Part shown: positions 1 to 35,920 of the stretch, piece after piece
Layout of the letters: every line of letters starts with the position of its first letter
Numbering within the stretch: position 1 is the first letter of the stretch
DNA from: a virus
Taxonomy: Duplodnaviria > Caudoviricetes
Length of the DNA: 35,920 nucleotides
IMG/VR virus record: IMGVR_UViG_3300038379_000092
Span: 1-35,920 of that record
Direction: 5' to 3' (one strand)
Program-made: the position numbers and the translations under genes
Notes under the pieces: generated by a model
Database searches by the model: none
What the model saw: the letters and a program-made list of their open reading frames with translations, nothing else
Told to the model about the DNA's origin: nothing

Positions 1-438
1 GCCGTTGGGCAGAAGGCCGTCCTTGCCAATGGCGTGTGGTATAACGTTGGCAACAAGGCGAACTGCAAGCTCGCCGATTTCCAGAAGGGCGGCACCTACA
101 CGGTTGAGGTCGCCGACTCCGACTACAAGGGCAAGCAGTATCACTTCATCAACAAGCTCGTGACGACGCAAAGTGCCCTTGCCCAGTCCGCGCCCCCGAA
201 TCCCGGCGATCCGCAGCCCGCCGCTAGCCGGACGGAGAGCGGCAAGTCCTACGACTACAAACTGTCGGTCAAGGATTTGGTCATCATCCGGCAGAACGCC
301 ATGAGCAACGCGATGACCTCGCCCCTCATGGCATCCCTGGCCGCGACGGTGACGGACGGCGAGGCGGTTAAAACCCTCGTGGCGGAGTATGCCACCCTCA
401 GCGAGGAGTTCGTTCTTCGCGGGCTGGAAAGACCGTGA
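1..438 (+). CDS. 5'-truncated phage protein, possible ssDNA-binding protein
   Basis: Frame is open from base 1 (AVGQKAVLANGVWYNVG...). Beta-rich N-terminus, Pro/Ala linker and an IIRQNAM motif resemble putative SSBs of environmental phages. Function is inferred. Confidence 0.45.
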   Translation, partial: AVGQKAVLANGVWYNVGNKANCKLADFQKGGTYTVEVADSDYKGKQYHFINKLVTTQSALAQSAPPNPGDPQPAASRTESGKSYDYKLSVKDLVIIRQNAMSNAMTSPLMASLAATVTDGEAVKTLVAEYATLSEEFVLRGLERP

Positions 439-674
439 GCAAGATCGAAGACGGCGGCCTGGCGTTCCCGAACATCAGGACGGAGGCTATGCAGGGGTTC
501 TCCTACGAACATGGTTGCGGTGGGATCACGATCCAGGATGCATTTGCGATGGCGGCATTGAAAGGGATACTGGCTTACGCAGGTGCCGAAAATTGGACGC
601 TCCAAGATCGGGCCGGATTCTGTTACTCCCAGGCCGACGCCATGTTGAAGGAGAGGGAAAGGACTATCGGGTAA
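435..674 (+). CDS. conserved small phage protein (GxTxRDxFAxxA...ADAML family)
   Basis: GITIQDAFAMAALKGIL and YSQADAMLKERE match a widespread phage hypothetical pattern. GTGA overlap with the upstream stop. Confidence 0.75.
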   Translation: MSKIEDGGLAFPNIRTEAMQGFSYEHGCGGITIQDAFAMAALKGILAYAGAENWTLQDRAGFCYSQADAMLKERERTIG

Positions 675-730
675 TCTCAGCACCCTTCGCCGTAAGGCCC
701 TGATGGGCGGGCGCAAGCTGAGAAGTGAGC

Positions 731-771
731 CACGGACCCTTGGGTCCCACCTCCTATCCTGAGGGTCCGTG
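731..771 (+). ncRNA. 14-bp hairpin with anti-Shine-Dalgarno loop
   Basis: cacggacccttggg (731-744) pairs with cctgagggtccgtg (758-771), with two G-U pairs. Loop tcccacctcctat contains CACCTCCT. Confidence 0.55.
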
Positions 772-779
772 CAAACTAT

Positions 780-839
780 GTGGCCCGGAAGCCGCCGTGC
801 TTCCAAAGCGTCGGGGAGTCCACTCCGAGGGCCACACCA
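780..839 (+). ncRNA. truncated tRNA-like RNA ending in ACCA
   Basis: Acceptor-like stem gtggccc/gggccac plus A-CCA. Only two internal hairpins (ggaagc/gcttcc; tcgggg/ctccga). It ends 1 nt before the Ile-like tRNA. Confidence 0.6.
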
Positions 840-840
840 T

Positions 841-915
841 TTGGCGGTAGCTTGATCTAAAGCACCGGACTGATAAACCGGAGACGCAGGGTAAATAATC
901 TCTGTCCGCCAACCA
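841..915 (+). tRNA. non-canonical tRNA-Ile(GAU)-like
   Basis: ttggcgg/ccgccaa acceptor, U8-A9, D stem gctt/aagc, anticodon arm ccgg-a-ctGATaa-a-ccgg (GAT at 872-874), T-like arm gcaggg/ctctgt and encoded CCA. Lacks TTC in the T loop and GG in the D loop. Confidence 0.7.
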
Positions 916-928
916 TTTTTCGGATTAT

Positions 929-1072
929 CCCGTTGGGGGCATTGAGGGCGGTTCGTCACCAAAACGTACGGGTGGGGCGGGGTGGCACGGCGGAATTCCG
1001 CGACCTCTTACCAAGGGTTTCGACCACTTGGGAAGCGCATCATCCAACCGAGCGACCTGGAACCCCAACGGG
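929..1072 (+). ncRNA. putative ~144-nt structured RNA
   Basis: Perfect 10-bp closing helix cccgttgggg (929-938)/ccccaacggg (1063-1072). Internal hairpins gcggaattccgc and ccaagggt-ttcg-accacttgg. Followed by a T-run. Confidence 0.5.
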
Positions 1073-1080
1073 GCTTTTTA

Positions 1081-1227
1081 ATGACATCATGTAAATGTAA
1101 GGGCACCCGGCGTATCATCGTCCGTTACAAGCAAGGATGGGTTCTAAAGACCTGCGAGTGCGCCACAAAGAAGGATAGGATTCTGACGGAGGGTAAAACC
1201 TTCCGCCATCAAGGGGGAAGGAAATGA
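1081..1227 (+). CDS. small basic Cys-containing hypothetical protein
   Basis: MTSCKCKG...KTCEC, 48 aa. ATGA overlap with the next gene. Weak RBS. Confidence 0.45.
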   Translation: MTSCKCKGTRRIIVRYKQGWVLKTCECATKKDRILTEGKTFRHQGGRK

Positions 1228-1394
1228 AGCTACCCTGGATTCTGTTGATGTTGTCGGCGTTGGTGGCGATTTTCGGGATGCCGTTGGCCCTCATTTGGGC
1301 CGTTAACACGCTGTTCGGCCTGACCATCGCTTATACGTTTAAAACATGGCTGGCTACGGTTCTTCTGGCTGGTGTGTTCAAGGCGCATAAGTAA
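1224..1394 (+). CDS. small two-TM membrane protein, holin candidate (not in ORF track)
   Basis: MKLPWILLMLSALVAIFGMPLALIWAVNTLFGLTIAYTFKTWLATVLLAGVFKAHK, 56 aa, purine-rich RBS. Ends 4 nt before the lysozyme ATG. Confidence 0.7.
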   Translation: MKLPWILLMLSALVAIFGMPLALIWAVNTLFGLTIAYTFKTWLATVLLAGVFKAHK

Positions 1395-1398
1395 GGCC

Positions 1399-1851
1399 AT
1401 GAATCTGTCGCCAGCGGGCGAGAAGTTCATCGCCAACGAGGAAGGCATCCGCACCAAGTCCTACCTGGATCAAGTGGGGGTGTGGACCATCGGGGTTGGG
1501 CACACGGGGCCAGAAGTCGGCCCTGGACTCGTCTGGACCAAGGAGAAGGTGATGGAGGTGTTCCGGGCCGACATTGGACGCTTCGCGGTCGCCGTGACCA
1601 AGCTTGTTTCAGCGGCGCTCAAGCAACATGAGTTCGATGCTTTGGTGTCCTTGGCCTTCAACATCGGGACTGGCAACTTCGCGTCTTCGACCTTGCTTCG
1701 GAAACTGAACGGCGGGGACTACCGTGGGGCGGGGGAGCAGTTCCCCCGGTGGAACAAAGGCAAGGTGAAGGGCGTTCTGACTGAGTTGCCGGTCCTGACC
1801 GCTCGGCGCAGGCGGGAGCGGCGTTTGTTTGAGGAGGGCCGGTATGCGTGA
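1399..1851 (+). CDS. GH24 phage lysozyme (endolysin)
   Basis: EEG...YLDQVGVWTIGVGHTG catalytic E-D-T triad; FDALVSLAFNIG, SSTLLRKLN, RRRRERRLF. Start taken at ATG 1399. Confidence 0.95.
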   Translation: MNLSPAGEKFIANEEGIRTKSYLDQVGVWTIGVGHTGPEVGPGLVWTKEKVMEVFRADIGRFAVAVTKLVSAALKQHEFDALVSLAFNIGTGNFASSTLLRKLNGGDYRGAGEQFPRWNKGKVKGVLTELPVLTARRRRERRLFEEGRYA

Positions 1852-2089
1852 AAAGGAAAAACCAACGTCCCGCCCTTGGGGAGTAACTGGTCCGGGGAAA
1901 TACGACGAACACTCCATTACAGAGGCGGGCGGTAAAACTATCGCCTATCTTAGGAAGTTGACGGCGTTTCAAGAGGATAGAATGGATGTCGTTAATGGGG
2001 AACTGATTTGCGCCGCTGTTAACTCGTGGGACGATATTGAGGCGTTGCAAGGTAGAATTGACGCCTTAAAGTCTCGCTCGAAACGATAA
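1844..2089 (+). CDS. hypothetical phage protein (TxxPW...LIxAA family)
   Basis: RBS gaggaggg. PTSRPW N-terminus and NGELICAAVN motif. Confidence 0.7.
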   Translation: MREKEKPTSRPWGVTGPGKYDEHSITEAGGKTIAYLRKLTAFQEDRMDVVNGELICAAVNSWDDIEALQGRIDALKSRSKR

Positions 2090-2106
2090 AGGTACCACGT
2101 TATAAC
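2078..2106 (+). promoter_or_regulatory. candidate sigma70 promoter
   Basis: TCGAAA-17 nt-TATAAC upstream of the RNA ligase leader. Confidence 0.4.
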
Positions 2107-2215
2107 CGCCCCTGGATGACCTGGGGGAGCCTGGCCAGCCAAGCGTAGTCCGGTCGTCGGGGACCGTAGTGGGGATTAGTCACCCATACCCGGCGCTATT
2201 TGAGGAGGACCTACT

Positions 2216-3124
2216 ATGGCTGAGTTCAAAAGATACGTTGAGGTAGAACCTCTCCACAAGGAGGACGTAGAGGGCATCCTTTGCGGGCGAGTTTGGGTTT
2301 TTCCCAAGCTTGACGGGGCGAACTCCTCTATCTTTTTGGACGAAAAGGGGGTTGTGACCGGGGGTAGCCGTAACCGGGCCTTGGGGTCTGGGGCCAAAGA
2401 CAACCATGGGTTTCGGGAAGCATTTGTAAGCCCGAACCAGGGAATGTTGACGGCCTTCTTCAACAGTTTCCCAAATGTTAGGCGGGTCTATGGGGAGTGG
2501 TTGGTCCCCCACACGTTGAGAACTTATCGGGAAGACGCGTGGCGGAAATTCTATCTGTTCGACGTAGAAACGGATGAGGGGTTTCTGCCCTACGAGGAGT
2601 ATAGCTTGTTTTGTGCGGAGGCTGGTTTCAATGTAGTGCCCGCCCTCTCCTCTATTGAGAACCCCACTGAGGAGTATTTGCGCGGGTTCCTAGAGCGGAA
2701 CACGTTTCTGATCGAAGACGGCAAAGGCTACGGCGAGGGTGTTGTTGTAAAAAACTATGGGTTCAGAAACAAGTTTGGCCATAGAGTTTGGGGAAAAATT
2801 GTCCGCAACGAGTTCAAGGAGCAGATGCTTGGCGCATGGCCTACTCCCGAGGCCGCGCTCAAGGTGTCCCCGGAGGCGGAGATTGCACTAAATTGTGTCA
2901 CGGCGGGGCGGCTAGACAAAATCATAGCCAAGATACCCGAGGAAGAACGGGCGGATCGCAAGACCTTCGTTCCCCGTCTTTTGAACACGGCGTACCATGA
3001 GGTAGTGACCGAGGAACTTTGGGACGAATTGAAGCGGCTACGAAACCCCGTCATTGACTTCAAGGCCCTACAGGGCCGAGTTTTTGCGCGGGTCAAAGAA
3101 TTGAGGAAAGAGGTGTTCGCGTGA
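2216..3124 (+). CDS. ATP-dependent RNA ligase, Rnl2-like
   Basis: Nucleotidyltransferase motifs KLDGAN (I), SRNR (Ia), YGEW (III), FYLFDV (IIIa), EGVVVK (IV), GKIV (V). Helical C-terminal domain, no obvious OB-fold. RBS gaggagg. Confidence 0.85.
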   Translation: MAEFKRYVEVEPLHKEDVEGILCGRVWVFPKLDGANSSIFLDEKGVVTGGSRNRALGSGAKDNHGFREAFVSPNQGMLTAFFNSFPNVRRVYGEWLVPHTLRTYREDAWRKFYLFDVETDEGFLPYEEYSLFCAEAGFNVVPALSSIENPTEEYLRGFLERNTFLIEDGKGYGEGVVVKNYGFRNKFGHRVWGKIVRNEFKEQMLGAWPTPEAALKVSPEAEIALNCVTAGRLDKIIAKIPEEERADRKTFVPRLLNTAYHEVVTEELWDELKRLRNPVIDFKALQGRVFARVKELRKEVFA

Positions 3125-3798
3125 CAGAAGCCGTTAGTGAAGTTGTTACTACCTTCACCGGGGACCGGCTTCTTTACAATCCCGTTACACACAAGTATCG
3201 GACCTTGGACGGCAAGAAGCTCCTGAGCGGGAGCGCCTACGCCGAGCATTTCGCGGAGCCGTTCGACCGTCCGAAGTGGTTGAAAAAAACCGCCAAGAAG
3301 CTCAAGGCCGCAGGATACGCGGGGGCTACGGAGGAGTTCGTCGGTGCGGCCTGGGACTTGCGGGGGGACTTGTCCCGGACTTTTGGGACGAGCTTGCACA
3401 AGGCGATGGAGTGTTGGTTCAAGTTCAACACCATCGGCTACGGTGTCCCGAAACACCCGTTCCTAAAGGAGATGGTTGAAAGCTTTCCGCTGCGCGGATC
3501 GGCGGTCCATCCCGAGATCATGGTCAGCGATCTCAAGCGGGGGATGGTGGGGCAGATAGACGGCCTTGAGGAGCGGGCGGCCAAGACCGGCGCAATTCTC
3601 GACTACAAATCCGACGCCGAGGTTGGGAAAAACCTCGTGAAGCACTACAACCAGTTGAGCTTCTACGCTCACATCTTGATGGCCCACGGTTGGGACATTG
3701 AGGAGGTTCAAGTTTGGAACCACTGTAACGGATGGGAGATGTATTCGTCCCCTGTCCTGCCACTCAAAGAGGAGTTTTTGATTGAACCAAATCCTTGA
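3121..3798 (+). CDS. PD-(D/E)XK (Cas4-like) exonuclease
   Basis: GTSLHKAME, PEIMV, GQIDGL, ILDYKS and QLSFYA motifs. Confidence 0.85.
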   Translation: MTEAVSEVVTTFTGDRLLYNPVTHKYRTLDGKKLLSGSAYAEHFAEPFDRPKWLKKTAKKLKAAGYAGATEEFVGAAWDLRGDLSRTFGTSLHKAMECWFKFNTIGYGVPKHPFLKEMVESFPLRGSAVHPEIMVSDLKRGMVGQIDGLEERAAKTGAILDYKSDAEVGKNLVKHYNQLSFYAHILMAHGWDIEEVQVWNHCNGWEMYSSPVLPLKEEFLIEPNP

Positions 3799-5287
3799 CC
3801 ATGCGTTGCGCTACGCCAAGAAGGGTTGGTCCGTCATCCCTCTCGTGGCCGGGACCAAGAGGCCGAGCCTCGCGTCTTGGCAAGAGTTTCAGACTCGGCT
3901 AGCGACAACCGACGAAATCAGAGGGTGGTTCGCCGATGGCAACGCCAACATCGGCGTAGTGACGGGGGCGATCTCCGGCCTTGTGGTTGTGGATTTGGAC
4001 GGACAGGAGGGAATGGATGAAGCAAACAAAATCGGTCTTAGAAGCAACGTCGTGGCTGTCACGGGCGGCGGAGGGCGTCATCTCCTTTTTAGGCACCCTG
4101 GGGTTCCGGTTAAGAACGCGGTTCGGCGTTATCCTGGTGTGGATGTCCGGGCTGACGCGGGCTATATCGTGGCTCCGCCGAGTCGCCATGACTCCGGGAA
4201 CCTCTACAAGTGGCAGGGCGGCTTTGACGGCCCGCTCCCACCGTTGCCTAGCGCCCTTTTCGACGCATCAGGATGTGGAGTGGGCAAAGGAAATCCTCCG
4301 GGATGGATTGGCGAGACCCTAACCCAACTCCGCCCCGGTTATCGGGACGACCCTATCACGCGGATCGTTGGGAGGCTACACCGCGACGGCTGGCAGCCGG
4401 GCGACATTTACGCCTTGCTGTCCATCCACCCGGAGGTGGTCGCTCACGGTTTGGACCAGTTGGACAGGATCGTCTCCTCCATCACTGCCAAGCCTCGCGG
4501 CGGGCCTGCGGCGGGGGGAATGACCTCGGTGGAGAAGTTGCTGGCCACCCCCAAGGTGGACTGGTTGCTCCGGGGTTCTATCCCGCGCAAGACGACCACT
4601 CTGATTGGCGGTATGCCTGGGGTGGGCAAGTCGTGGCTGTTGCTGGATACGGCATTGGAACTGACGCGGCCCCGAGCCAACACCGTGTTCGGGGTGGGAC
4701 AAGGCGCTCAGAAGGTGCTTTACGTGGACGAGGAAAATGGCGAGAACCTGCTCGCGGATCGGCTCCGTCTTCTACTTCCTGGCAAACCGGACTGCGATCT
4801 GGCTAGCCTCAAGCTGGCCGTGGATCAACACGTTTCTCTCAGTGACCCTGCCGGTTATACCCGGTTTGTTAGCTTCGTTCGGGATATAAAACCGGACGCC
4901 ATCTTTGTGGACTCGTTGGTGCAAATTCACAACGCCGACGAGAACAACGCCATCGCCATGACCGAGGTGATGAACAAGCTGAAAGCGGTGCGGGATGAGT
5001 TTGGTTGCACCATTTTTGCGTTGCATCACGAGGGGAAGGGCGTGTATGCCAAGGAGAAGGAAAATCAAGAGCCTACATCCGGCGATCTACGTGGATCGAA
5101 CGCAATCTCCGCCTCAGTGGAGACGGTTTTCACGTTGCGGCGGCGTGAGGGGCTGTTGTCGCTCTATCACACAAAGGCCCGTTTCGCGGAGGCTTTGGCC
5201 CCTCGGATTCTAACGTTGGACAGTTCAGCGGGGCACATGCGGTTGCGCCTAGAGGAGGAGCCACATGAAAGTGTTAGTGGCGTGTGA
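3782..5287 (+). CDS. bifunctional primase/polymerase fused to RepA-like (AAA_25) helicase
   Basis: Prim-Pol motifs GWSVIPL, NIGVVTG, VVVDLD, TGGGGRH, YIVAPPS. Walker A GMPGVGKS, LYVDEEN, IFVDSL, LHHEGK, RGSNAI. Confidence 0.92.
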   Translation: MNQILDHALRYAKKGWSVIPLVAGTKRPSLASWQEFQTRLATTDEIRGWFADGNANIGVVTGAISGLVVVDLDGQEGMDEANKIGLRSNVVAVTGGGGRHLLFRHPGVPVKNAVRRYPGVDVRADAGYIVAPPSRHDSGNLYKWQGGFDGPLPPLPSALFDASGCGVGKGNPPGWIGETLTQLRPGYRDDPITRIVGRLHRDGWQPGDIYALLSIHPEVVAHGLDQLDRIVSSITAKPRGGPAAGGMTSVEKLLATPKVDWLLRGSIPRKTTTLIGGMPGVGKSWLLLDTALELTRPRANTVFGVGQGAQKVLYVDEENGENLLADRLRLLLPGKPDCDLASLKLAVDQHVSLSDPAGYTRFVSFVRDIKPDAIFVDSLVQIHNADENNAIAMTEVMNKLKAVRDEFGCTIFALHHEGKGVYAKEKENQEPTSGDLRGSNAISASVETVFTLRRREGLLSLYHTKARFAEALAPRILTLDSSAGHMRLRLEEEPHESVSGV

Positions 5288-5885
5288 GTTTTCGGGGAGA
5301 GTTCGAGACGCTTTCCTCGCCAAAGGGCACGAGGCGGTCAGTTGCGACATTCTCCCGAGCGAAGCCCCTGGCCCGCACATTCAGGGCGACGTTTTGCCCC
5401 TCTTGGCGCGAGGGTGGGATTTGCTCGTAGCCCATCCTCCTTGCACCTACCTTTCTTTCGCCGCCATGCGTGTTTGGAACAAGCCCGGGCGGGCTGAAAA
5501 GCGGGACGAGGCCGCACGGTTCTTTATGGCGCTTATGAATGCCCCCATTCCACGTATTTGTGTTGAAAATCCTCTGGGGGAGATGGGGAGACGGTATCGA
5601 AAGCCGGATCAAATTGTGCATCCTTACTACTTCGGTGATCCGTTTCAAAAGCGGACGTGTTTCTGGTTGAAAAATCTTCCGCTACTTGTGCCAACCCATA
5701 TGCTCCCTAAGCCCGAGCCTTTGTATATTTGCCAAGGGGCGAAAAGCAAAGGAAAAGCGATTGGATGGTGCGAGGGTATGAGGGGCCAAGGTAATCGCGC
5801 CCACGCACGGAGCCGAACGTTTCCTGGGATTGCTACCGCGATGGCGGATCAGTGGGGGAACAATGGTCAAAGTTTACTTAGCTAA
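5265..5885 (+). CDS. phage DNA cytosine-C5 methyltransferase-like protein
   Basis: VLVACEFSG SAM-binding-like start, HPPCTYL catalytic PC, VENP, RSRTFPGIAxAMADQWG. Confidence 0.8.
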   Translation: MKVLVACEFSGRVRDAFLAKGHEAVSCDILPSEAPGPHIQGDVLPLLARGWDLLVAHPPCTYLSFAAMRVWNKPGRAEKRDEAARFFMALMNAPIPRICVENPLGEMGRRYRKPDQIVHPYYFGDPFQKRTCFWLKNLPLLVPTHMLPKPEPLYICQGAKSKGKAIGWCEGMRGQGNRAHARSRTFPGIATAMADQWGNNGQSLLS

Positions 5886-6369
5886 GGCAATGTCCGGTAG
5901 GACCGGGGCTGAATTGGTTCGGGAGGCGAAGTTGGCGCAGAAACTCTGCCCGGCCACCATCGAGCTTTTCGACCCGGTTGTGATCGAAGGGATTAAGGTC
6001 ACCCGAAAGCCGGTTGGGGCGGGTCTTCTCCCGGAGGTATTGTCCCGGCACTGGGAGCGCGACAAGCAAGCGATTCGAGCGGCCCACGTCGTTTTCGACA
6101 TGACCGGCTCGGCCAAGAGCGAAGGAGTGACCCATGAGATCGGCTACGCCCGCTACTGCCTCTGGAAGCCGGTTGTCCGTTTGTGGCCGGACCTTGGGAC
6201 GAGTATCGCCCGCTTGGAGGACGATTCCATTGTGGCTACTTTGGAAGACGGATTCCGGGAGATCGAGTCCAGGTGGGGCACCCGCGCAAAACGGTTTCTT
6301 TGGCGGGCCAAGATGCTCAACCGTTCCCTCCCCCGTTGGGTGGGACATCAGGTAGGGGAATGGAAATGA
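5863..6369 (+). CDS. nucleoside 2-deoxyribosyltransferase / N-glycosidase-like protein
   Basis: KVYLA...FDP...RDKQAIRAAHVV...SEGVTHEIGYA...KPVV, the NDT/Rcl pattern with catalytic Glu. Confidence 0.75.
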   Translation: MVKVYLAKAMSGRTGAELVREAKLAQKLCPATIELFDPVVIEGIKVTRKPVGAGLLPEVLSRHWERDKQAIRAAHVVFDMTGSAKSEGVTHEIGYARYCLWKPVVRLWPDLGTSIARLEDDSIVATLEDGFREIESRWGTRAKRFLWRAKMLNRSLPRWVGHQVGEWK

Positions 6370-6617
6370 AGTGCCCGTTGGTTTTGGTTGAGTGGGAGGA
6401 TGCTTTTTCAACCGACGAGTGGACGGACCTGGACCAGCTTGAACGGGGCTGTCTTTCGTGTGTCACGGTTGGGTTTTTGGTCCACCGCTCCAAGAAGACC
6501 CTGATCGTGGCGGGGACAGTCAGCAAAGACGGCCAGGGTTGCTGTGTTATGCATATTCCCGCCCGATGGGTTAAGAGAGTTCAGAAGTTGCCAGGAGGAG
6601 GGGAGTATGTCGGCTGA
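6366..6617 (+). CDS. conserved phage hypothetical protein (VxWxDA family)
   Basis: LVLVEWEDA...TVGFLV...IPARWV. ATGA coupling. Confidence 0.8.
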   Translation: MKCPLVLVEWEDAFSTDEWTDLDQLERGCLSCVTVGFLVHRSKKTLIVAGTVSKDGQGCCVMHIPARWVKRVQKLPGGGEYVG

Positions 6618-6894
6618 GCAGACGATCTACAAGTTTTTCGTGTCGTTCGAGGGCGGGCAGAACTGCGTCGTGACGATGAACCACCCTCAATGGATGGTCA
6701 TGCGGTCGCGGGGCAAGTTCTTCGGCCTGCGGGCCGGGACGCCCGAGTATTCCGCCCTGGTCATGGGGATGGTGCGGGAGGGGCTTTGCACTGGTGTGCG
6801 GATGACTCACCAAACCAAGGAGCAAGTGTTGGGCAGCCTCAAGGCGAACTACCCGGACATGACGACCATGCAGGCGAACGGGAGTTTCGAGTGA
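6607..6894 (+). CDS. hypothetical protein
   Basis: RBS ggaggggg, GC3-rich codons, coupled to neighbours. Confidence 0.7.
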   Translation: MSAEQTIYKFFVSFEGGQNCVVTMNHPQWMVMRSRGKFFGLRAGTPEYSALVMGMVREGLCTGVRMTHQTKEQVLGSLKANYPDMTTMQANGSFE

Positions 6895-7007
6895 ATACCA
6901 CGCGGTGTCCAAACGACGCGACGACGTTGGCGGGTAACTGTGTGCCGTGTGTGTTTGGTACCACGGATCACGGTTGGTTCTGCCCTTCTCATGGAGGATT
7001 CGAGCGA

Positions 7008-7367
7008 ATGAGCATAACACAGAGAGGCTTCGAGATTAAGGACGGCGGCAAGCGAGAGGAATATACCTCTGGCATGGTCCGGGACACGGCGGACAACAAG
7101 GTTGACTACACCTTGGTCATGGACGGCCCGATGTTCGAGCGATTCGCGGTCCACATGACGAAAGGGGCCAAGAAATATTCCAAGAGGAACTGGATGAAGG
7201 CCGCCGGGACCGCCGAATACGACCGCTTCAAAGAAAGCGCCTTGCGCCATTTCTTGCAGTGGTTTCGCGGGGACACTGACGAGGACCATGCGAGCGCCAC
7301 GTTTTTTAATATAAATGGGGCGGAGTTCGTGAAGGAGAAACTAGGAGGGGCTAATGGAATCACTTGA
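7008..7367 (+). CDS. dATP/dGTP diphosphohydrolase-like protein (DUF5664 type)
   Basis: GMVRD..K..Y.L, GAKKY..RNW.K, SALRH, EDH...FN. RBS ggagga before ATG 7008. An in-frame GTG at 6891 is an alternative start. Confidence 0.8.
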   Translation: MSITQRGFEIKDGGKREEYTSGMVRDTADNKVDYTLVMDGPMFERFAVHMTKGAKKYSKRNWMKAAGTAEYDRFKESALRHFLQWFRGDTDEDHASATFFNINGAEFVKEKLGGANGIT

Positions 7368-7533
7368 CAGCATCGTGATGTCGTTTGAAAGCCTTCCGAT
7401 GGAAGACACCGAGACGGCCCATATGGAGGCAGATGCCCTTCTTATGCACGCTTTGATTTTGCTTGGCGGAGAACGAGTGGTTGATGCGTTTAATAGGGCG
7501 GCGGCAAGGCATGGGGGATTCTGGTATGCGTGA
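7354..7533 (+). CDS. conserved small phage protein ending in FWYA (not in ORF track)
   Basis: MESLDSIV...DTETAHMEADALL...GGFWYA, 59 aa. RBS aggagg. Confidence 0.75.
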   Translation: MESLDSIVMSFESLPMEDTETAHMEADALLMHALILLGGERVVDAFNRAAARHGGFWYA

Positions 7534-7768
7534 CCCACAAAAGGCAGAGTCCGCCACTACTGGCGGGGGGACGGGTGACTCGCAAGCGTTGTCTCAGAAT
7601 CCGGATGGTCCGATGAAAAAGTGGCTTAGACGGTTTCTCGGGATCGTCACGCTGCTGCTTTTGCCGGTCATCATGGCGGGTCTGGGGTTCCTGTGCGGGA
7701 TCGGGATGCAATTGATGGCGGTCAAACTCATTTGGGAGGTTCTATGCTCAAGAAATCGGAATGGGTAG
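7526..7768 (+). CDS. putative membrane protein, start uncertain (7526 or 7613)
   Basis: Basic stretch followed by hydrophobic FLGIVTLLLLPVIMAGLGFLCGIG. Confidence 0.5.
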   Translation: MRDPQKAESATTGGGTGDSQALSQNPDGPMKKWLRRFLGIVTLLLLPVIMAGLGFLCGIGMQLMAVKLIWEVLCSRNRNG

Positions 7769-7923
7769 CACGACCTGACATACCGGGCGAACGGCACAAA
7801 AAACTGACCAACGGGAACGTTGTGCGAGTAACCATTATCCAGTTGGGTGACGAGCTTTACGAGCAAGGAAAAGACGGCACGATGTGGGCGCTACGAGACG
7901 GGCAATATATGGTGGCATTTTAG
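7744..7923 (+). CDS. hypothetical protein
   Basis: RBS ggaggt, ATG 7744. Confidence 0.65.
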   Translation: MLKKSEWVARPDIPGERHKKLTNGNVVRVTIIQLGDELYEQGKDGTMWALRDGQYMVAF

Positions 7924-7932
7924 GAGGCCGCA

Positions 7933-8139
7933 TTGGAAACCCTCGTTGTAGATTGGCAGGATCGCGCTAGTCGCCGGGCCTACCAGCGGCGGTATTACGC
8001 CGAGCGCCGCGAGTTGTGGGCGGATCGCTATAAGTCGCGTGACAAGGAGAAAATTCGGGCCGCCAAACGATTGTGGTATAGCAAACACAAGGCCGAAAGG
8101 AGCGCAGTTATAAATGTAATAGCGGTATTGGCCTACTAG
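7933..8139 (+). pseudogene. probable truncated homing-endonuclease remnant
   Basis: RBS aggagg plus TTG. R/K/Y-rich helical repeats (RAYQRRYYAE, KEKIRAAKRLWY) are typical of HNH N-termini, but there is no nuclease motif. The first 7 codons parallel the polymerase start. Confidence 0.5.
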
Positions 8140-8169
8140 GGGATAAAATTCCTCTTTTGGAGAAAGCGA

Positions 8170-10065
8170 TTGGATACCTTAATCGTTGACTTTGAAACAT
8201 ATTACTCAACAAAGGATTCTTACACACTCAAAAAAATCAGTGCGGCCCAGTATGTCAGGGACGCCCGCTTCAAGGCGTTCGGCCTCGGGTTCAAGAATCT
8301 CACGACGGGCCAAGGAGGGTGGGTCAGTGGCGAAACGAACATCCGCGCCTGGGTCAATTCTGTCAAGTGGGCTGATGTCCTGTTGGTCGCGCAGAATACT
8401 AAATTCGATGGCGCAATCCTGGCTTGGCGATATGGCGCTGTCGCGGGTCGGTATGCGGATACCCTTGCCATGTCCCGCGCTGTTCTCGGAACACGGCTCC
8501 GAAGCCACTCGCTTGAGTCCGTCGCCAAGCACTACGGTTTCCCGCCAAAGGGCGAATTGCGGACGGACGGTTTGCTGGTCCTCTCTCCCGAGCAGGAGAA
8601 AGAACTCGCGGACTACTGCCTTCACGACGTTGAACTTTGCGCCGAAATCTACCAGCGGTTCCTCAAAGAGGGGTTCCCGCAAGGGCAAATGGCGGCGATG
8701 GACTGGACCATCCGAGCCTTCGTCGAACCGGCGCTCAAGCTCGACGAGGAGAAGCTGGCGCAGACGGCGGAGGCCGAGCGTAAGCGGCGGGAGACGATCT
8801 TCGCGGACATCGGCATCCCGAAGTCGGAGTTCTCCTCGAACATAAAGTTTCCGGCTCTTTTGACCAAGGAAGGCTATGAGGTGCCGATGAAGTTGTCTCC
8901 GAAGCAGTTGAACCCGGATGGCACCAAGAAGGCGATCCCCGCCCTGGCTTTGGGTGACAGCGAGTTCCTTGAGATGTTGGAGTCGGACGACGAGCGGCTG
9001 GTAGAGCTATGCGAGGCGCGGGTCGCGGCGAAGTCCACCCTTCTGGAAACACGCAGCGAGAAACTGCTGGCGGTGGCGAAGACAGGTTTGTTTCCGTTCG
9101 ACGTGGGGTTCAGCGGGGCGCAGCAAACCCACCGCTATTCCGGGGCATCCGGGGCAGGCGGCAACCCCCAAAACCTCAACAAGTGCCAAGACCCGGAGGA
9201 ACACAAGACCGGCCACCAGTGCAAGGCTCAAATGCGGGGTAGCGTCACCGTCCCGGACGGTTTTACCCTCATTGTCGCCGACTTCTCGGCGGTTGAGCTT
9301 CGGATTCAGGCGTGGCTGGCGAAGGAAGCCCGGCTCACGGCGTTGCTTTCGACGTCGGATGGCGACCCCTACTCGGACTTTGCAACCAGGCTCTACGGGC
9401 GACCTATTGTGAAGGGGCGGGACAAGAAAGAGCGCGACTTCGGTAAGGAAGTGGTCTTGGGGTGCGGCTACGGAATGGGAGCCGCGAAGTTTGCCCAACG
9501 GGTGAAGATCAAGCTCAAGAAGGATATTACCGAGGACGAGGCTAAGAATACCATCGGCCTCTACCGAGGCTACTACGCCGGGATTCCCCGGCTTTGGGAC
9601 GAGTTGGGCAACTACATCACGTTGCTCTCTCGAAAGGCGGTTGGACGGTTCCGGTTTGCGCCCTTCCTGGGGCTGAAAGACGGCTGCATCATCCTTCCTT
9701 CGGGGCTACGCCTTCAATACCCCGAACTGGCCTACAACGGGAAGGACTGGACCTACAAGGTTTTTCGCCAGAAACGGGCGGAACCTGAGTCGGCCAAGCT
9801 CTACGGTGGGAAACTGCTAGAAAACCTCTGCCAGGCCCTTGCCGGGGAGTTTTGCAAGATCGCCATTGAGCGGGCAACGCGGGCCGGGCTGAAATGCGCC
9901 GGACAAGTCCACGACGAAATCCTGGTCGTGTCGAAGAACGAGAACGTGCAACGGGACACGGACGTGTTGAACCGGGCGATGTCCACGCCGCCATCTTGGT
10001 GGCCTGAGATTCGGCTCATGGCCGAGGTCGGGTCTGGCCCCAACTGGCAAGACGCCAAACATTGA
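8170..10065 (+). CDS. polA: family A DNA polymerase with 3'-5' exonuclease
   Basis: Exo motifs DFETY, NTKFD, YCLHDV. NPQNL; motif A ADFSAVELR; motif B RDFGKEVVLGCGYG; motif C VHDE. Confidence 0.96.
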   Translation: MDTLIVDFETYYSTKDSYTLKKISAAQYVRDARFKAFGLGFKNLTTGQGGWVSGETNIRAWVNSVKWADVLLVAQNTKFDGAILAWRYGAVAGRYADTLAMSRAVLGTRLRSHSLESVAKHYGFPPKGELRTDGLLVLSPEQEKELADYCLHDVELCAEIYQRFLKEGFPQGQMAAMDWTIRAFVEPALKLDEEKLAQTAEAERKRRETIFADIGIPKSEFSSNIKFPALLTKEGYEVPMKLSPKQLNPDGTKKAIPALALGDSEFLEMLESDDERLVELCEARVAAKSTLLETRSEKLLAVAKTGLFPFDVGFSGAQQTHRYSGASGAGGNPQNLNKCQDPEEHKTGHQCKAQMRGSVTVPDGFTLIVADFSAVELRIQAWLAKEARLTALLSTSDGDPYSDFATRLYGRPIVKGRDKKERDFGKEVVLGCGYGMGAAKFAQRVKIKLKKDITEDEAKNTIGLYRGYYAGIPRLWDELGNYITLLSRKAVGRFRFAPFLGLKDGCIILPSGLRLQYPELAYNGKDWTYKVFRQKRAEPESAKLYGGKLLENLCQALAGEFCKIAIERATRAGLKCAGQVHDEILVVSKNENVQRDTDVLNRAMSTPPSWWPEIRLMAEVGSGPNWQDAKH

Positions 10066-10074
10066 GGTGAGGCA

Positions 10075-10305
10075 ATGAACAAAGACGCTAGTTTCCCTAC
10101 CCCTAGGCTCCGTCGAATGGTGGCGAAACTCCGCAATCTTTCGGCGCAACAAGAGCCGTGGCACATGCGTTTGCCTTTCGGGTTCACGGTAGTAGGACGG
10201 GGTTATGTGGAAAGCATTGTTCGGTTTTACCGTGGCCGTCCGGTTGTGTTTTATGGGCTTGGGCGCGGCAGTTGGGCCTTTGGGCTTATACGGCTTGGCA
10301 AATGA
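10075..10305 (+). CDS. hypothetical protein
   Basis: RBS gaggtgagg. ATGA coupling to the next gene. Confidence 0.6.
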   Translation: MNKDASFPTPRLRRMVAKLRNLSAQQEPWHMRLPFGFTVVGRGYVESIVRFYRGRPVVFYGLGRGSWAFGLIRLGK

Positions 10306-10943
10306 AAGTTGTTTGCGTCTCAGGCACCCACATGATGCACAACCGGCTTCAACCGCCGGAAGGGGATGTTCTGATCCACGCGGGCGACTTCTGCAACGAG
10401 GGGAAGCTCCCGGAGGTTAAGAGCTTCGCGGCGTGGCTCAAGAAGCAACCTTACCGCCGGAAGATCGTTGTGGCGGGGAACCACGACTGGCCGCTCTACC
10501 GGGAGAAAGAGCGGGCCGAAGCTGAGTCCCTGTTGGAAGATGCGGGGGCGATTTATCTCCGCGACAGTGCGACCATGATCTGCGGGAACGTGGTCTACGG
10601 CTCCCCCTGGCAGCCCGAGTTCTGCAATTGGGCTTTCAATCTCCCAAGAGGCCACCAGTTGCGGGAGAAGTGGAAGCTGATCTACGACAACACGGACGTT
10701 CTTGTGACCCACGGACCGCCCTATAAGGTGCTGGACTTCGTGCCAAGGGGCGAGTTTGTAGGGGACTCGGACTTGCTCGCCCGCCTGGGCCAGATCAGCC
10801 CGAAGTTGCATGTCTTCGGCCACATTCATTACAGCCGGGGAGAGCACCATATGGCCGGGACGCATTTTGTCAATGCGGCAATCTGCAACGAGGCTTACGC
10901 TCCGGTCCACAAGCCCATCGTCGTCGAATTGGAGGAAAAATGA
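10302..10943 (+). CDS. calcineurin-like metallophosphoesterase (MPPED/239FB-like)
   Basis: HAGD, AGNHD, YGSPWQPEF, THGPP, FGHIH. The first motif reads SGTH rather than SDTH. Confidence 0.9.
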   Translation: MKVVCVSGTHMMHNRLQPPEGDVLIHAGDFCNEGKLPEVKSFAAWLKKQPYRRKIVVAGNHDWPLYREKERAEAESLLEDAGAIYLRDSATMICGNVVYGSPWQPEFCNWAFNLPRGHQLREKWKLIYDNTDVLVTHGPPYKVLDFVPRGEFVGDSDLLARLGQISPKLHVFGHIHYSRGEHHMAGTHFVNAAICNEAYAPVHKPIVVELEEK

Positions 10944-11179
10944 AGGACTACAAAGAAGCGATGAGAGGCTACGTCCTGGCAATAGCGCAGAGCAGCGCGG
11001 TGGTGGCACAAGCGGCCAAGCAGATGCCTTGGTATCGTCCGATCATCAAGCGGCGGTTGCAGGCCGCCGCTGCCGTCCTTGGGGATGTGGCCCGGCAGGG
11101 CTTGAACGTCTGGACGCACTTGGATGTCCACGAGGCACTTGAGAGGGGCGAGAGTGATCCGGCAGCGCCCTTGGACTAA
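10940..11179 (+). CDS. hypothetical protein
   Basis: RBS ggagg, ATGA coupling. Confidence 0.65.
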   Translation: MKDYKEAMRGYVLAIAQSSAVVAQAAKQMPWYRPIIKRRLQAAAAVLGDVARQGLNVWTHLDVHEALERGESDPAAPLD

Positions 11180-11471
11180 GGCAGAACGATACCTCTTGGG
11201 GGCCTTCCGAAAGGCGTGGCAGTGGTATAGCGAGGACCGGAAGATGTGCTTGAAGGCCGACAAGTGCGCGAAATGCGGCGGAAAGGGCAAGCTTTACGCC
11301 GACCATGTGGAACCGGTCGTGGACATCAGGAAGGGGTGGCGGGGGTGGGACGTTCACTTCGAGCGTATGTTCGGGGGGCGGCTTCAACCGCTCTGCAAGG
11401 GGTGCCATGATGCAAAATCAAAGACAGAGAACGCCCTACGGAGGGCCGCAGATGGAAAACACAAAGGCTAA
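11154..11471 (+). CDS. HNH endonuclease
   Basis: CAKC...ADHVEPV...LQPLCKGCHDAKS. GTG start with RBS gagggg. Confidence 0.85.
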   Translation: MIRQRPWTKAERYLLGAFRKAWQWYSEDRKMCLKADKCAKCGGKGKLYADHVEPVVDIRKGWRGWDVHFERMFGGRLQPLCKGCHDAKSKTENALRRAADGKHKG

Positions 11472-12138
11472 GGTGCTGTTTTGGGATATTGAGTCGTCGG
11501 ATTTGTCCGCCGACATCGGCCACATTATCTCGATCGGCTACAAGTGGGGGCATGAGGCTAAAGTTCATGTCATGAGCTTGCTCGATTACCCTGGCAAGGT
11601 AGCCAACGATGACTCCAAGCTGATTGCGGCCTTTCTCAAGGTTTACGACGAGGCGGACCTTGTGGTGCATCATTTCGGCGAGTTTTTTGACCTCCCGTTT
11701 CTTCGGACCCGTATGCTCATTCACGGGATGAAACCCTTGCCGGATACCGCCCAGGTAGATACGTGGCGGATTGCCAAAAAACGGTTCAAGTTTGGGTCCA
11801 ACCGGCTCCAACGGATTCTGGAAGTCCTCAGATGCCCTTATGACAAGTCGCCCGTCAAGCTCTCTGTGTGGGGGGCGGCTCGTGTTGGCGACCCCAAGGC
11901 GATTAAATACGTTATCGAGCATAACCGGTTGGACGTGCTCGTGTTGGAGTGGGTTTACAAGCGCCTTGCCCCATCGTGGCAGCACCACCCCGCCTTGCAC
12001 ATTAGTGAGAACGGCGAGTGTACTTACTGCGGTGGCAAAACCGTCAGCAAGGGGCGGCGATTGTGTGTGACCCACTGGTACCAGAGGCGGTTTTGCACGA
12101 AATGCGGGAAATATCTGAGAGGGAGGAAGCTAACATGA
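11452..12138 (+). CDS. RNase H-like (DEDD) 3'-5' exonuclease with C-terminal zinc ribbon
   Basis: WDIES, FDLPFL, VDT, HNRLDV. CTYCG...CTKCG. Confidence 0.88.
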   Translation: MENTKAKVLFWDIESSDLSADIGHIISIGYKWGHEAKVHVMSLLDYPGKVANDDSKLIAAFLKVYDEADLVVHHFGEFFDLPFLRTRMLIHGMKPLPDTAQVDTWRIAKKRFKFGSNRLQRILEVLRCPYDKSPVKLSVWGAARVGDPKAIKYVIEHNRLDVLVLEWVYKRLAPSWQHHPALHISENGECTYCGGKTVSKGRRLCVTHWYQRRFCTKCGKYLRGRKLT

Positions 12139-12374
12139 AAGACCTTGATCTGGAATCGGACGACTTCCAAGCGGGCTACAAACGAGGGCGACGGTCCTTG
12201 GTGGCGGATGCGGTGAAGTTTGCGATGGCGGCGTTTCTCGCTTTCGCAACCACGATTGTTACCTACCGTGTCGGGGTGAAGCAAGGGGTTACTTTGGCGA
12301 TCTCGACGGATTATATTGGGAACGCCTTCGAAATGGGCTACAACGTGGGGAGGGCTACCGATGAGGGGAAGTAA
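12135..12374 (+). CDS. single-TM hypothetical protein
   Basis: Hydrophobic AVKFAMAAFLAFATTIVTY. Overlaps the upstream stop. Confidence 0.65.
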   Translation: MKDLDLESDDFQAGYKRGRRSLVADAVKFAMAAFLAFATTIVTYRVGVKQGVTLAISTDYIGNAFEMGYNVGRATDEGK

Positions 12375-12648
12375 AGCCAAGGAGCTTCGACGGGTTTTGT
12401 TTGCCCCGGCGGAGATTGCGGAAGAAGCCAAGTTGCCTACGGAGGCCGAGGCTCACATTCGGGCGGCCCGGCGCAACGTTTACAGACGCGCCAAGCGCAT
12501 CCTGGGCGCGGAGCCGTTCTCCCTCGCCCGGATCAAGCACTCGGCGGCGTCGGCCTTCGCCTTCATCCGGCAGGGGGCGCTGAACCAGTTGGCCGAAAGC
12601 TCGTCCCCCGGCGTTCGGAATCCGCTGGACGACATCATGGGGGCGTAG
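12361..12648 (+). CDS. hypothetical basic protein
   Basis: MRGSKAKELRR...RNVYRRAKR pattern common in phages. RBS ggaggg. Confidence 0.7.
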   Translation: MRGSKAKELRRVLFAPAEIAEEAKLPTEAEAHIRAARRNVYRRAKRILGAEPFSLARIKHSAASAFAFIRQGALNQLAESSSPGVRNPLDDIMGA

Positions 12649-12652
12649 CAAA

Positions 12653-12922
12653 ATGCCCTACATCCGAGAGGCCGACCGGAAGAAGTTTGAAGTCTACGAA
12701 TCTACCCCGGTTCCCGAGACGTTCGGCGAACTGAACTACGTCATCACACGCCTTGTCAATCGTTTCCTGGCCGCAGGGCCAGTTAATTACGAGCGGCTGA
12801 ACGGTGTGTATGGCGCGATGATGGCAGCGGCGGCTGAGTTTTACCGCCGTGTTCTGACGCCCTACGAGTCTTTCAAGTTGGCCTCGAACGGCGACGCATA
12901 CAACCGGGACTTGCTCCCGTAA
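12653..12922 (+). CDS. conserved phage protein (MPYI...GELNY...EFYRR...NGD; DUF6899-like)
   Basis: Recognisable motif series. The family name is from memory. Confidence 0.8.
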   Translation: MPYIREADRKKFEVYESTPVPETFGELNYVITRLVNRFLAAGPVNYERLNGVYGAMMAAAAEFYRRVLTPYESFKLASNGDAYNRDLLP

Positions 12923-12933
12923 AGGAGATGTAA

Positions 12934-13116
12934 ATGGAAACTCTGAAACTGGAAGTCAGCCCGCAGGAGCTTCGTATCCTACTCGACCTCGTGAAGAAGG
13001 CCAACTGGCCCGGCGAGTTTGCCGAACAAGCCGTGGACCTCAAGCGCAAACTGGTCGCGGCGCTTCCCGGACCCGTGTTGGTGCCCGAGGCGGCTTCGCC
13101 GCGTGAGGGGATTTGA
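12934..13116 (+). CDS. hypothetical protein
   Basis: RBS aaggag. Confidence 0.65.
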   Translation: METLKLEVSPQELRILLDLVKKANWPGEFAEQAVDLKRKLVAALPGPVLVPEAASPREGI

Positions 13117-13250
13117 TGCCTCTGCGCCGAGGTAAGACGCGGGCGGACATGGCCTACAACGTTCGGGAGTTGAAAGCCACCGGACGCCCCGCGAAGCAGG
13201 CTGTCGCAATCGCCTACAACGTCGCTCGCAAAGGGAGGAAGAAGAAATGA
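13116..13250 (+). CDS. small basic phage protein (KQAVAIA family; not in ORF track)
   Basis: MPLRRGKTRADMAYNVRELKATGRPAKQAVAIAYNVARKGRKKK. TGATG and ATGA couplings on both sides. Confidence 0.8.
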   Translation: MPLRRGKTRADMAYNVRELKATGRPAKQAVAIAYNVARKGRKKK

Positions 13251-13552
13251 AGGAAAGACTCGAAACGCTCCTCGTCGTCACGCCCCTCAAAAAGGGTGGC
13301 ACCCCAGGTCCGAAGTCCCTGGTGAACCCGGCCAACGTGACGATCTTCGCCCCCTCTGAGGGCGGCAACTGGACCGTGATCCGGTTCGTCAACGGGTCCA
13401 CCATCATGGTGGCCGAACGAATGACCGATCTCGTGCCGGGCTTCGACCTCGGGGAACCCCCGGCGGAGAGCAAACCAGACAAGTTGCCGGTCCAACTGGA
13501 GCTTCCTGGGACTGAACCCCCCAAGATGGCAACGAGCGACTTGCTCAAATAG
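13247..13552 (+). CDS. hypothetical protein, FlbD-like beta domain
   Basis: LVNPANV...TVIRFVNGSTIMVAE resembles the FlbD/SwrD pattern. Confidence 0.6.
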   Translation: MKERLETLLVVTPLKKGGTPGPKSLVNPANVTIFAPSEGGNWTVIRFVNGSTIMVAERMTDLVPGFDLGEPPAESKPDKLPVQLELPGTEPPKMATSDLLK

Positions 13553-13595
13553 AAAGGCCCCCCTTACCGTGTCTTGGTAAGGGGGGCTTTCTTTT
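13552..13595. terminator. intrinsic terminator between convergent arms, probably bidirectional
   Basis: 12-bp stem gccccccttacc/ggtaaggggggc followed by tttctttt on + and preceded by gaaa. Confidence 0.85.
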
Positions 13596-13604
13596 GAGAC
13601 GGGG

Positions 13605-13988
13605 TTATTGCGCGTAGAGGCGGTAGTCGCCGAAGAATTCTGGTTCAACCGCTCGTCCGGTCAGGAGGTCCACGACGGAGAACATCAAGGTGTCGGTAGG
13701 AGCGCCAATGAGGTCAGCTTCTTTGACCCGCTGGCCCTTCTTGACGTGGATCGAGCGCAGGTTCTCATAATAAACCATGACGGTCAGGTTTGGAAGCTCA
13801 CAGTAGAGGGCGACTGTTCCGGGGGCCGTTTCCGCGACTATGCCGTGAGCGCAAGCAAGCGCGAACACACGGGGGTTGCAGTCGAACAGTATGGTTTCAC
13901 CAGTGTCCTTAAAGGGGATAGTTTGGGGGCACTCCAGGGGAACCGGCCTGAGCAGTGCGGCGGTTGGATGCAGGTCTCTTGGATTCAT
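13605..13988 (-). CDS. degenerate M23/LytM-fold protein
   Basis: VFALACAHGIV, YENLRSIHVKKGQRVKEADLIG and GRAVEP follow the M23 pattern. HxxxD and HxH zinc ligands are absent. Confidence 0.65.
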   Translation of the reverse strand: MNPRDLHPTAALLRPVPLECPQTIPFKDTGETILFDCNPRVFALACAHGIVAETAPGTVALYCELPNLTVMVYYENLRSIHVKKGQRVKEADLIGAPTDTLMFSVVDLLTGRAVEPEFFGDYRLYAQ

Positions 13989-13994
13989 AGCGAG

Positions 13995-14207
13995 CTACCA
14001 TACCGCTGCCACCACAACAATCGCCTTGATGATGGCGTAGAGTCCTGCTGCGCCAAGGACGGTGCGTTGGAGCCAAGTGACGCGCTCCTCAAGTCTTGGC
14101 ACTTCCTCGGTGACAACCGGCATGACCTTTTCCATGTTTTTGGTCAGCGCCTCTACCCGCTCGTCGATTCGCACCAGCAGTTCCGTGTGACTCGTTTTGC
14201 GCGGCAT
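13995..14207 (-). CDS. XhlA-like coiled-coil plus C-terminal TM protein (holin-like)
   Basis: LLVRIDERV...RLEERVTWLQRTVLGA plus hydrophobic tail. Confidence 0.7.
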   Translation of the reverse strand: MPRKTSHTELLVRIDERVEALTKNMEKVMPVVTEEVPRLEERVTWLQRTVLGAAGLYAIIKAIVVVAAVW

Positions 14208-14208
14208 T

Positions 14209-14508
14209 TTAGTATTCCCCCCTTCGGATTGGCCCTACAATTGGGGCTTTCTCTCCCGGCTGTTCGGCCAAGAACCGCTCGTTGGCCCGTTTCTGCCGCG
14301 CCCCGGCCTCATTCTCCGGGCCAATGTAGCCGTCGGTGGGGATGTCGTCCTCGCCCATCAGGAGCGCCAGAAGCGCGTCCTTGAAGGGCTTGAGCTTGGC
14401 TCCCGCCTTGCTTACGCCCATCATCACTTCTTCGAGGGACTGGGGAGATGCCTCGGCGCTTTCTCGCGTGTAGCGTTGCAGAAAGCCTTCTTTGTTATTT
14501 CCGTCCAT
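14209..14508 (-). CDS. hypothetical protein
   Basis: Tightly packed in the late operon. Confidence 0.65.
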   Translation of the reverse strand: MDGNNKEGFLQRYTRESAEASPQSLEEVMMGVSKAGAKLKPFKDALLALLMGEDDIPTDGYIGPENEAGARQKRANERFLAEQPGEKAPIVGPIRRGEY

Positions 14509-15514
14509 TGAGGGTTTCCTCCAACTTTCGATTGCCGCCCCGCGCCAACGCGAACGGCAGAATCTTCCGAAGCACTCCGAGGCTGGCAGCGCCGGTCGCC
14601 TGTGTTAAGGGCGAAAACAGCGGAGCAGCCACAGCGGTTCGCGTGGCGTCCAACGCGAACGAGAGCAGCTTGCCCAACTCGCTGGCCGTGCCCCGTTTGG
14701 AAACGGGGAAAAGCTCACGGGCGGCTCCGCTCCGAACCGCACCCTCATGGAGAATGTCGGCCTCGCCGAGGGTTTTGGACTGTTTGACAATCTCGTCCAA
14801 CTGGTCGCGCAGGAGGAGCAAGGTGTCCTTGGGGCCACCGCTGCGGATCAGCTTGTCCACCGATTTCCGAGCGGTTAGGGCGTCCTTGGGGGTTAACTTG
14901 GTGCCTTCATCGAGGAAGGACTGGGCCTTCTTCACGATGTCAAGGTGGTCCAGAGAGCCTTTGAAGATGTTGCCGCCCTCTTTGGTGCCAGCCTCGTAGA
15001 GGGCCTTGGACGGCCCTTTTCCCCGGAACAGCTTGGAGGGAGCTTCGGCAATCTCGTCGAGAATGCCAGGGGCGACGTTTTTGAGGCCAGACGTGTGCTC
15101 AAGCCCCCGGCTAATGAGTTTGCCGACGGGTTTTGCAGCCTTTCCAGCGACCCGGAGCGCCCCTGCCCCGGCGAGGTTAGCTATTGTCTCCTGGGTGATG
15201 CTCTCGGGCGTCATGCTCGGGATGAGATCGTGCGCCAAGGTGCCCGGAGGGGTGATCTTGTTCCGCACAACGTCCACTTTGTTGGCGGCGTCCCGAACAA
15301 CGCGAAACGGGCCGTTCTCAAGAACGGGGTTGATGGCCTCTTTTCGGTTCATGGGGGGCCGGAACAACTCCTTGGTCGTGTCGAGGGCGGTTTTGGTCGC
15401 GGCAGCCGCTCCTTCGGCCAGTCGTTGACCGAGAGGTTTCTCCGGGGTTTCGTCGGGGCGCTCGAACTCGTAAACCTTCCCGTCCGGGCCTTCAAACTCG
15501 TAGACTTTCGGCAT
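14495..15514 (-). CDS. putative DNA ejection/internal virion protein
   Basis: Ala/Gly/Lys-rich helical protein with N-terminal YEFEGPDGKVYEFE. Podovirus-typical position. Confidence 0.65.
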   Translation of the reverse strand: MPKVYEFEGPDGKVYEFERPDETPEKPLGQRLAEGAAAATKTALDTTKELFRPPMNRKEAINPVLENGPFRVVRDAANKVDVVRNKITPPGTLAHDLIPSMTPESITQETIANLAGAGALRVAGKAAKPVGKLISRGLEHTSGLKNVAPGILDEIAEAPSKLFRGKGPSKALYEAGTKEGGNIFKGSLDHLDIVKKAQSFLDEGTKLTPKDALTARKSVDKLIRSGGPKDTLLLLRDQLDEIVKQSKTLGEADILHEGAVRSGAARELFPVSKRGTASELGKLLSFALDATRTAVAAPLFSPLTQATGAASLGVLRKILPFALARGGNRKLEETLNGRK

Positions 15515-15515
15515 G

Positions 15516-16418
15516 TTATTTCACCCTTTTCAACTTGAAGCCCTTCGCTTCCATCTCCTTGACGAAGGCGTCACCTTCCGGCGACCCGGCGGATGCGGGG
15601 GCGCCTTCGGCGGGGAGCAACGGCCACGGGTCCACTTGCAAGTCCCGGCCAAGGTCTTTGGACTTCTTTTCGATCAAGGAATTGAACGTGTTGGCGGCGC
15701 GATTCCACTTTTCCACGAACGTCTGATCGGAGTCGCTGGTTTGAGGTAACTGAGCCTTCACCCGCGTCCATTCCTGGCCCGAGACGGCGGTGCCAGAGAA
15801 GCGTTTCACGTCAATGTTGTTCAACGCGGCGACAGCCGACCGGAATTTGGACACGCCCTGCGGGTTGGTGCCCGTAATTTGTCCGATCCGCTGGACGGCG
15901 CTCTGGATGGGGCCAGTTTCGCCGGTGGAGTAGGATTCGGCAGCCTGCTTTGCGTTCGCCCCCACCTCGCGGAGGGCATCGAGGTCGGCGCTGATCTTCG
16001 CCTCCACGCCGAGCTTCCGGCGCTTCTCCTCCTGCCGCCGCTGGCCCTGGGTCGTTCGGAACTGGCGCTTCTGCTCTTCCGCCCGTAGGTCGGCCCGCTT
16101 CAACTGCTCGGCCTGATAGGGCGTGATCGGCCTCTCCGCCGGGGCGTTGGCCCGGTTTCGGATGTTGGAGATGGCTCCGAGGGTGTGTTCCAGGGGCAAA
16201 TCCTGTTCTGGCTCAAAAACGTCCTGCCCCAGGAGGGTGTTGGCTTGCTTGCCTTTCCACAATCCGGCGGCCTCGATGGCCTCTTTAAGCCTCTGCTTTC
16301 TGGCCTCAGAAGCGGCATTAAGCCCACTCTGAACCCCCTCTCCCGCCGCTCTCGCGGAAGAAGCGGGTCCGAGCTTCGTCAAAGTCTCCAAAAGGTCTCT
16401 GTCAATCGAACTAGGCAT
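15516..16418 (-). CDS. putative DNA ejection protein
   Basis: Helical; SGTAVSGQEW..VKAQLPQTSDS motif of the kind seen in P22-like ejection proteins. Confidence 0.65.
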   Translation of the reverse strand: MPSSIDRDLLETLTKLGPASSARAAGEGVQSGLNAASEARKQRLKEAIEAAGLWKGKQANTLLGQDVFEPEQDLPLEHTLGAISNIRNRANAPAERPITPYQAEQLKRADLRAEEQKRQFRTTQGQRRQEEKRRKLGVEAKISADLDALREVGANAKQAAESYSTGETGPIQSAVQRIGQITGTNPQGVSKFRSAVAALNNIDVKRFSGTAVSGQEWTRVKAQLPQTSDSDQTFVEKWNRAANTFNSLIEKKSKDLGRDLQVDPWPLLPAEGAPASAGSPEGDAFVKEMEAKGFKLKRVK

Positions 16419-16422
16419 GGTA

Positions 16423-17247
16423 TTAAGCCGCCTTTACGGGCGTACCGTATTTGTGCCCCAAATACTGGCCCAAAACGTTGCCGCCCCCTTGTAGAAGTGT
16501 GTTCAGCAAGTCTTGCTGCCTCGCCTTGTCGGCCAAGCCAGCCGTGTATTGGTCCCGCAAGGCGTCTCCCTGAAACCCGGTGATGGACTGGGTTCGGTTT
16601 CGCTCCTCCGCGATCAGTTCATTTACCTCGTTGATTAAGTCCTCGCGTCCGCTCGCTAGAACCCGTTCCATCGTGTCGGCATCAATCCCGGTGGCGCGTT
16701 CGGCGGCGCTTGCGTTGGTCTGGAAAGCGGTCTTGATGGCATCCTGCTTGGCTTGGAGGCTTCGCTGGGTAACGCCCCGCTCAAGTTCCCCGACTTCACG
16801 GCCAAGGGTCTGGTTAATCCGGCCCTGCCCGGCCAAAAGCGCCCCGCCCCGGTTCAGACCGGAAGCCGCCAGGGTTTCCCTGAGACTTTGGTTCAGTTCC
16901 GGCTGCGCCGAGAGGATTCTACTCCTTCCCGCCGCGCTTTCCGCTTGAGCAAGCTCTCCGCTAGCGTCTCCGATGTCGGAAACAAAATTCCGTCCCTGAC
17001 CAGCAATAGTATCTACGAAATGGTTCGTCAATCCTCTTCGGTCTTGGGAGAAGCGGTCGGTCATGGAGGCGAGTTTGGGGCGAAGCCCGGTGATAAGACC
17101 GCGTTGCCGCCCGCCGGACTGATTGATGGTGTTGATGAGGCCCGAGTAGTCGGGGGCCGCAGGACGTTTTTTTCGTCCGAGGGCACCCCCGAGAGCTTGA
17201 GCACCGAGTTGAACCCCGGCGGCAATAACAGGAGCGGGAATAGGCAT
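16423..17247 (-). CDS. putative DNA ejection/pilot protein
   Basis: MPIPAPVIAAGVQLGAQALGGALG amphipathic N-terminus, Gln/Ala-rich body. RBS aagga before ATG 17247. Confidence 0.7.
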   Translation of the reverse strand: MPIPAPVIAAGVQLGAQALGGALGRKKRPAAPDYSGLINTINQSGGRQRGLITGLRPKLASMTDRFSQDRRGLTNHFVDTIAGQGRNFVSDIGDASGELAQAESAAGRSRILSAQPELNQSLRETLAASGLNRGGALLAGQGRINQTLGREVGELERGVTQRSLQAKQDAIKTAFQTNASAAERATGIDADTMERVLASGREDLINEVNELIAEERNRTQSITGFQGDALRDQYTAGLADKARQQDLLNTLLQGGGNVLGQYLGHKYGTPVKAA

Positions 17248-17258
17248 GTGATTGTCCT

Positions 17259-17513
17259 TTACGCAGTGGCCGTAATGTAATGCCAACCGGTTTGCGTTTT
17301 GAAATACAGCCGGATTAAACCCGCCCCGTTGTCCACAGCCCACATATCGCCAGGTTTTCCGTCGTTAGGGTCGGGAGCGGTCGTGTGAACGGTGTGGTCA
17401 TGGGCGGATTCAAAGAGGTCCAAGAGGTTTTGTTGGAGCGTCGCAGTAAAGTCCTTGAGGTCTTTATCATACTGCGTAGGCGACGCCATTGGTCGCTGTT
17501 GCACTTTAGCCAT
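17259..17513 (-). CDS. small virion-associated protein
   Basis: TTAPDPNDGKPGDMW...RLYFKTQTGW. Overlaps the tail gene stop. Confidence 0.7.
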   Translation of the reverse strand: MAKVQQRPMASPTQYDKDLKDFTATLQQNLLDLFESAHDHTVHTTAPDPNDGKPGDMWAVDNGAGLIRLYFKTQTGWHYITATA

Positions 17514-20500
17514 TGAGGATTTCCCCCTGCCGAATGTAGGCGTCTATGTGAACCTCGTGAATCTCAGCTTCGGCGCTTGTCGCTTCGGTGATCCGCACCA
17601 ATTGGGTTTTGCCGGACAGTTGGTTCGGCCAGAGGGGGGCAAGTCGCTTGGTCGTGATCCCTACGCCGTCGTTCGGGACCGTGAAAGTCGTGTTGCCCCC
17701 GGAATCAACCAGCGGGAGGAATGTCACGCCGTTGTCCACGGAGTATTCGACTGTATAGGTCGCGCCCGTGTTGCCGAGCACTACGTAAACCGCGCGGAGG
17801 GCTTTGAGCCGGGTAATGTCGTCGAAGTCAAAGGCTTTCAGCCTTACGTCCATGCTGATTGGTATCCCGTGGTCAGTCGTGCCAGAAAGGAACTTCCGAA
17901 CCTGGGCCACGTCGGCCGCACCGTAGTAGGCGTCCGAGAAGAAGAACGACAAGGTGCCGACGGACATATCACGGAAGATGCGCCAATGGCCCGACTGGTC
18001 GAGTTTCAGCAGGAGGTTATTTGTCGTGCTACCATATTCCGCCAACGACACGTAGTAGGACTTGTTGAGGAAGATGGAAGCCGCACGAATGGACGACACC
18101 TGGGAGATGAACCAGTTGAGCGTCACGCTGTCAATGATCGGCACGTTGTCCGCAGTGGCAGTCATCGTAGTCGTCCATTGGGCGAACTTAGCCACCGTTA
18201 CGCCGGTGGGGAAGACTCCGTTTGTGACGGCGGTGAACGCGGGCACGTAAGGGCCAGCGGGGAGGTCGTCGGTCAGGTTGGCGGAAACAGCGTCTGCCCG
18301 CATACCGAAGGTCACGCCCGCGCCAGAGGCCGTAACGCTGGCCTGGAACACGTCCCAACCGGCGGGGGTGTTGCCCGTATCCACCACGGGGCTGTAAAAC
18401 CGCGCCGTAATGGTCCACTTCAATTCGGCGGAGCTAACCGCCGCACTTGCGGTCGGATCAAGGCTGTTGCCAAAAACCAACTTGATCCGGCTATAACGCA
18501 ACGTCTGGTTCCCCATTCCGGTTAAGGAGATTGTGTTGGCCCCCGCCACAAGAGCTTGCGTAATTTCGTCCACAAAGCCACTCCCCGAGGCGGCGGACTT
18601 CTGAACGTAGGCCGTCACGGACGTATTGGCGGGGAGGGCCGAGACGTTGATTTCCAGGCTGTTCATAGCTGATGTGTCGGTCGTTCCGTCAATGGTCGCA
18701 CTGACCCATGTGGCAGTATCGGGGAACTCCAAATACGGCACGGAAATAATCTTTGCTTGGTTTCGGTCATCTGCTAGAGTCCCGGCCATACGAATCCTCC
18801 ACCACTTTTTAGTGGCGGCAAAGGTATGGGGGGCGCTCAGGCCGTTCAACAGCGAGAACGGAGCGCTGGTCACTACGCCAGTAGTAAACGCCTGATCGTC
18901 GGCCTGCTCAATAAATGTATTCAGCGCCACGCCAACTGGCAGGCTAGAGAGATGATTCACGCGCACGTCAATGCTGGTAGCGCCCGTAAACAAAAACGTC
19001 TCTATAGCTTCACTGGTCCAGCCAAGCACAAGCGGCACGGCGGTCTGCGTGAAGCCAATAGCCGCGCCCATAATACCCCCGACTGAAACTGGCCAGGAGG
19101 AACCATCAAACGAACCGCGAAAACCAAATGCGGCGGACTGTCCGCCCGCCACAGTCGAAGCGAACGCTAAAGTCTGAAAGTAAGTTCCCACAGGCGGATC
19201 AACGGAAAATCCAATCCAGTAGTTGCCAGCGGCCAACACAAAAGGCCCCGACATGGCAAGGTCTTGGAAAGTCCCATTAAACGTCATGGAGACAGTAGCG
19301 GACGTGAACAGCAAACTACCCGGTTGACTACCTGCGTCCGACCAAACATGCGCCCGCACGGGCAACACGTTGGGTCCAATGATGTTCACGCCGCGCACAC
19401 GGAAGTTGAAAGTGTTGATGGTGCCGGCGCGGGGAATCACAATGCGAGTGGCCAGATAGTTACCAAGACTGGAACTTCCGCTTCCGTCGTTAAAGCCGGA
19501 ATTAAAGCCGGTATAATCAAACTGGAACGGCGTCGAGAGGAAAGGTTGGCCGAGAGATGGGCCAGGTGGAATTTGCCACGCACCGCTGGTAAAGCCAGAG
19601 AAGCCCGTGCCGAGTGCCAGCCCAAGGTCCGACCCAGGCCCAAGAGGGATCGTGAGAATAGGCGCAGATTCTCTGCTCTGCATGGCAATTTGGCCAAGCA
19701 AAGACGGATCACGGGTGACGATGTTCGCCAGCGCGGAACCGGCCTCCCACTCAGCCTGTTCGTCCACGCGGCTCTTGGGGTTGGGGGTGGTGATAGCGCC
19801 GGGGTTTGAGGTAAGGTCAATACCGCCAGTATATGTCCCGGCCTGGAACACGGCCTGGCTGCTGTGGGCGACAGACCCCTTGACCTGACTGGCCTGCTGG
19901 ATGTTAAAGTTGACGAGGTTTTCGATGTCGTCGCTGATGTATTCGACCGTCGAACCGTTGAAAAGGTAGAAGCCCCGGTCGCTCAACCAAACGAGGACGG
20001 GGACGCCGTGCAAGACTCGAACCTGGATGGTCCGATTGTCCACGCACCCGATATTGCCCGGCATTTCCGAATATCGGAACGAGCTAGGGTCAGTGCCGAG
20101 GATTTGGCCGAAGGAGTTGCGGTTGAACACCACCACGCGGTCGTTGAAAACGACAAGGCCGGTGATAGGGTCGCGGGGGTTGCAGAGGATGGTGTTGGTG
20201 GTCGGGAAGATGTCCGGCTGCCCGGCCGCCGAATAGTCTAGGTCGGATTTATCGCCGGGAATACCGGCAACCCAATTGCGGTCTTTCGACTGTACAATCA
20301 GGGTGAAGTTGCGTGGTCCGCCGTTGTCCACCGGCATATCCGTAGTGGCCGATGCTGAGTTGTCCGTGCCGGTCGTAGTGGTGTTGTCGTTGATCGTTTG
20401 AACTAGCCGGTAGCTCACCCCGCCGTCGCTACTACGATAGATTTTACGCGCCGTCACGCCGTAGCCGCCCACAGGGATGCTCAACAAGCTAATCTGGCTG

Positions 20501-21105
20501 GCCACACCGGGGATGACCGCGCCAGACGCAGGTCCGCCGTTGCTCTCTTCGAAATCGTAGTAGAGAAACGTAACCTTGTAGATATAGGTTCCCGGAGCGA
20601 CGTTGCCGGTTGCCGCAACCGCCGGAATGATGGCGCTCGTTGGTGCTTGTGCCCCCATTTCCTTCGTTTTCGGTGCAGTGTAGGTCACGCCCCCGTAGCT
20701 GGTAGTGCGGTCATAGACTTGGGGGTTATCAATCCCGTTTCCAAAATACACTCGGTCAAGGTAAGACGCGAACTCAAAATTTCCGAACGTAGAATAGCCC
20801 GCAGTGACGGAAGTGAAAGTCCCACCGCCAGAACTGTACTCAAGATTGCCCTCGCGCAAGCGAAGGAGATGCCTAACCCCGTCCACAAACACGGCCTCAT
20901 AGAGGTCTTTAATGGACCCCGCCGCAGGCGTAGCTTCGTAGTTCGCGTCTCCGAGACGCTTGGTGATAACGCCCTGCACGTCCGTGTCGAAGTTCACGCT
21001 ACCAACAGTGAAGTCGTCTGGACCCACTTCTGGCGCGTTCGGAGGATACTTTGTAATTGTGGTTCCCCACCGTTCCTGGGGCAACCGGAATCGGGATCGT
21101 TGCAT
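17506..21105 (-). CDS. tail nozzle/stabilization protein (P22 gp10-like) with large inserted beta-sandwich domains
   Basis: Propeller-like motifs (ITKRLG, YFGNG, DPITGL, NIGCVD, WLSDRGFYLFNG...ISDDIE) and a C-terminal FDFDDITRLK domain. 1199 aa. Confidence 0.75.
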   Translation of the reverse strand: MQRSRFRLPQERWGTTITKYPPNAPEVGPDDFTVGSVNFDTDVQGVITKRLGDANYEATPAAGSIKDLYEAVFVDGVRHLLRLREGNLEYSSGGGTFTSVTAGYSTFGNFEFASYLDRVYFGNGIDNPQVYDRTTSYGGVTYTAPKTKEMGAQAPTSAIIPAVAATGNVAPGTYIYKVTFLYYDFEESNGGPASGAVIPGVASQISLLSIPVGGYGVTARKIYRSSDGGVSYRLVQTINDNTTTTGTDNSASATTDMPVDNGGPRNFTLIVQSKDRNWVAGIPGDKSDLDYSAAGQPDIFPTTNTILCNPRDPITGLVVFNDRVVVFNRNSFGQILGTDPSSFRYSEMPGNIGCVDNRTIQVRVLHGVPVLVWLSDRGFYLFNGSTVEYISDDIENLVNFNIQQASQVKGSVAHSSQAVFQAGTYTGGIDLTSNPGAITTPNPKSRVDEQAEWEAGSALANIVTRDPSLLGQIAMQSRESAPILTIPLGPGSDLGLALGTGFSGFTSGAWQIPPGPSLGQPFLSTPFQFDYTGFNSGFNDGSGSSSLGNYLATRIVIPRAGTINTFNFRVRGVNIIGPNVLPVRAHVWSDAGSQPGSLLFTSATVSMTFNGTFQDLAMSGPFVLAAGNYWIGFSVDPPVGTYFQTLAFASTVAGGQSAAFGFRGSFDGSSWPVSVGGIMGAAIGFTQTAVPLVLGWTSEAIETFLFTGATSIDVRVNHLSSLPVGVALNTFIEQADDQAFTTGVVTSAPFSLLNGLSAPHTFAATKKWWRIRMAGTLADDRNQAKIISVPYLEFPDTATWVSATIDGTTDTSAMNSLEINVSALPANTSVTAYVQKSAASGSGFVDEITQALVAGANTISLTGMGNQTLRYSRIKLVFGNSLDPTASAAVSSAELKWTITARFYSPVVDTGNTPAGWDVFQASVTASGAGVTFGMRADAVSANLTDDLPAGPYVPAFTAVTNGVFPTGVTVAKFAQWTTTMTATADNVPIIDSVTLNWFISQVSSIRAASIFLNKSYYVSLAEYGSTTNNLLLKLDQSGHWRIFRDMSVGTLSFFFSDAYYGAADVAQVRKFLSGTTDHGIPISMDVRLKAFDFDDITRLKALRAVYVVLGNTGATYTVEYSVDNGVTFLPLVDSGGNTTFTVPNDGVGITTKRLAPLWPNQLSGKTQLVRITEATSAEAEIHEVHIDAYIRQGEILNG

Positions 21106-21434
21106 TAGAGGCCGACCTCAGTGAATTTACAATGGTTTCGGCCCCGACGAATTGTCAGCCAGGCCCGCACCTTAACCGTCTCGCGCAGGCCTTTTTGGAG
21201 GTCAAGCACGGCCACGTCCGTCAGGAACACCGCTTCCAGCAGCATTTTCGTGGGGATCACTCCTAAAGTGTCGCCGAGCGTAAAGGCGTCTGCCAGGGCT
21301 TTGATAACGTCGAAGTTGCGCGTATCCACAAGACCGTCCACGCCGCCCACTGTCTCTGACAATAGAAGGCTGAGAGTAGTCCCGCTTGATTCTGCGCCCC
21401 AAACAGACGTGTTGAACGTGCCCCGATTCGGCAT
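21105..21434 (-). CDS. hypothetical virion protein
   Basis: TAATG coupling to the nozzle gene; beta-strand repeats. Confidence 0.65.
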   Translation of the reverse strand: MPNRGTFNTSVWGAESSGTTLSLLLSETVGGVDGLVDTRNFDVIKALADAFTLGDTLGVIPTKMLLEAVFLTDVAVLDLQKGLRETVKVRAWLTIRRGRNHCKFTEVGL

Positions 21435-21436
21435 GG

Positions 21437-21745
21437 TTAGTCTTCCAAGTCTTGGGCGGACAACACTAGCAGGATTTTGCTTTTAGCGGCAAGTTGCACG
21501 GGTAGAGCCTGCATTGCCTCCGCACGTTTATCTAGGACCAGTCGGAGTTTCGCTTTTGCCGCAGCCGCCAGGGCGGTCTTTGTGGGGTTTGTAAAGTCTC
21601 CGTTGGCCTTTAGCAGGAGCGGCACTTCTGTAGCCTCCACGACCACAGAGACAAGGCCGTGAACGTCATGTTCAGCGGATAGAATTACTCGCTCGGGAAC
21701 TCCTGCCGCGTCAAACTCAGGATCAATTTCGATGTTTGTGAGCAT
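21437..21745 (-). CDS. hypothetical protein (possible fibre chaperone)
   Basis: RBS gagga; directly follows the fibre gene. Confidence 0.65.
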   Translation of the reverse strand: MLTNIEIDPEFDAAGVPERVILSAEHDVHGLVSVVVEATEVPLLLKANGDFTNPTKTALAAAAKAKLRLVLDKRAEAMQALPVQLAAKSKILLVLSAQDLED

Positions 21746-21757
21746 GATTATCCTCGC

Positions 21758-23527
21758 TTAGTAGGTCGTAGCGTTGATGTGGCCGCTGAGAATGTGCCAG
21801 TTACTGCCGTTGGACTGGACAGTAATCGCGGAGTGTTGGAGAGTAAGGGCTTTCGTTGTTGCGCCATCAATGGTTTGGGAACTTGTAGTAGCGACCGTCA
21901 CCGCGTTTACGCTGGCGTCAATCTTTTTGATGGTGTAGAGGCGTCCTGTAATACCAACTGCCGTGGGCAATGTAATGCTAAAAGCCCCGCCTGTCGCGTC
22001 CCCCGTTATAACACTATCCGAGATGGTCGCACTGTATGCGCCGGTCTTTGCGACATAAGCCCGCGCAAACGAGCCATTGACAGTCAGGGAGGACGTTGGA
22101 GCCGTAAGGGACGCGCCAACCTGTAAACCAGTCGCGTTGAACCGAGACACACTACTGCCACCGGTCCAAACATCCAGAATGTCGGCGGTTGAAGGTCTAC
22201 CTAAGCCGGTATCGCTGTCGTCAAAGAACGCGTAGACAGGCCCGAGGTCAGGGGTGCCCGAGGTATGTGGTCTAACGAAAGCCACGCCAAACTCAGCCGC
22301 CCTTTGAGCCGTTGTAGACCCATCGTAAAAGTCCAACAGAGACGCGGAAGAGAACTGTGCATTAACCAGAACCATTTGGGCGGTTTGGGCGGCACCTGTT
22401 CGGTTGAACATGAGCAAGCCACTCGTGCCAGCCCGAAACACTTCCGTTGTTCCGGCACCAAGCCCGATGCTATTCGCACCGACCCGATAGAAACCTAGAT
22501 CGGGGTCCGCGTTGAAGCTCATGGCCGGGAGACTGGCCGTGCCGTCTGCGTGAAGGGTTTGCCCCGAAGCGTTTCCGCGTAGGACTTCCACCCCGCCAGC
22601 ACTAAGCGCCACTAAATTAGTCGTTGGGAAGAACACACCGGAGTTTGTAGCACTAGAATAGGACGGCACGGCCGCGCTGCCTGTTCCGGCGGTGAAGGTA
22701 GAAGCCTGAAAATTACCGTTGCTCCGTAGCACGGCAACATTGGCCCCGCCGCAAGCAAACTGAATCTCGTTCGATCCGATAGAGTAAAACCCGGTGTCTG
22801 GATCACCAATGAAAGAAATGCTAGGGGTAGAGTTTACGCCGTTTCCAAATCGGGCGACGGCTAATCCGCCTGTAGCCAGGACGCGAATCGCTTCCAACCC
22901 GCCAACAGACAACCCAAAAGCGTCCCCGCCTTGTCTATAAAGGCCGGTATTAAGGTCGCTAATAAAAGTGAGGCCGGGAACCGCGAGGCTTCCATCGTTC
23001 AGCGCAAACTGATTGCCCGCCACAACCCGCGCGGACTCTTGCCCCCCGGCGACCAGAGACATTTGGTCTGACCCAAACCGCACAATGCCGGTATTGTCGT
23101 CGGTCTGGAAGGAGTAAGTGGGGTTTGTCAGCCCGCCAATACCGCTATCCGCGAGAATCTGCTTATTCGCGGCGTTAAATCCGAGACGATCCTCCATGTC
23201 CGTTTCAATGGCGATCAACTCGTTCTTGAGCTTGTTGTGGTGGTCGGCCACCCAATACATGAACACGGGCGTGGCACCGGCATGAGCAGCCGCAGAAGTG
23301 CCGTCCGCTCCACGGGTGCATCCCGTAAGCTGGTTCCCGCTCTTGGCGGCGTATTTGATGATTTCCTGCTCAACACTGACGTAGCCGCCCGTCGCCGGAA
23401 AATCCGTAGCGTCGGCAAGCGTAACGGTAGTGTCCCCGCTGGTAATGCTGCCGCTCAGGAAGTCTTGGAGGTTGTTGACGACAACGTAAAGGTCGGCGTC
23501 AGTTGCAACGCTAGTAGGCCAGGCCAT
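21758..23527 (-). CDS. tail fibre/spike protein
   Basis: About six P(T/S/G)x(S/T)FxxDx(N/D)TGxY-type repeats. N-terminal LTGCTRGADGT. C-terminal ITLPTAVG...YTIKKID...TIDG. Confidence 0.85.
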   Translation of the reverse strand: MAWPTSVATDADLYVVVNNLQDFLSGSITSGDTTVTLADATDFPATGGYVSVEQEIIKYAAKSGNQLTGCTRGADGTSAAAHAGATPVFMYWVADHHNKLKNELIAIETDMEDRLGFNAANKQILADSGIGGLTNPTYSFQTDDNTGIVRFGSDQMSLVAGGQESARVVAGNQFALNDGSLAVPGLTFISDLNTGLYRQGGDAFGLSVGGLEAIRVLATGGLAVARFGNGVNSTPSISFIGDPDTGFYSIGSNEIQFACGGANVAVLRSNGNFQASTFTAGTGSAAVPSYSSATNSGVFFPTTNLVALSAGGVEVLRGNASGQTLHADGTASLPAMSFNADPDLGFYRVGANSIGLGAGTTEVFRAGTSGLLMFNRTGAAQTAQMVLVNAQFSSASLLDFYDGSTTAQRAAEFGVAFVRPHTSGTPDLGPVYAFFDDSDTGLGRPSTADILDVWTGGSSVSRFNATGLQVGASLTAPTSSLTVNGSFARAYVAKTGAYSATISDSVITGDATGGAFSITLPTAVGITGRLYTIKKIDASVNAVTVATTSSQTIDGATTKALTLQHSAITVQSNGSNWHILSGHINATTY

Positions 23528-23541
23528 AGGTTAGCTCCTGC

Positions 23542-23985
23542 TTACGAAAATGTTATTTGCCATGTCACCAAGAGAACGTCGCCCGCGCCCTTGTTGACCG
23601 CTCCGAACGTCTGGCGCGCTAGCATCGTGCCGCCAGAACTGGCCGAAAACAAACCAGCCTCGGTGATAGCGCCCGTGCCTTCACCGGCGTTGAACGGTGC
23701 GCTATTTTGCCATACGTTCGTTGAGGAAGACAACCCACCGCTCTTGCGGGCAATCTCGGTTTGAAGCGCGGTGTCACCCGCGACTGCGCCGGTAGTGCCG
23801 GTTCCAATAGCGACGTAATTCATAAACGGAAGCGCCTGAGAAGACGCAACAAGCCAAGCGGCCAGGAAATTCTTGCCAACCGTGACAACGACGTTAGGCC
23901 CGAGCCGTTCCTCCTTGAGCCTACCTTCCTTGTCAAAAAGCTGAATGTGGACCTTGCCGGTCGCTTTAACTGTCTCGTTTTCCAT
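23542..23985 (-). CDS. virion structural protein
   Basis: NVVVTVGK...YVAIGTG...ITEAGLF...MLAR...VTWQITFS, a widespread phage structural pattern. Confidence 0.8.
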   Translation of the reverse strand: MENETVKATGKVHIQLFDKEGRLKEERLGPNVVVTVGKNFLAAWLVASSQALPFMNYVAIGTGTTGAVAGDTALQTEIARKSGGLSSSTNVWQNSAPFNAGEGTGAITEAGLFSASSGGTMLARQTFGAVNKGAGDVLLVTWQITFS

Positions 23986-23996
23986 TATAGTTCTCC

Positions 23997-24641
23997 TTAC
24001 AGCGGGTAGTACGACTGGACACCGCTATACGGGATAGCGGAAGCCACATCAATTTGATGGCGCTTACTCAGGGCTTGCAGTTTAACCCACCGCAGGCCGT
24101 CCCTCACGAAATTATCATACAACGCTTTCTGTTCCGCAGCCAAAGCAAGTTCCTTCTCTTTGGACCACGCCTTCCACAGCACAAACGCTCGGATTGCTCC
24201 CGCTAGCGTGTCGTCAATGTTGATGGACGAGTTCACGTCAGGCACAGGCACGGCTTTCGACTTGAAAAACATTCTCACGTTACCATCCCCGTTAGTATCG
24301 GGTGTGGGGTCTAGGATCAGGGTGCGGTCCCAAATGGCGAACGTGCAAGGCTTTCCGAGGTGTTCGGTTGCTGTACTGAGGAAGTTAGGGCGCTCTCGGC
24401 TCATCCGTTGGAGGTCGGTAGGTTCAAGAGGGTACCAGTGGTCAACCCCGTTCTGGCGGTCGTTGTAGAGGATCAGCACGGCGCTCAGCCAGTTGGCCGG
24501 AAGTTCGTAGGTCGCTTGTCCCGCCACGGTAGAAACCTGGGCGGGATTGATCCACGTCAACAGTTCGGTGGACGAGAAGAATCCCGCCACTGGCTCAAGT
24601 AGTTCCGTCCGAATGTCTGTAATGAGTTCAGAAGCAAGCAT
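23997..24641 (-). CDS. head-tail adaptor protein
   Basis: ELITDIR..L.EP...ELLTWIN, TVAGQATYELP, LILDPTPD. Confidence 0.75.
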   Translation of the reverse strand: MLASELITDIRTELLEPVAGFFSSTELLTWINPAQVSTVAGQATYELPANWLSAVLILYNDRQNGVDHWYPLEPTDLQRMSRERPNFLSTATEHLGKPCTFAIWDRTLILDPTPDTNGDGNVRMFFKSKAVPVPDVNSSINIDDTLAGAIRAFVLWKAWSKEKELALAAEQKALYDNFVRDGLRWVKLQALSKRHQIDVASAIPYSGVQSYYPL

Positions 24642-24666
24642 TATTTTGGTGCCCTTTTAGCTAGTC

Positions 24667-25320
24667 TTAGAAACTCGTTACTTCCGACCAAACAACACTA
24701 ATACCAAACTGCCAAGTCCCCGTACCCGGTACCGTCGCCCGACAGACGATGCCCTCGTTTTGCGCGAGAATAATTGGATGCATATTACCATCCATATGGT
24801 TTAAAAGGGGCACCTTCGACAAATAAATTGTGTTCGCGACGGTTCCGACCGAGAACGACATAAGACCGATCGGTTGCGTATCATTCGTTTTGGTTCCGGC
24901 GGTTAGAGCCGCCGTCGAGGAACCTCGGATCGCTCCGGCAAGAGTCGTCCCCATGCTCGTACGGAGCTTCTGATTGTTTCCGGTAAGCGTCATGGCTGTT
25001 CCGCCGCTACCATCTGCGGTCCAACTACGGGAGAAAAGAAGGTCCACCTTCCCAAACCCCGCCGCGAACGCAGTTGCGCTTCCGGCTAAACCATCAATCG
25101 TCACCGAATGAATCAGGGCGAGACGCGTAGAATCGGTCCAACGAAACTGAAAAATCTCGGCGTTAGCGGCGAGACCCGCCGCCATTGTCCCGCTTAAATG
25201 ACTCGCTCGGTAATGCCCGAGGGCACCATAGTCTTGTGGTCGAAGAACGGTCCGCAAAGCGCGAGAGTTGGCTTCGATTTCACCGGTAATTCCGGCGTTA
25301 CCTTGCAACTGAATAGCCAT
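24667..25320 (-). CDS. putative virion structural protein
   Basis: Gly/Thr/Ala-rich beta protein ending PIILAQNEGI...VVWSEV. RBS aaggag. Confidence 0.7.
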   Translation of the reverse strand: MAIQLQGNAGITGEIEANSRALRTVLRPQDYGALGHYRASHLSGTMAAGLAANAEIFQFRWTDSTRLALIHSVTIDGLAGSATAFAAGFGKVDLLFSRSWTADGSGGTAMTLTGNNQKLRTSMGTTLAGAIRGSSTAALTAGTKTNDTQPIGLMSFSVGTVANTIYLSKVPLLNHMDGNMHPIILAQNEGIVCRATVPGTGTWQFGISVVWSEVTSF

Positions 25321-25331
25321 ATATTAGCTCC

Positions 25332-25901
25332 TTAAAACCAAAACCATCTGACGCTGTAACGTCCGTATAGCATCGGGGCGCTGTCGTTAGTGCCGCCGGG
25401 GTTCGGCAACTGTAAACCAGTTATCGTCGCGGCGACTTGTGCTTTTCCCGAGGTATCGCCCCTTATTTGGCGTCCAAGAAACGGGTCTTGCCGCTGTTGC
25501 TGCTGCTGCTCACGAACCTTCCCGTAAAGAGTAAAACCCGTGCCCGCGATGATATTTCCGGCCAAAACGATAGGGCCGTCCACAAGATGTTCGTCGGCAG
25601 TATGGTCCGCCGTTGCGACGGGGATTAATACCGCCCAGACCGCCGACCCTGCGACAATACTAGCCTGCCCCGTCACCGCCAAACTCGCGTCTGTTGCCCC
25701 AGGAAACGCGCCGAAATCTAGTTCCGCCGTGCCCGTGTTGACCGAGCCACCCCCACCGCCCCCACCAGGAATGTTGATCGTCCCCACTGATCCCGCAACG
25801 GACGCGGTTGCGCCCGCGCCTGTAACATTGAGCACCCTAACGCGCCCTTGGCTTGTGCCCTCGTCTTGAAGCTCAATATTTAATGCGGGCTGAATTGGCA
25901 T
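25332..25901 (-). CDS. putative virion structural protein
   Basis: QDEG...LNVTGAG module, poly-Gly linker. TAATG coupling at 25901. Confidence 0.7.
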   Translation of the reverse strand: MPIQPALNIELQDEGTSQGRVRVLNVTGAGATASVAGSVGTINIPGGGGGGGSVNTGTAELDFGAFPGATDASLAVTGQASIVAGSAVWAVLIPVATADHTADEHLVDGPIVLAGNIIAGTGFTLYGKVREQQQQQRQDPFLGRQIRGDTSGKAQVAATITGLQLPNPGGTNDSAPMLYGRYSVRWFWF

Positions 25902-26770
25902 TAGGTTGTCCACTCTTGTATGGCTAGGGAACCCGACGCCGCGCTAGAAATCGCCGCGACCGCACCGTTCGTGAAGTCATGTCCCGCCATGCTGAACACA
26001 TCGCCCGGATCAAGGGTAACACCGCTGTTCAAAACCGCCGTTCCACCGTCAAAGGCGAGACTGATCCGCTGACCGGAAGTAGAGACGTTCCGGAGGGTGA
26101 GGCCGCGCCGGTTGGCGTTGGAAGCGACCGCCGTCGCGCTAGATGTTCCGATGGTTGCCGCCGTTGGCGCATCAGCGCCAAGGTCAACAATCCCCGGAAA
26201 AGCAACAACATTCAACACAGACTGGTCCGAAGCAAGAACCACGGGGGTGGACCCCGACATGGTTTTTTGACCTTGTGTGTTGATACGGTTTGTAAAGGTA
26301 GCGTCCAGAAGAAGGGCTGTCGAAACAGCGACCGTGCCAGAAACGGGAACCGCACTTTGGTCTGACGCGATTACAACTGGCGTTGACCCGGCCATTGCTT
26401 TCTGGCCCTGCGTATTAATGCGCCCGGTAAACGTCGCGTCGAGAAGGAAAGCGTTGCTGACGTTAACTGTGCCGTCTACCGTGAGGCTACTACCGTTATC
26501 ACTGACCGGCTGAACCGTTGGAAAGTTGCCGACATTGACCGTTCCGTCGACCGTCAGAGAGCCGCCGTTGTCGTCGACGGATACCGGCTCCGCAATAGTA
26601 ATCGCCCCCGCCGACAAAACTACATGCAAGTCCCCGTTCGCATCCACCTCGATTCGTCGGGTCTTGTTGGTTCCGCGCTCCGCCGCGAGGAGCGATGATT
26701 CGAGGGATCGGGGGCTAAGAACGCCCTCGTCGCCGTCGGTATCAATGTCGGGTGGTCGGAGATCACCCAC
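25901..26770 (-). CDS. repeat-containing head/tail fibre-like protein
   Basis: Two PVS..DNG.SLTVDGTV repeats and two LLDATFTxRINTQGQKxMxGSTPVVxASDQS repeats. C-terminal NRRGLTLRN jelly-roll-like domain. Confidence 0.75.
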   Translation of the reverse strand: MGDLRPPDIDTDGDEGVLSPRSLESSLLAAERGTNKTRRIEVDANGDLHVVLSAGAITIAEPVSVDDNGGSLTVDGTVNVGNFPTVQPVSDNGSSLTVDGTVNVSNAFLLDATFTGRINTQGQKAMAGSTPVVIASDQSAVPVSGTVAVSTALLLDATFTNRINTQGQKTMSGSTPVVLASDQSVLNVVAFPGIVDLGADAPTAATIGTSSATAVASNANRRGLTLRNVSTSGQRISLAFDGGTAVLNSGVTLDPGDVFSMAGHDFTNGAVAAISSAASGSLAIQEWTT

Positions 26771-26773
26771 GAC

Positions 26774-27034
26774 TTATTCCTTTACGCCGATGCGCTCCCG
26801 CATCTTCGCCAAAGGCTCGTCTTGGAACGGCTTGTCGGTATGCGCCGACGCTCGTTTGCGGAACGTGTAGGTGTTCGCGCCTACGGACAAGACCTCGACC
26901 GGGATCATCACCTCGCCGAAGCTCCCCACATCGAGCGCCTGATCCACCTCGTTCTTCGGCAACGTGAACTCGAACACGTCGGCGGTCGCCTGCGGGTTCT
27001 TTTTGTTGTCCATGTTGGTTTGTGCGTCGGCCAT
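26774..27034 (-). CDS. hypothetical protein
   Basis: Packed in the late operon; RBS ggag. Confidence 0.7.
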   Translation of the reverse strand: MADAQTNMDNKKNPQATADVFEFTLPKNEVDQALDVGSFGEVMIPVEVLSVGANTYTFRKRASAHTDKPFQDEPLAKMRERIGVKE

Positions 27035-27038
27035 TGTT

Positions 27039-27512
27039 TTACTCCGGGAGAATGTCTTGCAGCAACTTGGTCGCCTTGAGGACGGCCTTAAACGCCTTCT
27101 GATTGCGGGGCATCGGACAGGCTTCGAGAACCTTGAGGGCCTGTCGGATCACACCCTCGAACGAACCGGTCCCAACTTGCGGTTCCTCGCCGGGGCGGGG
27201 CGGCAGGACAATCGGGGCAACATAAGGGGTAACGCCGCCCGCGCCGCGCTGGTCCTTGAACGGGTCTTCAAACGGCTCCTTGGCGCGCTGTATTTTCACG
27301 CCGACAGCAGCCAACTTCTTCATCACTTCGTCCTGCCCAGGGTCCACCGCCGCAGGATTCAACTTCGGGCCGGTGATAGGCTGCGACGCCGCCAAACAGC
27401 GGGTGCAAGTTGGAACACCTTGCACGAGGGTTTTCATAAACAGCCTACCCGTCTCCTCGGTGCATTTCGGGCAACTGCCCGTGCCTTTCGCGGTTTCGAT
27501 GGTCGTGCCCAT
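27039..27512 (-). CDS. hypothetical protein with CxxC...CxxC
   Basis: CPKC and CTRC near the N-terminus. Confidence 0.7.
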   Translation of the reverse strand: MGTTIETAKGTGSCPKCTEETGRLFMKTLVQGVPTCTRCLAASQPITGPKLNPAAVDPGQDEVMKKLAAVGVKIQRAKEPFEDPFKDQRGAGGVTPYVAPIVLPPRPGEEPQVGTGSFEGVIRQALKVLEACPMPRNQKAFKAVLKATKLLQDILPE

Positions 27513-27977
27513 TTATGCTTCTCCCCTCGCTCGTTTTCTCATGCGGTGGATTTGCAGGAGGTCGTCTAATTCAACGTGCCCCGAGTTTTCCACCCCAAAT
27601 TTGCGCCTTGCGACCTGTTCCCCATGCTCAACCGCCTGATTTAGCGCATCTTGGATCGGGTCCACCCATTTGCCCCGCGCCTCCCGCTTGCGAACATCAA
27701 GGTGGGTCGAAAAGACCTTCTCGATGAGGCGTTTTGGGGCGAGGCCCTTGTGGTGGATGATATTGAGCGTCCGTCGCCAGCCACCCTTGGCGATGAACTG
27801 CTTGTTCCAGATCGTATGCTCCGGGATGTAGTTCTTGTCCACGCCACAGACTTGCATTGGTCCCGTGCGGGCATCCACGTAGTAAAGTCCCGCAGGAAAG
27901 TCGGGACGTTCGTTGCTGATTATCCGAAAATGCGGGTTCAGCTTCCTGATTTTTCTATGAAAGTCACATGATAACAT
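27513..27977 (-). CDS. hypothetical protein
   Basis: RBS aaggggag; GGWRRTL motif. Confidence 0.75.
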   Translation of the reverse strand: MLSCDFHRKIRKLNPHFRIISNERPDFPAGLYYVDARTGPMQVCGVDKNYIPEHTIWNKQFIAKGGWRRTLNIIHHKGLAPKRLIEKVFSTHLDVRKREARGKWVDPIQDALNQAVEHGEQVARRKFGVENSGHVELDDLLQIHRMRKRARGEA

Positions 27978-27986
27978 GTGGCGTCT

Positions 27987-28067
27987 CTCCCCTTAAATCG
28001 TAGGGATTCCCCGGCCCCCACAGGAGGGGAGGCCCGTGAGGGCCAGGGTTTCCCAAACTTGCTACGA
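27987..28067 (-). promoter_or_regulatory. post-capsid long hairpin with loop complementary to the downstream RBS
   Basis: 16-bp stem (28009-28024/28033-28048). Loop CCUCCCCU on - is complementary to AGGGGAG at 27987-27993. Confidence 0.55.
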
Positions 28068-28080
28068 CTACACGGCTTGC

Positions 28081-29046
28081 TTAAGTCGCGGCGCTGCCCG
28101 TGTAGATTTGGATGGCCCGCTGCGCGGACAGAACAGTCGAAGCCATCGTGAACTTCCAACCGAGCGTGGTGAACATCTCCAACGGGTCGGAGTTTCCGCC
28201 CGCAGGCTGCCGGATGGTACGGATGCCGTTTCCAGCAAGCTCGGTCACACCATACGCGCCCTTACCGAACACGAACGCCCGGTAGGTTTCGTCCGTGGCC
28301 CCGGTGCCGGTCACGAAGTTATTCGTGACGACGAACCGGCAGCCCCACAACTGGCCGATTTCCCCATTCATCAGGGCTTGCGGCTGGTTGTATTTGTGGA
28401 CCTCGATGAAGCTGCCCGCGCTGGAATCGCCGGACAGGTCGAACCACTGGGCGGGGGTGATGACGGCTTTGTACATATTGCCCTCAAAACCCGGAACCGC
28501 CTGGCCCGGAGTGGTACCGGTGGAACCGTTCCGCAGAGCGAACACGGCCTTCCGAACCTCGCTCGCGTTCAGGACAGAAGCGTCCGCAACAGTGGCCTCA
28601 CTGGCAGCAGCGCCAGCGAACTGGTTGGTCAGGTTTCCGCTGATCGCGGTCAGAACCAAGCTGTCGTAGGACAGCGCGGCCTGATCGGAAAGCTCGTCCA
28701 GCACTTCCTCAACAATGGGGTTGACGGCTTCCAGGTTGAGTTTCGAGGACAGCCGGACCACAGCGCCGTATTCCAGCGGCTCCGCCGTGAAGCGGGTCGT
28801 GGCAATCGCGGTGTCGCCGGGGTTGGTGCCTTCGGTGAGAGGCGTGGTCGCGGCGGCCAGCTTGTTCAGCCGGAACCACACGATCATCGTGCCGTTATTT
28901 TTAGGCAGCGGACGAGATTCGCCCATGTCCTTGAAGTAAAGCTGCGGGGACAAGCGGGACAGGAAACGCTTGTCGTAATACCGCCCGACATCGGTGGGAT
29001 ACGCGGTACCGGGAGAGCCCTGGGTACCGATAGTTTGGACAGCCAT
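28081..29046 (-). CDS. major capsid protein, N4-gp56 family
   Basis: YYDKRFL, PLPKNNG, PLTEGTNP, EYG...LS, GEIG.LWGCRFV, FGKGAYG, DPLE..TTLGWK. Confidence 0.93.
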   Translation of the reverse strand: MAVQTIGTQGSPGTAYPTDVGRYYDKRFLSRLSPQLYFKDMGESRPLPKNNGTMIVWFRLNKLAAATTPLTEGTNPGDTAIATTRFTAEPLEYGAVVRLSSKLNLEAVNPIVEEVLDELSDQAALSYDSLVLTAISGNLTNQFAGAAASEATVADASVLNASEVRKAVFALRNGSTGTTPGQAVPGFEGNMYKAVITPAQWFDLSGDSSAGSFIEVHKYNQPQALMNGEIGQLWGCRFVVTNNFVTGTGATDETYRAFVFGKGAYGVTELAGNGIRTIRQPAGGNSDPLEMFTTLGWKFTMASTVLSAQRAIQIYTGSAAT

Positions 29047-29100
29047 TTTTGAATCTCCTTGGGGAAGTTGCTATTTCTTCACGATCCCCAAGTCTCGCAT

Positions 29101-29985
29101 CTATTCCGCCTCGCCGTGTCGTGCGACAACCAGTTTTCTGGCGTCCGCGACAGAGAGCTTGTCGAAGTCAATGGGTTGGGAACTCGTGTTTTTCCCACCA
29201 CCCGGCACAGACGTTTCCGCCTCTCGTGCCAGTCCAGCGCGGGCTTTCGCCGCGCCTTCCGCCTCAGCCGCTTTGATAGCGTCTTGGCTGTGTTGAAGTT
29301 TTGCGAGGTTGTACAGGTAGTCGGTCAGTTCGTCAGGATCAACGCTGTCGGGATTCGTGGGCAAGAGGCCAGCTTTGAACTCCTCTCGCATCTGCACCAT
29401 GATCTCCGACATCGTGGGTTCTAACTTGGCGAAGTCGGGAAAGTTCTGAGTGTCCGAGCGGCGATCTTTGACCGCAGCGGCCACTTCACGCTTCCTCAAA
29501 CGCGCTTCCGTCGCGGCGGCCCTGGCTTCAAACCGATCCGACAGGTCTTTATCGCGCTTCGCTAAGAAGTTCTCCAAGAACTTCGGTCCCTGTGTCTGCA
29601 AGCCTTCCAAGAACTGCTCAGGCGTAAGCTCCTCGTTGGCCGCCTTCGACAAAGCCTCTGTCAAAGTTTTCAGTTGCTCGCGGAGCGGTCCAATCTCGCG
29701 CTCAAAGTTGTTCCTTTCGGTGCCTTGAGCGATAAGCTTCTTGCGAAGCTCGTTGAAGTTCTTCCGTTCCTGTTCGAGAACCTTTGCGGTACGAATCGCT
29801 TCGTCCTGCCAGTTTCGCCCGGTTGTTTCGGTAGGAGTGCCGTTTTTGGTGGGGTCCGTTGCGGCGCTACCGGAGTCGGGGACAACAGTAGGGTTGGTAT
29901 CGGGTGCCTTGGTTTCCGGGGCGGGCGGCTGAACCGCGTCGCCGAGAGGCTGATCTCCGATATACCCTGTTTCGTTTTCTGCCAT
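29101..29985 (-). CDS. capsid scaffolding protein
   Basis: Acidic, Pro-rich N-terminus plus coiled coil, directly upstream of the capsid gene. Confidence 0.75.
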   Translation of the reverse strand: MAENETGYIGDQPLGDAVQPPAPETKAPDTNPTVVPDSGSAATDPTKNGTPTETTGRNWQDEAIRTAKVLEQERKNFNELRKKLIAQGTERNNFEREIGPLREQLKTLTEALSKAANEELTPEQFLEGLQTQGPKFLENFLAKRDKDLSDRFEARAAATEARLRKREVAAAVKDRRSDTQNFPDFAKLEPTMSEIMVQMREEFKAGLLPTNPDSVDPDELTDYLYNLAKLQHSQDAIKAAEAEGAAKARAGLAREAETSVPGGGKNTSSQPIDFDKLSVADARKLVVARHGEAE

Positions 29986-29996
29986 TGTAATTCTCC

Positions 29997-30284
29997 TTAT
30001 TCCGCTTTCGCGGAGGGAGGATTCGGGAGGGCGGTGTGCGCGTCCTCCTCTTTCCCCTGCGCCGCAACTTTTCCTTGCATCAGGACCAGTTTAACGACGT
30101 TAAAAAAAGCTTCAATGTTGCGGGCCTGCTGGCGAAACCTCTCCGCCTCCTCCGCCGACGCGCCCTTCCACCAGTTGAGGTGGAGAAGCGCCCGCTGCTC
30201 GGCGATCTTCGCCCGGAGAATAGCCATTCCGGGGTGCTTCATCAACTCGCGAACCTGATCCGCCTCCCAAACGCGCCTATCCAT
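29997..30284 (-). CDS. small portal-adjacent protein
   Basis: LMKHPG..IL helical pattern typical of genes following podoviral portals. Confidence 0.7.
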   Translation of the reverse strand: MDRRVWEADQVRELMKHPGMAILRAKIAEQRALLHLNWWKGASAEEAERFRQQARNIEAFFNVVKLVLMQGKVAAQGKEEDAHTALPNPPSAKAE

Positions 30285-30302
30285 TTTTTCCCCTTGTTCG
30301 CA

Positions 30303-32216
30303 TTAGGCGGGCGGATTAATCGCGCCGCCGGACCCGTTCTGCGAAACCTGCTTCACAATGGCTTCCTCGGTGCCCGCCGAAATGTCGGGGTTTTGGAGGA
30401 CGTTCATCACCTGGGTTTGCGGCATCGGGGCGTCCATCACGACTTCCTTAGAAGTCTGCTTCATCTGCATCAAGTCCCAATGGACCGCCGCGATTTTGCT
30501 CAGGTTGAGGCCCGGCAGACCCTTCCAGACGTTCACATAGGCGATGATCTGGTTGATGACCGCCTCGCGGGTCACGGTTTCGCTGATCCCGAGCATGGTG
30601 AAGGTCATGTCCGCCCGAATGTCCTCGGGGGCGAGCCGATCCTGCACCACAGGGCCGTAAAATTCTTGTAACACCTCGTCCGAGTCCAAGAACTGCTCAT
30701 TGAGTTGTTTAAACATCGTCAAGACTTTGCTGAGAACGCCCTTTTCGACCAAGAGCGCCCCCATGCCGAACTTCTCAAGGGCCTGGGAGATGATAAGCTG
30801 AGCGCCCCGCGCCGTCCGGCCAAGGGTTCCGCCCTGGGGAGTGCCCTGCAAGGACTTGGGAGCGGTGGTGTTCTCGATGTCCGTCTGGATCAGCTCGCTC
30901 ATTTGGAGCGGGGAGACGGGAATGGGTTCCTGGCCGATGACATCCAACCCGTCCATGTCGCCAGTCACGATGATGCCGTTGGGGGAGGAGACGAGGGTGT
31001 CGAGATCAACGTCCGCCATCGAATGAACCTTCCACATCCGGTTGATGATGAGGTTGTTCATATCAATGTTCTGATTCCGAATGGTGACAAGCTCGTGAAT
31101 CAGGCCGATGACCGGCTCGATGAGGCCCATGCCGAACCACTCGTTCGGGACGGGAAACAGAACGCCCCGGACTAGGGGACGCTTTTGATGCTCAAAGGGA
31201 TTGCGCTTCGCCTTGATTAAGGTCTTGCGGTTGGCGAACACGAGTTGAACTTCCTCGCGGATGCCGTCGCCGTCCAAGTCTTCCTTCCCCCAAAAGGTAA
31301 TGAGTTCGACCATCTTGCCGGGATCGGTGACGCGGCCAACCTCGCCGGTTCCACGGATGGAACGCTTGTCCACTTTGAACTGCTGCATCTCGTATTTGTT
31401 CTCGCCGCCGCACTGCTTCTCCACCTCGTCATAATTGGCGTAGCAAGGATAGTCCCCGGTGGAAAGCTCTTTGAGGTCTTCCAAAGAGATGGATGTGGCG
31501 ATGTAAACGCCCTGCGAGTTCTGCTCGTTGCGGGCGTCGGGGTCCGGGTAAACGTCCTCGATGTTCAAGACCTCAACTTCGGGGCGTTGCTCCGTGACCT
31601 TGTAGGACAACTTCTTGGTCCAGGTCAGAGTCTCGCCCATCGGGAAGCCGAGGATGGTCCGGGGCTTACGTTCAGCAACGCGCTCATACACCCACTCCCG
31701 CTTGACCTTCCAGTAGACGTAGAAATAGGACGTGCCGTACATGAACAACTGCTTGCCCCAGTCAATGAACTTAACGAAGAAATCGGCAAGCTCGAACTGA
31801 TAGCGAAGCAAATCCTCGTTGGCCGTTAAAATCTCTGCGGGGACGGGGTTGTTCTTGGAACGGGACTGGGCGCTGAACCAATCCGGCTGTCCGAAGATGA
31901 CGGTGACGAGCTTCGGCAAGGCGCTCTCAATCACCTGGAACACGATGGGTAGCACAATCTTGGCCCGAGTGGGCAACTTCACCCCGGAAGACTGGGCAAA
32001 GAACAGCCGGTAAATCTCGGTCCAGATGTTTTCCAACGGACTCCGCCAATCGGACCAATGCTGGAACCGCTTCATGTGCCGGTCAGTGAGTTCCTGCTGG
32101 ACCTGCGCGGCCTCCGCGCCCTCTTTCCCTTCGGCGGCCTTCAATTCGATAGGACGAACGACCGGCTCCTGGGGAGCGGCTTCGGGGGTCGCGGGCTGGT
32201 TCTCGAAAATAGCCAT
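30303..32216 (-). CDS. portal protein (P22-like)
   Basis: 637 aa, after TerL. YGT, DVYPDPDA, NPFEH..RP, FGMGLIE, RTARG motifs. Confidence 0.92.
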   Translation of the reverse strand: MAIFENQPATPEAAPQEPVVRPIELKAAEGKEGAEAAQVQQELTDRHMKRFQHWSDWRSPLENIWTEIYRLFFAQSSGVKLPTRAKIVLPIVFQVIESALPKLVTVIFGQPDWFSAQSRSKNNPVPAEILTANEDLLRYQFELADFFVKFIDWGKQLFMYGTSYFYVYWKVKREWVYERVAERKPRTILGFPMGETLTWTKKLSYKVTEQRPEVEVLNIEDVYPDPDARNEQNSQGVYIATSISLEDLKELSTGDYPCYANYDEVEKQCGGENKYEMQQFKVDKRSIRGTGEVGRVTDPGKMVELITFWGKEDLDGDGIREEVQLVFANRKTLIKAKRNPFEHQKRPLVRGVLFPVPNEWFGMGLIEPVIGLIHELVTIRNQNIDMNNLIINRMWKVHSMADVDLDTLVSSPNGIIVTGDMDGLDVIGQEPIPVSPLQMSELIQTDIENTTAPKSLQGTPQGGTLGRTARGAQLIISQALEKFGMGALLVEKGVLSKVLTMFKQLNEQFLDSDEVLQEFYGPVVQDRLAPEDIRADMTFTMLGISETVTREAVINQIIAYVNVWKGLPGLNLSKIAAVHWDLMQMKQTSKEVVMDAPMPQTQVMNVLQNPDISAGTEEAIVKQVSQNGSGGAINPPA

Positions 32217-33578
32217 TTAGAAATATCCTGTGAAGCGGTCTGCGGCGTTGTGCGTCATGCTACGGCGGACTTGCGTTGGAAAGCGTTTGTGCATTTGGTA
32301 TTTGATGCTGGTCGGCTTCTCTTTGTAGATGCCTTCCATGTTCCGGCTGAACGCATATTTGAGGCCGTCCATCGCGTGGTCGTGGGATTTGACGGGCTTG
32401 CCGTCGTTCGCCTTGTCGTCCTGATCCAGCTTGTAGTGGTAGGTTTGAAGCTCCTCGATCACGTTCCGACAGTTAGCAAAGACCTTGAGGCGCTTCTCAA
32501 TGAACAGCGTCTTGATGCGCTCAATTCCCATCTCAACTTCGTTGTTGGCGCGGGAAACGCCTTTAACCCCGTGAGCGCGTTGAAGCTCCGCGATCTCCTG
32601 GGCACCCCGAGGGTCGCCGAGAGTGTAACGAAGGCCCATGTTTTCAATCGCCGCAGCAACCTCATGCAGGAGCGCCCCCTTCTTGTAAAACTCACGGAAG
32701 ATATAATACTCGGGCGGCGTCACTACCCGCTTGTCCTTATCCCGGACTTCGGGCTTCTCGACCACACCGACAACCGTAGTGATGGAACCGAATCCGAAGT
32801 CGAGGCCACCGAAACGCCGCCAATGGGCGGGGATTGGGAACGGCTTTACCACGTCTGTGGCCGGATCGAAGTCTTTGTAAACGAGGCCGTGAGGTCGGGT
32901 GAACTTGCCCTCGTACCGAAGCTGGTAAACCTCAGTGGAGAGAATCTTTCGTTGCCGCGCAAGCTCCTCGGGCGGGAAGCCTGGGTTGTCGGCGGTGTTC
33001 CACTCCACAACGGCGAGTTCGGGATCAGGGTCTTCACACTTAGTTGGGGCCGCATTAAGTCGCAGAGCCTTATTGTAGACCTGATCCTTTACCCAAAAAT
33101 AGCCCAGGTAGGGGGTCGTTGTCATAATGCAGCGACCGCGTAAAGCACCCAGGCGGGCTTGAATATTGACCCAAACTTGGTTGACCATCTGACCAAATTC
33201 GTCCAACCACGCGCCCCGGAGCGTCATGCCTTCCAGGTGGTTCGGGTCGTCCGCCGAGCGGACAAAAATTTTTCCGTTGCCAAAGGCTTCGTTAAGCTCG
33301 AAGCACTGTTTCTGTTCCTTCCACTCGCCCCAGTCCTTCGGAAAGAGTTGAAGGAATTTAACCATCGTGGACTGATTCAGAATTTTGACGGTGGGGGCGC
33401 AGATCAGGTAGTCGCCATAAACCCCGGCGTTGGCGTTTTGCTGGATCACGAGGAGGAGCCACAGCGCCCCCAGGAGAGTTTTGCCGCCCTGGGCACCGGC
33501 GATGCAAAGGATATAGCGGGCCGTCTCGTCCAACGCCATCTGCTGAAACTTGTGGGGAAACCCCTTGGGAACGTCCAT
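32217..33578 (-). CDS. terL: terminase large subunit
   Basis: Walker A AGAQGGKT, Walker B WLDE, MTTTP; nuclease GLDFG and DHAMDGLKYA. Confidence 0.95.
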   Translation of the reverse strand: MDVPKGFPHKFQQMALDETARYILCIAGAQGGKTLLGALWLLLVIQQNANAGVYGDYLICAPTVKILNQSTMVKFLQLFPKDWGEWKEQKQCFELNEAFGNGKIFVRSADDPNHLEGMTLRGAWLDEFGQMVNQVWVNIQARLGALRGRCIMTTTPYLGYFWVKDQVYNKALRLNAAPTKCEDPDPELAVVEWNTADNPGFPPEELARQRKILSTEVYQLRYEGKFTRPHGLVYKDFDPATDVVKPFPIPAHWRRFGGLDFGFGSITTVVGVVEKPEVRDKDKRVVTPPEYYIFREFYKKGALLHEVAAAIENMGLRYTLGDPRGAQEIAELQRAHGVKGVSRANNEVEMGIERIKTLFIEKRLKVFANCRNVIEELQTYHYKLDQDDKANDGKPVKSHDHAMDGLKYAFSRNMEGIYKEKPTSIKYQMHKRFPTQVRRSMTHNAADRFTGYF

Positions 33579-33581
33579 TCG

Positions 33582-33827
33582 CTATTTCCTCATCGCCTTG
33601 CGGAACCACTTGCCCCGGTCTTCGGGGAGGACGTAGTGCGGGCCGCCGTCGCTTGGGGAGCTATACCTGTTTGCCGCCTGATCGTCCCGGAACCAAGGCT
33701 CCTGGCCCTGGGTAATCCGCTGCTTGCTCACCCGCCGGAACGCCCGGCTGGACATCTGTTTCCACCACTTCTCGCTGCGGCTGCTCACGTGGGACGCGAA
33801 CGGGCGTTTCTTGTGGCTTCGGCTCAT
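33582..33827 (-). CDS. conserved basic protein (MSRSxKK...KxMRK family)
   Basis: MSRSHKKRP...SEKWWKQMSSRAFRR...DG...KAMRK. RBS gggag. Ends 3 nt before terL. Confidence 0.75.
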   Translation of the reverse strand: MSRSHKKRPFASHVSSRSEKWWKQMSSRAFRRVSKQRITQGQEPWFRDDQAANRYSSPSDGGPHYVLPEDRGKWFRKAMRK

Positions 33828-34281
33828 GGTCGCGCTGCTCCCGCGAAAATTCATCTATCAGCTTGCCCGCAAGGTGATCCAGTTCGTGCTGTACAGCTTG
33901 GGCTTCCAGTCCGCGAAATTTTTCCACCCGGTTCTTGCCGTGCCGGTCTTGGTAGCCCACCAGGATTTCCATGCTCCGGGGGACGTGGTATTCTTCGCCC
34001 GGCAAGCTCAAGCACCCCTCCATGACGATAACCTTACGGCTGGCTTTGAGGAGGACGGGGTTGACCAGTTCAATCCGCTCGTGCTTGGGAAGCTGGACGA
34101 CAGCCACTTGCCAGTCTAGCCCGACCTGCGGGGCGGCCAGTCCAAGGCCGCTCTCCTGCTTCATCGTTTCTGTCATCTCCCGAAGTAGCACCGGGAGGTG
34201 CCCGGCCATCGAGCCAGGGAACTCCACAGGACGCGCTTTTTGGCGCAAAACCGGGTCAAACTTAGAAACGAGTGTGAGCAT
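33661..34281 (-). CDS. def: peptide deformylase
   Basis: All three PDF motifs are present: GLGLAAPQVG, EGCLS, QHELDHLAG. Confidence 0.95.
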   Translation of the reverse strand: MLTLVSKFDPVLRQKARPVEFPGSMAGHLPVLLREMTETMKQESGLGLAAPQVGLDWQVAVVQLPKHERIELVNPVLLKASRKVIVMEGCLSLPGEEYHVPRSMEILVGYQDRHGKNRVEKFRGLEAQAVQHELDHLAGKLIDEFSREQRDHEPKPQETPVRVPREQPQREVVETDVQPGVPAGEQAADYPGPGALVPGRSGGKQV

Positions 34282-34422
34282 GTAAACCGGCGCTCCGAAC
34301 TAGCATAAAAAATCTCGGCTCCCATCGCCTCTGCCGCCTGTGGGAGGGGTTTGTTTTGAAGTTTCCTTCTGGCGATCTACCGAGAAAGGGTGGGGGTTTG
34401 CGTCATTGGTCCCTCAATACTC

Positions 34423-34555
34423 ACCGGCCTTGGCCGACGTTGGTTTCCCAGGATTCCTGGTAGTTTCAGGATGTGCCGGGATTCCCGGTAAAATTGCCCT
34501 CGTTTTTTGGTTGGTGAGGGGAAGGGTCGGGTAAACCCCGACCAAGGCCAACGGT
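34423..34555 (-). ncRNA. structured intergenic element upstream of def
   Basis: Long-range helix 34426-34437/34538-34549 encloses two related palindromes at 34448-34462 and 34476-34490. Confidence 0.5.
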
Positions 34556-34591
34556 CCAGTTAATACCACCCGCGCCCGCTCGGTGGCCCCC

Positions 34592-35101
34592 TTACTGTTC
34601 GGGGTTTTCTTTGGCGCTGTTTTGCGGTTGGGCTTCGGTCTGAACGACTTCCGCCTCTACGACGGTCGTTTCCCCCGGCGGGGAGGTTTCCGTCTTTTTT
34701 TCCGCATACCTGTTGATCTGAATGTTGGTGACATTGGGGCGGTCAGGTTTCATCCCGTCCAACACCTTGTCCTGCAATGCCAGTAGTTTGAGCTTCTGCC
34801 CCACCGTCAAACCTGTTTCCGGGATGTGAACGGGGATAGAATTGAGCTTGCTGATCTCGGCCAACAGGTCGCCCTTGCTTACCCCCCTGGCCTGGGCAAA
34901 GGCTTGAAGTTCCCGGTCCAGCCGGGCTTTGAGGACGTAGGCCGCGTGTTTGTCGCCCCTGCCGCCCGCCTCCTGGTAGGCTTCCCAAACAGATTTGCCC
35001 TCAAGAACCCCCCACAGGAAAACCCGGTTGAGAGGCGTCATTTCGGCCAATAATGCGGAGTTGTCTTGGGCGGGCTTGGCCGGGAGCCTATTGGGTTCCA
35101 T
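34592..35101 (-). CDS. terS: terminase small subunit
   Basis: TPLNRVF...GKSVWEAYQEAG HTH, oligomerisation helices, acidic tail. Upstream of terL. RBS gagggg. Confidence 0.75.
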   Translation of the reverse strand: MEPNRLPAKPAQDNSALLAEMTPLNRVFLWGVLEGKSVWEAYQEAGGRGDKHAAYVLKARLDRELQAFAQARGVSKGDLLAEISKLNSIPVHIPETGLTVGQKLKLLALQDKVLDGMKPDRPNVTNIQINRYAEKKTETSPPGETTVVEAEVVQTEAQPQNSAKENPEQ

Positions 35102-35199
35102 TTTGACCCCCTCTGCGGGCATCCTGCTTCGCTAGACAGCCAGTGCAGACGAGACTGTAAGGCGCACGACGGCCTTCCAGCTTAATGGCGTCGGTTTTT

Positions 35200-35841
35200 T
35201 TACGGCATTTGTCGCAACGAAGTTTCATCTGCTTTGTGCGGGCACGTCGCCCCGTAGCGAGTAGCAAAATTGCAATTCATACAGTAAACCGAGTAGAGTT
35301 TCCGGTCGAATCCCGATTTAATCACGTCCCCGTAGATCGTTGTGGCACCACGTCTCCTTGTGCCATTTCTACGGTGGAACTTCCCCCACTGGCCGACATG
35401 TTCGAGCGTGAGAAACGGGAGCGCGGCCTCGCCGCAGCACGCGCATCTCGCGCCCAACTGGGAGATCACATATTCCCTCATGCGAGATGCGCGGTTTTTC
35501 ATGCCGAATCGTGGGACCGTCGGCGGCGGTTTTTGGCCCTTTAACCGGGCCTTTAAAACGTAGGCCGCGTGCTTGGACCCCCCATACCCGGCCCCTCGGT
35601 AGGCGTCAAAAACGCTCCTCCCCAAACCCAACAGGCGAAGAAAGTCCGCCCCCCTATCTGATACATTTGCGACCTTGGCCGAGGGTTCTATATTTTTTTT
35701 AAAATTTGAGGCGTCATCTGGCGCTGAATCAGGTGTCACAAATGAACCCCTCTGTGATACATTTGATAGGCCATGTTCCCACATTCGCATCACCCCGGCC
35801 CCACCCCCCACCCTTTTCCATCCATTACCGTTGGCTACCAA
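35200..35841 (-). CDS. HNH-type endonuclease with TerS-like HTH N-terminus (true start probably downstream of 35841)
   Basis: CACCGE...LTLEHV...HRR...VYCMNCN...CPH, preceded by FDAYRGAGYGGSKHAAYVLKARL. Confidence 0.8.
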   Translation of the reverse strand: MVANGNGWKRVGGGAGVMRMWEHGLSNVSQRGSFVTPDSAPDDASNFKKNIEPSAKVANVSDRGADFLRLLGLGRSVFDAYRGAGYGGSKHAAYVLKARLKGQKPPPTVPRFGMKNRASRMREYVISQLGARCACCGEAALPFLTLEHVGQWGKFHRRNGTRRRGATTIYGDVIKSGFDRKLYSVYCMNCNFATRYGATCPHKADETSLRQMP

Positions 35842-35920
35842 CGAATATCGACCAGTGGTATCAAGTGCTATCTTTTACCGTTGAGTAGCGAAGACGGGGG
35901 ACTTGCACGGGGAAGACGGG

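Follow-up and report, generated by a model that had tools for sequence, protein, structure and literature searches.

A widespread and apparently undescribed structured RNA in a phage RNA cassette and in bacterial tRNA arrays

The RNA cassette and its setting

The DNA analyzed here (the window) is the whole 35,920-nt stretch of IMG/VR record IMGVR_UViG_3300038379_000092, a 35.9-kb phage contig encoding an SU10-like portal, terminase, capsid, Prim-Pol, DNA polymerase A, lysozyme, peptide deformylase and an Rnl2-type ligase (35 proteins scanned). In freshwater DNA run X1, which is probably its source, one contig spans positions 14 to 2381 of the window with zero differences. A relative has its contig assigned to a Nitrospiraceae bin, perhaps through a binning artifact. 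On the plus strand, a cassette of five structured elements spaced 1 to 13 nt apart occupies positions 675 to 1079, with the following features in and around it:

435..674, plus strand: small phage gene (phrog_2201, E 3e-16) whose stop codon abuts the cassette
675..723, plus strand: element 1, a tentatively assigned closed stem with internal loops
731..771, plus strand: element 2, a hairpin of 13 to 14 bp whose loop (748-755) is the 16S anti-Shine-Dalgarno 8-mer
780..839, plus strand: element 3, a 60-nt two-arm minihelix with a 7-bp acceptor-like stem, A and CCA
841..915, plus strand: element 4, a degenerate tRNA-Ile(GAU) with an intact anticodon loop (870-876) and CCA
928..1073, plus strand: element 5, with a closing stem (928-938 with 1063-1073), a conserved core and a 100-nt insert
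940..949, plus strand: 5′ strand of the conserved core of element 5
954..969, plus strand: insert sub-motif of element 5, common to a subfamily, with two differences
1050..1061, plus strand: 3′ strand of the conserved core (21-base core in total)
1075..1079, plus strand: U tract after the closing stem, read from the sequence
2216..3124, plus strand: Rnl2-type RNA ligase gene (PF09414 E 7e-18; phrog_548) with KxDG and following motifs

The gene at 435..674 is the likely source of read-through transcription into the cassette; a search of positions 300 to 2300 found no sigma70-type promoter upstream of the cassette, and the single 9/12 match falls inside the tRNA. All five self-contained folds of a preliminary description were recovered by folding on this strand, at the positions given there. 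Its further statement that no credible CDS crosses the region also held, as none of the six overlapping ORFs matched PHROGs below E 0.2 (an 81-aa ORF at 982 had two weak matches, over residues 23-76 only). The genome is otherwise densely coding, although the earlier wording of “wall-to-wall” slightly overstated this: other gaps of 316 nt (7924-8239) and 310 nt (34282-34591) occur.

Folding energies were compared with those of 200 dinucleotide shuffles per element. The lowest z-scores were those of 731-771 (z −4.5; 0/200 shuffles as good), 780-839 (z −3.6; 0/200) and 841-915 (z −3.2; 1/200), followed by 675-723 (z −2.0; 7/200) and by element 5, folded as 927-1076 (z −1.2; 27/200); the whole region from 666 to 1085 scored −1.7 (6/100 shuffles as good). 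These z-scores are flattered because element boundaries were drawn around the folds. By energy, hardly any shuffle equals elements 2 to 4; element 1 is a marginal case, and element 5 does not stand out. The support for element 5 comes from comparison with its relatives and not from folding energy.

Elements 1 to 3

The five-part array was not borne out as a conserved unit. Element 5 recurs widely, with stems that covary strongly; elements 1 to 3 (675-839) had no convincing homologue beside 168 to 184 core-bearing loci or in 97 relative loci, and nhmmer with each element over those 97 loci gave no match. The 97-locus comparison represents distant relatives, the 19 closest nuclease relatives (56 to 70% protein identity) lying outside it. 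The cassette can still be described as a cluster of tRNA-like and other structured RNAs, as first proposed, but without a homologue of 675-839 the accompanying idea of a conserved 16S 3′-end mimic or mini-tRNA was not sustained.

Element 1 has one partial look-alike in L119, 77 nt upstream of the core, found with a pattern derived from both sequences. The surrounding part of L119 (~2100-2800) is a promoter-led non-coding run of several hairpins around the core. Positions 683-696 of element 1 and the T4 rnaC locus (L334) have a short GNRA-hairpin word in common, likely by chance.

Element 2 falls in the lowest-scoring of 797 60-nt segments of the contig (z −5.4; 22 segments below −3). Its loop 8-mer is identical to E. 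coli 16S positions 1533-1540 and is the sole plus-strand copy in the contig. C-rich loops of some small RNAs bind ribosome-binding sites, and by analogy the anti-Shine-Dalgarno loop could do the same; selection for this is not demonstrable from one sequence. Mimicry of rRNA was considered and dropped. The longest words in common with E. coli rRNA are of 8 to 10 nt (element 1 with 16S 376-385, element 2 with 5S 23-32 and 16S 1533-1540), which is near chance over 30 comparisons, bar the placement of the anti-Shine-Dalgarno word in a loop. Constrained folding did not reproduce an alternative reading of element 3 as an armless tRNA-Trp.

Element 4, a degenerate tRNA-Ile

Element 4 has a cloverleaf with a 7-nt anticodon loop and a 3′ CCA. 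Its 31-39 pair is open, and its D and T loops are without the conserved bases, including the D-loop GG. Read from the sequence, the acceptor can be drawn either as 7 bp without a discriminator or as a 12-bp branch of the 6/6 type with A73. The Rfam tRNA model matched 841-912 with 27.4 bits (E 0.001-0.008), below its cut-off of 29, and ARAGORN called no tRNA on the cassette. The open pair and the eroded D and T loops recur in a tRNA-Ile of a terminase relative (L046, 49%). An exact 32-nt tRNA pattern had 0 matches in viral contigs, as did a contig search with the nuclease alignment, and scans with single proteins yielded no loci of use. The body of element 4 is unlikely to serve in translation. 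Phage tRNAs that counter anticodon nucleases do so, in the available part of PMC10264068, as functional and resistant tRNAs, unlike element 4.

The lack of homologues for 675-839, the sub-cut-off Rfam score and the eroded D and T loops of element 4 would all suit a cassette that is mostly a decaying tRNA cluster, in which elements 1 to 4 are relics or local hairpins and selection acts on element 5 only. We regard this as improbable, since the stems are intact, as are the anticodon loop and both CCA ends, the elements abut within 1 to 13 nt, and L046 retains its tRNA-Ile with the same oddities.

Extent of the element 5 family

BLAST of the cassette against the 97 loci of distant relatives picked out L067, which has two 14-nt blocks identical to the window; the spacing between them is 17 nt in L067 and 96 nt in the window, and the closing stem around them is unrelated in sequence. 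A gapped scan of viral contigs yielded 26 loci, six with both unsearched flanks and the closing stem and 20 with neither flank; a scan of GTDB contigs yielded 64 loci, 32 of them with full flanks (30 Verrucomicrobia records, one Deinococcaceae and one unnamed). A covariance model of 31 members, from which the window was excluded, recovered the window element with E 1.9e-5 and found a variant in L050/L051 among the 97 sources. Applied to one Verrucomicrobia family, that of G001, which the record titles of its members suggest is Opitutaceae, the model matched 26 of 151 genomes; phylum-wide it matched 3 of 151. A core-only viral scan, covering inserts of 10 to 70 nt, found at least 120 IMG/VR loci (~170 estimated). 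Among the matches listed, the closing stem was present in 109 of 120 loci, and 84 of 93 distinct viral sequences passed, representing 46 sequence clusters, with the other nine failing the stem or purine filter; the family counts leave out L143, L132, L155, L151 and L160, which have weak stems or incomplete flanks.

No Rfam 15 covariance model matched element 5, whether in the window, in L067 (where the best E was 2.8) or in a further 20 carrier loci. Cultured phages, searched by BLAST with the cassette and with four family members, and plasmids, searched with one member, gave short chance-level matches only, these searches being insensitive for a split core. No description of such an RNA was found in the literature, where core words returned only unrelated siRNA and miRNA work, and a bioRxiv paper on intergenic features mentions neither tRNA nor phage. 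Supplement files 3 to 6 of Fremin 2023 (PMC10690425) contain no core word and none of four contig identifiers, the alignments falling outside this comparison; the family may be among the ten thousand unnamed candidates of that study. The element 5 family is real and widespread; it is apparently undescribed and is absent from Rfam.

Anatomy and covariation of element 5

From the base up, the closing stem (mostly 7 to 12 bp) is followed by a CA bulge. Two pairs then lead to a G-G opposition, and three pairs to a GA bulge on the 3′ side; after two more pairs comes a second GA bulge, above which a covarying stem of 3 bp carries the free insert. Among the matches listed (84 members), the closing duplex had a mean energy of −15.5 kcal/mol versus −6.0 kcal/mol after partner shuffling. 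In the same members, the pairs above the core, three in number, were kept in 83, 82 and 74, and the lowest core pair, below the CA bulge, was kept in 80 as A-U, U-G, U-A or C-G. In 28 short members 96.8% of cells were paired, a value reached by 0/500 shuffles and compared with at most 39% in slid controls; five core pairs were fixed by the search pattern in this set, and core invariance in the scans was likewise partly imposed by the patterns. RNAalifold, unaided, returned a nearly identical fold. Within the core, a G-C pair is replaced by A-U in 8 of 23 bacterial copies that the model recovered (perhaps one event) and a U-A pair by C-G in one.

The apical insert varies freely from about 14 to 100 nt, the window having 100 nt. 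Among the matches listed, it is a short 3-bp stem with a GAUAAA loop in 4 of 84 members, and the sub-motif at 954..969 recurs in 8 of 84 distinct viral members at an insert offset of 3 to 4. The insert loop of L194 is a full Ile anticodon loop, the same as that of element 4. An invariant core under a free apex of 14 to 100 nt fits a protein-binding site.

Several known motifs were set aside. A kink-turn, defined by tandem G-A pairs beside a 3-nt bulge, was rejected, as the position that should be A holds G in the window and in L123, L130, L133 and L162, and it covaries as a Watson-Crick partner. The consensus structures of the hammerhead, twister, HDV-like and hairpin ribozymes and of SRP helix 8 were dropped, and Rfam matched none of them.

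Downstream of the stem, a U4 tract lies within 30 nt in 39 of 84 members among the matches listed, versus 10% of random places. CCA follows the stem in 21 of 84 (among the matches listed) versus 11% at random and is absent in the window. Promoters were not enriched near the family (14/84 among the matches listed versus 12%).

Genomic context in phages and bacteria

Among the matches listed, 21 of 84 viral members (15 of 46 clusters) have a standard tRNA within 600 nt, against a background of 1.9% at random positions, measured in 104 other viral loci. Every one of the 46 neighboring tRNAs lies on the RNA’s own strand. The family is biased in strand and position towards tRNA genes. The other 63 of 84 have no ARAGORN tRNA within 600 nt, where 21 of the 84 loci are short-flanked (again among the matches listed). 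Around a set of 63 viral loci no conserved neighboring protein family was found beyond close kin, and 17 of them overlap, in one frame or another, with a mechanically called 100-aa ORF.

The strict base identity of the small core and its position between tRNA genes could also mark a catalytic or ligand-binding fold, or a cleavage signal separating polycistronic tRNA transcripts, and small ribozymes beside phage tRNAs are known in the form of theta ribozymes. Such a role is unlikely in our assessment: the RNA is one bulged helix in which no second conserved domain or pseudoknot was seen, it matches no Rfam ribozyme or riboswitch, and many copies lie away from tRNAs and finish in a U tract.

In bacteria, the copies often lie between tRNA-Lys and tRNA-Cys of a long degenerate-tRNA array. 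Of the 32 full-flank genome matches, 20 lie within 1.5 kb of a tRNA on their own strand, and for 14 the number of such tRNAs is at least three. Six Verrucomicrobia loci (L137, L138, L157, L339, L340 and L345) were seen to contain ~20 to 35 degenerate tRNA genes each, in arrays that adjoin a LysR gene, a divergent RtcB gene, and TROVE and HNH genes. A Pfam scan of eight 18-kb bacterial regions, covering 61 of 100 ORFs, found RtcB in two, TROVE in one and HNH in two. Within the one Verrucomicrobia family, RtcB was present in 20 of 26 carriers versus 27 of 125 non-carriers (P = 1e-7) and TROVE in 10 of 26 versus 5 of 125 (P = 7e-6), P values that overstate independence because the genomes are kin and many are incomplete. 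TROVE lies on the same contig within ~4.5 kb in 9 of the 10 TROVE-bearing carriers. These links, drawn from one bacterial family, may reflect one inherited island. In phages, TROVE was found in 1 of 48 carrier records and in none of the 35 window proteins scanned. The earlier proposal of an RNA cluster associated with RNA repair is thus supported in this form: element 5 accompanies tRNA genes and, in bacteria, RtcB.

Element 5 lies on the same strand as its neighbors. In several arrays it comes close to the 5′ end, following Gly and Lys, and in L123 and others it directly precedes a ribosome-binding site, so that it might instead act in cis, as an antitermination or stability element for long tRNA or early operons. 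This is distinctly improbable given the U tract that comes right after the stem in the 39 of 84 members noted above (among the matches listed), the CCA-like ends in a quarter of them, inserts of up to 100 nt, and the copy in L345 that lies near the 3′ part of its array.

Other small RNAs were observed beside the family. In L198, L202, L223, L230 and L266 a second conserved small hairpin with a covarying stem precedes the core by 43 to 44 nt. Short tmRNA-end-like RNAs or a long tRNA-like RNA with a T arm and CCA, for which Rfam gave no match at its cut-offs, lie upstream of the core in L238 and L196 and downstream of it in L115.

The ligase gene

An Rnl2-like ligase had been reported ~1.1 kb downstream of the cassette, and a PF09414 gene does start 1144 nt after position 1072. 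The Rnl2-type ligase is a common phage protein (542 relatives). PF09414 was found in 6 of 48 carrier phage records and in 4 of 16 near-complete ones, all four >68 kb. Conversely, no element 5 RNA was found within 6 kb of 28 ligase loci (0/28), and 0 of 20 whole ligase records held the exact core with a 10- to 70-nt insert. Joint inheritance of the RNA cassette and an Rnl2-type ligase, as the preliminary description implied, is not supported by these counts: of the 16 near-complete carrier phages, 12 lack the domain.

The idea that the phage Rnl2-type ligase circularizes or repairs mimic RNAs as a dedicated system could draw on the 1.1-kb distance in the window, on L228, where a PF09414 gene starts 123 nt downstream of the core, and on RtcB, which in 16 of 26 bacterial carriers (counted from coordinates) shares the contig and is no more than 11 kb away. 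Set against the missing PF09414 genes in carriers and the absence of the RNA from ligase loci and records, we consider it highly improbable. Repair enzymes accompany the RNA family, yet no dedicated pairing was seen, and the weak co-occurrence does not support a role of this ligase as part of a system; it is a neighbor. Directly before the ligase gene lies a 126-nt GC-rich gap (2090-2215) with a strong ribosome-binding site at its end, which folds no better than shuffles (z −0.2).

Comparison with known RNAs

Element 5 resembles the stable RNAs of T4 (RNAC and RNAD) and T5 (RNAI, III, IV, 1, 2, 2H and 3) in being a non-tRNA structured RNA among same-strand tRNA genes. Those RNAs are of 60 to 170 nt and, by annotation, of unknown function, some with a CCA end. 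Unlike them, the element 5 family also occurs in bacteria and across unrelated phages. The core was not found in the T4 and T5 stable RNAs: the best model match over both regions had E 1.1, and no two-strand match was seen at two mismatches each.

The available text of PMC8421152 reports that tRNA L-arrays are induced by translational stress and suggests that their tRNAs may be sponges for toxin RNases. Bacterial element 5 copies likewise lie in long arrays near RtcB, TROVE and HNH genes, but no such RNA is described in the accessible portion of that paper. In the stress-induced tRNA array of Anabaena the element 5 RNA was absent, a weak match (E 0.14) overlapping tRNA-Tyr. Bacterial Y RNAs YrlA and YrlB, as presented in part of PMC4201824, similarly have a long closing stem, Ro60 genes nearby in some bacteria and the company of RtcB. 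Element 5 differs from them in a core without the Ro60-binding motif GNCGAAN(0-1)G (alignments checked by inspection), in having no conserved D and T arms and in having no Rfam match. Polycistrons of irregular tRNAs and allo-tRNAs (PMC5389517, as far as available) are comparable to elements 3 and 4 in their tandem odd tRNA-like RNAs, some charged yet unused in translation; element 4, too, can keep a branch of 12 bp, drawn as 6/6. In those RNAs, which are found beside toxin-antitoxin genes in Acidobacteria, the branch is of the 8/4 or 9/3 type.

A structural parallel to part of the core is the C-loop of 16S helix 15, to the extent covered in the available part of PMC4551918. In the lower core, N-CAH-U stands opposite a purine followed by 0 or 1 base and N, like the helix 15 form that is most common in that paper, and both insertion classes occur. 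The C-loop counterpart in E. coli 16S is 371-375 with 389-390. The C-loop sequence pattern N-C-A-N-U opposite A-(0-2 nt)-N is present, with a purine swap from A to G in the window and a few others. In the extra-base class the extra base covaries as a Watson-Crick partner (46/51), and a plain 2-nt bulge fits equally. The C-loop is a structural module and not a family, and the upper core has no rRNA match.

Proposed role of the cassette

The reading that we prefer, and put forward tentatively as plausible, is that the cassette supplies decoys for host factors. The cluster would be transcribed together with the upstream early genes, and host tRNA-processing enzymes would cut the cluster RNA apart. 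The C-loop-like core of element 5 would bind and sequester a conserved RNA-binding factor of the host, one that comes into play under an attack on translation, and element 4 would present its intact anticodon loop as bait on a body that probably does not serve in translation. The ligase would be a general repair aid rather than a dedicated partner.

A bolder version, possible but doubtful, would see in element 5 a modular class of decoy RNA, with a constant protein-binding core and a swappable display apex that in some copies is a tRNA anticodon loop, the RNA being exchanged between phages and bacterial stress arrays and disarming a conserved host tRNA-damage sensor or nuclease; the phage would field its tRNA, minihelix and anti-Shine-Dalgarno decoys alongside it as an all-RNA counter-defense kit.

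An RNA common to phages and to host tRNA-repair islands points to a conserved translation-stress factor that both sides want controlled. With T4 RNAC and RNAD and the T5 RNAs of phage tRNA clusters still without a function in annotation, the family offers a tractable case of a non-tRNA cluster RNA: more than 100 natural variants, a 59-nt minimal form (L194), natural compensatory mutants and a cultured carrier (L180, an Ereboglobus record) make its partner and role directly testable.

Other features of the contig and its relatives

The gap at 34282-34591 contains long stems upstream of the peptide deformylase gene, with no Rfam match. That gene (33661-34281, minus strand) lies directly upstream of the terminase gene, as it does in relatives L045 and L047. 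One or two tRNA genes (Met, Thr, Ala) are common in terminase relatives (L049, L050, L054, L058-L061, L072-L077, L081 and L085), in many cases immediately upstream of the terminase gene. A very long inverted repeat with U tracts (13555-13597), close to where the early and late gene blocks of the window meet, is likely a bidirectional terminator.
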